A stretch of DNA of 64,000 nucleotides. Origin: a virus (taxonomy: Duplodnaviria; Caudoviricetes). The translations under genes and the position numbers were made by a program. The stretch is taken from positions 6,440 through 70,439 of IMG/VR virus record IMGVR_UViG_3300049370_000001. One strand, 5' to 3'. Position 1 is the stretch's first letter. Every line of letters begins with the position of its first letter. A model generated the notes under the pieces. It had not been told where the DNA came from. It made no database searches and saw only the letters and a list, made by a program, of their open reading frames with translations. Below, one piece after another: positions 1 to 64,000 of this stretch.

Positions 1-965
1 CACAACGGTCTAACCTGATACGCTCCACCCCAGTCACGATCTCTCGTGAGAATAACGAAATCATCAAGTGAGGCTTCGCCAGATGCGTACATAATGTATC
101 GGGTTTCTCCCAACACGTTTTGTTGCTGCTCTGCGGGTAGATTCGCAAACGCCACCGCACCTGATTGAATATTTGGGTGCGATCCTTTTGGAGCGGGTAC
201 GCTCGTGCATTTACAGCAAACGTGTGATGGAAAGAATGTCTTTGAAAGCGGAAAGAATGTGCCGTGCAGATCCCAACAGGCGAGACAGGTTCGCGTAGAC
301 TTTGCTGAAATCCAATACCATCCGTCGAGGACGTCACTGTTCGCAGCGTAAGTTGCCAAACTGCTCTGACGGTATGCTCGCATCACCTCATTACGTGCGA
401 GTCTGAGCGCCTTCCATCGCGGACCATCGATGCCGCCGCGGATTTGTCTCGCAATCTTCTGAACTGAATGCCCCGCGCCCAAACCTTCGATCAGGCTTGA
501 CCTGATTTGCCCTGCTGCTTCGCGCCCTAGCCGCTCCAGCACCTTAGAAAGCGGTGAGCCATCCTCTAAGACTCCCACCATTTCATTAATCGCTTCTGAG
601 GGCAGTCTGGCAAAGGAAATTTCAGCGCCTTGTTGGATTAAATCGGCTGCATGAAACTGTCCAAGATCGATTGCACGTCTCTGTTGGCCTTCGATGAACT
701 GCCGCACGTTAAAAGAGTAGCCGCCGATCTCACCCTTCACCTGGCGAATCAGTTGTTGATACCGAAATGATCGTCTGAGCCAGTCTCGGTTGACTGTCTT
801 TCCCTGTCGCTGTGCTTCTGCAATCTCACGTTGCAGATCTCGAAACTGACGATTCAGTGATTTATCAATTAGTGAATACGCGTTCGAGAGTTGACGCAGC
901 ATCTCTCTGTCACCGCGTAGAACATCGGCGCGAAAGGCTTGAGCTGCTGTGATGATTGAGGACAT
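1..965 (-). CDS. Head morphogenesis protein (SPP1 gp7/Mu gpF-like), truncated by window edge
   Basis: Not in the ORF track. Manual translation from ATG 965 is open to position 1 and contains LRLARNEVMRAY and WISAKSTRTCLACWDLHG...HVCCKC. Confidence 0.8.
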   Translation of the reverse strand, partial: MSSIITAAQAFRADVLRGDREMLRQLSNAYSLIDKSLNRQFRDLQREIAEAQRQGKTVNRDWLRRSFRYQQLIRQVKGEIGGYSFNVRQFIEGQQRRAIDLGQFHAADLIQQGAEISFARLPSEAINEMVGVLEDGSPLSKVLERLGREAAGQIRSSLIEGLGAGHSVQKIARQIRGGIDGPRWKALRLARNEVMRAYRQSSLATYAANSDVLDGWYWISAKSTRTCLACWDLHGTFFPLSKTFFPSHVCCKCTSVPAPKGSHPNIQSGAVAFANLPAEQQQNVLGETRYIMYASGEASLDDFVILTRDRDWGGAYQVRPL

Positions 966-1250
966 TTAAGATTTGAAGCAGGCCAGCGCTTCATCCAGCG
1001 CGGCACCAAGATCGTAATGGTAAACTCGATTAAACCCGACCGGAGTGTTTGGGTAAAACTGGAGTTCAACAATCGTGTCCGTTTCGATCATCTTCTGCCG
1101 TACATCATCCCGGATCGTAGGCGGACATTCATAGCCAGCCAGCTCGTCAAGATGAGCCTCGGCGGTTCGATAAAGGTCGCGGTGTTCGTTCACTGACAGG
1201 TAAACACCACACTTACAACGGGATAATAACTCTTTCAGTTTATCGGCCAT
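966..1250 (-). CDS. Hypothetical phage protein
   Basis: 94 aa ORF abutting its neighbours in the operon. Confidence 0.6.
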   Translation of the reverse strand: MADKLKELLSRCKCGVYLSVNEHRDLYRTAEAHLDELAGYECPPTIRDDVRQKMIETDTIVELQFYPNTPVGFNRVYHYDLGAALDEALACFKS

Positions 1251-1432
1251 TTATGTCGCTCCCGTCCGTAAAAGTAGCAACCCATTTGATGACCACCGAT
1301 GATTTCATAGCAAGTGCATTCCGGCCCGCCGCATTCGTCTTCGGTGTGGCTCATTTCGGGAAACTCGGCAAAGTCAATTCCGCAGCCGCCCTGACATCGT
1401 TCGCTCGTTGATTGAATGTTATTATCGCTCAT
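1235..1432 (-). CDS. Small Cys-rich hypothetical protein
   Basis: 65 aa ORF with six Cys, in operon. Confidence 0.45.
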   Translation of the reverse strand: MSDNNIQSTSERCQGGCGIDFAEFPEMSHTEDECGGPECTCYEIIGGHQMGCYFYGRERHKWPIN

Positions 1433-1434
1433 AG

Positions 1435-1668
1435 TTAAACCCTCCAGCTTTTAGGATTGCCCATAGTAACCCGCGCCGTGCGGTGGCCTTCTTGAGCCTT
1501 TATCTCGTCGGCCAGCAACCATTCTTCCCGCCTGGTCCGCTCATCCCACCAAACACACAGGTACTTAATCCACGTATCTGAATAGATTGTTACTGCACGG
1601 ATCGTCGCGGGGATCTCACCGTCAATAACCACTTGCGTTCCGATTGCTAGGACTTCGATGTGATCCAC
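1435..1668 (-). CDS. Hypothetical small beta-rich protein
   Basis: 77 aa, IGTQVVI...YLCVWWD pattern, in operon. Confidence 0.55.
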   Translation of the reverse strand: MDHIEVLAIGTQVVIDGEIPATIRAVTIYSDTWIKYLCVWWDERTRREEWLLADEIKAQEGHRTARVTMGNPKSWRV

Positions 1669-1671
1669 GTC

Positions 1672-1875
1672 TCACTCCACAACGTCAAAGTTCGGTTTAG
1701 AATCGATTTCGATACTCAGTCCTAAGACGCGAGTGTTTGGAAGCATGAGGCCAACAAATTCATTCTCGCGGGCAAGCGCCTCAAGAGAATCACGGTCGCA
1801 GAGTAGCGCGCGCGGCCTTTTGTACATCATCTCCATTTCCAGGATTTGGGCCAACACGTTTTCGAGAAGAGTCAT
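1672..1875 (-). CDS. Hypothetical protein
   Basis: 67 aa ORF in operon. Confidence 0.5.
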   Translation of the reverse strand: MTLLENVLAQILEMEMMYKRPRALLCDRDSLEALARENEFVGLMLPNTRVLGLSIEIDSKPNFDVVE

Positions 1876-1893
1876 GGCTTTGCATTTACTGCA

Positions 1894-2178
1894 TTACTGC
1901 ACGCTATCGGAATTACGAATGAGTAGCAAGATATAGTCTTCAACAATTCGGCCGGCAGCCGATGTTGAGCGATTGCTCAGCTTGTACTCGCTGCCAGCAG
2001 TGCCGCCGGTGATAAAGGTCGTGACTGCCTGACCTGAGACGCTTTCGGAACTGCCGGTGAGATCGTCGGGAACTTCCCAATCACTCGTGACGATGTTATC
2101 GCCGGTAGGAAGTCGATCGGCGTAGTTGATCGTGTAGTCCAACTTCTCATCAGGATCTTGCTGTTTAACTCGAGACAT
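1894..2178 (-). CDS. Putative virion fibre adaptor protein
   Basis: QDPDEKLDYTINY...ITGGTAGSEY..N...AGR pattern typical of small phage structural adaptors; SD present. Confidence 0.6.
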   Translation of the reverse strand: MSRVKQQDPDEKLDYTINYADRLPTGDNIVTSDWEVPDDLTGSSESVSGQAVTTFITGGTAGSEYKLSNRSTSAAGRIVEDYILLLIRNSDSVQ

Positions 2179-2191
2179 GAGGAATTCCCTT

Positions 2192-3973
2192 TCAATGTGA
2201 AACTAAAGTGCGGTCATCAGGTAGAGATGCGAACAGGCGAGAGTTGCCGGTGGAGACGTAGACGCGATCACCAGCAGCCGAAGTGAGGATGCGCGATTCG
2301 CCATTGGCCGTGATCACGCGTGACTCGCCAAGCGAATCATAGACGCGCTCAATCTCAGCAACCGAGCCGCCAAACAGAACTATCTTTGCTGATCTCGTGG
2401 TAAGAGCGAAACTGCCAGACGTGACTGTAAAGACCCGACCATAAGGAAACTCTGCATCCTGACCGGTAACGAGGAACGTAGCCACGCTCGCGGGCATTAC
2501 GTTATGCGCTGCCTGGATCATCTCGACGGCAAAGCCCGTCAGCGCAAATGATCGAGTGTTGGCGTTGAGCAGCCGTTGGGCAGTCGGTGAGACGACGTTG
2601 CCCGTCAGGGTTATTGTGGCAACCGTCGCAGGCATGACCCGCGCTCGTGAAAAAGATGCGCCCTGAGCGGTTATGTCAAAGCTGACATAATCTGCGGTGA
2701 GCAGTCGACCACGATTTAGGCCGGTAGCATTTCCAGTGAGCGCAAACGATCCCTGGTTCGCCGCAATCGTCCGTGTGAGGCTGAAGGTCGTTGCGTTCCC
2801 GGTAAGTGAAAACGATCCAACCGTGGCATTAAGCTTTCGACCAAATAGCAACTCACTGCCATTCCCGGTCAGCATCAAGCTGCCATGCGTAACAGACAGC
2901 TTCCTGCCTGCCGTGAGACTTGTTCCGGTGCCAGTAAGACTGAAGTCCGCTTTTGTAGCCGTGAGGACACGAGTAGCTAAGAAGGTGGCGTTCTGACCGG
3001 ATAGCGCAAAACTGCCGGTCTCAACGTCGAAGTTCAGGGCTCCGCTCGGTGTGAAGGTCAGCTCGGCATCATTTCCGGTGAGACTAAAGCCTGCCTGGGC
3101 GGCACTGAGTAAACGATCGGCTTTCAGCCCGATGCTTTGTCCGGTGAACGTAAAGCTGCCGTGAGTGACGGTTAGCTTCCGCGCGGTCGTCAGCAAAATG
3201 GTGTTGCCAGACAAGGTGAAACCTGCCTGAGTCGTATTCAATAATCGCTGCGCGGTAAGCGTTGCGTCTTGGCCGGTCTCAATAAAGGTTCCAACCGAAA
3301 CATTGATCTTGAACCCTTTGGTCAGTTCAGCATTGTTGCCAGTCTCCGTAAACACGCCCGCTGAAACACTAAAGATTCGCGCTGCTTGTAATTGAACTGT
3401 CTGCCCCGAAAGCACAAATGATCCGGTCGAGGTAATGAGCGTAAAACCTTTGGTCAGAATCGCATCTTCGCCAGTTAATGCGAATGAAGATTGGGTGACC
3501 GAGATTTGTCGTTGCGCCGCGATTCCAGTGCTATTGCCAGTAAGCGCAAACGAGGCTTGGGTGGCATTGAGCTTATGGCCAAAGTACAGTCCCGCGTCAT
3601 TCCCTGTTTCGGTAAAAGCACCGTGATTAACAGAGAAGAGCCGAGCGTATTGAAGTGCGGTCGTGTTTCCGGTGAGAGTAAACGAAGCCTGTTGCGCAGA
3701 GATCGTACGCTGTGCGGTCAGGCCGGTAGCCTGTCCCGTTAAAGCGAACGAAGCCTGATCAGCGGTAAGCCTGTATCCTTTGCTTAATCCAGTCGCGTTT
3801 CCGGTCAGCGTGTAGCTTGATTGAGTTGCAGAGAGAGTACGAGCAGTCCTCAGCCCTGTCGCCGTGCCCGTCAGCGCAAAGGTGCTTACGGTAGCAGTGA
3901 GCGAATATGCGCTGAAGCGCGCCGCAATCTTAAATGGTGACTGCGGCGGAGGTGGAAGGTAAAAGATCGCCAT
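2192..3973 (-). CDS. Repeat-rich putative virion fibre protein
   Basis: 593 aa with many ~33-aa repeats containing (G/A)SF(A/T)LTG(N/Q); Thr/Gly/Ala-rich. Confidence 0.72.
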   Translation of the reverse strand: MAIFYLPPPPQSPFKIAARFSAYSLTATVSTFALTGTATGLRTARTLSATQSSYTLTGNATGLSKGYRLTADQASFALTGQATGLTAQRTISAQQASFTLTGNTTALQYARLFSVNHGAFTETGNDAGLYFGHKLNATQASFALTGNSTGIAAQRQISVTQSSFALTGEDAILTKGFTLITSTGSFVLSGQTVQLQAARIFSVSAGVFTETGNNAELTKGFKINVSVGTFIETGQDATLTAQRLLNTTQAGFTLSGNTILLTTARKLTVTHGSFTFTGQSIGLKADRLLSAAQAGFSLTGNDAELTFTPSGALNFDVETGSFALSGQNATFLATRVLTATKADFSLTGTGTSLTAGRKLSVTHGSLMLTGNGSELLFGRKLNATVGSFSLTGNATTFSLTRTIAANQGSFALTGNATGLNRGRLLTADYVSFDITAQGASFSRARVMPATVATITLTGNVVSPTAQRLLNANTRSFALTGFAVEMIQAAHNVMPASVATFLVTGQDAEFPYGRVFTVTSGSFALTTRSAKIVLFGGSVAEIERVYDSLGESRVITANGESRILTSAAGDRVYVSTGNSRLFASLPDDRTLVSH

Positions 3974-4479
3974 CAGGCAAGTTCTTCGTAAGTCACAGCA
4001 ATGCCCCAGCCCGTCGTGCCGGTGGGATTAGCAATGAAGCGTACTCCCCAAACCGTCGCCGGAGGAATCTCGATAACTTCTGTAGGTGTAGGAACCCACA
4101 GCCAGCCATTGAGGTTGTTAAAGTTCACCTGATAGATCGAGACGTAAGTGCCGCCGGAGTCAGCCGAAGAATTAAATCCTACCCTGGCAGCGGTGCCCGC
4201 CGGGGCGGTGCTGCCCGAAATAGCGGATGCTGGTCCAACAATCGGAGATAGCGGTTGCGGCGTGACGCTCGTCATAGTGAGAGTGCCCGCTGTGTCGCGC
4301 TTGAATACTTCTGCCCGGCATTGCCCTGAGGTCGTCGAGGCGTTTTGGAAGACTTCGATACGGCGGATTGCCAGTTGACCGCCAGCGGTAACACCATCGG
4401 CCGCAGTGCGCATCGCCAGCAAAACGCTTCCCGTGCCGAGCGTGCCATTTTCGCCGCCTACTACATAAACTCTACTCAT
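3973..4479 (-). CDS. Putative virion structural protein
   Basis: 168 aa beta-rich, SD AAAGGA, coupled to the fibre gene. Confidence 0.55.
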   Translation of the reverse strand: MSRVYVVGGENGTLGTGSVLLAMRTAADGVTAGGQLAIRRIEVFQNASTTSGQCRAEVFKRDTAGTLTMTSVTPQPLSPIVGPASAISGSTAPAGTAARVGFNSSADSGGTYVSIYQVNFNNLNGWLWVPTPTEVIEIPPATVWGVRFIANPTGTTGWGIAVTYEELA

Positions 4480-4494
4480 TTTGTGAGGTTTCCT

Positions 4495-5214
4495 TTACTG
4501 AGCTAACAGAGGTTGAATTTGAGGACTTCTAGGAATGAAAACAGAAGCAACAGCGGCGGGACGTACCGCAACGGTAAGAGACACCCAATCATCGCTTGCT
4601 GAAATTGTAAAAGTGCCCGGATCAAGTGAGGCGACCGTGCTCGTGGTGGAACATAAACCGAGGGTGGCACCGCCTGCTCCACCTGAAACATCCGCGGTGT
4701 TGCGGCCAGCGAGCGGGAAGACTGAGATCGTGCGGCTGGTGTCGACTCCAATCGCTGCAATCCAAAGCGTGTCTTCAACGTCCCAGTTGGCGGGGTTGAG
4801 CAGGGCCGGGTTCGGATTACTAGATGTTGCGCCGTCTCCTGTGCACGACAATCCGTTGGACTCATTGCTGCCTCCGATCCCTGTGGTCAGCGCACCGCCA
4901 AACCAACTTGCGGCGGGGATACGGAAAATGCGCCAGCCGCCCTGCTCGGCAGCGGTAGCCGTCACGATAAAGGTGCCTGCTTCAGTGCCTACGGCAACCT
5001 TACCGAGTAGGAGCACAGAAACTGCGCTAAGTTGCGATGCTGCTAGAGCCGTAAATCCCGTAGCAGAGAAGTCCGTAGTTCCATCCGCCCCGATAAACAG
5101 CAGCAACAAGTCACCAGCAGCAACATTCGTCGGATAAGTAATGGTCCAAATCGTGCTGTTGGCGATGACTGTGCCGCTTTTAGTGTCAGCGTCGGATATT
5201 TGTGGAAACGCCAT
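4495..5214 (-). CDS. Putative virion structural/decoration protein
   Basis: 239 aa, TITYPTNVAAGDLLLLFIG motif, Ala/Thr/Gly-rich. Confidence 0.55.
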   Translation of the reverse strand: MAFPQISDADTKSGTVIANSTIWTITYPTNVAAGDLLLLFIGADGTTDFSATGFTALAASQLSAVSVLLLGKVAVGTEAGTFIVTATAAEQGGWRIFRIPAASWFGGALTTGIGGSNESNGLSCTGDGATSSNPNPALLNPANWDVEDTLWIAAIGVDTSRTISVFPLAGRNTADVSGGAGGATLGLCSTTSTVASLDPGTFTISASDDWVSLTVAVRPAAVASVFIPRSPQIQPLLAQ

Positions 5215-5220
5215 CGCCTC

Positions 5221-5598
5221 TTAAAACGTTACAGAGAACGTCTCAGTACACGCCGCAGTTTGTGCTCCTACCGTGACTGACTTGTTCAAGGTGTAATCGC
5301 CCGCTTGATCTAATCGAAACGTTGCTTTCGCGCGCCCATCGGTATCGGTTCGCGCGCTCTTCTGCACGATTGTTCCATCAGGATAGGTCATGCTGAAGGT
5401 GACGGAAGCCCCGACAACTGGAGTCGCGTCATCAAACACGTAAGTGAAGAACTGAACGCTTTGCGAATGTGCGCCACCGCCGAGACTCAACGTGTAACCA
5501 CTCGGATCACATTGAATTGAGATCGTTCCAGCGAATACGGGAACACTGGTGAGCAAAACAAATAGTAGACTGAGGGTTAGTGCAAGAAACTTTTTCAT
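5221..5598 (-). CDS. Secreted Ig-like-fold protein
   Basis: SD AAAGGAG, then MKKFLALTLSLLFVLLTSVPVFA signal peptide; GASVTF...TDTDGRAKATF...AGDYTL beta pattern. Confidence 0.6.
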   Translation of the reverse strand: MKKFLALTLSLLFVLLTSVPVFAGTISIQCDPSGYTLSLGGGAHSQSVQFFTYVFDDATPVVGASVTFSMTYPDGTIVQKSARTDTDGRAKATFRLDQAGDYTLNKSVTVGAQTAACTETFSVTF

Positions 5599-5706
5599 CG
5601 AATCTCCTTTGAGGTTTTGTACCCTGCGCGGGTTTGAGTTGCCCGCGCATTCTATACTGAACCAGTAAGGCGGCAAGTGTTTTCTCACCGCCTTCTTTAC
5701 CTTGAC

Positions 5707-6117
5707 TTATGCCAACTGTAACACGCCATTCGTGTCGTCAAAGTTGATGGTGAAGGTTTCACCGTTCGCCAGTGAGATGGACGACGCATAATCGTAATAT
5801 CCGATTAGTTTGTCGTTTACGGACGTGTCGTTGTAAAGCACGACATAACGGAACGGCCCAACCGCTCCTGAGGCAGTCAAAACCAAATCCTGCAACACAA
5901 GCTTATAGGTTCCGCTTGTCTGTGCGCTGGAAGTCGTGGTGACGTTCCGCGTTGACAGGTTTGTATAGGTGATCTCGGTGATGTCCGCCAGCTCATCGTA
6001 CGTTGAGGCGGTAGGCGCCGAGTTGGTGAGCGCGATCACGAGCTGATCGCTGCCCAAGTTGTGAGCTTTTTCTGCGAGTGCTTCTACAAAAGCCTCGAAC
6101 TTTACAAAACTAGCCAT
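5707..6117 (-). CDS. Putative virion structural protein
   Basis: MASFVKFEAF...GPFRYVVLYND...LIGYYDY...LANGETFTI, a conserved phage structural pattern. Confidence 0.68.
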   Translation of the reverse strand: MASFVKFEAFVEALAEKAHNLGSDQLVIALTNSAPTASTYDELADITEITYTNLSTRNVTTTSSAQTSGTYKLVLQDLVLTASGAVGPFRYVVLYNDTSVNDKLIGYYDYASSISLANGETFTINFDDTNGVLQLA

Positions 6118-6233
6118 GAGGGTGAGGAATTCCTTTCAAAGTGAGGGTTAAGGTTTTAAGAAGAAGGGATCAGGCTTCTTCCTGTTGTCAAAGTTTTCGG
6201 CGAACCCACATGTATTGCAGGATCGATTGCCGT

Positions 6234-6479
6234 TCAGGATTTCGGCACAAGTGGGATTGAGGAACCGTAGTCGTAGTAACCAATCGGTTCGTCAAGGGTG
6301 GCGCTGTCCTTGTAAAGCGCGACACGAGCGGGAGGCGTTTCCACGTCTTCTTTTGTTTCAATTTCGATGAGTCGCAGACCGTAGGACCGCAATGCCGCTT
6401 TCAGAAAGCGATTCAGCCCGGCGCGCTTCTCTGCGTCATGGCTGGCGGTTGCTTTGAATGTGAGGACGTAGATCGTCAT
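6234..6479 (-). CDS. Hypothetical protein, C-terminus similar to 5707-6117 product
   Basis: VALYKD...IGYYDYGSSIPL resembles VVLYND...IGYYDYASSISL. Confidence 0.45.
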   Translation of the reverse strand: MTIYVLTFKATASHDAEKRAGLNRFLKAALRSYGLRLIEIETKEDVETPPARVALYKDSATLDEPIGYYDYGSSIPLVPKS

Positions 6480-6480
6480 C

Positions 6481-6708
6481 TCAGTGCAGCGTGCTTCCCT
6501 GCCTAGCGTAAAGCAGCGGGCTTTGCTGGGCCAACAATACCTGCCTGTCGGTGTTCAGTGTGTAAACCGTGACTGTCAGGTTTTCAACGTGATTCTGAGC
6601 CCTTCGTAGTCTGCGCCACAGGTAGATCGCGACACACGATGAGATGGCCGCGAGCAACGTTGTGGTGCTCAAAACGATGGCAAGTAGAACCGCGAAAGCA
6701 ATGATCAT
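6481..6708 (-). CDS. Small membrane protein
   Basis: N-terminal hydrophobic helix; ATGA coupling to portal stop. Confidence 0.55.
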   Translation of the reverse strand: MIIAFAVLLAIVLSTTTLLAAISSCVAIYLWRRLRRAQNHVENLTVTVYTLNTDRQVLLAQQSPLLYARQGSTLH

Positions 6709-8159
6709 GTGCTCTCAATTCCGGCATCGAATTGTTTAGCGTTCAACTCCATTTGGTCTAACGCGGCTTGTTTGACCGCGGCTTCTTCCTTCTCGGGGTC
6801 GAAATCTTCCGGCAGACGATCAGCACGTTCGAGGATGGCCCACAGAGTACGGAGTGATATTTGGCCGCGCTCATTCATCTCTGATAGTGCCCGTACTTCG
6901 TCAGGTGTGAGCGTCAACGAGTTCTCGTCTACTCCAAGAGTGATGGAACCGCCTTGTTCGAGTCCCTCCATTTCGGCGGTGATTGCCAGTGCCGCTTCGG
7001 TGCAGTCAATCGCTGACCGGACCATCTTCGCGAGCTTTGAAGTGCGAGTTGTGTAAGACAGCAAGACTTCTGTTGCTGTTGGTGGAACCTGGTTTTCCTT
7101 CTGAACAAAGTCGAGACCTTTGGCTACCAGTCGCTTTTCAAGGTCGCGCAGATCTTCACGGAGAAAAGGGATTGATTGACCGTTAACCTCTAGGAAGTAA
7201 GCCTTTTGGCCGGTGCCAACATAAAGCACCCTGTTGCCGCCCAGCGTCTTATCGGCGTTTTCGTTCGGATCGCTCTCGATTACCAGTGTGATCGCGCAGG
7301 TGTGGTGCTCAATATTTGAGAGGTCAGAATATCGCTGGTAGTAGCCGACGTTGATATCTGCGATGCCTTTCAATGGTGGTCTTGATTCGAGGAAGCCTTC
7401 GTGCTCACCGTAGTGAACCGTGATCGGGAGACGACGCAGGGGCTTACCCTGCTTCGTTTTAATTTCTCCGGCCTCGATCAGAATGCTTTCTTTTTTCCCG
7501 CTTACGTCCGCTTTGTCGGTCTCTTCCCACAACTGCCATTCGGCGTTCCCAAATTCATTTAGTCGATAGACTCGGTAACGCGTCACTTCCTTTTCGCCAA
7601 AATCACCGTCTGGAAGTGTGACGCATTCGCGGAATGTAATCTGACTGAGAATTGTGCTGCCATCGATTACCGCCGTGCGCCAGTTCAACGCATCTTTTGC
7701 TTGTTTGAGAGTCCAGTAAGAACGTAAGCCCAGTTCATCTTCTGCGGTTTCCGCTGGCTTCGAAGCCGCTGGCATATCAACCACGATGAATGAGTGACCA
7801 TAGAAACCGTCCTCGAACAATCGTTGTAAGAAAACGTCAAGGTGCGTTCCGGCGTTGTCGATGTTTTCAGTGAGAGATTTGATCTGATCGGAAACGTCTT
7901 CGCCAAGTGTGGGAGACTTTCGAAAGACCATGCCGGTGAGGTTCACAACACAGTCTCGATAGTCTTCAAAGAAAAGAGATCGGGCTAACCGGTTGTCATA
8001 GTCTTCTTTGAGTTCAGCGAATTCCTTAGGTAGGTAGGTTTCGCCCTTTGCTTTGATCGTATCCTGCCCTGCTAAGACGTCAGTGAGCACTGACCAGGCT
8101 CCGCACATTCGCGAATAAGCGGCATTGGTAAAATCAGGCGAGTTCTTTGCTTCTGGCAT
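6705..8159 (-). CDS. Portal protein (DUF4055-like)
   Basis: Follows terL; GETYLPKE...DY..RL.R, NIDNAGT.L and PPL..IA..N..YY motifs. Likely start ATG 8159 (MPEAK). Confidence 0.85.
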   Translation of the reverse strand: MPEAKNSPDFTNAAYSRMCGAWSVLTDVLAGQDTIKAKGETYLPKEFAELKEDYDNRLARSLFFEDYRDCVVNLTGMVFRKSPTLGEDVSDQIKSLTENIDNAGTHLDVFLQRLFEDGFYGHSFIVVDMPAASKPAETAEDELGLRSYWTLKQAKDALNWRTAVIDGSTILSQITFRECVTLPDGDFGEKEVTRYRVYRLNEFGNAEWQLWEETDKADVSGKKESILIEAGEIKTKQGKPLRRLPITVHYGEHEGFLESRPPLKGIADINVGYYQRYSDLSNIEHHTCAITLVIESDPNENADKTLGGNRVLYVGTGQKAYFLEVNGQSIPFLREDLRDLEKRLVAKGLDFVQKENQVPPTATEVLLSYTTRTSKLAKMVRSAIDCTEAALAITAEMEGLEQGGSITLGVDENSLTLTPDEVRALSEMNERGQISLRTLWAILERADRLPEDFDPEKEEAAVKQAALDQMELNAKQFDAGIEST

Positions 8160-8236
8160 CTGTGAGGTTCTTTCGTGAGGTTGTGACACGCGTTTTACTG
8201 TGTCACGCGTTTCAACTGTCCGATTTTTGGCGGACG

Positions 8237-9679
8237 TTACATTCTGAGGCGTCCAAAGGTGACGCTTTGCTTCGGTTCTAACGCTGCACTGTGAGCAAGT
8301 GCGAGCGCCCAAAACTTATCGGCGTGGTGCTTTTCATTTCTATCGGTATCAAACACCACGTTCTTAGAGGGAGTAATCAACTTCTTGATCGAGTGGATCT
8401 GATAGGCCAAGTCTCGATCGATTGGTATCGGTGCCTTACGTTGCTGCATAATCATCTTCGTATTGCCGGCCCAAAATTGTTTCGTTCCGTTCGTGAAGTC
8501 GACGCCTTCAACCTTTTGCCCAAACCGCTTTGTCGCATTCTCTGCAAGGTTTCTTCCGATACCGGTTTGGTCAATCAGTAGTTTCTTGACTGGCAAGTTG
8601 GCCATCACGTTTGCAACCACTGACTGCTGATCATCAAATTCCGTGTTGTCCATCGTCAGCGCGAGTCGGAGCGGATAGGTTTTGGTCGTCGACTCGCCTA
8701 CCAGGTAGAGTTCAGAAGTGTTTCGCGTGCGACCAATATCCATTCCACCCGAAAAGACCGTTTCAACCTTCTTTTCAGCGAGCCACTGTTTGAGTTGATT
8801 GATAGCAGCATTGATCCGATCCATCCCTTTCGAGCGCATTTGCCCGATACCGCATAACAGCTCGGGATCTTGGTTCTGTTTGATTTCTTCCCAAGTGATC
8901 CATGCGGTGACTTCGTCGACGTATTCAGCCTCGTATTCCTGCTGAAAGTCTTCAAGAGGCATGTTGGCGTAGATCGCTTTGATTCGATCATTGCCAAACA
9001 TCTCGACACGTTCGCCGGTGAGCATCGTCGGCGCGAGGTTCTTTGCCTCGTTAACATTCAGACAGAACGCTTCGACTTCCCACCACGGAGTCCTTCGTCT
9101 CGTATAGCCTGGGTAGGCCCGCATTGACTGCGTATCAATTTCCCAAAAGACTCCAGAGGCTCCCATTGGTGAGGAACCGATGCGGAGTCGTCCACCTTTT
9201 GAAATCACCGGTAGCGCAGCCGTGTAAATCTGTCGGTCGTGCTTTACGTGAGCGAATTCATCCAGATAGACGTTCATCCGCGCTTTGCCGCGTGGCGGTC
9301 TCGAGGAATGGGAGATCAGACGAGCTCCGTTATCGAATTCAAGCAGGAGTTGGTTATCTGACTTGATTTTCGGGAGGTTGACGCCCTCTAAGTTTTCAAA
9401 GACCGTTCTGGCATAGCGAATCTTTTCTTTCGCTTCATCCAGTGTTATTGAGACAAAGATCGATGACTGTTCATCCAATACCGCTTCGGCAACGCCTTCA
9501 GCGGCCGCAATGAATGACCATGCTATCTGCCTCGACTTGTTTTCAATTCTGAACGTCGAATCATCGTTCAGGTGCGCGACTTGGAATCGTTCCCACTTCG
9601 CATCTTCGACTCCGGTAGCGTTCGGAAGGTTTAGGTGCTCCGTCAGGAGTTGCGCTCGATCTGTGAGGGCGCGCATCAA
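8237..9679 (-). CDS. terL: Terminase large subunit
   Basis: KSRQIAWS, Walker B YLDEFAH, GSSPMG, nuclease GMDIG and HADKFWALALA. Confidence 0.92.
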   Translation of the reverse strand: MMRALTDRAQLLTEHLNLPNATGVEDAKWERFQVAHLNDDSTFRIENKSRQIAWSFIAAAEGVAEAVLDEQSSIFVSITLDEAKEKIRYARTVFENLEGVNLPKIKSDNQLLLEFDNGARLISHSSRPPRGKARMNVYLDEFAHVKHDRQIYTAALPVISKGGRLRIGSSPMGASGVFWEIDTQSMRAYPGYTRRRTPWWEVEAFCLNVNEAKNLAPTMLTGERVEMFGNDRIKAIYANMPLEDFQQEYEAEYVDEVTAWITWEEIKQNQDPELLCGIGQMRSKGMDRINAAINQLKQWLAEKKVETVFSGGMDIGRTRNTSELYLVGESTTKTYPLRLALTMDNTEFDDQQSVVANVMANLPVKKLLIDQTGIGRNLAENATKRFGQKVEGVDFTNGTKQFWAGNTKMIMQQRKAPIPIDRDLAYQIHSIKKLITPSKNVVFDTDRNEKHHADKFWALALAHSAALEPKQSVTFGRLRM

Positions 9680-9904
9680 TCATTCTCGACTCCGTATCAA
9701 ATCTAAACTGCGGTTGATACTGTCCGGTGTGATCACAGCAAGACTCGCCATCAAGGCCGTGTAGACTATTTGTTCTTCCGTTGTGCGCTTAGGTAGATCG
9801 TGAAGGAGGACCAATTCGTCAGCATACACATAGGCCGCGTTCCTCTTGCCCCGTACCTCGCCCAACATGGGAGTCCTGACCATCAAACCCTTCCACTTAA
9901 TCAT
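9680..9904 (-). CDS. Hypothetical protein between terS and terL
   Basis: ATG 9904 overlaps the terS end; stop abuts the terL start. Confidence 0.45.
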   Translation of the reverse strand: MIKWKGLMVRTPMLGEVRGKRNAAYVYADELVLLHDLPKRTTEEQIVYTALMASLAVITPDSINRSLDLIRSRE

Positions 9905-10301
9905 CCAGCCCCTCCACTTGTTTGCGGCGCTCCTCCGCGCGCTTCTTGAACTCATCCATCGAGAGCATGTTGACATCGACGGATCCGGATAGCTCGTTCT
10001 TGTCCGAAACCTTGCCGTAGACGGTGTCGAGGATTTCCCGGATCGCCGTGACGTCACCCCGACGCCCACGCGCAACCAAAGCTGTCATTACCTGAGTTTC
10101 GAGGTCTGCTGTTTCCTTCCGGAGCGTGAGCGGATTCGTGAAATCACAAACTTGTGATAACAACTCCTTCAGCACGGTAGACCGGTTGCGCGTGCCTTCC
10201 GGCCGGCCATTGGGATTGCCGCTCTGCCCTTTTGGGAAGGGTTTAAGGTTGGCGAGCCGTTTGGCCTTTCCTTCACTGTTCTTTCTCTGTTTTTCAGCCA
10301 T
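9897..10301 (-). CDS. terS: Terminase small subunit (DUF5681-like)
   Basis: NLKPFPKGQSGNPNGRP motif; upstream of terL; TAATG coupling at 10301. Confidence 0.8.
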   Translation of the reverse strand: MAEKQRKNSEGKAKRLANLKPFPKGQSGNPNGRPEGTRNRSTVLKELLSQVCDFTNPLTLRKETADLETQVMTALVARGRRGDVTAIREILDTVYGKVSDKNELSGSVDVNMLSMDEFKKRAEERRKQVEGLDD

Positions 10302-10918
10302 TACACGGACACTCCAGCCGCGCAAGTGCCACACGCCAACCGTATCGATTCCCCGGTGACCAAAGGCTTCTTCTTCGCTGCTTCCAGCATTCTCTTGACG
10401 TTCGGGTGAACTGCTCCGACTCCATAACGCTCAACTACAGAGATAAACTCGCCAACGTCATGTGCTCGAGTGGTGAGTACGGGCCTGCCTTCGTCGTCGA
10501 ACATTGGCTGCTGTTCTTTGTCTTTTTTCTGAGCGAGGTGATAAAGCTCGTGCTCCACAAGGGCGCAGAATGAAGCGTCATCCAGATTCACCGCGTAAGG
10601 TGTGTAAATCCAAATTCGGGCCTGTGGAATGTTTCCATGTAGCAGACAAAGGTGATCTGTTCGTTCTGCCCGCGGCCACGGTTTACCATTTACTTTGACG
10701 ATCTCAGCCATACCGGCCACTGGCATCAATCCATCTTCAAACTCTACGTTTGTCCAGATTGCCGCGATGTTTGCTGTTCGAAGGTGCGCGTGGTCTTCGT
10801 TGCACAATTGTCCGTCTTCATGGACGAAAGTGTTCATCAGCCAGTCGGCCAACTCATTTGAGGGCTCGATCTGGAAGCCGGGTGTTTGTAGTTCGTGTGA
10901 GGGCTGAGGTCGAATCAT
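10301..10918 (-). CDS. Putative phage metallopeptidase
   Basis: CALVEHELYH...HDVGEFISVVERYG with intact HExxH; ATGA-coupled start at 10918. Confidence 0.75.
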   Translation of the reverse strand: MIRPQPSHELQTPGFQIEPSNELADWLMNTFVHEDGQLCNEDHAHLRTANIAAIWTNVEFEDGLMPVAGMAEIVKVNGKPWPRAERTDHLCLLHGNIPQARIWIYTPYAVNLDDASFCALVEHELYHLAQKKDKEQQPMFDDEGRPVLTTRAHDVGEFISVVERYGVGAVHPNVKRMLEAAKKKPLVTGESIRLACGTCAAGVSV

Positions 10919-11304
10919 GTGGTAATCGGCACTAAGCCAATCGCAAGCCAACGCTTGTGTCCGTCTTCTGGCATCCGATGCTCACAGTCGTCGTTCGGGA
11001 TTAGCAGGACGTCGCCATTAACTGCGCCCTCGAACGGCTGTTTGGTTGCGCGATCGCGAACTAATGTCGGGGTTTTGTTGCTCCATAGAATCAATAGCAA
11101 GCCTTTGGTGGGTCGTTCGTGATCTTGATTGTCGTCCTGGTGCCACTTCTTAGTTTTGTCTTCTTTTGTGAGCCGTCGAGGCGGTCTAATGTTGACTTGT
11201 TCGCCTGTTACCGCGAAGCCTTGCGCGGCCAACATCTCGCGAAACCCTCGCGCGATTGCTTGTCGACTGAGGGTGCTCGGTTTCCAGTTGCAGAGGATCT
11301 TCAC
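10915..11304 (-). CDS. Small 2OG-Fe(II) oxygenase/cupin-like protein
   Basis: WHQD (HxD)...GDVLLI...EHRMP...RW pattern. Confidence 0.5.
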   Translation of the reverse strand: MKILCNWKPSTLSRQAIARGFREMLAAQGFAVTGEQVNIRPPRRLTKEDKTKKWHQDDNQDHERPTKGLLLILWSNKTPTLVRDRATKQPFEGAVNGDVLLIPNDDCEHRMPEDGHKRWLAIGLVPITT

Positions 11305-11364
11305 TTCGTTTTCTTCTTACAAAGGCCGTGGTACAGCCAAGACAGAGTGGGTAATTCAGTGGAT

Positions 11365-12825
11365 TCAGTGCTTGCGACATTTTCCATTTGGCAAAACCCC
11401 GAATGGACACCGCGGAGTTGGGCTGGGCGAGGGTGTTGGCGTCGGAGTCGGCGTTGGCATCGGCGTAGGGGAAGGACTCGGTAAAGGTGTTGGCGTTGGA
11501 CTTGGAGACGGGCTCGCTGCTAGCGAGGGCGTTGGCGATGGCGTAGACGTGGAAATTGGCTCACTACCGGGAGTTTGAATCCGCCACGCGAAGTATCTGC
11601 CGCCCATGCGATACGTTTGGCTGTAGTTCTTCGCAGTGTCTGCCGCAAAGCCTCGAAAGCCGTCGGTGCCGACGAACGCGGCATCTACCAGTTCGGCGCC
11701 TGCTTCACGGAACGCCGGGTCACCGGTGAGCAAATAGGCGTAAGCGTACGCTGAAAAGATTGTGGCAGTGAGTTGCCGTTCGTTTGCAATTACCCATGTA
11801 CCTTGAGACGAAATGTCGGCAGCAGTGTAACTGCCCCCGCCAAACTCGTATTTCCTGGGGTTAATTGAGGTCCCGCCGTGGTCGAAATACCAGAACGATC
11901 GCCAGTTCACACCGGGAATCCCGGTAGGCTCAAAGCGTCGGTATGAGTGATTGAAAAGGTTGAGGCACGATTGCGTTAGCTGGCGCTGAATGCTCGCCTT
12001 TACCGTGCCATTCGTGCTTAGTCGATGAACATCAATCAGCGCATTCAGGAGTAGACCAACCATAAAGGGTTGGGTGATACCCTGAAGTGTCCCGCCATCT
12101 GTGTCCACAAATTCATCTGGCGCCGTATCCCACCGCCACGATCCGTCAGGATACTGAAGCCTTCCGAAGTAGTTGACGGAGATGTTTTCAGCTTTTGTGA
12201 GGAATTCAGCACGTACAGCCAGATCAGGATGTGTTGCTGCCAGCCAAGCGGCGTAGTGCAACATGAATGCGCCCTCACGCACGCCATAGTGCAAACTTGA
12301 ATTGTTGACTCGTAAGCCAAGCCAGATGTCGAACTCGTATCGCGTGTACGCGACAATCCAGTCCCACATTTCGGGACGCCCATCCAACGCTCGCAGGATT
12401 AAACCACCGATACCCGCGTGGCGGGGTACTGGCTCGCCATTCTCAAAGTCAAGTTTTGTACCCGACTTGATCCACTGCGGATGTTGCCACCAAGCGTCGG
12501 CGCACTTCCGGGCGTAAGCAAGAAACACCGGATCTTTTGTGCGCTGATACGCTACGTATTCCGTGAGAGGCAGGTCGTAATAGTTCAGGAGAACGTAGTC
12601 ATTGAGCGCGGCCGGGTCCGTGGGCGGCACATCTGGACACTTGGCACCATGAACCTTCGCCCGCTCAATCTCCGTCTGGTCGAACCATGAATTCGTTATC
12701 GGAACCTGTGGCCCAACAATGAAATCAAACCCAGAAAGATCCTGCGACTGGGCCTGTTGAGTCAGCAGCGCCGGCGCCAGAATAAGCGTGAGAAGCAGGG
12801 TGAGGACAAGAATGTATCTGAGCAT
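11365..12825 (-). CDS. Secreted alpha/alpha-barrel-like protein with Pro/Thr/Ser linker
   Basis: Signal peptide, aromatic-rich helical repeats ([16 protein letters not shown]), C-terminal (SP/TP)n tract. Confidence 0.7.
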
Positions 12826-12851
12826 GAGCGCCTTTCGTGAGATTTTTAGTT

Positions 12852-13133
12852 TTAGTGCGGGGCCGTTCTGCCGAGATCTTGGCGTAGAGCGCGCATGTTT
12901 TCCTTGATCTCGCGCAAGTCTTCGCGGGTGGATTCCATAAAGATCCGCATCTCTTCGCGGCTTACCATTTGCTCTTGCCGCTTTTCGAGCGTCTCAAGTC
13001 TTTCCTGTGTACGGCCCTGCAAGAACTGACTGGCACCGTAGGCGGTGACAACGGCGAGAAGGAAGGGACCAATCGCTATCAGGAGACCTGGCAATGAAGA
13101 TTGTTTGCTCTGTGAGGTTAGAGGTTGATACAT
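12852..13133 (-). CDS. Holin-like membrane protein
   Basis: One TM helix plus coiled coil, adjacent to spanin-like genes. Confidence 0.5.
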
Positions 13134-13153
13134 GATTTGCTACCGGGCGAGCG

Positions 13154-13642
13154 TTAATACACGGCACTAAAGATCAGAACGCCCGCGGCCGCGCCGGCTA
13201 CAGCTCCGACTTTGCGCCAGAACTTTGCTGAGCGTTGCGCCTTCTCTTTCTCTTTGGTTTCGATAGTCAGTTGCTGCTCCGTCTTTTCACGCGCTGCGCG
13301 TTCCGCGGCGATCTGTTTGTCCTTCTCTGCCGCACGTTCGTCTTTCAGCTTCCCGTTTTCACTCAGCAACTCAATGACGTGGTCCTTGAGTGCGACGTTT
13401 TCCTGCAGCAGTTCAATCTCGTGACCCTGCTTGTCGATCAGGACTCGTGAGGCTTTAACCTCGTCGACAGCTTTCTTCGAGAGCTCAAATGTGCTACGGG
13501 GTATCGGGATACAGTCCGTGCAGGTCTGCGCCGAGTTCGAGGATGCGGTCAGCATCATCAGCACTATTGAAGTGAGGCTTATCAGCGCGAACCTTGTTAA
13601 CTGTGGACCTTGCTGTCTGTGTTTCATTGTGAGCATTGACAA
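13154..13642 (-). CDS. Spanin-like coiled-coil membrane protein (overlapping partner)
   Basis: Overlaps 13494-13910 in another frame; hydrophobic N- and C-termini with coiled coil between. Confidence 0.5.
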   Translation of the reverse strand: MSMLTMKHRQQGPQLTRFALISLTSIVLMMLTASSNSAQTCTDCIPIPRSTFELSKKAVDEVKASRVLIDKQGHEIELLQENVALKDHVIELLSENGKLKDERAAEKDKQIAAERAAREKTEQQLTIETKEKEKAQRSAKFWRKVGAVAGAAAGVLIFSAVY

Positions 13643-13910
13643 CTCTTTCGTTTGAGTCGGCTATCTGTGAGGTAAGAGACTTGATTACTTCGTCTTGGGC
13701 TTCGATCTTTCCTTGCAGGATGAGATCTCGAGCCCGCGCTTCGTCACGCTCTTTGAGGTATTGCTGCTTCTCAGTTTCGAGTTTGTTAACCCTGTGCTCG
13801 TTAATCGAACTGCCCAGCGCACGCAAGCCTGCGATGATCAAGATCGATAGAAGAACCGTACCGATGGCCAGCACGAGCATCTTCCAGTTAGCGCGTATGA
13901 ATGGCAGCAC
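13494..13910 (-). CDS. Rz/i-spanin-like protein
   Basis: N-terminal TM helix followed by a long coiled coil. Confidence 0.58.
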   Translation of the reverse strand: MLPFIRANWKMLVLAIGTVLLSILIIAGLRALGSSINEHRVNKLETEKQQYLKERDEARARDLILQGKIEAQDEVIKSLTSQIADSNERVVNAHNETQTARSTVNKVRADKPHFNSADDADRILELGADLHGLYPDTP

Positions 13911-14121
13911 TTTGCTCTCGCTCCTTTATTTCCTGATCGACTCGTTTCCCGATGTTTACACACGCCTGACAATAGGCGTGATAAGCGGTGCCCTGCTTCT
14001 GCATGACCACAGCCTCAAGTTCCGAGTGTTTGCAGCAGCGACCACGCGCACTAGACGATAAGCCACCGTAGCGAACAGACGCTCTCTCTCGAGGGAACGC
14101 AGCCGCGTCATACGGAACCAT
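13888..14121 (-). CDS. Hypothetical Cys/His protein
   Basis: CCKH...YCQAC; true start may be ATG 14146, one frame off. Confidence 0.4.
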   Translation of the reverse strand: MVPYDAAAFPRERASVRYGGLSSSARGRCCKHSELEAVVMQKQGTAYHAYCQACVNIGKRVDQEIKEREQSAAIHTR

Positions 14122-14142
14122 CTTCTCAGGGTTGGGGAAACT

Positions 14143-14292
14143 TCATTTATTCCTGTGCGCGTCTAACTGTCTTCGATAACAACTCATGCAGAGGGAATGA
14201 TCTCTATCGTGACGGAACTTCCTTTTTGCTCGGGAGAAGAACACCGCGCGGCGTCCGCAATGGCAAAACTTCCGTTTCTTGCGCTCTCCCAC
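14143..14292 (-). CDS. Small basic Zn-finger-like protein (49 aa)
   Basis: Manual translation MGERKKRKFCHCGRRAVFF...LCMSCYRRQLDAHRNK. Confidence 0.5.
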   Translation of the reverse strand: MGERKKRKFCHCGRRAVFFSRAKRKFRHDRDHSLCMSCYRRQLDAHRNK

Positions 14293-14344
14293 GGCGTATC
14301 CACCCTTCGAGATTCTTTCGGTAGTAAACTGTCCAGCTTGTGAC

Positions 14345-14740
14345 TTATCCCTTCAGTTGGTAAACCGAAGGCCACGCAGCCGGCGGCATTCTCGGAATCC
14401 GTGGCCTGCTTTCGGCCACCTTTCCGCGCCTTATCAAGTCAGCGAGCACCTGACGGAGATCCCAACTGCTCAGCCTGGTTTCCTCGATTAACTCTTTCAT
14501 GGTCAGCGCGCCCCACTCTTGAAGCGCGGTCAAAACTCTTTCCTGATCTACATGGCGCGTCCTGTGAGCAAAATCCGTCACCCGATTTATCAACTCGTCA
14601 ATTTGATGGGTGAATGATGGGAATTCCCGGCGTTGCTGACGGAGCAACTCAGCCAAACGAGATCCTTCACTTCGGTGCTTCTGAGAGAAACGATTACGCT
14701 TTGGTTTTGAGGCTTCCAACTGTAGGGCGGGACAACTCAA
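14345..14740 (-). CDS. Winged-HTH DNA-binding protein
   Basis: GALTMKELIEETRLSSWDLRQVLADLIRRGKV. Confidence 0.6.
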   Translation of the reverse strand: MSCPALQLEASKPKRNRFSQKHRSEGSRLAELLRQQRREFPSFTHQIDELINRVTDFAHRTRHVDQERVLTALQEWGALTMKELIEETRLSSWDLRQVLADLIRRGKVAESRPRIPRMPPAAWPSVYQLKG

Positions 14741-14766
14741 GAGGTTCTGAGGCTACACTGTAAATA

Positions 14767-15453
14767 CTATAGTGATAGTTTCGTGAGTGGCTGTTCAGAT
14801 TGCGCGATCCACCACTCAATTAACGTTTTGTCTGAGTTTGGGTGAGGAACAGGATGCGGCCAGAATTCAGGCTCACGGTCGCAGATGATTATCCGGAAGT
14901 CGTTGGCAAAGATCTCGCCGAACGATTTGTGCCACGTTCGTCCGCCGTAGAAGGCCACGCCGCGCGGCTCGCAGCCGCGCATCTTGGCGTACTCTTCGAT
15001 CTCGAGTCGTTTGGCTTTCTTTAGTGCCTCTTCGACCAGATGCCCGTATTTGTGCGACACGAGATACCGCGTCATCGCAGGCATGATCGGGATGCGCTTT
15101 CCGCTTATTACGATTGTGCCGCTCGCGCTGCTGACCGGATATTGGCCATCCACCTTCTCGGCGTCATAGTCGTAATCGAACTCAGTGTATGCGTGGGCGT
15201 TGGTCCGGCCTTCCATCTCGAAAGAAGAAACGTATACCGAGACCGGAAACGGGACCGGAAAGAGGCTCGCAGTGCGCTCGGCTTCGCTCTGCACCAGCGT
15301 GAGATCGTGAGCGTAGCAGGGGAATGGATCGACCTTTTCGCGACGTCCGTAGCGCGTTGTCTTTACGCTGAACGAAGGCATCGTGTCTGTGAAGCCCCAC
15401 TGAATATCAGCGTCGTTGATCGGAATGACTTGTAAGGACAATTTTAGCTCCAT
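14767..15453 (-). CDS. Zincin-like protein with HExxH altered to HKYGH
   Basis: RYLVSHKYGHLVE...EIFANDFR; start uncertain (ORF open to 15630). Confidence 0.55.
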   Translation of the reverse strand: MELKLSLQVIPINDADIQWGFTDTMPSFSVKTTRYGRREKVDPFPCYAHDLTLVQSEAERTASLFPVPFPVSVYVSSFEMEGRTNAHAYTEFDYDYDAEKVDGQYPVSSASGTIVISGKRIPIMPAMTRYLVSHKYGHLVEEALKKAKRLEIEEYAKMRGCEPRGVAFYGGRTWHKSFGEIFANDFRIIICDREPEFWPHPVPHPNSDKTLIEWWIAQSEQPLTKLSL

Positions 15454-15655
15454 GACGCAAGGTACTCGGGGGGCATCAACTCTGCGCCGCGTTCGTGATC
15501 GCCTTGATGTCGTTGGCGTGGTTATCTTTGTTTGAGTTTCTTTTCGACGCGCTTTGGCGCTGGGACAAGCTGACGGGATGTTTCGATCATGAATTCTCTG
15601 TGTGAAGATTGAAGGGTAAGGCGGCGTCAAGCCGCTGCATCAGTGAAGATTTCTA

Positions 15656-15685
15656 TTGGCGGGGAATCTGAGGTTGGTCTATAGT
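15656..15685 (+). promoter_or_regulatory. Putative sigma70 promoter of the antisense moron
   Basis: TTGGCG (15656-61), 18 nt, TATAGT (15680-85). Confidence 0.45.
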
Positions 15686-15745
15686 GTGTGAAAAGGTAAC
15701 ACCCACATCAGCCCACTACGGGCCACTTATTTGGAGGACAAACTT

Positions 15746-16081
15746 GTGACAACTGGAATTGCCGCCGATAACACGATGAAGGTTGATGTTCCTGAAAGAG
15801 ACATCAATGAGCGCCATTGGCTTCTGCAAGCATTCGATCTGGACACCGATAAACTTGTACAGGTGACCACCGGAATCGAACCAGCAGCGCCGCCGAATAA
15901 TTCTCGGCGCAAGTACCAAATCGTTGGCGACATGCCTCTAAATGAGCTTGTACGCCATCACTATCCGGCGTATCAGAATGGTGGGGTGAGTTTCATTTTC
16001 AATGCAGAGACCGGCGGAATCCTCGACTGTCTGCCCTTGGGAACAGGACAGTCGAAAACCGCTGGAGCTTCTGCCGCGTAA
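15746..16081 (+). CDS. Hypothetical protein, moron-like, antisense to flanking operon
   Basis: GGAGG at 15733-37, GTG at 15746; natural amino-acid composition; downstream hairpins. Confidence 0.6.
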   Translation: MTTGIAADNTMKVDVPERDINERHWLLQAFDLDTDKLVQVTTGIEPAAPPNNSRRKYQIVGDMPLNELVRHHYPAYQNGGVSFIFNAETGGILDCLPLGTGQSKTAGASAA

Positions 16082-16122
16082 ACAACCGTCCCGGCGCTTG
16101 CTGACGGTTCATTTCAAATTCG

Positions 16123-16163
16123 CAGGTTCGAGGGAGAGCACACCGCGCCCTTGAACCTGTTTT
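16123..16163 (+). terminator. Intrinsic terminator-like hairpin
   Basis: CAGGTTCGAGGG / CCCTTGAACCTG 12-bp stem followed by TTTT; second hairpin AACCGTC/GACGGTT at 16084-16109. Confidence 0.55.
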
Positions 16164-16168
16164 GACTT

Positions 16169-16420
16169 TTAATCAACTGGATCGTAGGTCGCTTCGAAGA
16201 TGTCCGGCTTGCAGGGATACCGCTCGCCTTTGACGCCGGTGATTATCCAATCGCCATTGCTGACGATCATTTCGCCCTCAAGCGTTGCGATAAACGGCGT
16301 GTCTAAATCTTTCCAACCATCGACCAAATCGGCGACTTCATCATAATTGCCGTGACCGCCGTGATCGTGAACATACTGCGTAGCTTCAATGACTACGGGT
16401 TTCTTCCTAAATTTCGGCAT
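16169..16420 (-). CDS. Conserved phage hypothetical protein (PGDYG-like)
   Basis: MPKFRKKPVVIEATQ...IATLEGEMIVSNGDWIITGVKGERYPCKPDIFEATY. Confidence 0.85.
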   Translation of the reverse strand: MPKFRKKPVVIEATQYVHDHGGHGNYDEVADLVDGWKDLDTPFIATLEGEMIVSNGDWIITGVKGERYPCKPDIFEATYDPVD

Positions 16421-16443
16421 CAATAATCCTTTTCTTGTGAGGT

Positions 16444-16608
16444 CTACCGGAAAGCACTACGCGCCGGTGGGCCTGTTTTGCTTCTTAGCTGGTGTTTAAT
16501 CTGGACAGGCTTTTCGTTTAGCGCCGACAGAACAGTTTCAGCGGTTTTTTTGGCCAGTCGCATCGCGTGTTTACGCTCTTTGATTTGTTTCTTCTTGCGC
16601 TTGCTCAT
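16444..16608 (-). CDS. Small basic protein (54 aa)
   Basis: Manual translation MSKRKKKQIKERKHAMRLAKK...; ATGA coupling. Confidence 0.5.
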   Translation of the reverse strand: MSKRKKKQIKERKHAMRLAKKTAETVLSALNEKPVQIKHQLRSKTGPPARSAFR

Positions 16609-16871
16609 TTACTATTTGTGAGCGCGTATACGCCCGCTGCCGCCAGGACCATCCACACTAACGCCATCCAGGCGTTGGCGCATTCAACCCAACGACCCTT
16701 TTCAAAGCCGAACGCGCCCAAAGCTGAAAGAAGGAACCCCAGTGGCCCACATTTAATCGTCCATCCACAGTCTGCGCAAACTTCTTTCCGGCAGTGAGCA
16801 CAGACGGAGACGTCGCCCTCTTTGCTGCAAAGATCGCAGACGTGAATTTCGACGGTTTTTGTTGTCTTCAT
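16605..16871 (-). CDS. Zn-finger plus membrane hypothetical protein
   Basis: CDLC...CAHC...CADC then hydrophobic segments. Confidence 0.5.
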   Translation of the reverse strand: MKTTKTVEIHVCDLCSKEGDVSVCAHCRKEVCADCGWTIKCGPLGFLLSALGAFGFEKGRWVECANAWMALVWMVLAAAGVYALTNSK

Positions 16872-16875
16872 TTTC

Positions 16876-17058
16876 CTATCCGAACAGTCGAGTCAACAGC
16901 CAGAAGCCGCCAAATAACAAACCGAAAAAGAGGACCGCGCAACCGCTGAGTATTATCGACTCACGGCGATTGCCAGGTTGTTCATAACTTGATCCGCTTC
17001 CAGCCATTTCATCACAATCCAAATCAGGTGGTTGCGGGATGAATCTCGCAAACTTCAT
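16876..17058 (-). CDS. Small single-TM protein (possible holin/antiholin)
   Basis: C-terminal TM helix; coupled to the endolysin stop. Confidence 0.5.
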   Translation of the reverse strand: MKFARFIPQPPDLDCDEMAGSGSSYEQPGNRRESIILSGCAVLFFGLLFGGFWLLTRLFG

Positions 17059-18020
17059 TTCAACAGCTTTAGGATCGCTGGTTTTAGCTGTAGCGCCGCC
17101 GTCTTTATTCGTTTACGGCTGTGATAGCCCAACCAAATGACAAACGCTGCCAGGCCGATCAGAACGATCTTTCCGAGGATCTGGTGCGCTTCGTAAAGAG
17201 CGAGTAGATACGAACCGCCGCCCACTACGCGCGGCCACAGTCGCACGCCAACTGTCTTCGCTCTGCCTGATTTAACAGCGGCGCCAAATAGATCTGTCTC
17301 GGGTTCGGTTGGCATAGCTTCGCTTGGCCTAAGTGGTTTACCCGGTGACGCTACCTGGCTTGCCGCTGATTCTGATAACTCTTCTTCTTCTTGTTCTCTT
17401 ACTGATTCGGCGGAACGTGCCGTAGGTGGGGCTATTGGTGAGTCTGAGTCTTCATCATTGTGAAGAACTTGTTTTGCTACTCGAAAGTAGTTGAGGCGAT
17501 CATCAAGGCCGTTATAGCCGCCGTTGATCCTTTTGGTGATGGCCGCGAAACGTATCTTGTCTCCCGCGTCGCTCTTCTTGAGCGTGAGTTTGTCGGCCAG
17601 TTCGTTCAGCCCTTTGCGTTGCCAAAATAAAGCGGCGATTCTGAATGCGTGCTCAGGCTTCGAGGCAATCTGAGGTTCATGCTCGAGATCTAAGCCTAAC
17701 AGGTTTCCAAATAAGCGATAGTTTGCGCGCCCGGTGAGTTGAATTGGCCCACGCCCCTTGAATCGTTTTCCGTCGCCTGGGTGAATGTTCCCAAGGTCTT
17801 TCCTGCCTTCATAAGCCGCACCGGACGCGATCTCTTCCATGTAGCGGAGCTCGGAAGATTCGTGCGCCAGTTGGGCGAGGAATGCGCAGCGCCGCCTTTT
17901 GCTGTTGATGTCCTGCTCCAGCATGGCCACATTAAGGAAAGGGGCATAGAATCCCGCCTTGCCCAAACTGAGGTTCGGCATCAACTTTCGGAGTTCGTCT
18001 ACACTTACAAGAGGTTTCAT
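17055..18020 (-). CDS. Endolysin, glycoside hydrolase family 19, with C-terminal TM region
   Basis: FLAQLAHES...GRKDLGN..PGDG.RFKGRGPIQLTGRANY and ITKRINGGYNGL.DR. Confidence 0.9.
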   Translation of the reverse strand: MKPLVSVDELRKLMPNLSLGKAGFYAPFLNVAMLEQDINSKRRRCAFLAQLAHESSELRYMEEIASGAAYEGRKDLGNIHPGDGKRFKGRGPIQLTGRANYRLFGNLLGLDLEHEPQIASKPEHAFRIAALFWQRKGLNELADKLTLKKSDAGDKIRFAAITKRINGGYNGLDDRLNYFRVAKQVLHNDEDSDSPIAPPTARSAESVREQEEEELSESAASQVASPGKPLRPSEAMPTEPETDLFGAAVKSGRAKTVGVRLWPRVVGGGSYLLALYEAHQILGKIVLIGLAAFVIWLGYHSRKRIKTAALQLKPAILKLLK

Positions 18021-18040
18021 GGTCTATGAGGTTATGAGGA

Positions 18041-18289
18041 TCAATCTACCGCAGGGCGTTCGACTTGGAGAAGGATCGGCTGGAGGGGATCATTGCCCGT
18101 CGAAATGAAGAGGTAAAGATCGCCACGAAGAAAGGCGATTAGTCGCTCTTTCCACGTGAGACGCCAACGCGTCAAAACCGTCCCATCGTTCTGCCAAAAG
18201 GCTGGCAAGGTCTGGTACTGATCCTGATATTCGGCGTATTTAGTAATCGGTAAATCGTGACCCGGGATAATCGGCGTCTGAGGTTTCAT
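18041..18289 (-). CDS. Conserved phage hypothetical protein
   Basis: YAE.QDQYQTLPA...G.VLTRWRLTWKERL; likely start ATG 18289. Confidence 0.65.
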   Translation of the reverse strand: MKPQTPIIPGHDLPITKYAEYQDQYQTLPAFWQNDGTVLTRWRLTWKERLIAFLRGDLYLFISTGNDPLQPILLQVERPAVD

Positions 18290-18450
18290 AGAGGTCTGAT
18301 CCAGGCAGCAGAGTGACGAAAGGGTTTTCAAGATTGGCGCGGGGCTAAAGACACACTGCGGACGACGATCTCCGGCAGATCTAAACAGCGGAGCGAAGGC
18401 GGGATCTTTCAACAAGAAGGTGGGTAAATTTAGGAAGGTTCTGTGTTATG

Positions 18451-18478
18451 GTTTTATCAACCTTTTACTTGGTGTCAA
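18451..18478 (-). promoter_or_regulatory. Possible late promoter
   Basis: Perfect TTGACA at 18478-73; only a weak -10 (TAAAAC, 16-nt spacer); upstream of lysis genes. Confidence 0.3.
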
Positions 18479-18813
18479 ATACTCTTAGCGGTGGTGAGTC
18501 CCGCCCCGACTGATTGGAGTAATACACTAATCCCGGTCTTAGCGGGTGAGAAATCTTTCTTTACGGTACGTTTTTCTTTAGCGCGCTGCGTTCGTCTGCG
18601 CCGGTTATGGTTCGCCCTGTGTCGCTTGCAGAGCCGTGTTGCGCCGCGCTTCGCGCCGCATTCTGGACACTGACCTAAGGCTAACCTGATAGCCCGAAGA
18701 TGTGCTTGTTTGTGAGCGAATCGGCGCGCGCATGTCCCGCACATGGCTGTGGCTCGCCCGCGAATAGTCCGTGAGTGGAATTCACCGCAGTCGATGCAGT
18801 GGGTCGGGTTCAA
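18475..18813 (-). CDS. Cys-rich basic Zn-binding protein
   Basis: CIDC, CGTC, CPEC, CKRH motifs and Arg-rich tail. Confidence 0.55.
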   Translation of the reverse strand: MNPTHCIDCGEFHSRTIRGRATAMCGTCARRFAHKQAHLRAIRLALGQCPECGAKRGATRLCKRHRANHNRRRRTQRAKEKRTVKKDFSPAKTGISVLLQSVGAGLTTAKSI

Positions 18814-18954
18814 GCAGTCGTTTGACGCGAGAGGCGATGCCTCTCAATCGAGATAAAGGCAAAACTGTTAAAAGGAAAAGTCGACTTGATGCCGCAACCA
18901 ATCAAGCCGGGGGTCTCAAAGGAGTATACAACAGGGTGTGTGAAAAGATTACAG

Positions 18955-19209
18955 TTAGATTTCTCCTGCTGGTGGCGTGGCATCAGTGGGCGGGAAGTGG
19001 CGTTCAATAATTGCCTCGACCCAGCTTGCCGCCTCGGGTCGGTTGAACTCAGCCGCAATCTCACGCGCCGCGTTTGCTGCCGCATCGGCTCGCTGCTCGC
19101 CCTGGCCTGCGCCAGTGGTCGCGACATTGTTCAGCGTTCGCGCTACTCGCGCAGCATCGTTGAAGCCTTCAGTGTTTCCCGACTTGATTGTTGTTCGATC
19201 AGCTTTCAT
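18955..19209 (-). CDS. Hypothetical protein
   Basis: 84 aa ORF in operon. Confidence 0.45.
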   Translation of the reverse strand: MKADRTTIKSGNTEGFNDAARVARTLNNVATTGAGQGEQRADAAANAAREIAAEFNRPEAASWVEAIIERHFPPTDATPPAGEI

Positions 19210-19507
19210 CGCTACCGCCTTTCACTTCGCGCTCGTCCAATGTACCGCACTCTTGCGAGTATTCAAGGAAGTGCTCAACCTTCCGCTTCTTGGCGATAAT
19301 CATCTCTGGATCTTCCCAAGAAGAACCGAGCAGCATGTCCGCGACCGCAACCAAATCGCATACCTCGTAAGCGATACGACGCCCGTTCGTTAGTTCTTGC
19401 TCAGGTTGAACCTTAAGTATTCCAAAGCGCTTTGCTTTCGTTGCTAGTTGGATAACCTCGGCGCATTCTTCAATCAAAATGACGAGCAGGTGATCAGTTC
19501 GATTCAC
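19199..19507 (-). CDS. MazG-like nucleotide pyrophosphohydrolase
   Basis: LLVILIEECAEVIQ...RFG...EVCDLVAVADML; own SD (AAGGAG) and GTG at 19507. Confidence 0.65.
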   Translation of the reverse strand: MNRTDHLLVILIEECAEVIQLATKAKRFGILKVQPEQELTNGRRIAYEVCDLVAVADMLLGSSWEDPEMIIAKKRKVEHFLEYSQECGTLDEREVKGGSDES

Positions 19508-19750
19508 AGTTTCTCTCCTTCCCCTACCGTGCGGGTGGCGGCGCGGACTTGCTCTTTCTTCGCGCACCGAATGGCCATCAATAATTCCCTGCATGTAGAT
19601 CGAAACTAACATTGGTTTCATAGCTTCCAGCATGAAGAGCGGCATTCCCCAGCTTAGCTGTTGAATGCGTTTCCAGGCGACCGCTACCGCTCCGTCGAAC
19701 TCAGGCGGAATGTCAACGATCTCGACCGCAGCGATCTGCTTCTTAATCAA
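19504..19750 (-). pseudogene. Hypothetical gene with apparent +1 insertion fusing it to the MazG-like gene
   Basis: The +1 frame ends EQVRAATRTVGEGEKL-stop with GTGA coupling; span is 3n+1. Confidence 0.45.
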
Positions 19751-20618
19751 CTTTCATCCCTAACGAATCGGGCTCTTGGCCCAACTCAATCTTGCAAAGA
19801 TTCTTAACAAGGTGAAACGCGGCAGTCGTGCTGGTGATTCGATCCAGATGGCCCAGCAATTCAGCGGCCAATGCTTGACGCTCAACCTTCTCAACTGTTG
19901 TTTCTCCGGTAGCGCGGGGGGTGGCGTCGAGTATTCGTTTAACCCTTACTTTGGCCTTGATGTTATCGAGCAACCAAGTGCCGTCATCGTACTTCTGCAT
20001 TGAGCGATAGACAGCATCAACCAGTTGGTCAACGAGCGGATCGTCTCGCGTTCTGTACGCAGGACAAAATGGCAAGTGCGAATATGCCTGACAGTCATCG
20101 CACCAATCATCCGGGCCGTTGTCTGCTGTAGCGCGGGGAGTGGCACAGCCTAACGCGTCGCAATCTTCGACGTCGCACTCGTCAGGACAAGATTCGCAGC
20201 GTGGCTTTGAAACGCCAGCCAGTATCACGCCGCAATGCCAACACGAATCGTCTGCTGTAGCGCGGGGAAGGTCAGCGCGGGTAGCGTTGCGGAGAATGAT
20301 AGTTGAAATCTCGTTTAGGATCTCCTCCATTGATCCTTCACCCCAACCTACATTTTTGCAGATTTCTTTAGCCGTGCGTAACGCGGCATCAACATCGGCG
20401 TCAGTGCGGACGGAGGCTTGTAACGCCCGCCACGTTTCTATGTGAAGCTGAGCGTTCTCCAGCCACAGCAAGCACCCATCGTGCGGGGATTGTCCGCTTC
20501 CAGCATTACGGCACACCGCACGTCCGTTCAACATTATTTCGAGAGGCTGCTTACACAACGGACACGGCAACAGTTCCCCTCCCTGTGGTTGCGCCTCTGA
20601 TGAATTAGTGGTGGTCAT
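19743..20618 (-). CDS. Mosaic multi-module Cys-rich protein
   Basis: Modules separated by repeated PRATA/G linkers with DNA repeats. Confidence 0.65.
   Translation of the reverse strand: MTTTNSSEAQPQGGELLPCPLCKQPLEIMLNGRAVCRNAGSGQSPHDGCLLWLENAQLHIETWRALQASVRTDADVDAALRTAKEICKNVGWGEGSMEEILNEISTIILRNATRADLPRATADDSCWHCGVILAGVSKPRCESCPDECDVEDCDALGCATPRATADNGPDDWCDDCQAYSHLPFCPAYRTRDDPLVDQLVDAVYRSMQKYDDGTWLLDNIKAKVRVKRILDATPRATGETTVEKVERQALAAELLGHLDRITSTTAAFHLVKNLCKIELGQEPDSLGMKVD
20121..20267. repeat. 18-bp direct repeat GTCTGCTGTAGCGCGGGG
   Basis: Identical at 20121-20138 and 20250-20267; 11-bp core also at 19909-19919. Confidence 0.85.
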
Positions 20619-20798
20619 TGATTGTCCTCTTTCGCTCGGCGCGCCTTGAAGTTGTCCCGCGACTCTTTCCTTGTCTTCGCGGCTTCAAAGCCGCAACCGC
20701 CAGTGCCGGCAGTCTGTAACCCATCCGCCTTCCTTAACGTCGTAGAACTCAGGATCATAGTAAGTCTTTGCGGTTTCCCCGCAATCTCTACATTTCAT
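20615..20798 (-). pseudogene. Small Zn-ribbon gene with apparent +1 insertion
   Basis: MKCRDCG... in frame 0; the +1 frame ends GCGFEAAK...EDNQ with ATGA coupling; span is 3n+1. Confidence 0.45.
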
Positions 20799-20848
20799 AG
20801 CCTTTGAATCTCCTTCAGCGCGGCTAGTTTGTTCAGTAGTCATGGTTT

Positions 20849-21040
20849 CTAAGCTCCTTCAATGTCCGGGTTGTCGAGGTTTTGATCTTTTGCTGGTTGC
20901 GCCGTGACCTTATGCCAAACCGGATCAGCGCCGCCATGATGATCAACGGCATCAATAGCAGCTTGCCGTGATGACGCGAGTACTAAAGTTTCGTATCGCT
21001 CGATTAGCGCGACCACGTACACCCTTCTTTTTCTTCTCAC
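20849..21040 (-). CDS. Hypothetical protein
   Basis: 63 aa ORF in operon. Confidence 0.5.
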   Translation of the reverse strand: MRRKRRVYVVALIERYETLVLASSRQAAIDAVDHHGGADPVWHKVTAQPAKDQNLDNPDIEGA

Positions 21041-21175
21041 TCATTCCTGTGGCTTCCCTTCTCTGATAGCGTTGGTGATTATTGCCCAACAGCTCCCTTC
21101 GCAGCGGTCACTCTCGCGATGCTCTTTGATGATTCGCGCCATCGCAATGCGAGCACGGAATGTAGTCGGCTTTCT

Positions 21176-21667
21176 TCATGCTGCTTTGCGCTCCTGCTTC
21201 TTTGCTAATTCGTAACTCTCCGTATTCAGTAATCCGATCCGAACCGCTTCGTCGTGATGCGTATCCGTCCAATCGTGATGTTTCCGGCAAAGGCAAATTC
21301 CATTGCTCACCGTGAATTTGAGGTCCGGTCGTTGACTACGCTTTGCAATATGATGAACGTCGATCCGTTTCGAGCGGGAACCGCAACCAGGAAACTGACA
21401 GGTGTAGTTGTCGCGCTGTCGGACTTCGCGTCTGAATCTGATCAAGCGCGGACTCTCACGCTTCGGCTTGAAGGTTGTCCGCGCCGTGCCTGGCACGCGC
21501 TTTAATTCACCGCGCTTCATCGGACGCAGAGATCGCTTGATCGGCTTACGCTTCAACTTAGAAGTACCGGGCTTAATACGTATGGTGCTGTTGTGGTAAT
21601 AGCCGATCATGCTGCTTCCATCTCCAGCAGGTAGGGTAGGCACTTCGAGCTTCGACGGAGCACGCAT
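21176..21667 (-). CDS. HNH endonuclease
   Basis: VRQRDNYTCQFPGC...DVHHI...SNGICLCRKHH; start uncertain. Confidence 0.85.
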   Translation of the reverse strand: MRAPSKLEVPTLPAGDGSSMIGYYHNSTIRIKPGTSKLKRKPIKRSLRPMKRGELKRVPGTARTTFKPKRESPRLIRFRREVRQRDNYTCQFPGCGSRSKRIDVHHIAKRSQRPDLKFTVSNGICLCRKHHDWTDTHHDEAVRIGLLNTESYELAKKQERKAA

Positions 21668-22188
21668 TGCGCGGCTTTCAACATGTCGAAGTCTGAGCGC
21701 TGCAAGAAATCATCAAGGTCCGTTGACGCGCCAAGGGGATCTGCAATGACGCGCTCAAACGGGAGGCGTAAAATTCTCGACTGCGAGTAGGAGTCCAGGA
21801 GTGATTCAACGATCGGCAGATCTTCGCGTAGGCTTTCTTCCAAGCGGGACCGATGTTGACGCGTAACCGATAACCCAAGCGCTTTGAGAAACTTTACGTG
21901 AGACTTAGCCTGCTCCCGGAAATCGCGCGTTAGCAATATGAAAGCGTAGGGACGATCGTCGGGCAGTCGCAGACGGTGCGGATCGAGGATTTTAACTGCC
22001 TTGCCTTCGGAATTATCCAGCCATTCGGTCTTATTCGGTAGATAAAGCGTGGCGTGGTATTCGTAGCCATAACCGAGCGACGGCGGATCGCAAAAAGGCT
22101 CAATGCCGCCCTGGTGCAACATCTTCATCAACAGACTCGTGCCGCATCGGGCAAGACCACACACGACGATCAATTCCTTGGTGTCCAT
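21607..22188 (-). CDS. Sulfotransferase-family protein
   Basis: IVVCGLARCGTSLLMKML (PAPS-binding loop-like), ILLTRD, LPFERVIADP; likely start ATG 22188. Confidence 0.72.
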   Translation of the reverse strand: MDTKELIVVCGLARCGTSLLMKMLHQGGIEPFCDPPSLGYGYEYHATLYLPNKTEWLDNSEGKAVKILDPHRLRLPDDRPYAFILLTRDFREQAKSHVKFLKALGLSVTRQHRSRLEESLREDLPIVESLLDSYSQSRILRLPFERVIADPLGASTDLDDFLQRSDFDMLKAAQCVLRRSSKCLPYLLEMEAA

Positions 22189-22265
22189 ATCCCTATCTCT
22201 TTCTCCCTGTTTACCCGCTCCATAACCTCGGCTTCGTAATATCCTGTCTCCGTCATAGCGACTGA

Positions 22266-22937
22266 TTAATTCTCGCCCCGATATTCGGCTCGCAACGGGC
22301 ATCGTCTCTTGGTGCAGTCGCCCACGTCTTCCCAAACCATCGGCCCACACTTCTCGCACCAGTCGTAACCGCCATCGGAAGACGAAGCTAGATAGTCGCG
22401 CCCGTTTGGCACGTCAAGTCTAAGATCGGCAGGGTCGAGAAACTGATCAAAGAGACAAATGACCGCTGATGCCTGCTTGGGGGTGAGTGCCTTACCGTCA
22501 AAATTAACGCCTTCCGACTCACGCCCTCTCATTACTTCATACAGGTGCTCCATGCGCTCCCGGTAATAGTCTGCCGTCCACCGCTCCGGCGGCACGTCAA
22601 GCATCGTCAGTGCGTGCCAGAACGTCTTGGCATGATCCGGCGTAAGCGCTTCCCCGTCGGTGACGGGAGTCTTAGACCACTCTCCAAATGAGCGGTACAG
22701 GCTGCGCACCCAGTCGTTATGGCGTGAAGCCTTGTCGCAGTACGTTTTGTCGGAGATGGTTTTTGTTGGCTTGGTGCTTTTCCAGTGCGGCGGATTATCG
22801 AGATACTGTTCGGTTTCAAGTCCGAACGCGAACTCAATCTCTTGCACACGCGCAGCGATGTTCTGGATAGTTCCCTTCGGCGCCATGAGCGTCTCGTTAA
22901 GCCCTACAGAAAAATCAAAGAAAACAGAAAAGCTCAC
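22266..22937 (-). CDS. Hypothetical protein with C-terminal Zn-binding motif
   Basis: WCEKC...C..RRC; GTGA-coupled start at 22937. Confidence 0.65.
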   Translation of the reverse strand: MSFSVFFDFSVGLNETLMAPKGTIQNIAARVQEIEFAFGLETEQYLDNPPHWKSTKPTKTISDKTYCDKASRHNDWVRSLYRSFGEWSKTPVTDGEALTPDHAKTFWHALTMLDVPPERWTADYYRERMEHLYEVMRGRESEGVNFDGKALTPKQASAVICLFDQFLDPADLRLDVPNGRDYLASSSDGGYDWCEKCGPMVWEDVGDCTKRRCPLRAEYRGEN

Positions 22938-23170
22938 GACACAACCTCCAGTTCTGCTTCTAACTCTTCTCTGCGTTCTATCTCTGCGCACTCTTGATCA
23001 ACGATCCATACGATGGCCGTGGTGTGCAGGTAGTCCGCCAGATCGTCAGCCCTCTTGTCGCACCCATCGTTGCTGAGAAGTTGATCTTTGTAGAGTGCGG
23101 AGTCTCGAACAATGGACCAGGCTGCGTCACGTAGCACGTCTTTAAGATCTTTGATTTGGTCTTTAGTCAT
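22934..23170 (-). CDS. Hypothetical protein
   Basis: 78 aa acidic helical ORF in operon. Confidence 0.55.
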   Translation of the reverse strand: MTKDQIKDLKDVLRDAAWSIVRDSALYKDQLLSNDGCDKRADDLADYLHTTAIVWIVDQECAEIERREELEAELEVVS

Positions 23171-23384
23171 TTTCGCTTCTCCGTCCAGTTGTTCTTTGTA
23201 ACCAAATCAGTTCGCAGCTCGTCGCGTCCAACTCTTCAGGATCAACGTCCGCGTCGTCATCGCAATCAACCTCGCCACTCGTTAGATCGTGACGCACAAA
23301 GCCCAGCTCCAGCGCGGCGTCAGATATGTGCTTAATGATTCCTTGCGCGATCTCTCTTGGAGACTTCTCTGTTTCTGTCGTCAT
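23163..23384 (-). CDS. Hypothetical protein
   Basis: 73 aa ORF in operon. Confidence 0.45.
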   Translation of the reverse strand: MTTETEKSPREIAQGIIKHISDAALELGFVRHDLTSGEVDCDDDADVDPEELDATSCELIWLQRTTGRRSEND

Positions 23385-23512
23385 CTGGTGTTACTTGGCG
23401 AGAAGCTCGGACCACGTTGCAGTTGCCCACTACATGAATATCGGCGATAAAGTGTCCGCGATTCCCGCCGAATAACACGTTGGCTCCAATGTATGATTTG
23501 CTCATTTCTCTT

Positions 23513-23695
23513 CTACTCAGCCTTTAATGCCCTGCTACCACCATCTGGTAAGGTTCCGCCGTTAGCCCGGACTTCTGCGTTTGTGGCATCAATAGCGGCG
23601 TCGATTGTGGCTATTAACTCCTCAGGCGTGAGCTGGTGCAGCAGGCAATCACAATCTCTCTTTGAGGCGCATCTCGGTGAGCGGTCGACCGTCAT
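23513..23695 (-). CDS. Hypothetical protein
   Basis: 60 aa ORF in operon. Confidence 0.4.
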   Translation of the reverse strand: MTVDRSPRCASKRDCDCLLHQLTPEELIATIDAAIDATNAEVRANGGTLPDGGSRALKAE

Positions 23696-23738
23696 TCAGA
23701 TCCGCACGGTCTAATTCATAGACCATCAGACGCCTGAC

Positions 23739-23999
23739 TTATCTACCAAGGCCAGCGCACGCGTCCATTCTCTGAAGCGCGGCGTACAAGCGGGCGTCGT
23801 AAACGCGAGCGTCTTTCATGCCCTTTTGGAGCATTGCTAACCCATCGTTCGCATGGTCCAAATCCTTCTTTATGTCGCGCGATAGCTCACTCACGTTGTT
23901 CTCAGCCGTAAGCTGTTCAATCCCCGCATCGGCGGCCCACTCCAGCGATTTCGCCTCGGCGGGAGTCAGGACCACGATTACCGTGGCGACGCGTTTCAA
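23739..23999 (-). CDS. Hypothetical protein (possible true start ATG 24102, one frame off)
   Basis: The frame stays open 34 codons upstream of TTG 23999; an SD-linked ATG lies at 24102. Confidence 0.5.
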   Translation of the reverse strand: MKRVATVIVVLTPAEAKSLEWAADAGIEQLTAENNVSELSRDIKKDLDHANDGLAMLQKGMKDARVYDARLYAALQRMDACAGLGR

Positions 24000-24114
24000 G
24001 CCCTGCCCTGTCTCTCGATCTACAACCGAATCACCTAAGTTCTTGGCTTCTCTGTGTTGTGCCTCTTTGTAATCAAGCGAGATAGAGTTCAGACCTCGTC
24101 ATTGCTGAACCTCT

Positions 24115-24369
24115 TTAGTGCGGTGTGCAAAACGGGCAAAATATGGAGGCGCAGGTCGCTTCGTATTGTCGCTGCTCCTCAATGCAAGACATTGCGGATT
24201 TCTCTCCGCTGCTAGTGCACCGGATGTATATCTGAGTGCTTTCCTCGTGGCACTGCCAAATACAGCCCTCGCAAAAGCCAAAGGCACATACAGAGGGGGA
24301 CTGGCTAAGGGTCACAATCGAACCCAACATGACCAGAACCACTATCGACCGATAAACAAGACGTCTCAT
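24115..24369 (-). CDS. Secreted 8-Cys mini-protein
   Basis: SD AAAGGA; signal peptide; mature part CX2CX3CX10CX10CX10CX4CX2C. Confidence 0.62.
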   Translation of the reverse strand: MRRLVYRSIVVLVMLGSIVTLSQSPSVCAFGFCEGCIWQCHEESTQIYIRCTSSGEKSAMSCIEEQRQYEATCASIFCPFCTPH

Positions 24370-24465
24370 TTTGTTTGTCCTTTCATTGTGAAGTTACTTA
24401 ATGTTGCCCGCGTTAGTAATCACGAGTTCGCGGCCATCCCCCACTTGCACATCCGATTTTCTCCC

Positions 24466-24675
24466 CTACTCCGTCAGCAGTGCAGCTATTTGCTCCACCA
24501 GTGGCAGCGCCTCTTTTTTGTCTGCTTCCGCAAAACGATGCGCGTAGTGAACGATCAACCAGCGGGCACGGCTTAGCAGAACTAAAGCACAGTCGTGCTT
24601 CTGTATTCGTCCCGCAGTCAAGCCGCACCTATTACAAGTTTCTGAATTCGGAACAACGCTGCTTACTGTGGTCAT
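24466..24675 (-). CDS. Hypothetical protein
   Basis: CNRCG...HDC motif; ATGA coupling. Confidence 0.5.
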   Translation of the reverse strand: MTTVSSVVPNSETCNRCGLTAGRIQKHDCALVLLSRARWLIVHYAHRFAEADKKEALPLVEQIAALLTE

Positions 24676-24890
24676 TTCTTTTTCCCTTTTGGCAGTTCCA
24701 GAAACTCAGTCAGCCACAGGCGCGGGCGCTGCTCTAACGGGTCATATCCAATTAGCTGCTTTACGTTGTGGGCTATTTGCAGCGCGGCGGTGGATAGCTC
24801 CTGCACCATTGCTAGTAGATGAAACAGCGCTTGCTGCGCATCCTTCTGATTGCCACTCTGAATTGCGTTGTAGGTTTCTCGTGCGTTCAT
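24672..24890 (-). CDS. Hypothetical protein
   Basis: 72 aa helical ORF. Confidence 0.55.
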   Translation of the reverse strand: MNARETYNAIQSGNQKDAQQALFHLLAMVQELSTAALQIAHNVKQLIGYDPLEQRPRLWLTEFLELPKGKKK

Positions 24891-25053
24891 TTCTCAGCTG
24901 TCTCCTTAATCTACAGTCTTACTTTTAAGGCTTTCGTTTCAGCAGTCGTAAAAACCACTCTCGAGAACTCCTTAATCCCGGAAGTCAATAACAAGAGAGT
25001 GATCAGAATGATCGCTAACCGGATTAACTCGTTTGTGAACTTAGTCATTGCGG

Positions 25054-25356
25054 CTAATCCCTTTGGTTGGCCAACGCCTTCGCGGCTATCGTCGCCCGTA
25101 GTCGTGCAAGCTTTCGCATGGTCCAACACTTGTTACACGTGACCATGTTGCGCGGCCTGCTGGGGCCATCACAGGCCCAAAAGCTACATGGCGTGTCCGC
25201 CAACTCCGTCAATACTTCATCCACTTCGCTGATAATTTGCGACACCGTCATATCCATTCGCGGTCTCATCGTTGGAATATCACTACCCATCGGCAGCGGG
25301 AACCCTATGCCGTTTCTGTGCGGTCCGGTTGGAAATGAAATCGTTTGTGTCGCCAT
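25054..25356 (-). CDS. Hypothetical protein
   Basis: SD GGGAG; CSFWAC...CNKC. Confidence 0.55.
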   Translation of the reverse strand: MATQTISFPTGPHRNGIGFPLPMGSDIPTMRPRMDMTVSQIISEVDEVLTELADTPCSFWACDGPSRPRNMVTCNKCWTMRKLARLRATIAAKALANQRD

Positions 25357-25414
25357 CCCTCAACTCCCTTACGCTGCTCTTTTATTTGCGCTCTCAAGTG
25401 AGCGTTAATCGATA

Positions 25415-25600
25415 TCAGCCGATACGCGGAAACGCCTCTTCGGTGTCCCACGCGACCTTGTAGGAAGCCTCGGCTTGCAGTAATACCCGCAGCCACTTCC
25501 AGGAGGCATTTGCGTGGTAAGCATTGGCTGCGCGTGAAGCAAAACTGCCGCGCAGTGCTCGGTGATGTCTGTACATACGAAGAATGGATTCTCTGTTCAT
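25415..25600 (-). CDS. Hypothetical protein
   Basis: SD AAGGAG; 61 aa. Confidence 0.45.
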   Translation of the reverse strand: MNRESILRMYRHHRALRGSFASRAANAYHANASWKWLRVLLQAEASYKVAWDTEEAFPRIG

Positions 25601-25612
25601 GGTCGTTCTCCT

Positions 25613-25924
25613 TTACGCAGCTATTCCTAACCTGCTCTTTGTGCTCTCAACCTCAGACAGTGACATCAAGAGCTCATGTTCAAGTGGAAACTCAGAAGCT
25701 GTTAGCGGCTCATGGCATTGAGTACAACGCCCTGCCTGGAGATCGGCTTCAGTAAGTGACGCTCCGCAACCGCTGAGGCTGTCGCCGCAGTAGGATCTTC
25801 GTGGATCGATGGTTTGGTTTCGCATTGGCTTTCTCTCTATGCTCTTCTGGAGTAGCTGTTTCATTGCTTGCCCCGAATCAGAATTCGATTGCCCTCTCCG
25901 AATGGATTGTGGCAGCACGAGCAA
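25613..25924 (-). CDS. Hypothetical Zn-ribbon protein
   Basis: C....GCG...CTQC; real start probably internal. Confidence 0.45.
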   Translation of the reverse strand: MLVLPQSIRRGQSNSDSGQAMKQLLQKSIERKPMRNQTIDPRRSYCGDSLSGCGASLTEADLQAGRCTQCHEPLTASEFPLEHELLMSLSEVESTKSRLGIAA

Positions 25925-26118
25925 ACCGCAACGCCGGTCTTGAGTTCAATGCGGAGCGCTTCAACGGTGCGCTCGTAGGTATCAATCCGGTTGTGCGCCA
26001 CATCGATCACGCCGTATTTATAAATGCCCGACTCAATGCCGCGCCGTTCGTCGTCGGCCAGTTTTTGCCACGCCGCGATCGCGCCTTCGATCTCTTGCTG
26101 TTGCGCCGGCGAAAGCAT
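25861..26118 (-). CDS. Hypothetical protein
   Basis: 85 aa with CSCC motif. Confidence 0.5.
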   Translation of the reverse strand: MLSPAQQQEIEGAIAAWQKLADDERRGIESGIYKYGVIDVAHNRIDTYERTVEALRIELKTGVAVCSCCHNPFGEGNRILIRGKQ

Positions 26119-26125
26119 CGGTTAC

Positions 26126-26302
26126 TCCGTAGGCAGCACGAACGCTGCCATTTCAAACACACGCTCGGGAATCGTGTAATCACGCGTGTTCTCATAAAGA
26201 TCGAATTGGGCGGCAGCGGCCTCCGCGAGCTCGGTTGCGGTTCCGAAATCCGCCACGTTGCGGAACATCCAGTTTTGAACTCCTGAGAATCTGTTTGCCA
26301 TT
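26126..26302 (-). CDS. Small hypothetical protein (58 aa)
   Basis: Manual translation MANRFSGVQNWMFRNVADFG...; purine-rich SD upstream. Confidence 0.45.
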
Positions 26303-26316
26303 GCGTCTCTCTCCCC

Positions 26317-26676
26317 TCAGTACGCGTGCTTGCTGCCGTGGAACACAAACTCAAAGGTCTTCGAGTTCGTCATCTGCTCGACGTCAATCTCCATGCCTTG
26401 CGCCAACGTCAACCCGTTAGTCTTCGCGATCTGCCGGATCTCCCTCTGCTCCTGATCGGTGAACTCAGCGTCAAACGTAACGCCGAATACCTGGATATAC
26501 TGATCGCCACACGCTTCCCGCATCTGTACCCGCGCCTTGATTCCGGCAACCTTGATCCGCTTGCGGATATGGGCGGCCATCTCCTTGTGGGTTAACGGCG
26601 CGACCGGCTTTGCCAACTGAGCGGCGACCACGTCTGAATAGCTGATGATCTGTGTCTGCATCTTCTTCTCCCTCAT
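26317..26676 (-). CDS. Hypothetical protein
   Basis: 119 aa, natural composition. Confidence 0.6.
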   Translation of the reverse strand: MREKKMQTQIISYSDVVAAQLAKPVAPLTHKEMAAHIRKRIKVAGIKARVQMREACGDQYIQVFGVTFDAEFTDQEQREIRQIAKTNGLTLAQGMEIDVEQMTNSKTFEFVFHGSKHAY

Positions 26677-26701
26677 TTGCCGATAACCCCAAGTAGCCGT
26701 T

Positions 26702-27130
26702 TCAAGCAGCCTTGCCTCTTAGTCGCTTCCAGGATTCCTGGTACTCGTGAAACTTAGCCTCGAGATCGATCGGCGTAATCTTCTCCATCGATCGCGCGCG
26801 CCGCTCGAGCTCATCAAGAGCTGGCTGGCCGAACTTCAGCACGAAATCGGTGCGATAAATATCCGGTCTTGATTCGTGCAGTTGGTTATGCATCGGGCAT
26901 TGGGCATGGCAGCATCCTTCTGCGTGAATGTCCCAACGTGTATGTCTGTGCCGGCGCTCAAGCAGATGGCCATTTTGCAAATCTTTTCTCACGCCACAGC
27001 CGATGATGAAGCAGACCTTTTCATTGAACAGGACGATCTTTGACGTTAGTTCGTCTAGGTGTTGCTCTAACCAGCGCGTGGAGTATTCGCGCGGCGCTTT
27101 CGTGCTCCACCTGTTGACTGCTCTCAACAT
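26702..27130 (-). CDS. NinG/Rap-like recombination endonuclease
   Basis: C...C...LQNGH...TRWD...HAQC..HN...Y...FG...L.ELE pattern. Confidence 0.7.
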   Translation of the reverse strand: MLRAVNRWSTKAPREYSTRWLEQHLDELTSKIVLFNEKVCFIIGCGVRKDLQNGHLLERRHRHTRWDIHAEGCCHAQCPMHNQLHESRPDIYRTDFVLKFGQPALDELERRARSMEKITPIDLEAKFHEYQESWKRLRGKAA

Positions 27131-27445
27131 TTACGCTGCCCTCTGCTCCTTTTCTGCACTTCTGAGGAAACGCCAGTAAGCTGCTACAACGTGACAGCAG
27201 ACACGTCCTCTTTCATTTGCCGGACAAACCTCTGCGGTATGGAAATCCGAGCACAGCACAAAGACTCTCTTGCCATGAAGCCCAAACTGAACCAGCCTCT
27301 TCGCTTTGCCGTGATGCTTGGCGAAGCCATAAGTCATTGGCACAACCCTGTATTCGCCATGCCCGATCTTTACCGCCGAGCAATGCTTTGCTCGCGTCAG
27401 GACGTGATTGCTTAAATCTCCGAGTATGGATTTCAGGTAGATCAT
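27131..27445 (-). CDS. SWIM-like Zn-finger protein, first gene of leftward early operon
   Basis: C-x-x-x...CPA...VCCHVVAA. Confidence 0.6.
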   Translation of the reverse strand: MIYLKSILGDLSNHVLTRAKHCSAVKIGHGEYRVVPMTYGFAKHHGKAKRLVQFGLHGKRVFVLCSDFHTAEVCPANERGRVCCHVVAAYWRFLRSAEKEQRAA

Positions 27446-27470
27446 TGCCAGGCTCTCTTAAAGCGTTCTT

Positions 27471-27500
27471 ATTATCCTTTAAGAACCTTTAAGGTGTCAA
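27471..27500 (-). promoter_or_regulatory. Leftward early promoter (PL-like) with 17-bp operator
   Basis: TTGACA (27500-27495), 18 nt, GATAAT; spacer contains TTTAAGAACCTTTAAGG (27478-27494, + strand). Confidence 0.8.
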
Positions 27501-27535
27501 GCACAATTATGTGTTGTTTTCAGGTGTGCGGATTT

Positions 27536-27745
27536 TTAGGACACGAACCGGATCGCGCAGTACACGACCCCAAGGCAGATCAGTGAGTTTTCATACCTGC
27601 GAAGCGTGTTATCAGCGAGCAGAACGGTATCAGTGTCTCTCGGTGTTCTTGCTACATCAACGAGAAATAGTTCGTTAGCAATCTCCACGACGATTGTGTT
27701 CCGGGGAGTTGGTACAAGCCGGGAAACCAAATCGATATGGTCCAT
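27536..27745 (-). CDS. Small protein resembling the C-terminal part of an S24/LexA-like domain
   Basis: SD GGAGG; extended -10 TGTTATAGT upstream; LADN...CLGVV...R tail; no catalytic Ser/Lys identified. Confidence 0.45.
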   Translation of the reverse strand: MDHIDLVSRLVPTPRNTIVVEIANELFLVDVARTPRDTDTVLLADNTLRRYENSLICLGVVYCAIRFVS

Positions 27746-27993
27746 CCTGGGTGACCTCCAGCGAGAATCGACCGTGGTGGGCCGCTTGGTGTGAGGCTGA
27801 GAATGCGCGGAACTATAACACTACCGAGAGGTGTTAGGTTACGTGAAAGTGTAATTTTTATGGCGCTACTTGTGAGGTTTTTTAAGTGGTTCTAAGGGGC
27901 GAGCATTGCAAGGGATTCTGCTGGGCTGTCTAAATGTCGCTGCGACCAACGTTGCGTAAAGCCTCACTTCATCGTTGAAATCAGCCGCGACTT

Positions 27994-28503
27994 TTATTTG
28001 ATTAGGAACTTCACTTCATACCCTTTACCTGTGGGCCAGTCTTCCCGAATTACCTCAATGCGGCCCTGTCCCACTTTCCACTTGCCCGATCTGCCGACAA
28101 GCAATGCTGTAATGGTTTCACCGGGGAGTTCTAAACCAAGTGCGCGCCTGGTTAGCAAGTGACCCGCGACCGCCAACGCCTCGTGAGCCTTCTCTGCGGT
28201 GCTGATGATATTGACGTTTAGAACCAACTTCAGTTGGCTGGCAACGTTGGATTCCCCGTCTACGTAGAATGCGAGATTGTTTGGTAGTGGCCGGCCGTCG
28301 CCAATGTCGTTGTAGGGTGATGAGCACCAATACTGCTTAGGCGCAGACGGATCGTTCTTCCAGCCGCGGGTCCTGAGTCCGATTTCTTCAAGTAGCGCGC
28401 ACGCCGTCTGCGGGTTGCGCCAATTGAGTTGTTCATTGTCTTGTGGTTGCTCGGGAGCGCAGACCGCTAGGATTGCGAAAATTAAACCAGTGATTCTCAA
28501 CAT
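27994..28503 (-). CDS. Putative lipoprotein
   Basis: MLRITGLIFAILAVC lipobox-like N-terminus. Confidence 0.6.
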   Translation of the reverse strand: MLRITGLIFAILAVCAPEQPQDNEQLNWRNPQTACALLEEIGLRTRGWKNDPSAPKQYWCSSPYNDIGDGRPLPNNLAFYVDGESNVASQLKLVLNVNIISTAEKAHEALAVAGHLLTRRALGLELPGETITALLVGRSGKWKVGQGRIEVIREDWPTGKGYEVKFLIK

Positions 28504-28530
28504 TTTGGTCGACCTTTCTACTTGGGGCGA

Positions 28531-28731
28531 CTAGAAGATCGGCATCCACAGCCGCGTTGTTCCAAACAACAGGATCGTCAGGATAAAAGAGATCACGGCT
28601 GACGTGATCACGCCCCAGGCGATGGTTGTGATCCACCAGCCACGTCCGCCTATGCGGCGTCCACAGCCAGGGCACATAAGTCCGTTTGTTGAGCAGTTGT
28701 GGCCGCAATCGCGGCACGGTAGTAGCGCCAT
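28531..28731 (-). CDS. Zn-ribbon plus TM protein
   Basis: CRDCG...CPGCG then a TM helix. Confidence 0.7.
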   Translation of the reverse strand: MALLPCRDCGHNCSTNGLMCPGCGRRIGGRGWWITTIAWGVITSAVISFILTILLFGTTRLWMPIF

Positions 28732-28749
28732 GGCCTGAGGACCGGCCTT

Positions 28750-28995
28750 CTATTCGTTTTCGTTTCTCTTGCCGCCGCCTTTCCTGCCTTTTCTGAGCGG
28801 CAGGTTGCGCGGACTTCGCAAGTCGTTATCCTTCTGGTACGCGTCCAAACCCTTTAAGAGCAGCAGATAACCAACGGAACTGAGAGAACGATCTTCCCGC
28901 TCCGCTATGTCTTCAATTTCGGTTTTGAGCGCGGAAGTAATTAAAACGCCGAGCATCTCACTGCGTGCATCGCTGGGCACAGACCGTTTTAACAC
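28750..28995 (-). CDS. Ribbon-helix-helix regulator, CI position
   Basis: MLGVLI-TSALKTEIEDIAEREDRS-LSSVGYLLLLKGL; SD GGAG. Confidence 0.75.
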   Translation of the reverse strand: MLKRSVPSDARSEMLGVLITSALKTEIEDIAEREDRSLSSVGYLLLLKGLDAYQKDNDLRSPRNLPLRKGRKGGGKRNENE

Positions 28996-29050
28996 CCTGA
29001 ATCTCCCGCCCGCTAGATTTATGTTCTTAAAGATTTCTTTAAGTACCCTA

Positions 29051-29079
29051 TTGACATTTAAGAACCTTTAAGGTTTAAT
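29051..29079 (+). promoter_or_regulatory. Rightward early promoter (PR-like) with 17-bp operator
   Basis: TTGACA (29051-56), TTTAAGAACCTTTAAGG (29057-73), TTTAAT (29074-79); ATG follows at 29089. Confidence 0.85.
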
Positions 29080-29088
29080 GCGGTTCCG

Positions 29089-29274
29089 ATGGCGACCAAA
29101 AAGAAAAAGAACAACGACCTTGTACTCGTCGGGACGATGATCCCGAAGCCCCTGGCTAACGCTCTCAGGACGGTCGCAGAGGCCGAGGATCGCTCCGTGT
29201 CCAAAATCGTTAAAAAACTGATTGAAGACTCGCCGGACATTCAAAGGGTGTTGAAACAAGCTCAGGCTGCTTAG
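29089..29274 (+). CDS. Ribbon-helix-helix regulator, Cro position
   Basis: VLVGTMI-PKPLANALRTVAEAEDRS-VSKIVKKLIE. Confidence 0.8.
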   Translation: MATKKKKNNDLVLVGTMIPKPLANALRTVAEAEDRSVSKIVKKLIEDSPDIQRVLKQAQAA

Positions 29275-29369
29275 GTTTTCAATCGGCTGGGGAGAGGTGG
29301 TTCGTTGAGGCGAACGTTACCTGAGGGACAACTATCGACTCAAGTATTGAAGTGAAGGGAAATTGACTT

Positions 29370-29597
29370 ATGGCACATCCTCTTACCCTCGGGGCAACAG
29401 GTCGTTTTCCACAGGGGAAATACACAACAGAAGACGAAGGTGAGCTTCAGTTTGCAATTGCCGCCGATAAGACTGCGGGCAAGGTGCTGATCAACTTTGG
29501 CAAGCCGGTGGAGTGGGTGGGTATGGACGCGGATCAGGCTGATGGGCTTGGGGATCTCCTGAAATCCAAAGCCGCAGAAATTCGAGGGCAGTCATGA
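29370..29597 (+). CDS. Conserved phage hypothetical protein
   Basis: GATGRFPQGK...DEGELQFAI...VLINFGKPVEWVGM. Confidence 0.7.
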   Translation: MAHPLTLGATGRFPQGKYTTEDEGELQFAIAADKTAGKVLINFGKPVEWVGMDADQADGLGDLLKSKAAEIRGQS

Positions 29598-29648
29598 CGA
29601 GCGGCGTACTCAATCCGGCACTTCTGAATCTCGGCTGAGGTTAACTCA

Positions 29649-30101
29649 ATGAAATCTGCTCCCACACAGCACGAAGTAAAGTCTTTGTTCTCACAACTGA
29701 TTCCGCACGGCAATCGGAAATTGATCGCTCAGGGCATGGGCGTTACTGAAGGCGACATATCACGAAGATTTAACCCTAACGATGATCGGAAACTTGGAAC
29801 CGCAGAGGGGTTGTCAGAACAGTTTCACATTATTCAGACCTCCCCAGTCGAGTGGCCTGCCATCCGCGCTTTCATTGAGGCGCTGTGGGATGAGTGGGAG
29901 ACGCGGGGAAAACTACCGGTGCCCACTGACGCACAGGTTGCCAAAGAGCAGCACGACTACGTGGCAGCGGTGCTCCAGGGGGCGTGTCCGATGCGCAAGG
30001 GCGTGGAACTGGCACAGTCGATTGCTTACAGCAAACGGAAGCTGGCGCACATTGAATCGGGAGCGGGAGAGTCTTTAGTTGGAATACGAAAGGTTGGGTG
30101 A
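29649..30101 (+). CDS. CII-like HTH regulatory protein
   Basis: KLIAQGMGVTEGDISRRFNPND; position after the Cro-position gene. Confidence 0.55.
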   Translation: MKSAPTQHEVKSLFSQLIPHGNRKLIAQGMGVTEGDISRRFNPNDDRKLGTAEGLSEQFHIIQTSPVEWPAIRAFIEALWDEWETRGKLPVPTDAQVAKEQHDYVAAVLQGACPMRKGVELAQSIAYSKRKLAHIESGAGESLVGIRKVG

Positions 30102-30342
30102 ATGGCAGACGTAACAGCCGACATGAACGACCGCGAGCGCAAGTGTTTTGCTGAAACGCTGCGACAATTTTCTAAATCCGCAAGCGAAGCGGCTGAGGGG
30201 CTGGAAAAACGCGACGACAAGCAGTTCTTTACCGGCTATATGAATGCGGTTTTCAAGCATGGCGATGAAGGAGATCGACGAAGTGATCCTTTCGTCGCTG
30301 CAAAAAGACGCGCCAGAGTTCCCGCCGATTATTGGCGGTTGA
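30102..30342 (+). pseudogene. Hypothetical gene with apparent +1 insertion near 30250
   Basis: Frame 0 turns Arg-rich; the +1 frame reads SMAMKEIDEVILSSLQKDAPEFPPIIGG-stop; span is 3n+1. Confidence 0.45.
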
Positions 30343-30846
30343 AAAACCAAATCCGGCGCTCTCGCTGAAAGAGAAACGCCGGATCAAAACGAACAGGATG
30401 GTCCAAATGCGGTCTAATCCTAACACAGACAAATCTCTTCAACAAAGGATTCTTTTATGAGCCGTGGCAGCTGCACGTGCCCGGACTGTCGGCAGTCTCG
30501 TGCGCGCGTTCGCTCTCCCCTGTTGTTTGGTCTGTTCGTGATCGCAATTGCGGTCCTGGCATATGCCGGAATCGCTTACGTGCTACTGAGCGCAATGCCG
30601 TGAGCTCGAATTCAATCGACGCGAAGACAATGGAAGAGTTTGAGCGCGTGGCCGCACTGGTAGACGGACACAACATTTATTGCATCTGTGACGGCTGCAA
30701 GAAGTTTATGGAATTAGCTGAGTTAATTCGAGCGCAAAGAGCTGAGCAGAAAGCGGGCGCTACGAAATGAGAGAAGAACTCGCTGCCGCCTTGCTGTTTG
30801 TGGTGACTATCGTTTTGTACGTGATTGTCTTTGGAGCATTACAACA

Positions 30847-31782
30847 ATGATTACAGCACTTAAATCCAGACAAGACTACTTTCTCGCTGATCGGAATAGC
30901 TATCTCGGCGCTTCCGACATGGCCGCAATTCTCGGCGTTGATGATCACAAGACCGCGCTCGACGTCTACAACGAAAAGCTGGGCTTGGTGCCGCGTTTTG
31001 AAGGCAACAACCAAACAAAGCGCGGGCAAAGACTCGAGGATATTGCCGCACAGGAATACTCGCAACACACCGGGAACAAGGTTCACCGCCGCCGCACAGA
31101 GCTACTCCACCCGCAGTATGACTTCATTCGCGGACATATTGATCGTCGCGTTGTCGGCGACAAGCGGCCGGTCGAGATCAAAGTGCCGTCGCGTGGAATG
31201 TTCCACAAGATGAAGCGCGAAGGCCTGCCAATGTCGCAGATCGTTCAGATGCAAAGCTATCTCTGGCTCGACGCTTCGCCTGTTGGTGACTTCGCGATCT
31301 TCTGCCCGGACGTTTGGGAACTGCTGCCATTCGAAGTACCGGCACAGCCGGAACTATTCGAAAAGATCGAGCGTTATGCGGTTGTTTTCTGGCAAGAGCA
31401 CGTCTTAAGACAGGTCCCGCCTATTCCGACTAAACAGGATGCTCCAGCGATCGAATTCGCCAAGATAGTCGGTGAAGTTATCCATCGCGACGATCCTGAG
31501 TTTACCGAGGCCGCTCTTCTCTTCCGTGAAGCAAAGCAGCTCGAGAAAGACAGCGAACTGTTGATCGATCTTGCTAAGAAAAGGGTTAAAGAAGTTGTTG
31601 ACAGCAAGTTCGGAAAGTACCAGGGCGGCGGGATGCGTCTCGCGTACTTTCAAAGCCAGGGCCGGACATCATTCGACAAAAAGGCCCTTGCGGCAGCGTA
31701 TCCACAGATCGACTTATCGCAGTTTGAGAAGCGCGGAGATCCGTTCGAGGTATTAAAACCGATCTTCGCAATCGAAGATTAA
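30847..31782 (+). CDS. YqaJ/lambda-exonuclease family recombinase
   Basis: RNSYLGASDMAAILG, G.RLE, HIDR, VEIK, QMQSYL. Confidence 0.9.
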   Translation: MITALKSRQDYFLADRNSYLGASDMAAILGVDDHKTALDVYNEKLGLVPRFEGNNQTKRGQRLEDIAAQEYSQHTGNKVHRRRTELLHPQYDFIRGHIDRRVVGDKRPVEIKVPSRGMFHKMKREGLPMSQIVQMQSYLWLDASPVGDFAIFCPDVWELLPFEVPAQPELFEKIERYAVVFWQEHVLRQVPPIPTKQDAPAIEFAKIVGEVIHRDDPEFTEAALLFREAKQLEKDSELLIDLAKKRVKEVVDSKFGKYQGGGMRLAYFQSQGRTSFDKKALAAAYPQIDLSQFEKRGDPFEVLKPIFAIED

Positions 31783-31842
31783 CTAAACCGCGTAACGCCT
31801 ATCGACTTTTCGATAAAGAGCCACGCAGGGAGAAAAAAATCG

Positions 31843-32874
31843 ATGTCACAAACGGAACACGCCTTAGCGCCGCGCTCCATCGAGCAGGATGGAATAACAA
31901 CAACAACCGAATTTTCGAACGAGCTCGCGCCAACTGCAGCAGCGGCCGAGAAACAGTTTGAGATTCAAAGCGCGATCGTGCTCGCCAAGAGATACCCGCG
32001 AGACGAAGACGCTGCGTTTCAAAAACTAATGAAAGCCAGCGGGCGCACTTCATTTGCCGAAGAGGCGGAGTATTCATTTCCACGCGGCGGGCAACAGGTA
32101 AGAGGTCCGAGCGTTAACCTGGCGCGCGAAGCTGCGCGGGTATGGGGCAATGTTCGCTACGGGTTAACAATCCTGCGCGACGATAACGATTCGCGGCAGA
32201 TTCAAGGATGGTCATGGGACATTGAAACCAACACGAAGATCACGGCAGAGGATGACTTTCGAAAACTCATCTTTCGCAAGGGCCGGGGCTGGATTGAACC
32301 AGACGAACGGGACCTCCGCGAGCTGACAAATCGGCGCGGCGCCATTCTTATTCGCAACTGCCTGCTCCAGGTGATGCCAAAAGATTTGATTGAGGACGCG
32401 CTGCAAGAATGCCAGAGGACGCTCCGCAGTAACGCAGCGAAAGATCCTGACGGTGAGCGCAAGAAAATCCTGATGGCGTTTTCTGCTTTGAACGTGAGCG
32501 CGGAAATGCTTTCAGCTTATTTGGGCCATCCGGTCGCTCAGTGTTCACCGGCCGAGATCGCCGATTTGCGCGGAATCTACAAGTCGATTTCGGATGGAAA
32601 TAGCACTTGGGGTGATTACGTCAACGGCAACACGGAAGCAACAGCAGCGGATCTGAAAGAGAAAACGAAAAACAAAACTGAAGAGCTGAAGGAAAAACTT
32701 GCGGCTTCAAAACCGATCGACGAAGCCTCGGAAAAGAAAAAACTCCGCAAGGCGATCAAAGACATGTTTCCCGAAGATGTAATCGAAAAACACACCGGCG
32801 GGCGCGACATTCTGGTTCTGAGCTTGGATGAGTTGGTCCAACTAAGAGACGGGTTAATGGAATACAAGGATTGA
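31843..32874 (+). CDS. Putative single-strand annealing/recombination protein
   Basis: Follows the exonuclease; EIQSAIVLAKRYPRDE, YSFPRGG..V.GPSVNLA...WGNV. Confidence 0.6.
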   Translation: MSQTEHALAPRSIEQDGITTTTEFSNELAPTAAAAEKQFEIQSAIVLAKRYPRDEDAAFQKLMKASGRTSFAEEAEYSFPRGGQQVRGPSVNLAREAARVWGNVRYGLTILRDDNDSRQIQGWSWDIETNTKITAEDDFRKLIFRKGRGWIEPDERDLRELTNRRGAILIRNCLLQVMPKDLIEDALQECQRTLRSNAAKDPDGERKKILMAFSALNVSAEMLSAYLGHPVAQCSPAEIADLRGIYKSISDGNSTWGDYVNGNTEATAADLKEKTKNKTEELKEKLAASKPIDEASEKKKLRKAIKDMFPEDVIEKHTGGRDILVLSLDELVQLRDGLMEYKD

Positions 32875-32957
32875 GTCTGCGTCGAGGGGCGGCGCAGACG
32901 CAATGCGGGCCGGTTTGGACCTCCTGGGCTGGTCCGCCTTTTAAAGGAAGGATCCAT

Positions 32958-33410
32958 ATGGACGACGTAGATGTAAAACAGGCGAACTTCGAAGGCTGGG
33001 CCGTTGTCGAGATGATGGGCCACCGAAAAGAGATCGGGTTTGTGACCACCCAGGCGTTTGGACAAGCCGTACTGTTTCGAGTGGATACACCCGAATTGCC
33101 GGAAAGGGAGTACACACTGGAAAGCCCGGAGTACGCCCGACACAACGGCGCTGGCGAACGATGGTGTCCTGCTGGAACCAAAGTCAAACGGGAATCGTCA
33201 CCGGCTCGCTCGTGCCTTGTTGCGCCCTCATCGCTATATGCGATCAATCCATGCACTGAGCAAGCAGCAATGGCTTTGATCGAGCGTAACCGATCACGCC
33301 CGCTAATCGCGTTAGAACTACCAGAGCAAGCCGCGCTGCCGCCGGCGCCTGATGATGAGGAATCGGATTTCGAGAACGAGCAAGACGATAGCGACGACTA
33401 CGGTGATTGA
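32958..33410 (+). CDS. Conserved phage hypothetical protein
   Basis: EGWAVVEMMGHRK..G.V...FRVDTP; SD AAGGA. Confidence 0.65.
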   Translation: MDDVDVKQANFEGWAVVEMMGHRKEIGFVTTQAFGQAVLFRVDTPELPEREYTLESPEYARHNGAGERWCPAGTKVKRESSPARSCLVAPSSLYAINPCTEQAAMALIERNRSRPLIALELPEQAALPPAPDDEESDFENEQDDSDDYGD

Positions 33411-33610
33411 TCATGAACCGTCGGTGTCCAGGCAAGTTAATCACAAACGAGAAAAGCCAGGATGCGGCTGACGTCTTAGTTTGTATGCACTGCGGCGAAA
33501 CATTCGGCAACAAGTACAGGGTAGGACAGCAGTGTCCACGAGATCTTGATCGGGTAGTAAAGAACAAGGCGGCGGCTTAAATCTTCGGGCTCTCAATCGA
33601 CAAAAGTTAA

Positions 33611-34432
33611 ATGCACTGGTATCCACGTTTTATGGACGACTACGACCGCGACACACAGCATTTATCGCTCATGGAAAACGGAGCTTACGGTCGGCTCCTG
33701 GATTACTACTACCAAAAACGAAGGCCGCTCCCGCTCGACGAGATAGCGCTCTTTCGAATCTGCCGCGCGTTCACGCTGGAAGAACAAGCTGCGGTCAGAA
33801 ACGTAATCGGTCAGTTCTTTACTGAACAAGCAGACGGCTGGCATCAGAAGCGTGCCGACATTGAGATCGCCAAAGCGAAGGAGATTTCAGCCGTAAGATC
33901 AACCGCAGCTCGCACACGATACGGAAAATCCGAAGGGACCAACTCAGAAGGCACGGCCGAAGAAGAGAAGGTCGAAGGTGAACGTATTGTTGCAGCAAAC
34001 GATCTGCAAATGCAGGTGCAAATGCAAAGCAAAAGCGATGCAAATGCAGTGCAATTGCATACACAGATCACAGATCACAGATCTACAAAACACAATTCAG
34101 AAACTACAGATCACAAACCACAGAAAAGCAGTGATAGCGCGCGCGTGACCGCGCGCCAGCCACGCAAAAGAGTTTGTGATGACGAATTCATAGCCGACAT
34201 GCAGTCGAACGAGGCCTACAAACACCTGAACGTGCGAAACGTTTACAACAAGATGCTGGTCCACTGTTACCGCAAGGGCAAGCAGGCAACACAGAATCGG
34301 CTCATCTACTGGCTCAACAACGAAGATCCGCCAATGGGGAACGGGAATGGAAGCTATCAGCAAAATACTCCGCCGGGCTCAAGAGCAGGCGCCGGAGTTT
34401 ACGAATTCAAATCAAAATCGGTCATTAGCTAA
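33611..34432 (+). CDS. Replication initiator (DUF1376/YdaU-like)
   Basis: MHWYPRFMDDYDRDTQHLS.ME.GAY.RLLDYYY; upstream of a DnaC-like gene. Confidence 0.8.
   Translation: MHWYPRFMDDYDRDTQHLSLMENGAYGRLLDYYYQKRRPLPLDEIALFRICRAFTLEEQAAVRNVIGQFFTEQADGWHQKRADIEIAKAKEISAVRSTAARTRYGKSEGTNSEGTAEEEKVEGERIVAANDLQMQVQMQSKSDANAVQLHTQITDHRSTKHNSETTDHKPQKSSDSARVTARQPRKRVCDDEFIADMQSNEAYKHLNVRNVYNKMLVHCYRKGKQATQNRLIYWLNNEDPPMGNGNGSYQQNTPPGSRAGAGVYEFKSKSVIS
34005..34123. repeat. Iteron-like repeats, probable replication origin
   Basis: TGCAAATGCA at 34005, 34017, 34039 (variant at 34050); ACAGATC three times in tandem at 34063-34083; A-rich tract. Confidence 0.65.
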
Positions 34433-35129
34433 TTGCTGGCGGTGCTACGGGACGGGCACAAGACTCCGCAACGCGGCGACCGGGGAGTACGTTCGCGAAC
34501 TGAGTGCTGAGAACGCCGCCGCAGAGAAGGTATCTGAAAACTGTCTTTGCGTCCGGCGTAAAACGATCAAAGATCAGTTGGCTGTAATTCCTCCAGTGTT
34601 TGGGATGCCGCGACTCGGAAGGTTAAGACCGAGTTCCGCACATCACCAAAAACAAGCGGCTGCTATCAGTCTGGTTAGAAGCAAACCGAATGAGTCTTAT
34701 CTGTTTACCGGAAGAAACGGGACCGGAAAAAGCCATATCGCTTGGGCAATCTACCGTCACGCGCTCGCCTCTCGGCGACCGGCCGTAGCGTCAAGCGTTC
34801 GCGATCTGCTTGATGAATTCCGGCGCCTGGAATTATCGATCAAAGAGGGAGATCCCTGGACACCGCGGGTAAGAGCGATTGACCTGAGAAAGCAAGGCAA
34901 GCCGTGGCTGATATTCCTTGACGAGTTCGAAAAGGCGCGTCCGAGTGAGTTTGCGTCAGAGCAATTATTCAATCTTCTTGATGCGGCAAGGTCCTTTGGA
35001 CACCAACTCGTAGTAACCAGCAACTTCGATCCTGAAAAACTACGCTCACACTGGGGCCGCATAGATGAAGTGTGGGGCAACTCGATTATGACTAGGCTTT
35101 GGGACTGTCACCGAATCGAATTCTTTTAA
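34347..35129 (+). CDS. DnaC/IstB-like AAA+ helicase loader
   Basis: Walker A GRNGTGKS, Walker B IFLDEFE, VVTSN, SIMTRL. Confidence 0.85.
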   Translation: MEAISKILRRAQEQAPEFTNSNQNRSLANCWRCYGTGTRLRNAATGEYVRELSAENAAAEKVSENCLCVRRKTIKDQLAVIPPVFGMPRLGRLRPSSAHHQKQAAAISLVRSKPNESYLFTGRNGTGKSHIAWAIYRHALASRRPAVASSVRDLLDEFRRLELSIKEGDPWTPRVRAIDLRKQGKPWLIFLDEFEKARPSEFASEQLFNLLDAARSFGHQLVVTSNFDPEKLRSHWGRIDEVWGNSIMTRLWDCHRIEFF

Positions 35130-35659
35130 TGGAAACCGCGAAGCCCAAACACTGCCCGATCTGCAACAGGGATTTACCTGTCTCTGAATTCGGGATCTGC
35201 CAATCGCGAAAAGACGGTCGAAATCTTTATTGCAAAGAAGACATCCGTCAAAAAGTAGCAGCCCAACGTAAGGCTCTCAAGGAATACAAAGCACTTCGAA
35301 AGAAGCACAGACCGCAAATCGAGGCAGACATTTACCTTGAGGAATCTCAGTTTGAAGTTGAGAGGTCGTTACCCGCGTTGGTGAAATTAAGTCCGGTTGA
35401 GCGCGTGCGTCTCGCGATCAAACGAGGCTTGCGAACACAGTCTGCGATAGGTCAAGAGACCAAGCTTGGTAAAGATGAAATCAGCGATGCCCTGGCGGTT
35501 CTGATTCTTCATCGTAGAGAGGTCACCACACAGAGCGACGGACAGAACCGCTACTACTACGTTAAAACGGCGGATACGGTTGAACCACCAAAGCGGAAAG
35601 ACTGTGTATTGAGTCTCAGTTGTTTAGGTCCAGTGATTAAACACGAGAGGGTCGCATGA
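35129..35659 (+). CDS. Zn-finger plus winged-HTH protein
   Basis: KHCPICNRDLP.SEF...RKDGR..YC; C-terminal HTH-like part; TAATG coupling. Confidence 0.6.
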   Translation: METAKPKHCPICNRDLPVSEFGICQSRKDGRNLYCKEDIRQKVAAQRKALKEYKALRKKHRPQIEADIYLEESQFEVERSLPALVKLSPVERVRLAIKRGLRTQSAIGQETKLGKDEISDALAVLILHRREVTTQSDGQNRYYYVKTADTVEPPKRKDCVLSLSCLGPVIKHERVA

Positions 35660-36876
35660 GCGTAGCAGTTGAACAACGTGAGGCCTCAGCGTTCGCACTG
35701 AAGGCGCCGTTCCCGTGGTTTGGCGGAAAGTCTCGCGTTGCGGGTCTCGTGTGGGAGCGATTCGGGAATGTTCCGAACTACGTTGAGCCGTTCGCTGGAT
35801 CTCTTGCTGTGTTGCTGGGCCGCGAATCTCAGCCTCGGGTGGAAACCGTCAACGATATTGATTGTTGGATAGCAAACTTTTGGCGAGCGCTGCAATCCGA
35901 TCCTGAAGGCGTGGCCACATACGCAGACTGGCCCGTAAACGAGGCGGACCTACATGCGCGTCATTTGTGGTTAGTGAATCAACTTGAATTCCGCGAACGA
36001 ATGAAGACCGATCCTGACTTCTTCGACATAAAGATCGCGGGTTGGTGGTGTTGGGGAATCTGTCAGTGGATCGGATCGGGTTGGTGTGCGCAACCAGGCT
36101 GGCGCGGCCGCACGAACGCAGGAAGGGCAGCTCGGGGGATCCTTTCCGAAACGCCAACGCGGAAAAGACCGCTTCTTGGGGGCCATTCAGGCTTTCATGG
36201 CGTTCACAACACAAGTGTTTTCGAAGCGAGGCCTCAGCGGAAAATTCCCTACGCCGGACGCGACGAGCGCGGCGCACTGTCGAGAACCGCAGCAAAGAGG
36301 CCTCGGCTTGGGCGCGGGCAGGGGCGCGGCGTTTCGAGACAGCTTCCGAAGCTCTCAGGTGATTCAGGCGCGTCAGGAAGCGGAGTGCATTCAAACACAG
36401 CGAACGAAGGATTGATCGAATGGCTCTCAGCTCTTGCGGAGCGGCTGCGGCGTGTCCGTGTGTGCTGTGGTGACTGGTCTCGGGTTCTTGGGCCAAGCGT
36501 TACGCACAAGATAGGACTAACCGGAGTATTTCTCGATCCACCCTACGACATGCGCGTAGTCAGTGATAAGTCAGAGACAGGCAGAGACGGAGCAGCGCCA
36601 AGCGACAAGCTATACGAGCACCATGATAACGAGGCCTCTGCGGCCGTGCGGACGTGGGCCATTGAGAACGGCGACAATCCGTTACTCAGAATCGCGGTCT
36701 GTGGATACGAAGGTGAGCACGAATTCCCATCAACGTGGCAGAAGGTAGCGTGGAAAGCGAACGGCGGATTTGGCAACCAGAACCCAAACACGAATGGAAG
36801 TATTAACGCCACTAGAGAGCGGATCTGGTTTAGTCCGCACTGTCTGAAACTTCCAGGGCTTTTTGATTCACTATGA
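35656..36876 (+). CDS. DNA adenine methyltransferase (D12/Dam class) with long insertion
   Basis: PFPWFGGKS, YVEPFAGS, VNDID, FLDPPY. Confidence 0.9.
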   Translation: MSVAVEQREASAFALKAPFPWFGGKSRVAGLVWERFGNVPNYVEPFAGSLAVLLGRESQPRVETVNDIDCWIANFWRALQSDPEGVATYADWPVNEADLHARHLWLVNQLEFRERMKTDPDFFDIKIAGWWCWGICQWIGSGWCAQPGWRGRTNAGRAARGILSETPTRKRPLLGGHSGFHGVHNTSVFEARPQRKIPYAGRDERGALSRTAAKRPRLGRGQGRGVSRQLPKLSGDSGASGSGVHSNTANEGLIEWLSALAERLRRVRVCCGDWSRVLGPSVTHKIGLTGVFLDPPYDMRVVSDKSETGRDGAAPSDKLYEHHDNEASAAVRTWAIENGDNPLLRIAVCGYEGEHEFPSTWQKVAWKANGGFGNQNPNTNGSINATRERIWFSPHCLKLPGLFDSL

Positions 36877-37439
36877 GCGCATCAACCAAACAATTAAGAC
36901 TTACCGGACCATCCGTGAAGCGTGGCCAGTCGGAGCAGGTTGTTTCTACTCCGTGGGAGTTCACTCGCGCAGTCGAGAGGAAGTTTGGCCCGATCGCTGT
37001 TGACCTGGCGGCCACCGCAAACAACGCAAAGGCGAGTGTCTTTATTTCACCTGAGATCGACACCTTCACACAGGACTGGACCGAATGGTTGAACGGTGGT
37101 CTAGGCTGGCTCAACCCTGAATTCGATCCGATGGTTGTTTCGGTCGCTAAATGCGCCCTTGAGCAACAGCGAGGAGCGGAACTACTGACTCTTTCTCCGG
37201 CATCTGTTTCAACTAACTGGTTTTGGGATTATGTTCAGCCTTACGCAACGATCATCACACTCACGCCGCGCATAGCATTCGTTGGCAGCCACAAACTCTA
37301 TAAGAAAGGCCATCCGCTTGAAGGTCTGCGGATGTGCGGTGAATCGTGCGAGGGGTGTCAGCCTTATCCGAAAGACTTGATGCTGTCGCATTACTGCGCG
37401 AACCCAAACCACGAATTACAACGCTGGAAATGGAAGTAA
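36873..37439 (+). CDS. Phage N6-adenine methyltransferase-like protein
   Basis: STPWEF...VDLAA..NNAK...QDW...WLNPEF (NPPY/F-like)...PASVSTNWF. Confidence 0.72.
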   Translation: MSASTKQLRLTGPSVKRGQSEQVVSTPWEFTRAVERKFGPIAVDLAATANNAKASVFISPEIDTFTQDWTEWLNGGLGWLNPEFDPMVVSVAKCALEQQRGAELLTLSPASVSTNWFWDYVQPYATIITLTPRIAFVGSHKLYKKGHPLEGLRMCGESCEGCQPYPKDLMLSHYCANPNHELQRWKWK

Positions 37440-37464
37440 CCCAACAAACGAAAGGATGGTCCTT

Positions 37465-38103
37465 ATGCAATACGAACTGAGTTCAGAGGTTGAGAAAGTC
37501 GCCGCGAAGGTGATCAAACAACATCATCCCGATCTGACACACAAGAAGATTTACTATCTAGCTCTCGACTTGATAGACGAAAAGACGGGAGTCTCGAAGG
37601 CAAAGAAAAGTAAGGGCCATCAAATCGCAGCAGAGATAAAAGTCGTTAGCGGCGATGCGGCGTTCCTCATATCCGGCGAAACCAGCACCGATGACAAGGG
37701 GCCGCTTTCAGTCGTTGTGGTGAAGGTCTACCGCAATCCGTGGAAGTTCATCAAAGAAGAAAAGACGCGCGAAGCCGTACTCCATTCGCAGTTATGTCGT
37801 CTCGACTATGACGAGTTGACCGGCAAGCCGACAATCTTGGAATTTGATGCGAAGTTGATGGCCGCAAACGTCGCGAAGTACGGCGCATACAACGAAGACA
37901 TTGAACGCATTTTGAAAGCCGCGAAAGATCTTCCGCTATTCGAAGAAAACGGCAAGCAGAAAGAGGAAGTGAAGGCTGTTAAGGCCAACGGCAACGGTAA
38001 AGCAGTTGAAGAACCAGCAAAGCCGACAAGCGATCTCCCTCCAATTCAGGAACAAGTTAATCAGAAGCGCGGACGTACCCGAGCGCATAGAGCAGGGAAC
38101 TAA
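37465..38103 (+). CDS. Degenerate paralogue of the phage metallopeptidase family
   Basis: HHPDL..KIYY, EAVLHSQLCRL, KYGAY; metal ligands are missing. Confidence 0.55.
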   Translation: MQYELSSEVEKVAAKVIKQHHPDLTHKKIYYLALDLIDEKTGVSKAKKSKGHQIAAEIKVVSGDAAFLISGETSTDDKGPLSVVVVKVYRNPWKFIKEEKTREAVLHSQLCRLDYDELTGKPTILEFDAKLMAANVAKYGAYNEDIERILKAAKDLPLFEENGKQKEEVKAVKANGNGKAVEEPAKPTSDLPPIQEQVNQKRGRTRAHRAGN

Positions 38104-39039
38104 ATGGCTGACAAGTCGAAAATTGAATGGACAGACGCGACGTGGAATCCAGTGCGCGGCTGCTCGGTTGTTTCGGAAGGCTGCCGTAACTGCTACGCGA
38201 TGGCCGTTGCGGCGCGCTTCTCAGGGTCGGGAATGCCATACGAAGGGCTTGCCTATCGAAACGAATCAGGAGCGCATTGGACAGGAGAAACACGGCTGAT
38301 TCAAGAGCACCTTGAAGATCCGATCCGATGGCGCAAGCCGCGCAGAATCTTCGTCAACTCAATGTCGGATCTGTTTCACGAATCGCTGAGTGAGACGCAA
38401 ATTCAAAACGTGTTCTCCGTGATGGAATCCGCCCGCCATCACATTTACCAAATTCTGACAAAGCGACCGCAACGCATGTTCGACTTCGTAAAGAAGTTTG
38501 ACGACTGGCTCAAGTATGCGAGCGACTATCCGGGTCAGCTCAGCTTCGCGGAAAGATTCGCGCACGTCTGGCTTGGTGTCTCCTGCGAAGATCAAAAGAC
38601 CGCAGACGAAAGAATCCCGCTACTACTTCAAACTCCAGCAGCAGTTAGGTGGATATCAGCAGAACCGTTGCTGGAATGGATCGATGTAACTGAATATCTC
38701 GGCTGGAATAAAGCACACCCAACAAAACTTGATTGGGTAGTTGCGGGCGGCGAGTCGGGTCCGAAGTCGCGCCCGATGCACCCTTATTGGATCGAGTCTT
38801 TGCGCGATCAGTGTCTCGCCGCGGACGTTCCGTTTTTCTTCAAGCAGTGGGGCGAGTGGCTACCGAACGCTGATGTCCCGATTGATTTAAGCCTCAAGCG
38901 CGAGCTGAAGATGATTCCCGCAGATTCAGACAACTTGGACAAAGAGGTAATGGTCCGAGTAGGGAAAAAAGAAGCGGGCCGATTACTCGACGGTCGCGAG
39001 TGGAGTGAATACCCGAAAGCAAAGGCGGTAGCTCTATGA
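38104..39039 (+). CDS. DUF5131 (phage Gp37/Gp68) protein
   Basis: SKIEWTDATWNPVRGC..VSEGCRNCYA, IFVNSMSDLFHE, WVVAGGESGP, PFFFKQWGEW. Confidence 0.92.
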   Translation: MADKSKIEWTDATWNPVRGCSVVSEGCRNCYAMAVAARFSGSGMPYEGLAYRNESGAHWTGETRLIQEHLEDPIRWRKPRRIFVNSMSDLFHESLSETQIQNVFSVMESARHHIYQILTKRPQRMFDFVKKFDDWLKYASDYPGQLSFAERFAHVWLGVSCEDQKTADERIPLLLQTPAAVRWISAEPLLEWIDVTEYLGWNKAHPTKLDWVVAGGESGPKSRPMHPYWIESLRDQCLAADVPFFFKQWGEWLPNADVPIDLSLKRELKMIPADSDNLDKEVMVRVGKKEAGRLLDGREWSEYPKAKAVAL

Positions 39040-39482
39040 GCAGAAGAAAAGTTGAACGAGTTCTCGTCATGCTCGACTACGGGCCGGGAGATCCAGAAAG
39101 CGGAGAAGTGTTTGATCTGACGGCACTCGTAACAGAGATGCTGTCACATGCGAATTATTCAGCCCGCCTAACCGTAGAAGTGGAAGCGCGCAAAACATAC
39201 TTTGGGCCGGATAAGCCTCCGATGGAATTACAGGTCTCTTTCGGAGGTTATGCCGGGGAGTTCGTTCACGGCGCGACGCATCTTGATGACGTTGTTAACT
39301 CCGCGCTGCCGGATGGCGAGCGCGTGTCCGCGTTGAAGAAAAAAGCGAAGCGTCTCCGAAAGAAAGCGGAAGACGTTGATCGTGACGCGATGGCCCCGAA
39401 GCTGGTCCAGGTATCGGGAATACGGCATCAGCATCCGATTGCACGAGTAAGCGCCACTGACGAGCAAAAGCTAATCGCATGA
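39036..39482 (+). CDS. Hypothetical protein
   Basis: 148 aa, coupled in operon. Confidence 0.6.
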   Translation: MSRRKVERVLVMLDYGPGDPESGEVFDLTALVTEMLSHANYSARLTVEVEARKTYFGPDKPPMELQVSFGGYAGEFVHGATHLDDVVNSALPDGERVSALKKKAKRLRKKAEDVDRDAMAPKLVQVSGIRHQHPIARVSATDEQKLIA

Positions 39483-39694
39483 GCGCAGCAACGCAGCCTG
39501 AGCATTACAAGTGGATCGCCTTCGCGCACTTGATCGCGAAGCGCGAGATACCAGCAGAGCAGCATCTGCGAGACATAGTGCTAGTGTTACTCGGTGCTCT
39601 TAATGGACCATCACGGCGATCAGTAATTCAGTTTCTTGGTCTGGTCTATAAGCATGAGAAGGGTGAGGTTCAGGAGAGGGCGAGGGAGTTATGA
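39479..39694 (+). CDS. Hypothetical protein
   Basis: 71 aa, coupled in operon. Confidence 0.5.
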   Translation: MSAATQPEHYKWIAFAHLIAKREIPAEQHLRDIVLVLLGALNGPSRRSVIQFLGLVYKHEKGEVQERAREL

Positions 39695-40278
39695 GCACAG
39701 CACCAGCAATCGCAACACTTGCGACAGAAGTTAAGTCGGCCCGAGATCAAGGCGCGCGTCCGCGAGTGCACGGCAATGGCTTCGTTCAACTCGATCTGAC
39801 TCCGCAGAGGCGCTTGCACATTTGGGGCGATCCACGCATCCCGCGTCAATCCGTACCCTCAACAATTCACGATCATACATTCTCGTTTCGCAGCGTGGTC
39901 TATCGCGGCCAATTAGTTCATCGCGTGATCGCCTTGTACTCCGATGAGAAGGGCGCGTATTCGATGTATTACGCGGTTACGAACCGCGGCGAAGATACGC
40001 GGCTGGTCAGGACGCGCGAGCGCTACGACGCCATCATAACCGCCGAGCATCTTTTGACTGCGGGAAGCACTTATAAGTTTCGCGCCGGAGAATTCCACGA
40101 AACGGTTGCGCCGTGGCTGTGCGTGACCGTCATTGACAAGGATGGCCCAACGCTTTCGCAGGGCGGCAAGAATCCGAATGTGCTGGTGCCTTACGGACTG
40201 GAGCCGGATAACACCTTCGACCGCTATCAAACACAGGCGGATCTACTGTGGCAAGTCATTAACGAGGCGCTTTCGTGA
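39691..40278 (+). CDS. Cupin/double-stranded beta-helix protein
   Basis: HGNGF.Q...RLHIW...IHDH.FSF.S...AG..Y...AGEFHET. Confidence 0.65.
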   Translation: MSTAPAIATLATEVKSARDQGARPRVHGNGFVQLDLTPQRRLHIWGDPRIPRQSVPSTIHDHTFSFRSVVYRGQLVHRVIALYSDEKGAYSMYYAVTNRGEDTRLVRTRERYDAIITAEHLLTAGSTYKFRAGEFHETVAPWLCVTVIDKDGPTLSQGGKNPNVLVPYGLEPDNTFDRYQTQADLLWQVINEALS

Positions 40279-40439
40279 TTCAACCCTCTTTCAACTTCGA
40301 AGCTCCCTGGAGCAGACGATCAGATCGTAGGCACATGGTGGCGCGCCGTTGCTCGGATCTTTGGCGCAAAGGCCACGCGTTGAAAGTTGAGCTTCGTAAG
40401 AAAGACTGTTTGTGGTACGCGATTCTGTGAGGGGCAGTT

Positions 40440-40766
40440 ATGAGCGACTTAGAAAAAGAGATAAACCGGATCGTAGACGAACGTGTTGAGAAGGCACTGG
40501 AAGAAAAGCTGCCGGCTATTATTCGAGCGCTTGGAATCCGCGAAGCGGACGAGGAATCGGATGGCCTGGTAGACGCCGTCGAAGTGGCGAAATTTCTTGG
40601 CCGCGATTTATCTTCACCGGAAAACATTCTCAAAGCCAGAAAACACGTCTATCATTTGGCGCGCATAAACAGTATTCCCTCAGTCCGGATCAGCGAACGA
40701 AACCTCAGATTTGATCTGGCAAAGGTCAAAGAAGCTCTGGCAGCAAAACAGTCTCAGGCGGCTTAA
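40440..40766 (+). CDS. xis: Excisionase-like HTH protein
   Basis: LVDAVEVAKFLG...VYHLAR...IPSVRI..RNLRFD; directly upstream of int. Confidence 0.72.
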   Translation: MSDLEKEINRIVDERVEKALEEKLPAIIRALGIREADEESDGLVDAVEVAKFLGRDLSSPENILKARKHVYHLARINSIPSVRISERNLRFDLAKVKEALAAKQSQAA

Positions 40767-41900
40767 ATGGCTGAAATCATCCAGCGCGGCGAGAGAAAGT
40801 TTTTGGTGCGCGTCTTTGTGAGTCGCGCGAATGGACGCACGCGCTATCACAACAAAACCGTCAACGGCACAAAGAAGGACGCCGAAAAGTATGCTCGCCA
40901 GGCGGAAGTCAAACGCGATCTCGGAACGCTCGACAAGCCAGCGAACGAAGATCCTACGTTTGGAAAGTTTCTTGACGACTGGATGAAAGAATTCAAAAAG
41001 GGCTCTGTCCGCGATCGCACTTTTGAAGGCTACGTTTACACGCTCAAACAGTACGTCAGACCATACCTCGGTAAAGATCGATTGTCAGAACTGACCGCGC
41101 GTCGGATTCAAGGTGTTTACAACGAACTCAGTGAGTCCGGATTGTCACCACGGACGGTCGCTTTTGCGCACAGCTTAATCAGGGAGGCTTTGAACCAAGC
41201 GGTTGTTGACGATCTACTGCCGGCGAATCCAGCGCTGTCTACGCGCAGACCGCCGCGGCGAAAGCCGAAGATAGAACCATTCACGCCAGAAGAGGCCGAT
41301 CGGTTTATGAGGTCAGCGAAACAAGATCCGCTTGGGATTGTGTTTTGGTTTGCCCTGGCAGTCGGTGCCAGACCGGAAGAGTACCTCGCCCTTAAATGGC
41401 CGGATCTCGATCTCGAGAAGTCAGAGGTCTTCTTTCATCAGACAATCTATTTTCCAAAAGGTGGCGATTGGAAGATCGAAGAAGTCAAAACAGAATCGGG
41501 TTTGCGTAAAGTGAACTTTAGCCAAGTGCTCGCGAACGCTTTAGCCGATCACAAACGAAAGCAGTTGGCGCAACGAATCAAACTCGGCAAGAAGTACCAG
41601 AACAACGGGTTTGTATTCGCCGCGGCAAAGGGCCAGCCGCTGCATCTTCGAAACCTGTCATTACGCCATCTTGTGCCGGTGATGGAGCGGGCAAGGATTG
41701 CAGGACCGCGGAACCTTTATCGTCTGCGACACTCATTTGCAACGCTCTCACTGGTGGCCGGGATCGACGCGAAGATCGTTAGCAGAGCGTTGGGGCATTC
41801 AAGCGTAGCGTTTACTCAAGACACTTATCAGCACGTTATTCCACAGATGCGAAAAGAAGCCGCAGAGAAGATCGGAAACATCCTGTTTGGGGCAGTGTAA
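40767..41900 (+). CDS. int: Tyrosine integrase
   Basis: N-terminal arm-binding domain; GARPEE (R), YRLRH, LGHS, DTY catalytic motifs. Confidence 0.95.
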   Translation: MAEIIQRGERKFLVRVFVSRANGRTRYHNKTVNGTKKDAEKYARQAEVKRDLGTLDKPANEDPTFGKFLDDWMKEFKKGSVRDRTFEGYVYTLKQYVRPYLGKDRLSELTARRIQGVYNELSESGLSPRTVAFAHSLIREALNQAVVDDLLPANPALSTRRPPRRKPKIEPFTPEEADRFMRSAKQDPLGIVFWFALAVGARPEEYLALKWPDLDLEKSEVFFHQTIYFPKGGDWKIEEVKTESGLRKVNFSQVLANALADHKRKQLAQRIKLGKKYQNNGFVFAAAKGQPLHLRNLSLRHLVPVMERARIAGPRNLYRLRHSFATLSLVAGIDAKIVSRALGHSSVAFTQDTYQHVIPQMRKEAAEKIGNILFGAV

Positions 41901-43139
41901 GTGGGAGCCTACTACAACGAAAACGATAAATTCGCGGCCGCATGGCTACGAGAATTGATCAAAGAGAATCTGATAGCACCGGGCGAAGTAGATGAGCGTA
42001 GCATTGAAGAAGTTCAACCAAACGATCTCACAGAGTTCACGCAATGCCACTTCTTCGCCGGCGTTGGCGGATGGTCTTACGCGCTCAGACTTGCGGGATG
42101 GCCGGACTCGGACCCTATTTGGACCGGATCTTGTCCCTGTCCACCTTTCTCAAGCGCTGGGGCAAAGAAAGCCTGCCCACAATGCGGTGGCACAAACCCT
42201 CTGCCGCACGTTGGACGAACTGGTTTCTTCATATGCTGCCTATGCCAGCACGAATGGCTTGCCGACGCCCGTCACCTATGGCCGGAACTGTGGCGACTCA
42301 TCTCCGTCCGCCGTCCTGACAAACTCTTTGGGGAGCAGGTTGCGAGCAACGATGGTCGGACGTGGCTCACGTCTGTTCGCGCTTCGCTGGAAATTTTGGG
42401 GTATGCCGTTGGGGCCGCGGATCTCTGCTCTGCGGGCGTCGGCTCGCCAGACATTCGCCAACGGCTTTACTTCGCGGCCGACTCCGAAGGGCACAGAGCA
42501 TCAAGAAACCGGGAAGCGCGGCAATCTGACACTAAACGGGACCGCGAAATTAGCGGGATGGGCCAGTCCAAAAGCGACGGACGGATCGGGCGGCAGAACA
42601 ACGGCGACGCCGGGTGGCGGCAATGTTCACCCGGATCGATTAGCCAGTTGGAGCAGCCCGACAGCGCAAGATCACAGCAGGGGCGGGAAACCAGCGCGTC
42701 CGTGGGACACAGGAGTTCCCTTGTCACAACAGGCGGCACTAGCAACATGGGCGACTCCGCGATCAAACGAGAGCGGCCACTCGACGGGGAACCCAGGGAG
42801 AGCGTTAGACAAGAAGTCGCGGCTGGAGGATCAAGTCTTTCTGGCGAGTTGGCCCACACCAACAGCATTGAGTCCAGCAACGGAGAATTACAACGAAGCA
42901 GGCGACTCATGCAACCTTCGGAAAACCCGCTTGCTGGCTTCTGGTCCACCGCTGAATGGATCTACTGCCAAGACGGAAAATACAGGGCAGTTGAGCCCGG
43001 CTCATTCCCGCTGGCTCATGGCGTTCCCGCGAGAGTGGGACGACTGCGCGGTTACGGCAACGCAATCAATGCCGAAGTCGCGAAAACGTTCATAGAGGCT
43101 TACATGGAGATCGCAAATGCGAGTGTGACAGGAGTGTGA
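41901..43139 (+). CDS. DNA (cytosine-5) methyltransferase, alpha chain
   Basis: Motif I FFAGVGG, IV GSCPCPPFS, VI EQV, VIII RQRLYF, X RLRGYGNAI; motif IX absent in this frame. Confidence 0.9.
   Translation: MGAYYNENDKFAAAWLRELIKENLIAPGEVDERSIEEVQPNDLTEFTQCHFFAGVGGWSYALRLAGWPDSDPIWTGSCPCPPFSSAGAKKACPQCGGTNPLPHVGRTGFFICCLCQHEWLADARHLWPELWRLISVRRPDKLFGEQVASNDGRTWLTSVRASLEILGYAVGAADLCSAGVGSPDIRQRLYFAADSEGHRASRNREARQSDTKRDREISGMGQSKSDGRIGRQNNGDAGWRQCSPGSISQLEQPDSARSQQGRETSASVGHRSSLVTTGGTSNMGDSAIKRERPLDGEPRESVRQEVAAGGSSLSGELAHTNSIESSNGELQRSRRLMQPSENPLAGFWSTAEWIYCQDGKYRAVEPGSFPLAHGVPARVGRLRGYGNAINAEVAKTFIEAYMEIANASVTGV
41992..43095 (+). CDS. Overlapping +1-frame beta chain of the C5-methyltransferase
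   Basis: 367-codon open frame with five W(P/A/S)(T/S)P-type repeats and motif IX-like GQLSPAHSRWLMAFPREW; start uncertain. Confidence 0.75.
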   Translation: MSVALKKFNQTISQSSRNATSSPALADGLTRSDLRDGRTRTLFGPDLVPVHLSQALGQRKPAHNAVAQTLCRTLDELVSSYAAYASTNGLPTPVTYGRNCGDSSPSAVLTNSLGSRLRATMVGRGSRLFALRWKFWGMPLGPRISALRASARQTFANGFTSRPTPKGTEHQETGKRGNLTLNGTAKLAGWASPKATDGSGGRTTATPGGGNVHPDRLASWSSPTAQDHSRGGKPARPWDTGVPLSQQAALATWATPRSNESGHSTGNPGRALDKKSRLEDQVFLASWPTPTALSPATENYNEAGDSCNLRKTRLLASGPPLNGSTAKTENTGQLSPAHSRWLMAFPREWDDCAVTATQSMPKSRKRS

Positions 43140-43403
43140 CAACCCAGCCGCGCACATAAGAATTAGACGGCCATAGTAGACAAGAGAGTCGTTGAAAATG
43201 CGACATAGCGGAATAAACAGAGGCTTGGTAGACTTAGGCGGTCGCACACGGACAGGCTTGGATCTGACTTCGGATCAGAAGGTCGCAGGTTCGAGCCCTG
43301 CTGGGTGCATACCACTTACCTCATTTAATTCCACGACTTACAGCGTCGAGCCAGCGTCGAGCTCGGAAACGAGCCGAGGCGGTAGTGTGACTATAGTGTG
43401 ACT
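43121..43403. other. attP site with integrase arm-type repeats
   Basis: GAGTGTGACA twice (43121, 43132) and TAGTGTGACT twice (43383, 43394) flank the tRNA-derived core; CAGCGTCGAGC twice (43341-43362). Confidence 0.85.
43262..43309 (+). tRNA. 3' half only of tRNA-Arg(UCG), attP core (not a complete tRNA)
   Basis: Anticodon arm TCTGA-CTTCGGA-TCAGA, T arm GCAGG-TTCGAGC-CCTGC, acceptor strand TGGGTGCA; no matching 5' acceptor strand or D arm upstream. Confidence 0.85.
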
Positions 43404-43442
43404 GGCGGGTTGTTTTGTGCCCGCTGAAAGAGAGGAAAACTT

Positions 43443-44162
43443 ATGGATCAAGTTCTTACAGGGCCGCTCACGGATGCGGCTGAAGTCGTAACTCTTAACA
43501 AAGATGATGCGCTGGCGAAGTACAAAGAGTACGCGTCTGCGTTGCGCGTCAGTCGTTCACAGCACGATCGGATGATGAAAGCTGTCTACGGCGCGCTGTC
43601 TGAAGGGCTGGGCGTGATCAATCCGCGCGCAGCGATTTTGAAGGCGGGCCTCGACGCGGACAATCGACCGAAGATCGCAATCTGCCGCGCCGATCAGGAG
43701 ACAGTCTACTTCAAGCGCGACACTAACGAGCGGGATGCGTACTTTTCTGCGGATCACAATCGCGTGTTGCGACCGCTCAAAAGCGACATTGCTAACCGGC
43801 TTCAGTTTCACTTTCCCGCTGGCACGCTACCTCTCGGGCTAACGCCAAGGACCGTGCCCGTCAACAACGCTAAGGGCGAGTTTGTCTGGAATCGCCGCGA
43901 GTTTCCACGCGGATACTTCGATACGGTCAAAGCCGCAGTCCCGATCGTTCCGCCAGAGCACCGTCCTATCGGCAGCGCGCTAAATCAATACTGCATCCTT
44001 TGGGAAGTGGAAAAGTGGGAAGCGTTACCACGGCCACAGTGGGCACCAGGTGACCCGATGCTGCTCAAGCCTTTAGGCCAGACAGGGCTTTACGCAGTCA
44101 TGGCTCATTGGGATCTCACTGACATCGAAAAGATGGTTTTGGGAGCAATGTACGGGAATTGA
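43443..44162 (+). CDS. Hypothetical phage protein
   Basis: 239 aa, SD GAGAGG. Confidence 0.75.
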   Translation: MDQVLTGPLTDAAEVVTLNKDDALAKYKEYASALRVSRSQHDRMMKAVYGALSEGLGVINPRAAILKAGLDADNRPKIAICRADQETVYFKRDTNERDAYFSADHNRVLRPLKSDIANRLQFHFPAGTLPLGLTPRTVPVNNAKGEFVWNRREFPRGYFDTVKAAVPIVPPEHRPIGSALNQYCILWEVEKWEALPRPQWAPGDPMLLKPLGQTGLYAVMAHWDLTDIEKMVLGAMYGN

Positions 44163-44165
44163 AAT

Positions 44166-44514
44166 ATGCCGTTCACTGAGTTATCACCGGAGCAACGAGC
44201 GAAACGTGAAGCGCAGATGTGGTTGAGCAAATAGGTATCGCTAACGTGCCCGAACTGTGGCAATCCTGATTGTATAGAGGCTCTTGCGTGGGTCAAGAAG
44301 ATCGAAACCCGATTAGCTGAGCACCAGCGTCTACAGTCAGCAATAGTCGAAGCCGCGATCGCGCGTAGAAAAGCGAAACTAGCAGAAGTCGGTGGTGCGG
44401 GCGATTACATCCAACTGCTTCACGCGGCGATGACCGCAGAACACGAAGCCGTTGACGCTCTTTATTGCTTTTGAAGCAGAGCACAAGATTGGAGATGGGA
44501 ATGAAGCCGATTGA
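44166..44514 (+). pseudogene. Hypothetical gene with in-frame TAG (44232) and apparent +1 insertion (~44462)
   Basis: MPFTELSPEQRAKREAQMWLSK*VSLTCPNCG...; the +1 frame ends IAFEAEHKIGDGNEAD-stop. Confidence 0.45.
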
Positions 44515-44948
44515 GAAATTACTCGACAACGAAGGCAAGGGCGTCTTGACCGCCGAGCTGAATCGCATCTTTATCGCGAACGGCTGTCAGCCAGCTTGTC
44601 ATATCTGTGGGAACAAGATTGCGATTGGCGACGAGCTGCATCTCAAGCCGTTTTTCGCGAAAACTGACCACAGTCACAGCATCGACGTGATGATTCTGTA
44701 TGAAGTGCAGCGATGCAAACCGCCGTCTGCCAGAGGGCGAGATGGATCGACTGCTCGACGTGGCGCACGAGCACGGTCTAGCTGTGACGAATCCAGAGCC
44801 GGATGATTCACTCGGGAAGGTGAAGCTCCATTCCGAGTACAGCACATCCTACAGCACGTCTACGCCGGGTCGTGCGCGGAGGTATGGGTTTGGTGGAGCG
44901 ATGGTTGTTCGCACCCCAGAGGGAATTGAGATTATCGGTGCCAAGTGA
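44501..44948 (+). pseudogene. Zn-finger gene split by apparent +1 insertion near 44695
   Basis: CHIC in frame 0 and CMKC in the +1 frame complete one Zn site; span is 3n+1. Confidence 0.55.
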
Positions 44949-44949
44949 G

Positions 44950-45072
44950 ATCGGAGTAGACCATGAGACTTCCCGACCTAAGAAGCGAATGAATGGGCGG
45001 TGATCGCCGCGCTGATTTCGTTGGCTGCGCTCGTAATTTATCAATGGCTGAATTGAATCGGAGTAGACCATG
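44950..45072. repeat. 16-bp direct repeat ATCGGAGTAGACCATG (SD plus ATG) flanking a mini-gene
   Basis: Identical at 44950-44965 and 45057-45072. Confidence 0.85.
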
Positions 45073-45447
45073 CCTGAGTCAACCAAGGAACTAAGTGGAA
45101 GAGAACTCAACTTTGCTATTGCCGAAAAGGTTATGGGCTGGAAGCGCGGAACGCGATACGGCAACGGTAACGGCGAATGGATCATCCCTGACCGGAAAGA
45201 GGTACTCCCGCTCACGTGGAGTCGGACGCCGCAATTCTGCGAATCTATTGAAGCCGCAATGCAAGTGGTAGCGAAGCTCGAAAAGGACAACATGATCTCG
45301 CTCACGCACTTTGCCAACTTACCGAGCGAAAGCAAGTGGATCGTCGCCCTCAGTTCATGTGCACCGGGATACATCGATGTGCGCGGCGAATCGGATACAT
45401 TGCCGGAAGCGATCTGTCGTGCTGCGTTAGCTGCTATTGGGGAGTAA
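45070..45447 (+). CDS. Phage ABA-sandwich-like protein
   Basis: ELN.AIAEKVMGW...P.FCESIEAAMQVV.KL...TLPEAICRAAL. Confidence 0.7.
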   Translation: MPESTKELSGRELNFAIAEKVMGWKRGTRYGNGNGEWIIPDRKEVLPLTWSRTPQFCESIEAAMQVVAKLEKDNMISLTHFANLPSESKWIVALSSCAPGYIDVRGESDTLPEAICRAALAAIGE

Positions 45448-45450
45448 AGA

Positions 45451-45672
45451 GTGGCATCTGGCAAAAAGCCTGAAGGTCCACGTGAGCGAGTAGAAGGTTT
45501 CGCAGCTCGACGCGGGGAAGATCCAGGAGAGTTTATTTCAATGGACCAGCTTACTGATGGTTATGTAAAAGTGAGGTTTCAGAATGCTACCTACTTCACA
45601 CCATTGAACGACAGAGTTGTTTATAAAGAAGGTAACGGCTATGAGCGGCCGACGCTAAGGAGGGCAGAGTGA
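45451..45672 (+). CDS. Hypothetical protein
   Basis: 73 aa ORF in operon. Confidence 0.45.
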   Translation: MASGKKPEGPRERVEGFAARRGEDPGEFISMDQLTDGYVKVRFQNATYFTPLNDRVVYKEGNGYERPTLRRAE

Positions 45673-45881
45673 GAGTCCAACTACCGTCAGGAGGGTTTGC
45701 AACGGTTTCGGCAAGCGTCACGCCCGAGACTCTCAAGGCGTTGGATGAAATGCTGGTAGCTGCCGCGAAGCAGTTTGCAAACGAATCGAAACGTGGGAGT
45801 GCGGAGCATGGGCCAGTCGCTAAACGCGACAGACCGGCTGGCCTTAGCTTTCGCCGTGCGGCGGGGAGTAAAGAGCGGTGA
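45669..45881 (+). CDS. Hypothetical protein
   Basis: 70 aa, GTGA coupling at both ends. Confidence 0.5.
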   Translation: MRVQLPSGGFATVSASVTPETLKALDEMLVAAAKQFANESKRGSAEHGPVAKRDRPAGLSFRRAAGSKER

Positions 45882-45922
45882 TCATCATCGGCATCGATCC
45901 AGGAATGGAGAAACCGTGGTAA
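45878..45922 (+). pseudogene. Original 5' stub of ruvC (MIIIGIDPG-MEKPW*)
   Basis: GTG ATC ATC ATC GGC ATC GAT CCA GGA duplicates the downstream ruvC N-terminus. Confidence 0.75.
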
Positions 45923-46488
45923 CTGAGGCCAGCAACCTGGAAACCGCTTCCCTATTGAGGCTCCCACTCGAAAGCCATCTCGCGTACTTAGCTGGACTGG
46001 TTGATGGTGAGGGCTATATCGGGATAGTGAGACGCGAAGCGTCACGTGTTAATAGACGCCTTAGCCCGAAACATACGGTCCGAATTTCGGTGGCCATGTG
46101 CGAGCGAGCGCCGTTGGACTTTATGTGCCACGTACTCATGTTGCCGATCGGAAAGTTTCGATTAAAAAGTCGCGGCAGAAAGGCTCACATCCACCGCGAT
46201 TGCTGGGTTATCGATCTCGAAAACGATCACGCGGCGGAAGTTGCCAAGTTGTTGGCCCCTTTCCTTCTAGTTAAGAGAAGACAGGCCCGTTTAGTTGTAG
46301 AGCTTCGACGTTTGCAGCGTTCAACCACAAAGCGTGACAGATCGGAACCGTCCAGCGTTTTGCAGTTCAAGGGCGGCGTTAATGCAGGACACGACTATGT
46401 TGTCAGGAAGACATCGGAGCAACACCTTGCCCTATGCGAAGCCATTTACCAAGAGTGCAAAGCCCTCAATAAGAGAGGGCCAAGATGA
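45916..46488 (+). CDS. LAGLIDADG homing endonuclease
   Basis: HLAYLAGLVDGEGYIGI, and LLAPFLLVKRRQA; SD GGAG then GTG 45916. Confidence 0.88.
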   Translation: MVTEASNLETASLLRLPLESHLAYLAGLVDGEGYIGIVRREASRVNRRLSPKHTVRISVAMCERAPLDFMCHVLMLPIGKFRLKSRGRKAHIHRDCWVIDLENDHAAEVAKLLAPFLLVKRRQARLVVELRRLQRSTTKRDRSEPSSVLQFKGGVNAGHDYVVRKTSEQHLALCEAIYQECKALNKRGPR

Positions 46489-47078
46489 TAATTCTCGGCA
46501 TCGACCCCGGCCAATCGGGCGGCATCGCCAAGCTGAAGCAAGACGGTGCGCACTGGTATCCGTCAGCGATCCCCATGCCATCAACTGAAGACGGCATAGC
46601 CGATTACCTGTGGACCATGCAAGAAGAGGCTCAGAAAGAAAAGATTGAGATCATCTGCTTTCTCGAACAGGTCCAGGTGATGCCCGCGATCCGGCGCGTC
46701 AAAGGTCCGAACGGTGAGAAGCGGGAAGAGGTAAACGCTGGCATCGTCAGCACAGCAAAGTTCATGCAGGGCTACGGCTTTCTGCGCGGCTGCTTGATCA
46801 CGATCGGCATGACGGTTGAAGACATCCGCCCGCAAGCCTGGCAGAAGCTTTTAGGCTGCATGACTCGCGGCAATAAGAACGTGAGCAAGGCGAAAGCACA
46901 GCAACTATTCCCGACGCTTCAGATTACACACAAGATCGCCGATGCCCTTTTGATAGCCGAAGCTGGCCGAAAGATCAGAATGGGGTTGAGCGCGGGAGCA
47001 TTATTCGACAAGAAAGCCTGGTGTTATGCCGTGGGAGAAAAACAGCGTGAAGCAAAAGCCAGAAAAGAAACGAAGTAA
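46485..47078 (+). CDS. ruvC: RuvC-like Holliday junction resolvase
   Basis: IILGIDPG, FLEQV, F..GYG, RPQAWQK, IADALLIA. Confidence 0.85.
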   Translation: MIILGIDPGQSGGIAKLKQDGAHWYPSAIPMPSTEDGIADYLWTMQEEAQKEKIEIICFLEQVQVMPAIRRVKGPNGEKREEVNAGIVSTAKFMQGYGFLRGCLITIGMTVEDIRPQAWQKLLGCMTRGNKNVSKAKAQQLFPTLQITHKIADALLIAEAGRKIRMGLSAGALFDKKAWCYAVGEKQREAKARKETK

Positions 47079-47178
47079 ACCACGCTCGCGCAAGGCGAAA
47101 CCAAAACCGGCGAAGCCTCCACGGATAAGACTCAACCATCTGCCGTACGCACCAAAGGAAGAATAGGAGCAAACAGCG

Positions 47179-47838
47179 GTGACCAAGACGTTGACAGAGT
47201 TCGAACCGATGTCTTTTGACGATCCGCGCGCAAAGACATTTCAATGTCCGCATTGCGACGCAAAACTGCAATTCAAGGTTCAAGTCGGTGTGTACGGCGT
47301 GTTCGAGATAAACGAAAACAACGAATTGGTTCCAAAACCGCCGCCTAAGCCAGCGCCGGCCAAAGACCGCTTCACGCGCCAAGAGCGGGCGCTGTTAGAG
47401 TCACTGAGAGAGGCGGGACTTTACACGGCCTTTGAAGCTGCTGCGCGCGCATCGCTCTACACCAACGCGAAGGATATGGAGCGTTACCTGTTGACGTTTC
47501 TCCAGAGCGCCGTGCCTGTGAAGACGCCGCAGTTCGCTATACGGCAATGCTTACCGGAGGACGAAGCCACCGGCGATCTCGAGTTGTGGCAGCTCAACAC
47601 GGTGACTGCCGTCATTGCGGACGGAGAAATTCGGGCCTTCTTTCCTGTTGATCTGATCAAGGGACGTCCGTTGCGGACAAAGCTTCAGAGCAACGGGAAA
47701 ACAATTACCGCGGAAAAAGAGACGATAACCGTCAGCGATTGGGTGAGGACGCGAAACGGCTACGTCGCAGGACGCGGGCTGCTGTTCAAGGAGCTCCGCG
47801 GCAAGGCTGCCGGAGCTTTCGCTAACACAGGAATCTGA
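47179..47838 (+). CDS. Hypothetical protein with N-terminal CPHC
   Basis: 219 aa, SD AGGAG. Confidence 0.65.
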   Translation: MTKTLTEFEPMSFDDPRAKTFQCPHCDAKLQFKVQVGVYGVFEINENNELVPKPPPKPAPAKDRFTRQERALLESLREAGLYTAFEAAARASLYTNAKDMERYLLTFLQSAVPVKTPQFAIRQCLPEDEATGDLELWQLNTVTAVIADGEIRAFFPVDLIKGRPLRTKLQSNGKTITAEKETITVSDWVRTRNGYVAGRGLLFKELRGKAAGAFANTGI

Positions 47839-48026
47839 TGCCGCACACTCACGCACCAAGAGGGAAACGGATCAGAGTCGTCTTAAAGGACGGTTCAGTA
47901 TTCGTTGACAAGTTTATCGAGCATCGGTCGCGTGATGTCGTGTTTAAGGAAAGAACAGTAGCACTAAGTTTGATTAAGTCGTTTTCGATCTGGCGTACAC
48001 CGCCATATGAAATGAAAGGGAGTTGA
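47838..48026 (+). CDS. Small conserved phage protein
   Basis: HTHAPRGKRIRVVLKDG..FVDKF. Confidence 0.6.
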   Translation: MPHTHAPRGKRIRVVLKDGSVFVDKFIEHRSRDVVFKERTVALSLIKSFSIWRTPPYEMKGS

Positions 48027-48027
48027 G

Positions 48028-49131
48028 TTGAGCGAAACATCATCAAATCTGTCCTTGAACCTGTCGCACACGGCCCTGTGGTTCGCCATGAGTGCGGCGC
48101 GCGTCTCGGGTCTTAACTCAGTTGTCAATGAATCTTGGGTATCCGATGCGGGATCGCTGGATGGCGTAATGAAGCGCTTTATTGGCGACGCTGGCGAGTT
48201 GATCTTTGAAGACTTGCGGCCCTCGTCTGGGTATCACGAAGCGGTGTTCAGATCAGCGGCAACGCTCCTGCGCGTGTCTAAAGAGAGGCGGGATTTTAAC
48301 TGCTCGATCTTTAGCGCGAGTTTGCTGGACGCTGAACAGACGCTTGATGAATTGCGCCGAATGCTCCCGCCGGCTGAGCGCAAACAAAAACTGTTAGACG
48401 TAACGTTCTGGTACTCAACCGCGAACGGCCCACGTCGATATGATCGACAACTCCAAGCGCCGGGATGGAAAGAGATCGAAGCTAACTATCCAGTCACCAC
48501 GCGGGAGAAACTCGCCAGCCTGCAAGCCGTCGAACTAGCCGAAGGTTCGGGCAAGTTAATCCTATGGCAAGGTGAACCCGGCACAGGGAAGACCTTCGCA
48601 CTTCGGGCGCTTGGCGAGGAATGGGCCTCGTGGTGCCGCATTCACTACGTGCTTGACCCGGAGAGGTTTTTTACAGAAGGCTACTATCTGCTCAACGTTA
48701 TTCTCGAAGAAGAAAGCGGCGCGTCTCGCTTGCTTGGCGGCCCGAACGGCACAACCGATACTAGGCCAACGTGGCGATTGATTGTCTTAGAAGACGCGGG
48801 CGAGATGTTGGCAAAGGATGCCAAGTTGCAAGTTGGACAGGGACTCGCCCGATTACTAAACCTCTGTGACGGTCTACTTGGTCAAGGCTTGCGTGTCTTG
48901 GTTCTAATCACAACAAACGAGCAAGTCGGAACACTTCACGCTGCCGTGTCGCGTCCCGGACGCTGCTTGTCTCAGATCGTCTTCGAGAAGTTCGATGTCG
49001 CAAGCGCAAATCAATGGCTACGCGAACACGGGTCAGAAACCTCAGTAATCAAAAGCGCCGCCCTCGCAGATCTGTATGCGCTCGCACATGGCGTGCAGAT
49101 TCCAGAACGACAAGTTGCCGGATTCAAGTAG
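48028..49131 (+). CDS. AAA+ ATPase (DUF5925-associated type)
   Basis: Walker A GEPGTGKT, Walker B IVLED, LLNLCDGLLGQG, TTN, RPGR. Confidence 0.85.
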   Translation: MSETSSNLSLNLSHTALWFAMSAARVSGLNSVVNESWVSDAGSLDGVMKRFIGDAGELIFEDLRPSSGYHEAVFRSAATLLRVSKERRDFNCSIFSASLLDAEQTLDELRRMLPPAERKQKLLDVTFWYSTANGPRRYDRQLQAPGWKEIEANYPVTTREKLASLQAVELAEGSGKLILWQGEPGTGKTFALRALGEEWASWCRIHYVLDPERFFTEGYYLLNVILEEESGASRLLGGPNGTTDTRPTWRLIVLEDAGEMLAKDAKLQVGQGLARLLNLCDGLLGQGLRVLVLITTNEQVGTLHAAVSRPGRCLSQIVFEKFDVASANQWLREHGSETSVIKSAALADLYALAHGVQIPERQVAGFK

Positions 49132-49146
49132 AAAAAGAGGTGATCA

Positions 49147-49353
49147 ATGGAACCTAACAACTGTCCTAAACCAGACTGCGGCAGACCAGAATCAACTCAT
49201 AGATGGAGTGCTGGTAAAAGACTCTCTATCTGTGGCAATGGTCATTCATGGGATCCAAAAGAAACCGCCGAGCAGAGAGCCAAGAAGTTAGACGCAATCG
49301 ACAAGCGCAACCGTGAAGACATGAGACGTCTCTTCGGAGATCGTTATGCGTGA
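49147..49353 (+). CDS. Small Zn-ribbon protein
   Basis: CPKPDC...CGNGHSW. Confidence 0.55.
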   Translation: MEPNNCPKPDCGRPESTHRWSAGKRLSICGNGHSWDPKETAEQRAKKLDAIDKRNREDMRRLFGDRYA

Positions 49354-49429
49354 AAACCGGCCACGGTAATCAAGGAGGCATGCTAAACTCGGAAAGTTTT
49401 AATATTTTAAACGAAAGGAGATCTCCGGG

Positions 49430-49513
49430 ATGGCTAAAGCAACGAAGGAAACGAAGAGCACTCCAAAGCCGAAGGCGAAGAGCGGAACCAAAAAGCCTGC
49501 GGTCAAAAAGTAA
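49430..49513 (+). CDS. 27-aa Lys-rich peptide
   Basis: Strong SD GAAAGGAG; MAKATKETKSTPKPKAKSGTKKPAVKK. Confidence 0.55.
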   Translation: MAKATKETKSTPKPKAKSGTKKPAVKK

Positions 49514-49633
49514 ATCTTCGTTACCAGGTGGAATCTTTCGAGGCCGTCAGTGTCGGGGGAAACGAAACTGGCGGTCTTTTTATTGATTGGCCCCTTCGGA
49601 ATCGGCCCAGTAGGAAGCTGAGAGAATAGAGAT

Positions 49634-50104
49634 ATGAAACCAGTGTTTCAGACGGTCATGGATAACAAGAAGGGCAATTGCCTGAGCGCCGCTATCGCGT
49701 CCATCTTGGAGCTTGATATAGCGGAAGTTCCGAACTTCGATGTCCTGAATGGCGACTTCATGCCACGAGTTAATGAGTGGCTCCGCCCGCTCGGCTATGC
49801 GTGGTTTCGCACGGTTCAGCCGCGCTTATTTCGCGGCGAAGGATTGCAGGATGTCGGAAGGCTGCCTGATACCGGAACGGAGATCGTTCACCACCCACTA
49901 CCAGATGGCGATGGCGTTCTTTGTTTAGTAACTGGTAAATCGCCGCGCGGGGAATGGTGTCATTCAGTCGTCGGGCGCATGGTCGGTTTTAACTTCGAAC
50001 TGCTGCACGATCCGCATCCGAGCGGCTCCGGAATCGAAGGGCTGCCCTTGTGTGTTGAATTCCTTATTCCGCCTCAACCCGGCGGCGATGAAAGTGTTGG
50101 TTAG
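49634..50104 (+). CDS. Conserved phage protein, possible Cys-His (papain-like) fold
   Basis: GNCLSAAIASILEL...HSVVG...LHDPHPS. Confidence 0.65.
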   Translation: MKPVFQTVMDNKKGNCLSAAIASILELDIAEVPNFDVLNGDFMPRVNEWLRPLGYAWFRTVQPRLFRGEGLQDVGRLPDTGTEIVHHPLPDGDGVLCLVTGKSPRGEWCHSVVGRMVGFNFELLHDPHPSGSGIEGLPLCVEFLIPPQPGGDESVG

Positions 50105-50126
50105 CTCTCTATAGGTAAGGTAAGGC

Positions 50127-50351
50127 GTGAACTCGGGTGCGGTAAACATTTACCCAATTCAATACTTGCTGCATGATCCAATCGAGCGCAAGATGCGCGA
50201 CGTGAGACGCCTCATTAGAAACTTATGCTTCTGGATTTTAGGATTGAAGGACTGCGCGAGCTGCCACGCGGTTCTGACTGAAACCCACAACCTCGAAACG
50301 CCGCTTTGTCTGCATTGTTTTAGGGAAAGATTAGTCGGGGCTGGTCAGTAG
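50127..50351 (+). CDS. Small Zn-finger hypothetical protein
   Basis: CASC...CLHC; start uncertain. Confidence 0.4.
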   Translation: MNSGAVNIYPIQYLLHDPIERKMRDVRRLIRNLCFWILGLKDCASCHAVLTETHNLETPLCLHCFRERLVGAGQ

Positions 50352-52361
50352 TTCGCGGAACGAAAGCGAGCACTCCAACAACGTCCGACCACTTGAGCTC
50401 GCCCGGTGCCACTCAATCTCAATTTCATCGCCTTGTAATCGACAATACTTCAACCAGCTAATTCGATTTACATCCGCCAAAGTGGGAACGGAACCGTCAA
50501 AGCTAAGAGTCTCAGTCCCGTCCAAATTATCAACCGTGCCGGTAACTCGCAGACAGGTAAAGGTGGAGTCATTGAGGATGAAGCAAACGTCCCTTCTGGC
50601 GCTGTGCAGGTTATACCGCTGCGTGTAGCCGATAGACTGGATGGTAAGTGTGCTCCCACCCCCGGAAACGGCTTGCAGGTCATTCTCCCAGCTCACCACC
50701 CACAACGGAGTTGATTGTCCCAGCCTCGTATCCAGCCAGCCAAAGAAGTCAGCCATGCCCGCCCGATCTCGATAAAGCAGCCTGACAGGAATCGATCTTG
50801 CCGTGCCTGTATCACCTGAGAGTTGTTCAAGGGCGCCGGTCTTATTGTCGAGCGTGTTAACTCTGCGGAAGTCCTGGATTGATACTTCTTGCAGGAAATC
50901 GACCCGGACCCGCTCAAGGTTAAAAATTTCCTCATCGCGATACGTTAATGTGGGCGTGAACTCTGCCGCGCGGTTAGTCGACAACTCGCCTGAAAGGATT
51001 TGAAACTCCAGTGTGTCGCTTTCGCGGTCTGCCGCGTGCGACTTGATCTTGTTTTGGATCAACTTGGCCTTGCGGACCGGGCGCACCGAAGTACCAGTCG
51101 GCCAATCGTTCGCCAGGGTGCCAACAATCTCGATCTCCGTTTCCGAGACGGTATCTATCACACAAGTTTCGTAGTCGTCCCAGGTGCCAAGTCTCAACCG
51201 GGAGCCAACTTCAAAGTCTCGGCCTATAGTGTCGAGTGAGATCGTGTTGTCTCCTGTGTCGGCATCGGCAGTTAAAGGCGTTCGGTCATTGGAAATCGGA
51301 ATCAAGTAAGTTTGGGCCGGCTTAAAAAGTTGCGCATTCAGAATTGCTTTTGCTCGCGGACTTGAAGGCGTGACTTGGTATTGCAGTGTGCGCGACGGTC
51401 CGTGCGCTCTTAACGTGATTCGCTGCTCGTAATCCGTGCGGCTCGGGATAACGTCGGTGAAGTATGAAAGCTGTTCGTTGATCGGAATCATCCCGTCGCC
51501 AAACGGCTGGGCGAAGTTGTGATCGAACGGAAACTCGACTAATTCTTCCTGTGTGGTGTCGAGAGTGAGAGTTGAGCGGATTGTCAGTCTTGAGCGCAGA
51601 GGTAGGACCAGTCTTGCGGCGTCGTAATGGGCTCGCACTCGTGGCCCCGTTAGTGAGTGTGTGTACCATGCAACCTCATCATGGCGGGCGTTGTTATAAA
51701 AGCCAGTCGACGGTTGCACGACAAAGGGGCTGCTGTTGAAAAGAGTCGGCAGTCCCGAGGTAATGATCGTCGTGGTTCGCAGCGAGCCATTTATATACAA
51801 GGCCAGAGTGTTACCAACTCGGGTTACTACGACGTGAAACGATTCTCCCAGGTGATCGATGACGCGGAACGACGTATCAATGACGTCCCAGCGAGTAGCT
51901 GTTGCGCCGTCCCAATCAAAGACGAATCCGCCGATCCGGGTGTTAGCACCACCACAGAGCATTGTGCCGCCTGAGCCTTGCTTCTGCGCCATTGCGAAGT
52001 CGATAGCTCCCGGCCGCTCATCCATTGGGCGCAACCATTCTTCGATAGCAAAATCTCCGCTGACAGTCAGCAGAGCATCCGAGGCTCGCGTGATGCGTGA
52101 CACGCCGCCCAAAGTCTCAAATGGTGCCGGTGCACCGCCTGATGCCGTGTAGCCCCAAAACTCTGTGCTTGATCCGTCTGTTTCAATAGGTGAGGTAAGA
52201 CCCCATGCTTCATCCGTGCCACTAACAACCAATGAGCCATCAAGACCGTTGCCAGACAGATCGGGAACTGTTTGCCCGTCAGTGGCAGGTGGATCTACAT
52301 CGAGCCTCCAAAAAAGAGCGGGCGAATCTTCAAGTACAGTATCTTCGTAACTGGTAGGCAT
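50331..52361 (-). CDS. Tail protein with N-terminal LamG/ConA-like domain
   Basis: WRLD...DLSGNGL.G, FAIEEW, FHVVVTR.GNTLALYING, DEVAWY...L; C-terminal distal-tail-like region. Confidence 0.75.
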   Translation of the reverse strand: MPTSYEDTVLEDSPALFWRLDVDPPATDGQTVPDLSGNGLDGSLVVSGTDEAWGLTSPIETDGSSTEFWGYTASGGAPAPFETLGGVSRITRASDALLTVSGDFAIEEWLRPMDERPGAIDFAMAQKQGSGGTMLCGGANTRIGGFVFDWDGATATRWDVIDTSFRVIDHLGESFHVVVTRVGNTLALYINGSLRTTTIITSGLPTLFNSSPFVVQPSTGFYNNARHDEVAWYTHSLTGPRVRAHYDAARLVLPLRSRLTIRSTLTLDTTQEELVEFPFDHNFAQPFGDGMIPINEQLSYFTDVIPSRTDYEQRITLRAHGPSRTLQYQVTPSSPRAKAILNAQLFKPAQTYLIPISNDRTPLTADADTGDNTISLDTIGRDFEVGSRLRLGTWDDYETCVIDTVSETEIEIVGTLANDWPTGTSVRPVRKAKLIQNKIKSHAADRESDTLEFQILSGELSTNRAAEFTPTLTYRDEEIFNLERVRVDFLQEVSIQDFRRVNTLDNKTGALEQLSGDTGTARSIPVRLLYRDRAGMADFFGWLDTRLGQSTPLWVVSWENDLQAVSGGGSTLTIQSIGYTQRYNLHSARRDVCFILNDSTFTCLRVTGTVDNLDGTETLSFDGSVPTLADVNRISWLKYCRLQGDEIEIEWHRASSSGRTLLECSLSFRELLTSPD

Positions 52362-55307
52362 TTATTTAACGTCTTGTGATCGCGCGATCTCGTATATGTT
52401 TGTGCCGTCACTCCAGCCCTGAAATATATCGATGGCATTAGGCGTCGATGTAATTGTTGGAGGTGATCCGCCCGTCCATTTCCATGAACTGTCCCACGTG
52501 AGGTTATTGCCGCCTCCGGCGCTTTGCTGGACTATTAAAGTGAGAATCGTGCCGTCTTTGGGGTTGGTCGCCGCATTAACATTAGTGTGAGTGCCATCGA
52601 GCAAAATCTTACGAACGTTTCCGACATCGAAATTGATCACCCAGTTAGTGCCGGAGGTCGTTGCGTTTTCTGTTGGTGAGTAGAGAGTACCCGCGTGGCT
52701 TGGCGGTACATCGTGATCTGAGACAACCGCCATCTGACCATTGCGCGGTAGCCAAAAACCAACCACGAGCGAGGTTGAGCCAAAGCCGAGTACTCCCTGC
52801 GTCGGCTCAATCAACACATCCACGCGACTAGAAGTGGCAAAAAACAAGTTGACCGCGTGTTTCCCGGCGACGCTAAAGTGAAACTGATCAGAGCCTTCAA
52901 CCCATAGACCGGTTGTGGTCTGTGTGGTGAACGAAATAGCGGGCGCTGATGCACCATTATCAGAGAACCGCATTGATGTCCCGCTGTTCACCGTGGTTAT
53001 GCTTGAACTCGTGCGTGTGATATTTGAATCAGCAAATGTGCCTGCGTTGTTGTAGGGCATTACGCCGCTCGTTGGGTTTGTCCCGCCGCCGCCTGCTGAT
53101 GTCATGCCGCGTTGCGTGTACCAGTTTGAACCGTCGGAAAACAGACGAATGCCTTGATTCTCTTCCAAGTCGATCGACACGTCTCCGTCTACTGTCGAGT
53201 CGGTTGGCGTGATCGTGAGAGTGCCGACGCCGCGATTCTCTACGTCAACAAACCACTCTTCATCGAAGCCGGTCGATCCTGCTTCGGGTAAGGTGGCGGC
53301 TATTGGTGAGGCATTCGAGAAAGAAACGAGCTTTGATCGATCAGTCGTATCAAAGGTATAGGTCGTGCCTGTTTGAAGATTCACGCCGCCGAGCGATTGC
53401 GGCGCTACCAACGTCGGGATCAATTCCCCGTCTGGTCCCATAACCCACGTTTCGCCCTCGTCGAGTAGGTCTTCAGCAAGCGGTTGCGTGCGCAGGCCAA
53501 CAACAGTCAGTTCGGGGAGATATCCGGTAACATCTCCGGTCAACAAGCCAACTTGCGCATCAGTCCATGTACCACCCGAAACATCGTAGAACTTTCCATC
53601 AGCTTCGTTATAAACTCTTGTATCGTCATCCTGTGAGGTGAAGGTCCACGTACCGTCAAAGTAAGTAGCAACGGTCCCGTCCTGTCCGGCAAAGTCTCCA
53701 GTCGCGCCCGCGTCAACAATGTAGGCATCACCATTTAAGGGTGAGACTGGAGGCGTTAGGGCAACTGAGTTAACCGACTGCGGATCGCCATCATCAAGCA
53801 CGGAATCTGCTTCAACCGGATTTATCCAGTTAAAATCAACGACTTCGCCGTACATTTCGGCTCCAAAACCAAAACGATCTAATACACAGTCGAGCGTGAT
53901 GGTGTTTTGCGTCAGTGAGCCGAGGTCGATTCGCGAGACACGGTAGATCTCCTGAACAATGCCGTACTCCGGCCAGGAGAAGCGGAAAGCACTGCCGGGT
54001 GAGAAGTTAAAAGCCTCGCGATTGACTTTAATTTTTAAGTGCTTGAGTGGGAGAGCAAGGGCCAACCCTTCACGTGAAGCTAACTTATTCGCGGTGGTTT
54101 TATTTCCAACTGGATGATGCAGGGTAACAGGTTCACGCTCACCGCGAATGCGGTGGTTTGTTAACGATCTCCATGTAGCCGATGCTTTCTTGAAGTCAGT
54201 GGCGATCTCAAGAAAATCGATTCGGACTTCGTTAACAGCTTCGTCCGGCGTTCGGGTTGTGTAAGACAGAACCTCAACGATGTTTGATTGATCGAGTAGC
54301 GGTAAAAGGCTGGGCGTGTAATCCCGTCGGATTAAATTAAACGTCCACTTGCCTGTAGTGGGTGAAGTGAACAATGCTCCATCACAGAGGTCAACCATTC
54401 GCTGTAGCACACCTTGAACTTCCTCGTCCCGGTCCCAAACAAACGAGGTTCCATATCCTTCGTCGTAAAGCGTCTCGGAAGCTGCTTCGAAGCTGGTGAT
54501 GTCAATCTGCGAGCTCGGAACGCCCATGCCATAGACCGTTGAGGTTAACAGGTCAACGATCACGTGCGCCGGGTTCGCTTCACCACTGATATTGTGAAAG
54601 CCATCGCCTAACAGATCGGGACAGCGGCGCACCTTAAACGCAAAGGGGCGAATGTAGTTTGTTCGCGAGACGTATCCCGAATACTTGATCTTTGCGTCTC
54701 GACCCTTGGCCCTGCCTGGGCCACCGTAATAAAGCATCGCCACGCCGCGGTGAGCCGGCGGATGCGAGCGCTGAGTGGCGTAGTAGGCATTCCGGGATTG
54801 CGTGTAAGTGCCAGAGGCGAAGTCACACACCGCATACATGCCGCCTTCAGATCCAAAAGCCCCATGAGCATCAATCGTGAAAGTCGATCCACCTGTGACC
54901 GTTCCTGAGTAGAGGGTTTTGTCGGCCGCGTAAACCTTCTCGAGCACGACGTCTTCGCCAAGGCACATGGCGATCGTCATTCCGAGGTAGTAGCGGTAAC
55001 CAAACGGAAGCAGGTTTATTAACGGAATGACCGGGAACAAGTAGCTAAGAATGCCGCCGGTTGTGAGGTGGATCGGAGTGCGTTTGAAGTCGTACCAGTC
55101 AATGATCTGCGGACTGTCGAGTTTGACCGTTCCGGCGACATAGGGAATCTTGCGAGTGGGATCGATTTCAGGGTAGTCGAAGTCCTTCAGGCTCTTTCGA
55201 TTGAGCCGGGCAGAGATCGAGGCCATGACAATCGACACGCCGACTTGAATGCCGGCATCGATGCCCATGCTCGAGAAACTAAATCCGCTGGCTTTGCCTT
55301 GAGGCAT
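52362..55307 (-). CDS. Central tail/host-specificity protein with DUF2793-like segment
   Basis: IPYVAGT, NPAHVIVDLLT...GMG, FNLIRRDY; PPVSPLNGDAYIV..GATGDFAGQDG..A.YFDG.W.F. Confidence 0.82.
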   Translation of the reverse strand: MPQGKASGFSFSSMGIDAGIQVGVSIVMASISARLNRKSLKDFDYPEIDPTRKIPYVAGTVKLDSPQIIDWYDFKRTPIHLTTGGILSYLFPVIPLINLLPFGYRYYLGMTIAMCLGEDVVLEKVYAADKTLYSGTVTGGSTFTIDAHGAFGSEGGMYAVCDFASGTYTQSRNAYYATQRSHPPAHRGVAMLYYGGPGRAKGRDAKIKYSGYVSRTNYIRPFAFKVRRCPDLLGDGFHNISGEANPAHVIVDLLTSTVYGMGVPSSQIDITSFEAASETLYDEGYGTSFVWDRDEEVQGVLQRMVDLCDGALFTSPTTGKWTFNLIRRDYTPSLLPLLDQSNIVEVLSYTTRTPDEAVNEVRIDFLEIATDFKKASATWRSLTNHRIRGEREPVTLHHPVGNKTTANKLASREGLALALPLKHLKIKVNREAFNFSPGSAFRFSWPEYGIVQEIYRVSRIDLGSLTQNTITLDCVLDRFGFGAEMYGEVVDFNWINPVEADSVLDDGDPQSVNSVALTPPVSPLNGDAYIVDAGATGDFAGQDGTVATYFDGTWTFTSQDDDTRVYNEADGKFYDVSGGTWTDAQVGLLTGDVTGYLPELTVVGLRTQPLAEDLLDEGETWVMGPDGELIPTLVAPQSLGGVNLQTGTTYTFDTTDRSKLVSFSNASPIAATLPEAGSTGFDEEWFVDVENRGVGTLTITPTDSTVDGDVSIDLEENQGIRLFSDGSNWYTQRGMTSAGGGGTNPTSGVMPYNNAGTFADSNITRTSSSITTVNSGTSMRFSDNGASAPAISFTTQTTTGLWVEGSDQFHFSVAGKHAVNLFFATSSRVDVLIEPTQGVLGFGSTSLVVGFWLPRNGQMAVVSDHDVPPSHAGTLYSPTENATTSGTNWVINFDVGNVRKILLDGTHTNVNAATNPKDGTILTLIVQQSAGGGNNLTWDSSWKWTGGSPPTITSTPNAIDIFQGWSDGTNIYEIARSQDVK

Positions 55308-56177
55308 TTATGTCCTTGCTTGAACTATTCCTTCGGTGGGTTTCATCGGATTGCTCTTGACGGAGTAAGGAAAGCCGCCAAAAGCTTCGCCCTGGTTGGT
55401 TTCGCCATACAGGTCCATTTTCACGGAACACGCAGCGAACGAGAGGTCGTCGCCAGCGATGCAATGAACTTCATCACCCACCTTTAACGAGGTTGCCGGG
55501 AATGAAGCGGAGAGCTCGAGGATCCGATTCGAGCCGGAGATGGTGTCGGAAAGAATGTCTCTGCCGTCATTATCGGGCAGTTCAACTTCCCCAGCCTTGA
55601 ACCAGTCAGCCGCAAAAGAGCCGACCCCCGAAACAGTGATCTTTCCGGCGGCGGCATCAATGGATTCCACCGTCGCGGTATAGCGATAGTTGTTTCGATT
55701 CGCCGGACAGGGAAAGACGTAAGGCGTGTAATTACAGGGTGGGGTGTAGTTGTATTGAAGTCCGTTTCGTTTCGCTGCCGCTAGAAGATTTTCAGCGGTG
55801 ATTTCCGCGAGATCTCCAGCCAGTTCGACGCTCTTGACGTTTCCAATCCAGTAGGGCCGGACTTCACTATCGCCTTGGTGTCTGCGATAGATCGTGAGAG
55901 CAATTTTGCTTGGGTGCTGATACTTGATGTTGAGCTTTGCGACTGCGACCGTCCGCGAAACGGTGAAGCGAATATCGGCTTCGTCGAGATCTCCACCATG
56001 CTCGATCTGTGGCGACGTTATGTAGACCGACTTAAAGGCGTATTCGACCGCGTCGATCATGACGTCGAGATCGATTGGCGCAGAGGTGTAGCAGAAACTT
56101 CGTGAGTCGGTATCGAATTTATAAAACTCGATTGGGGAACCGCCGTAAGTGCTTATTTCTCTCGCGTCGTAGGTCAT
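55308..56177 (-). CDS. Tail hub-like protein (BR0599/DUF2163-like)
   Basis: PIEFYKF, YWIGNV, C.Y..Y..PC, DWFKAG, C....N...FGGFPY. Confidence 0.75.
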   Translation of the reverse strand: MTYDAREISTYGGSPIEFYKFDTDSRSFCYTSAPIDLDVMIDAVEYAFKSVYITSPQIEHGGDLDEADIRFTVSRTVAVAKLNIKYQHPSKIALTIYRRHQGDSEVRPYWIGNVKSVELAGDLAEITAENLLAAAKRNGLQYNYTPPCNYTPYVFPCPANRNNYRYTATVESIDAAAGKITVSGVGSFAADWFKAGEVELPDNDGRDILSDTISGSNRILELSASFPATSLKVGDEVHCIAGDDLSFAACSVKMDLYGETNQGEAFGGFPYSVKSNPMKPTEGIVQART

Positions 56178-56584
56178 GCGAAAATGATCTCCAGCGCGCC
56201 GATGTCATAAGAGGCGGTCTTACCGTCCCGGATGGTCACAGACTCTTCCAGGGCGCCATGCGCACGGACTGTTCCTCCGGTTGACGCCGTTTTGAGAGCT
56301 ACCGCAACTGCGGCAGGCCAGTCGCCGCCGTTCGCTTGTGGAAAGGCAAGCTCAATAGCATTCGTGACTGACTTGGCTGAAGCGGTGGTCCAGCTTGTTT
56401 TATCGTTGGGGATTTCTACTCGAGCGTAGTCATCGGAAAAGGGGAGTTCCGTTCCGCCCGATCCGTCTGCCGCCGGCGCGACCGAATAGAGAGCGAGCCA
56501 GTGTGAAGCCGGCGGTGTGTAATTAACGGCGCCGAATTCTTTATCTAAAAGCTCGTTTGAGCAGACAGCGGAGAGGGCTGGCAT
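56174..56584 (-). CDS. Conserved phage tail protein
   Basis: WLALY...P..DG.GG.E...YARV...N.IE..FP.A....W. Confidence 0.75.
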   Translation of the reverse strand: MPALSAVCSNELLDKEFGAVNYTPPASHWLALYSVAPAADGSGGTELPFSDDYARVEIPNDKTSWTTASAKSVTNAIELAFPQANGGDWPAAVAVALKTASTGGTVRAHGALEESVTIRDGKTASYDIGALEIIFA

Positions 56585-56609
56585 AGTGTGAGGTTCCGGA
56601 TGTCAGGGG

Positions 56610-59600
56610 TTAAGCGTATCTATTGATCCTTGCCATTCGTCTTTGATTTCGTCGGATGCGGTACATGAGGACTCGATCAGATGCGTTGTAGTGTTCCTGC
56701 GCAGCGCGTTCATCGTCCACGAAAACGAACTGCTGGCGTGAAGGTCCGCCGCTCATCATCTGTTGGGTTTGTGAGGCGTTATAGACGTGGCCCGGACCAG
56801 CTATGAGTTCCGGTCCACGCTCTCCCGCCACATAGAATCGACCCGCAAGCGTGTCGCCACCAGAAGCGCGGAAGCCACCGAAAAGAGATCCAAAGAGTTT
56901 CGAGAGGAAGCCGCCGCCCGAATTACCGCCTCCGGCACTGCCGCCAAGTGCTCCGGCAAGCAGACCGCCAGTGCCGCCCGCTTTACCACCACCGCCGCCG
57001 CCGAATAACCCGCCAAGAAGTGAGGACAGCAATCCACCAGACAGTTTTCCGTCTTCCCCACGACCACCGAACAGCGCACCCGTTAACATTGAGGAAAGAT
57101 CGTGGCCCGCTCGGTTCTGCATATCTTTGAGCATAGGCATCAGGAAGCCCCCGAGAAGGTGATCCTTGAGAAACTTGCCCTTCCACAGGTCGCCGCCCAG
57201 CATCCCCTGTAGATTGCCTTGAAAGTCTCCGGCAATACCTTCTTTCGTAAGTGCGGCGTCGAAGAGTTTGTCGCGCTTTGCTTTCTTCTTTTTGTTGCCA
57301 TCGCCAAGCGCTTCCGCTCTCTTCGCCGCGATTTCTTCTTCCGTCAGCCCGCCGAGATTCTTTGCCGCCGCCGTTGCCGACTCGCCCAACAGTTCAATCG
57401 GTTTTCTGAGTATCAGCGCTTGCTCGCTGACAGCCGAAAAGGAGGTAGTGAGCGTTTCCGCCGCACCAAAGACATCAACATTCACCGGGACAGGATCGTT
57501 AATCGTGCGCGTTCCTATTTGCGCTTGCGGTCCTCGCCTGGCTGCGTACATCCCGCGCGCGCTATCGATTTGTCGCTGAAGGCCCGGGTCTTTGTAGTCG
57601 TAGAGTGAGGGCCCACTCCTAAAGTCAACCCCGTTGCCGTAATCAACAATTGTTACCGGAACGGGAGTTGCCGCGCTCGCAATTTGTGCGGTGTTCGACC
57701 CGCCGTTCCCGAGTGCTTGGTTGAAGTAGCCCATCCAACGGCTATTGGAGAGCTGTTTGCCGCCGCCGATCTTGCTTCCCGGTGTTGAAGTCCAATCAAG
57801 CGCCGCGATGTTTCGCGCTGCGTCGATGTTTCCAGAGAGAAGCGAAGGCAGACCGCCGCGATCTTTGAAGAGTTTCAGCGCAGCTATGAACTGCTGGTGC
57901 TCATCAGAGAAGTTGTCGAGGCCCAATTGTGGCGCGAGGTTGCGCCAGTTCGTGCGTGTTATCTGAAAGTCGCCAGATGCGGAGCTTGGACCTTTCGAGG
58001 TTCGAAACCATTGCGACATCGGCACGACTTCGCCCGGATGCAAAGGCCCTGAATTTACACGTCGCCCACCGGCCATAACATCAGGCGCGCCGCCTTCGGC
58101 CTTTTTGATTGCCTCGAAGAATGCTTTAACGGTCGGGTTTTGGCTGACTTTTTCCAAGTAATCGCGTTCACTCACTCCGGTGACGCCGCGCGTCCCTCGG
58201 AATCCTGCAAAGATCTCATCCGCGAGGCCAGCGCCCGCCGCGCTCAAGTTGATACTCGGATCAGCAAGACCCTGCGCCAAGCCGAGTCGAACATTCAGAC
58301 CTTCGGCAATCGCGCGCTTCGATGGCGATTGAGAGTCGAGACCCTTTTGCGACTTCATGCCCGTTATCAGCGAGTCGCCCAGCGTCGCTCCGGCCTGATT
58401 CATTGGGCCCTTGCCCTGTTCGACCGAATCGATCGCTGAAGCTGTTGCCGTAGTGAAGAGTGATTTAGCCCACTGGCCCAAACTCGAAATTCCATTTCCG
58501 AGATCCTGAAAGCTTGGATTGAGTTTGTCTGCCCCTGGAATACCCTTCCAACCCGGCGCAACTGTTTCTCCTATTGATTGGCCTAAAAAGAACCCTGGAG
58601 GGGCCGCCATGTTGTCGCTAACCTTTGAGGCCGTCTTGGTAACGATTGAACCAACGCCACCGCGCGCCGCGCTGCCCGTTAATGCAAAAAGCACCTCATC
58701 GTCTTTGTCGCGAGCTTTCAGATAAGCGCTTGCCAGTCCCCCCAGCGCATCTGAAACCGCTCCAGGCTTGCCCATTTCGTCGCGTCGAACGATCTGATCC
58801 CTGAGTGCTTGCAACCTGATTGGGCCAGCCGCCCCCGCCGACGGGTTTAGCACGTCACCACCAGCAAAGGCATTTGCCATCATTGCGGCTTCAGCAGAAC
58901 GCTTTGAAGATTCAAGGCCGACGAAAGTATTCTCGCCCGCGAACTTCATTAGCCCCGCATATTTCTTATTCCAGTAGTCTATGAGAAGGTCAACCGCCGG
59001 AATACTCTTGACTTCGCCCGCCGCCATTTTTTTGTTTAATGTTTCAACGGACACATCAAGAGCAGCAGCCATATCAGCAATCGCTGAAGGGATATGATCG
59101 GCAAGCTGACCTTTCAACTCTTCTGACATGAGGGTAGGCTTGCCGCGCATTTGCGTTAGCGCCCTTACGGTTCCCTCTTGTGCCGTGACATTAAAGTTAC
59201 CAGCACCCGCGAGAGCGTTTCCGATGCCACTGAGATAAGTTTGCAGGTTTTTTGCTTGAACCTTAGCCGCGAGAAGAGATTGGGAGTATTTAAGGACAGG
59301 CTGATCGTCAAAGGGCGTGATACGAGCAAACTTCAGCATGTCGGCAGTAAGCTCTTTACCCTTTTGCATGTCGTTAAGGAGCGTGCCAAACGACAGCTTC
59401 GTCATCTGCACGACATCGTAATACTCCATGCCGCGCGCGCTGAGATCGCGCATCTTTTCAACGCCCTGTTGAATGGCGCCACCGATCAAGTTCGCTGCCG
59501 CTCCGCCCGCAAGTGCGTCAAGCCCCTGCCCGCGCTGAATTCCAAAACCTGACAGAAAGCCTTGTGAGAAATTTGAGTTTGAGAGCTTGGACCAGGCGGA

Positions 59601-59735
59601 CTCAACGCTCCTGATGTGGCCTTTCGCCTTGGACTCAAATTCCGAAAACTGTTTTGAGGCGTTCTTTAGCCCTGCCTGCATCTTTCCAGACTGCAAGTCA
59701 ATTGTTCCGTAGAGCTCGAAGGCCTTCACGCTCAA
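56610..59735 (-). CDS. Tape measure protein with embedded lambda-lysozyme-like domain
   Basis: 1041 aa after the chaperone pair; F...TPF, QLADHIP, FRASGG...ERGPEL; internal AIKKAEG...SSASGDFQIT..W...F...Q. Confidence 0.9.
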   Translation of the reverse strand: MSVKAFELYGTIDLQSGKMQAGLKNASKQFSEFESKAKGHIRSVESAWSKLSNSNFSQGFLSGFGIQRGQGLDALAGGAAANLIGGAIQQGVEKMRDLSARGMEYYDVVQMTKLSFGTLLNDMQKGKELTADMLKFARITPFDDQPVLKYSQSLLAAKVQAKNLQTYLSGIGNALAGAGNFNVTAQEGTVRALTQMRGKPTLMSEELKGQLADHIPSAIADMAAALDVSVETLNKKMAAGEVKSIPAVDLLIDYWNKKYAGLMKFAGENTFVGLESSKRSAEAAMMANAFAGGDVLNPSAGAAGPIRLQALRDQIVRRDEMGKPGAVSDALGGLASAYLKARDKDDEVLFALTGSAARGGVGSIVTKTASKVSDNMAAPPGFFLGQSIGETVAPGWKGIPGADKLNPSFQDLGNGISSLGQWAKSLFTTATASAIDSVEQGKGPMNQAGATLGDSLITGMKSQKGLDSQSPSKRAIAEGLNVRLGLAQGLADPSINLSAAGAGLADEIFAGFRGTRGVTGVSERDYLEKVSQNPTVKAFFEAIKKAEGGAPDVMAGGRRVNSGPLHPGEVVPMSQWFRTSKGPSSASGDFQITRTNWRNLAPQLGLDNFSDEHQQFIAALKLFKDRGGLPSLLSGNIDAARNIAALDWTSTPGSKIGGGKQLSNSRWMGYFNQALGNGGSNTAQIASAATPVPVTIVDYGNGVDFRSGPSLYDYKDPGLQRQIDSARGMYAARRGPQAQIGTRTINDPVPVNVDVFGAAETLTTSFSAVSEQALILRKPIELLGESATAAAKNLGGLTEEEIAAKRAEALGDGNKKKKAKRDKLFDAALTKEGIAGDFQGNLQGMLGGDLWKGKFLKDHLLGGFLMPMLKDMQNRAGHDLSSMLTGALFGGRGEDGKLSGGLLSSLLGGLFGGGGGGKAGGTGGLLAGALGGSAGGGNSGGGFLSKLFGSLFGGFRASGGDTLAGRFYVAGERGPELIAGPGHVYNASQTQQMMSGGPSRQQFVFVDDERAAQEHYNASDRVLMYRIRRNQRRMARINRYA

Positions 59736-59737
59736 AA

Positions 59738-60306
59738 CTAAGTTTCCTTGTCTATTGTTTTCTTCGAATGATCAACCGCCGCCAAGCGCCGGGCCTGCAT
59801 AACTACGTTAATGCGCTCGATCCAGAGTTCGTCCCATCTTTCCCATATTTCTTGCGGGTTGCAGCTGAACATCATCGCGAGATCGATGATGTCAACGTAT
59901 TCAGGACAGTGAGCGTCCGGGTGATTTGGTGACCTCAGCCAGATTTCGTACTGGTCGAGGTCTGCTCGTTTGGGCTTCGCGACTCCTGAAGTGAATTCCA
60001 GATCGACAGCAACACGCGATCGTCAACACCGTCCAAGTATTCAGCCGAGAGCGGGAACGGCTTGGCCTCCGCGTCAACCACGTCGGGACTTTGCACGTCA
60101 GCCATTACGATTAGGCGGATCAACTCTTCCTTGTCGGGCGCGGTCTTGTCGTAAGTTTCTTTGAACTGCGCCCGCGAGGCCGGTGAGAGCGTACAGCGAT
60201 TGAGGCGAACAGTTTCCGTGCGCTCTTCACCATCGATCATTAGCGTGATGGTGATAGGCGACATCGGATGCCGCGCCTTCTGAATGTTGGTTGCCAGAAT
60301 AGGCAT
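59738..60306 (-). CDS. Tail assembly chaperone GT via -1 programmed frameshift
   Basis: In-frame slippery C-CCA-AAC at 59974-59968; the -1 frame is open to TAG at 59740-38. Confidence 0.75.
59935..60306 (-). CDS. Tail assembly chaperone G
   Basis: Between major tail and tape measure genes; SD AAAAGGA. Confidence 0.8.
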   Translation of the reverse strand: MPILATNIQKARHPMSPITITLMIDGEERTETVRLNRCTLSPASRAQFKETYDKTAPDKEELIRLIVMADVQSPDVVDAEAKPFPLSAEYLDGVDDRVLLSIWNSLQESRSPNEQTSTSTKSG

Positions 60307-60325
60307 AAATTGTTCTTCCTTTTAG

Positions 60326-60366
60326 AAGTTCGGCGGGCGTCCGATTATGTTTGTCGAATCGCCCGC
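60326..60366 (-). terminator. GC hairpin after the major tail gene (attenuator-like)
   Basis: CGGCGGGCG / CGCCCGCCG 9-bp stem; weak U tract. Confidence 0.35.
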
Positions 60367-60397
60367 CGGGAGAGTGGTCAGTCAGGTAGGTTGAGAA

Positions 60398-61387
60398 TTA
60401 AGCGTAGTCTGCGAGCTGGTTTACAAGGTATATAGACCATGCCTTGCCCCAGGCTGGATCCCCGACAATCTCGAATTCAAAATTAAAGCCGAACACGTCG
60501 CCGTTGCCTTTTCGCTGTTCTTTTGCATCCGTAAATTGCAAAGCGAAGTCGCCCTGGAAGGTGTAATCAGCGCCTGCGCCGATTGCATTTCCAACAGCCA
60601 AGGCACGAAGGAAGTAGTTGTCTACGTTGTCGGCCTTCAGTGCGGAGTAGAGAGTTTCCATCTGCGGAGTGAATTGCGCCTCAAAAGTGAGTTTGGGCGT
60701 CATGGCCTGCTCTACAGTGTCGGACCAGCTGGGTTCGGAAGCATCGAGGCACCACTCCAGATCGTATTTCTTTGGCAGCTTGATCGAGAGTTTGTAAACT
60801 TTTTCCAGTTGTGTTTCGCCTAAATCGCCCGATGCCGCATCCAGAAACAGCGACATATCGGCCATTGAGACCGGCGTGTTAGCCAAGGTGGTTGGGGATG
60901 CAGTAAGTGTCTCGCCTACTGAGAACAACTTCGCGAGCACTTCACCTGAAATGTTTCCGCTCTCGCGGGTGATTTCAATATCGAGTGAGTTAAAAATCCC
61001 GTTCGTCGCAACGGCTGCGGAAGTAGAGTCACCGCGTTCGATCGTGAAGGTCTTGAAGATGTCAGCCGTGCCACCGATGCCCGGAGCAAACGTCCAGCCT
61101 TTTCCACCTGTACCAACGTTTGAGGGTGCTGCGTAGTTGGAATAGCTAGAGAGGATGATCGCCAGTTCGGTGAAGTTCAGCGGTCCTTTGAAAGAACCTA
61201 CGGACCACGACTTGTTCATTACCCCGATGGTGTTGAACTTGTAGCCAGCGCCGCGATAGAACTGCTTTTGGTGCTCGGGTGAGATTTCGATGTCAACTGA
61301 AGGCAGGCGGAGATCGCCCTCAACCTGAGTGCCAGGCGTTGCTTCCACGCCAATTTGGGAGACAATATTTACGTCTGCTCGCGACAT
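60398..61387 (-). CDS. Major tail protein
   Basis: QIGVEATPG, FTIERGD, position upstream of the chaperones. Confidence 0.8.
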   Translation of the reverse strand: MSRADVNIVSQIGVEATPGTQVEGDLRLPSVDIEISPEHQKQFYRGAGYKFNTIGVMNKSWSVGSFKGPLNFTELAIILSSYSNYAAPSNVGTGGKGWTFAPGIGGTADIFKTFTIERGDSTSAAVATNGIFNSLDIEITRESGNISGEVLAKLFSVGETLTASPTTLANTPVSMADMSLFLDAASGDLGETQLEKVYKLSIKLPKKYDLEWCLDASEPSWSDTVEQAMTPKLTFEAQFTPQMETLYSALKADNVDNYFLRALAVGNAIGAGADYTFQGDFALQFTDAKEQRKGNGDVFGFNFEFEIVGDPAWGKAWSIYLVNQLADYA

Positions 61388-61434
61388 TTGTGAGGATTCC
61401 TTTGTGAGTGCCCGTTAATGAGGTGGGCGGTTAG

Positions 61435-61623
61435 TTATTCTTGCGGTTCAGGTTCGGGTGAGACTTCCTGGGTAACTTCTTCGGCGATCACTTCTTCAAT
61501 CGCGTCAGGATCGGCTGAGAGCGATTCACCCTTCGCGGATTCAACTCGACAGCCAACTCTTTTGTGTTCGTCGAGATCGTGAGGATTGCGGTATGAGAGA
61601 CCGCACTTACAGGCGTGTCTCAT
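61435..61623 (-). CDS. Small hypothetical protein
   Basis: MRHACKCG...HKRVGC, acidic tail; TAATG coupling. Confidence 0.5.
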   Translation of the reverse strand: MRHACKCGLSYRNPHDLDEHKRVGCRVESAKGESLSADPDAIEEVIAEEVTQEVSPEPEPQE

Positions 61624-62024
61624 TACGGAGTAGCGTCTTGCAGTGTCCAAATTTGCAAATTGCCAGCGACAGCACCGTTGGTGACGCGAATGTCAACCAC
61701 GTCTGTTGCTGAGTCTGCAAAGGGGCTGGCGTTAGAACTGTTGACCGTCCACCTGAGGGCCTGTCCGGCCACCAGCACGATTGTGTGATCGGGACTTCCA
61801 TCAAGATCATCGTTCGTGGCCAGCGTCATGTTCTTTTCAGCAAGCAGGAAGATCGACTTCAACGCCGAGACGTCAATAGCCATGTTGATGACTACGTTAT
61901 CCGCGTTCATTGCAATCGTTTCTGAAATGTTTGCTTCGCCGCTTGAAGTGACAACTTCAGTCGTGGTCGAGACGCTTTGCCCGCCAGACTTAAAGCTCAA
62001 TCCCCATGTGTGTGTGTAAGCCAT
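61623..62024 (-). CDS. Putative virion protein
   Basis: SD AGGAG; beta-rich. Confidence 0.6.
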   Translation of the reverse strand: MAYTHTWGLSFKSGGQSVSTTTEVVTSSGEANISETIAMNADNVVINMAIDVSALKSIFLLAEKNMTLATNDDLDGSPDHTIVLVAGQALRWTVNSSNASPFADSATDVVDIRVTNGAVAGNLQIWTLQDATP

Positions 62025-62032
62025 CTAATCTC

Positions 62033-62449
62033 CTATGCTGCTGAAATACTCAAGCGATAACTTCTTCCGACCCAATAGAATTTTTTGCTTGCTTTAAGAT
62101 CCACTTCTTCTCTGATCCATGCGCCGCCTTCGCTTCGTGAACTGACTTCCCAAACATCGCCGTTCGCGTCAGTAACCGGATAACTTCTAAGCGATTCCAT
62201 CGCGGCATCAATTGCTTTCGCGCCAGCTTGTGCAACGTCTGAATACGGGTTCCATTCGACCCAGATCCCGACGTCGACAAGTGGCGAGGTCATTGCGCGA
62301 GTACCGCCAATCACTTGTGAGTCCGTGCCGGGACTTCGCTGCCGACAGACTATGTAAGGAACTACTGCGTTCTGCGGCGCCGATTCAAAGAACGTGCCCG
62401 GCAAGACCGCTTCGACTGCAAGTTTTGCGGCTGCTGCTTCGTGCCCCAT
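62033..62449 (-). CDS. Tail terminator-like protein
   Basis: FFESAPQ....PYIV; position after the gp10-like gene. Confidence 0.65.
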   Translation of the reverse strand: MGHEAAAAKLAVEAVLPGTFFESAPQNAVVPYIVCRQRSPGTDSQVIGGTRAMTSPLVDVGIWVEWNPYSDVAQAGAKAIDAAMESLRSYPVTDANGDVWEVSSRSEGGAWIREEVDLKASKKFYWVGRSYRLSISAA

Positions 62450-62679
62450 TACTCAAAGATCGATTCTGTAACGAGCGGACGGCTTGGTCGAAACCACTTA
62501 TCGTCGTTAACCCTTAACCTGACGCCTCGGTTGATTGCGCTTACAACTGCGCGCCGGAAGGCCTTCACGAGACGCGGTTGGGCCGGAGCAATACGTATGG
62601 CCAATCTGAGAGCACGGAGACTCCATCGCATTCGCCACGTGCTGCACTGAATCGTCATCGTTAGTTCAGTTGCCTTCAT
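62449..62679 (-). CDS. Small hypothetical protein
   Basis: Coupled at both ends (ATGA, TAATG). Confidence 0.4.
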   Translation of the reverse strand: MKATELTMTIQCSTWRMRWSLRALRLAIRIAPAQPRLVKAFRRAVVSAINRGVRLRVNDDKWFRPSRPLVTESIFE

Positions 62680-63002
62680 CTCAAAGACCTTTCAATCTTC
62701 GTCAGTTCGTTCTCGAATTCTTTCTTGACTTGGTCCGCCGCCGGAGTTAAGAACGGCTTCCCTTTTTGAAAACGCGTACCAAATTCCTGCGCACTGGCAT
62801 AATCGACGTTTGTTCCCACGGTTGCTTTCAATGGTCCTTCAACGCGTGTCTGGATGGAGTTGCGCAGCATTCCCGTATCGACCGGAGCAAGAGTCTTCGC
62901 CTGTGCTTCAATCAAAAACGCGGCTTTGCGCACCGCCTCAGATAGTGCTCTTTCAATTTGCGACTGAATGCGCGGAAGATTGTTTTTTGACTGAACTGAC
63001 AT
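62676..63002 (-). CDS. HK97 gp10-like neck/tail protein
   Basis: AKTLAPVDTGMLRNSI...VGTNVDYA..QEFGT...PFL.PA. Confidence 0.88.
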   Translation of the reverse strand: MSVQSKNNLPRIQSQIERALSEAVRKAAFLIEAQAKTLAPVDTGMLRNSIQTRVEGPLKATVGTNVDYASAQEFGTRFQKGKPFLTPAADQVKKEFENELTKIERSLR

Positions 63003-63092
63003 CTACCTTGCGGGCCGATGTTTGGCCTTAAACCACTTCAAATACTTACCCGTCGAACACTTGTGCTTGATTCGATCTCTTAATCGCTTCAT

Positions 63093-63467
63093 CTATCCTT
63101 CCAAAGTGCCAAGAACGGTCATCGGCAGGCCCGCGTTTCTTAAAATCGCCTTCACTTCAAAGGTGTGTTCCGGTTCGTTACCGCGTGCTTCGATGATCAC
63201 TCTGTCTTGCGGTTTCACATCGGTCGATCCAGACATCGTAATCTCGTAAGGCACCACTGCATTGATCTGTCCGGCCCGCATGTACTCCATTCCGGTTTTA
63301 CTGGCTGGAGCCCATGAACAACCGATCGATGATTCAACAGTTGAGTAGACCGGAGCGGGAGTGAACTCAGGGCGCTCGACTCTGCCCACATCCGGGTAAA
63401 CGTTTTCAAGGATCACATCGGTGTAAGTTGCTAACTGGTTGAGTGCGATGCCGAGTGGTGTGGTCAT
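63093..63467 (-). CDS. Head-closure/head-tail adaptor
   Basis: YEITM...DVKPQDRVII...TFEV. Confidence 0.68.
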   Translation of the reverse strand: MTTPLGIALNQLATYTDVILENVYPDVGRVERPEFTPAPVYSTVESSIGCSWAPASKTGMEYMRAGQINAVVPYEITMSGSTDVKPQDRVIIEARGNEPEHTFEVKAILRNAGLPMTVLGTLEG

Positions 63468-63979
63468 GCGCGCACTATCCGGCCACCACCAGCCGAGATC
63501 ATTACGAGTCGTAAAAGTCGCACAGCCTCAGCGGGTAACTTTCCGGCAGAAGTTTGGCTGAACTGCTTGATCTGAACGGCGCCGGCTGAGAAGTAAGAAA
63601 AGTTGCCCATGTAGGTTTCACTAATAAAGTCAGCTCTTAGAAGTTCAAGTGCTGTGGTGTAGACCGCTTGCTTTACTCGTTCTGGAATGGTGGTAGTTGA
63701 GAATGGAATGCCATCTTCATCAGTCACTCCGACCCGGGGCCACTTGAGAGCCTGATCGGTTGATACTTTGAATCCGCGAAACTGCTCTTCATCGATTCGC
63801 CGAGTTGCGGTGACAAGCGCAGCCGACTTCTCCGCGTCCGTGCGGCTGATTCCAGCCGAGGTCTTGTTCCAGTTCCCGTTATCGTCTTTGCCGATGCGAT
63901 CCGCGAAGTAGGTCTCGGCTTCGGCGAGAGCGCAGTAGGAATTTGAGGTTGAGGCTCCGACTGTTGCGGCTAAAGACAT
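63464..63979 (-). CDS. Head-tail connector (DnaT-like phage family)
   Basis: SNSYC.LAEAE.YF, ALV.ATR.ID, QAL.WPR, IP.RVKQA...ALE. Confidence 0.78.
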   Translation of the reverse strand: MSLAATVGASTSNSYCALAEAETYFADRIGKDDNGNWNKTSAGISRTDAEKSAALVTATRRIDEEQFRGFKVSTDQALKWPRVGVTDEDGIPFSTTTIPERVKQAVYTTALELLRADFISETYMGNFSYFSAGAVQIKQFSQTSAGKLPAEAVRLLRLVMISAGGGRIVRA

Positions 63980-64000
63980 TGATTAAGCAGCGGCGACAAC

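Follow-up and report, generated by a model that had tools for sequence, protein, structure and literature searches.

Homing endonuclease genes of phages are usually free-standing and lie between other genes. In T4-like phages, the free-standing seg and mob endonuclease genes are placed between genes and cut a neighbouring gene, a process referred to as intronless homing (PMC2988022). Insertions of endonuclease genes that split a phage gene have also been described, namely mobE in nrdA of Aeh1 and mobA in gene 60 of T4 (PMC2988022). In fungal mitochondria, the elements called mORFs, which were first described from atp6 of Allomyces macrogynus and later from atp6, atp9, cox2 and nad3 of Glomus, consist for the most part of LAGLIDADG ORFs that bring along a C-terminal gene end of foreign origin, the native end being left downstream (PMC3630166).

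Here, we analysed a locus of a tailed phage from soil whose genome record is complete (70,439 bp, with terminal repeats); the window, that is, the whole stretch of DNA under study, is a 64-kb part of that record. Direct reading of the region 45000–48000 showed four reading frames chained by overlaps, in which a putative homing endonuclease gene (HEG) is flanked by two copies of the start of ruvC, hereafter called heads (Table 1).

Table 1. Features of the endonuclease–ruvC locus, in window coordinates.
Feature	Position	Strand	Basis or remark
Upstream gene, 70 aa, no known family	45669–45881	+	TGA overlaps the GTG of the stub (45878); homologs P0132, P0133
Stub ORF, 14 codons (10 from ruvC, 4 from the insert), MIIIGIDPGM plus the 4 insert codons, then TAA	45878–45922	+	
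Left copy of ruvC nt 1–30, candidate resident head, now a remnant	45878–45907	+	Direct repeat D1; alignments to L096 and L007
Inserted DNA, 577 nt, missing in endonuclease-free relatives	45908–46484	+	Alignment (blastn) of the window with L096 and L013
GGAG, Shine-Dalgarno-like, 5 nt ahead of the endonuclease start	45907–45910	+	Predicted from sequence
Putative LAGLIDADG endonuclease gene (HEG), free-standing, single-motif, 190 aa, GTG start	45916–46488	+	
GAGAGGG, Shine-Dalgarno-like, for ruvC, within the 3′ end of the HEG	46473–46479	+	Predicted from sequence
Right copy of ruvC nt 1–30, HEG-linked start of the working ruvC	46485–46514	+	
Predicted RuvC-type (MOC1-like) Holliday-junction resolvase gene, complete, 197 aa, MIILGIDPGQ start	46485–47078	+	

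An earlier reading of this DNA, made from the letters alone (the sequence-only reading), had described a GTGA-coupled stub followed by an ATGA-coupled ruvC, and direct reading confirmed each of these elements, together with the break of the stub right after the catalytic GIDPG codons. The last four codons of the stub are unrelated to ruvC, and the GTG of the HEG lies four bases before the stop of the stub, in a different frame. The HEG occupies the insert with 8 nt before it and 0 nt after it; its TGA overlaps the ATG of ruvC (ATGA), the Shine-Dalgarno-like GAGAGGG lies six bases upstream of ruvC, and the right junction with ruvC is seamless in the window. A promoter and terminator scan of the + strand near the insert showed nothing exceeding shuffle expectation.

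The two heads encode the same residue at 8 of the 9 positions after the start and share 20 of their first 27 nucleotides, with 5 of 8 internal codons differing at the wobble position alone; at codon 10, the stub has Met where the full ruvC has Gln. The direct repeats that flank the insert are 30 nt long and imperfect; a repeat search recognised the two heads as direct repeats over 25 nt, with 80% identity and a spacing of 607 nt, and tblastn of flank against flank likewise recovers the pair (E 0.003–0.004). Across all six frames of the window, the motif hydrophobic-G-[IVL]-DPG occurs at these two sites alone.

Relatives of ruvC drawn from viral contigs, metagenomes and assemblies show what the locus looks like without the endonuclease. 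Among 21 distinct HEG-less ruvC 5′ ends, each has a single head with no LAGLIDADG motif nearby, and the stub, which the sequence-only reading had attributed to the endonuclease insertion, is absent from all of them, in support of that reading. In L096, whose resolvase (P0005) is 88% identical to that of the window, a homolog of the 70-aa ORF is followed by 3 nt and then by an uninterrupted ruvC; this relative aligns to the window twice, with its positions 636–664 on the stub at 45879–45907 (86% over 29 nt, corresponding to ruvC nt 2–30) and its positions 632–1201 on 46482–47050. In L013, a homolog of the next gene upstream (45451–45672) is GTGA-coupled to ruvC. Comparison with L096 and L013 thus defines the insert as the 577 nt between the two copies of ruvC nt 1–30. 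The genes ahead of ruvC vary among the relatives and include a methylase gene, a Sequestin-like ORF and unrelated ORFs of 60, 70 and 73 aa. Homologs of the upstream 70-aa ORF came only from an exhaustive HMMER search, a scan of viral contigs with this ORF having returned no relative; P0132 and P0133 directly precede a resolvase gene, which is RuvC in L096 and RusA in L095.

These flanks are of the mORF type, with the HEG between a native remnant and a carried copy and with both stub and HEG missing in relatives. The mORFs and the phage element have in common an intron-less endonuclease ORF that is inserted in a protein gene and linked to a copy of a gene end, which in the phage is presumably foreign. 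However, mORFs replace the 3′ end of their target and leave the remnant downstream, whereas the phage element would replace the 5′ end, including start and predicted ribosome-binding site, with the remnant upstream. The phage remnant is a short, translated-looking ORF, unlike the downstream mORF remnant; the host genome is that of a tailed soil phage rather than of an organelle, and the duplicated part is here only 30 nt long. With the seg and mob genes of T4-like phages, the HEG shares its intergenic position, an expected cut inside the adjoining conserved gene and, presumably, transmission together with adjacent DNA through recombination when two phages infect the same cell. Those enzymes are of the GIY-YIG or HNH type, whereas the HEG is of the LAGLIDADG type, and no flanking remnant of the target gene is described for them in PMC2988022, whereas the HEG has one. 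Entry into a critical coding region without an intron is common to the phage HEG and to mobE in nrdA and mobA in gene 60; in the latter two cases, however, the gene lies in two pieces that must reassemble, while ruvC is whole by virtue of its duplicated head. By this comparison, the layout is the phage, 5′-end counterpart of the fungal mitochondrial mORFs and is hardly documented in phages, as a phage example that combines a stranded gene head with a replacement head did not turn up in our literature search.

The LAGLIDADG ORF, read as an endonuclease in the sequence-only reading, matches I-CreI by sequence, by profile and by model. A phmmer search of the PDB aligned its product across the full length with I-CreI and engineered derivatives, and a profile of 11 HEG relatives reached I-CreI with an E of 3.5e-9. 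The AlphaFold model (pLDDT 82.6) has an alpha-beta-beta-alpha-beta-beta-alpha fold, and its best Foldseek matches in the PDB are I-CvuI, I-MsoI and I-CreI (E about 5e-7; TM 0.65–0.74 by target). The protein of the window gave no Pfam hit, and PF00961 (LAGLIDADG_1) is matched by 7 of the 11 aligned family members. The LAGLIDADG motif, at residues 25–33 with Glu at the catalytic position, is invariant in these 11 members, as is the Lys aligned with K98 of I-CreI across the family; the reading frame is intact. From sequence and model, the HEG product is an I-CreI-like LAGLIDADG homing endonuclease with putative cleavage activity and, since it has a single motif, it is presumably homodimeric, as is expected from its family. 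I-CreI, I-MsoI and I-CvuI share fold, motif and length with the HEG product at a sequence identity of 16–20%, the latter having an extra N-terminal helix of ~17 residues, and their genes reside in group I introns within chloroplast rRNA genes of algae, whereas the HEG does not lie in an intron. The G+C content of the HEG is typical for the genome, so composition gives no mark of foreign origin.

For the downstream gene, the product matches phrog_1770 (Holliday-junction resolvase; E 4.9e-20) and structures of MOC1, a RuvC-family chloroplast resolvase (E 7e-6, or 1.2e-7 by profile), with no hit in Pfam. Residues D7 (within GIDPG), E61, H149 and D153 are invariant in 34 ruvC homologs, and, judged by these matches and by the invariant catalytic set, 46485–47078 is a complete RuvC-type resolvase gene, as had been proposed.

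In its gene body, ruvC of the window is most similar to that of L007 (93% at the amino acid level), which agrees with the stub at 24 of 27 nucleotides, as expected from a gene-body identity of ~85–90%, and with the working head at 19 of 27 (binomial P 0.012, assuming 88% identity elsewhere, for a comparison of only 27 nt in a mosaic gene). On these weak statistics, the pattern fits a stub that is the resident head and a working head that arrived with the HEG. Such an asymmetry would parallel that of mORFs, in which relatives resemble the native remnant more than they do the carried copy. Segment-wise identity of ruvC to 16 relatives showed a mosaic with no clean boundary and, because ruvC is mosaic among relatives, a co-conversion tract is not crisp.

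The working head had also been described as recoded and as resistant to its own nuclease, a part of the sequence-only reading that found no support in this form. The identity between the two heads falls inside the range seen between natural alleles (16–24 of 27), and endonuclease-free L093 shares with the working head, without any difference, the 17-nt block of codons 10–16 in which the Gln-10 codon lies; Gln-10 is also present in L094. The exact block in L093 and a divergence within the allelic range make the head differences look like ordinary allelic divergence, and the working head appears more simply explained as a donor allele than as an adaptive recoding. Codons 10–11, at the breakpoint, are the least conserved of the otherwise conserved ruvC 5′ block, a variability that fits target-site escape and also a structurally free residue. 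A search for a palindromic target found its best centre at nt 30 in L096 and L008 (7 of 11 pairs); this score is not evidence, since shuffled sequences reach at least 7 in about half of the trials.

Among 5.8 billion proteins searched, the HEG product has only one close relative, P0122, which is 72% identical and whose Met21 aligns with the HEG start; a scan of viral contigs with P0122 returned distant relatives only. P0122 is encoded on an ENA contig of 2,236 nt (sample ERZ27265651), where it is flanked by a DNA methylase gene on one side and a cut gene on the other, a background that differs from that of the window. This locus is known from its protein only; since the called product overruns the core of the family at both ends, a back-translation test was possible, and the layout was reconstructed by back-translation with dynamic programming. 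The +1 frame of the leader is compatible with WLANY, the extension that is conserved at the N terminus where ruvC is linked to a methylase gene (L001, L002, L015, L016 and L018), and then with a start resembling that of ruvC, which breaks off about five codons in. In the tail, the +1 frame would accommodate a start plus I-I-L-G-I from contig nt 1868 onwards, and the next called gene starts at 1958, which is exactly codon 31, a nearly invariant Met. Among 20,000 shuffled proteins, the leader and tail patterns were met by 12 and 7, respectively. If codons 2–3 on the P0122 side are Ile-Ile, they must read ATA ATT, as in the window, a pair that occurs in 0 of the 21 HEG-less alleles. A protein search for the cut downstream gene of this contig returned nothing from that contig.

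Judged by these reading frames, the same layout very probably exists around P0122 in a different background. By back-translation, its stub would be of its own background's type with another left breakpoint, and its right junction would be the same as in the window. Together, these features point to a head that travels with the HEG and to a stub that is made anew at each entry.

A screen of viral contigs, in which the two flanks of distant HEG-family members (24–38% identity) were compared with each other, found three loci with the same layout at N6_N4 DNA methyltransferase genes (L113, L099 and L097). In L113, a stub broken inside the catalytic SPPY is followed by the endonuclease gene and then by a second copy of the head, whose G+C content is visibly higher; this arrangement recurs in L099 and L097, where the endonuclease gene is on the strand opposite to that of the methyltransferase gene. 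All of the 18 endonuclease-free methyltransferase homologs read through SPPYWGLRDYG uninterrupted. Right after the Trp codon, the second copy carries an insertion, which is 6 nt long with an in-frame TAG in L113 and 5 nt long with a frameshift in L097 and L099; at these methyltransferase loci, the right junction is not precise, and the gene may be split.

The anatomy of the locus, the empty sites in relatives, the identity of the two protein families and the recurrence of the layout are, in our judgement, probably to be explained by an arrival of the HEG 5′ of ruvC that duplicated the first 30 nt of the gene, the left copy being the resident and the right copy the imported allele. The enzyme would have cut a HEG-less ruvC near codons 10–11 (~nt 30), just past the GIDPG codons, a position that we infer from the breakpoint alone. 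The right side of the break would have been repaired from a HEG-bearing donor through ruvC homology, with copying of the donor head and the HEG, and the left end would have been joined non-homologously just upstream of the HEG, which would leave the resident head stranded. Since these phages do not share the same genes ahead of ruvC, homology would be missing on the left side, and such one-sided homology would lead to a left end joined without homology and hence to a stranded head and a variable left breakpoint; a later deletion inside a longer duplication could equally account for the left junction. The working ruvC would be translated from the predicted ribosome-binding site in the HEG 3′ end and through the ATGA overlap, while the stub would probably act only as a short relay ORF, from the upstream gene over the stub and the HEG to ruvC. 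The present working allele would be immune to the enzyme. The intragenic insertion proposed in the sequence-only reading is borne out insofar as the resident gene is broken after GIDPG; the HEG itself, however, is by now in effect a free-standing intergenic gene, with a scar on one side and a complete gene on the other.

More tentatively, the HEG family may spread by a general, splice-free head replacement, in which the 5′ end of the target, as far as the cut site, is carried along, entry falls in catalytic codons close to the start of different phage genes (GIDPG of ruvC, SPPY of DNA methyltransferases), the resident head is left as a datable scar and the variability of codon 10 is the trace of an arms race; we hold this extension to be possible rather than probable.

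We consider it rather unlikely that HEG and head form an adapted mobile unit, in which the head was recoded (at wobble positions and from Met10 to Gln) for immunity and intragenic insertion is the rule rather than a by-product of one-sided repair. The apparent co-inheritance of the head and the HEG 3′ end in the window and P0122, the low conservation of codons 10–11 within the 5′ block and the small insertions of the methyltransferase-linked relatives, exactly at the presumed cut site, all speak for such a unit; however, the 17-nt block that includes Gln-10 recurs identically in L093, which lacks the HEG, Gln-10 recurs in L094, and the head divergence (20 of 27) is that of natural alleles.

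A decaying relic, with an immobile HEG and a stub that had arisen independently of homing, by local duplication or rearrangement, would be in line with the occurrence of just two close HEG copies among the 5.8 billion proteins and with the sample, where the single DNA run with the phage yielded one contig, no joint that skips the insert and no HEG-less allele. This appears improbable, as the HEG reading frame is intact, its motif and the K98-equivalent Lys are invariant in the family, the two HEG copies, which lie in different genomic backgrounds, align from end to end at 72% identity, and the heads are different alleles rather than the product of a recent local duplication.

We give very little credence to an intron, an intein or a translational bypass that rejoins the stub to ruvC, even if the stub stops exactly at the point where the frame would need rejoining. 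A permissive Rfam scan of 44500–48500 (E up to 1) found no intron family, the insert holds almost no non-coding DNA, an intein is ruled out because TAA closes the stub and the HEG is read in a different frame, and splicing is unnecessary since the ruvC that follows the insert is complete and has a start and a predicted ribosome-binding site of its own; the splice-free character proposed at the outset is thus supported. An assembly artefact that fused two strains, conceivable in a metagenome assembly with related phages in the same sample (seen as loose contig ends), is hardly credible given overlaps that are coherent at all three junctions, a second instance in P0122, and a 21.5-kb Logan contig from a soil-metagenome run (depth ~306) that is identical over the whole stretch with no variants, the last being no independent confirmation since that run, and possibly the same reads, may be the source of the window.

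With the head-duplicating arrival of the HEG as the preferred explanation, the stub would be the footprint of HEG entry, which predicts a recognition and cut site at ruvC codons 8–12 of Met-10 alleles. It would also mean that a phage gene can take up an intron-less endonuclease gene in its catalytic region and remain unharmed. If the layout is general for the HEG family, it would explain part of the mosaic alleles at the starts of conserved phage genes, and the head-HEG-head signature would allow new meganucleases to be found together with their natural targets.

Distant members of the window's LAGLIDADG family lie at N6_N4 DNA methyltransferase genes, where three of the relative loci fetched for comparison (L113, L099 and L097) carry a stub, an endonuclease gene and a second gene head in the layout found in the window. 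The methyltransferase stub in these loci breaks within the catalytic SPPY motif, and the second copy of the gene contains, directly after SPPYW, an insertion of either 6 nt, with an in-frame TAG, or 5 nt, which shifts the frame. Because these insertions are absent from 18 endonuclease-free methyltransferase homologs, the methyltransferase may be split or dead in the endonuclease-bearing loci.

Loci bearing the methyltransferase-linked endonucleases or extended ruvC genes
Locus	Coordinates	Feature	Strand	Remark
L113	2866-3560	methyltransferase-linked locus with distant LAGLIDADG family member
L099	2800-3600	methyltransferase-linked locus with distant LAGLIDADG family member	minus
L097	2700-3700	methyltransferase-linked locus with distant LAGLIDADG family member	minus	same contig as L010
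L001	2902-3561	ruvC with N-terminal extension
L002	2908-3564	ruvC with N-terminal extension
L015, L016, L018		ruvC with N-terminal extension

The closest homolog of the window's 70-aa upstream ORF (75%) is found in L095:457-1094, ATGA-coupled to a RusA resolvase in place of RuvC, an arrangement that is a non-orthologous resolvase swap with position unchanged. In soil-metagenome run X1, a 151-nt contig departs from the window at 45873 and continues into a RusA-like start; therefore, a phage with the RusA-type arrangement coexists in the same soil sample.

Where a DNA methylase gene precedes ruvC, as in the phages of L001, L002, L015, L016 and L018, the resolvase has a conserved N-terminal extension of ~33 aa that includes WLANY, with Leu or Thr in place of the usual start codon. 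Within the conserved GIDPGxSGG block, ruvC varies most at codon 10, where the stub breaks off: comparison of codons 10-11 (window:46512-46517) with the equivalent codons in 21 relatives showed Met, Gln, Val, Leu, Ala and Lys at codon 10, with Ile additionally present in the protein alignment. At the other end of the gene, the window's RuvC has a different, longer, Lys-rich tail, the conserved Pro-Trp tail being out of frame owing to one additional base near 47010 compared to all relatives (window:46995-47078 and 47026-47166). The extra base could be genuine or could have been introduced by the assembly; the catalytic core is unaffected.

In the middle of the protein (residues ~60-97 of the window's RuvC in alignment A1), the alleles are of two markedly distinct types, which are shuffled among relatives that are close in other respects; the homolog P0007, for example, shares its N-terminus with the window's RuvC, yet has a middle segment of the other allele type. 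Such shuffling indicates that recombination within ruvC is frequent.
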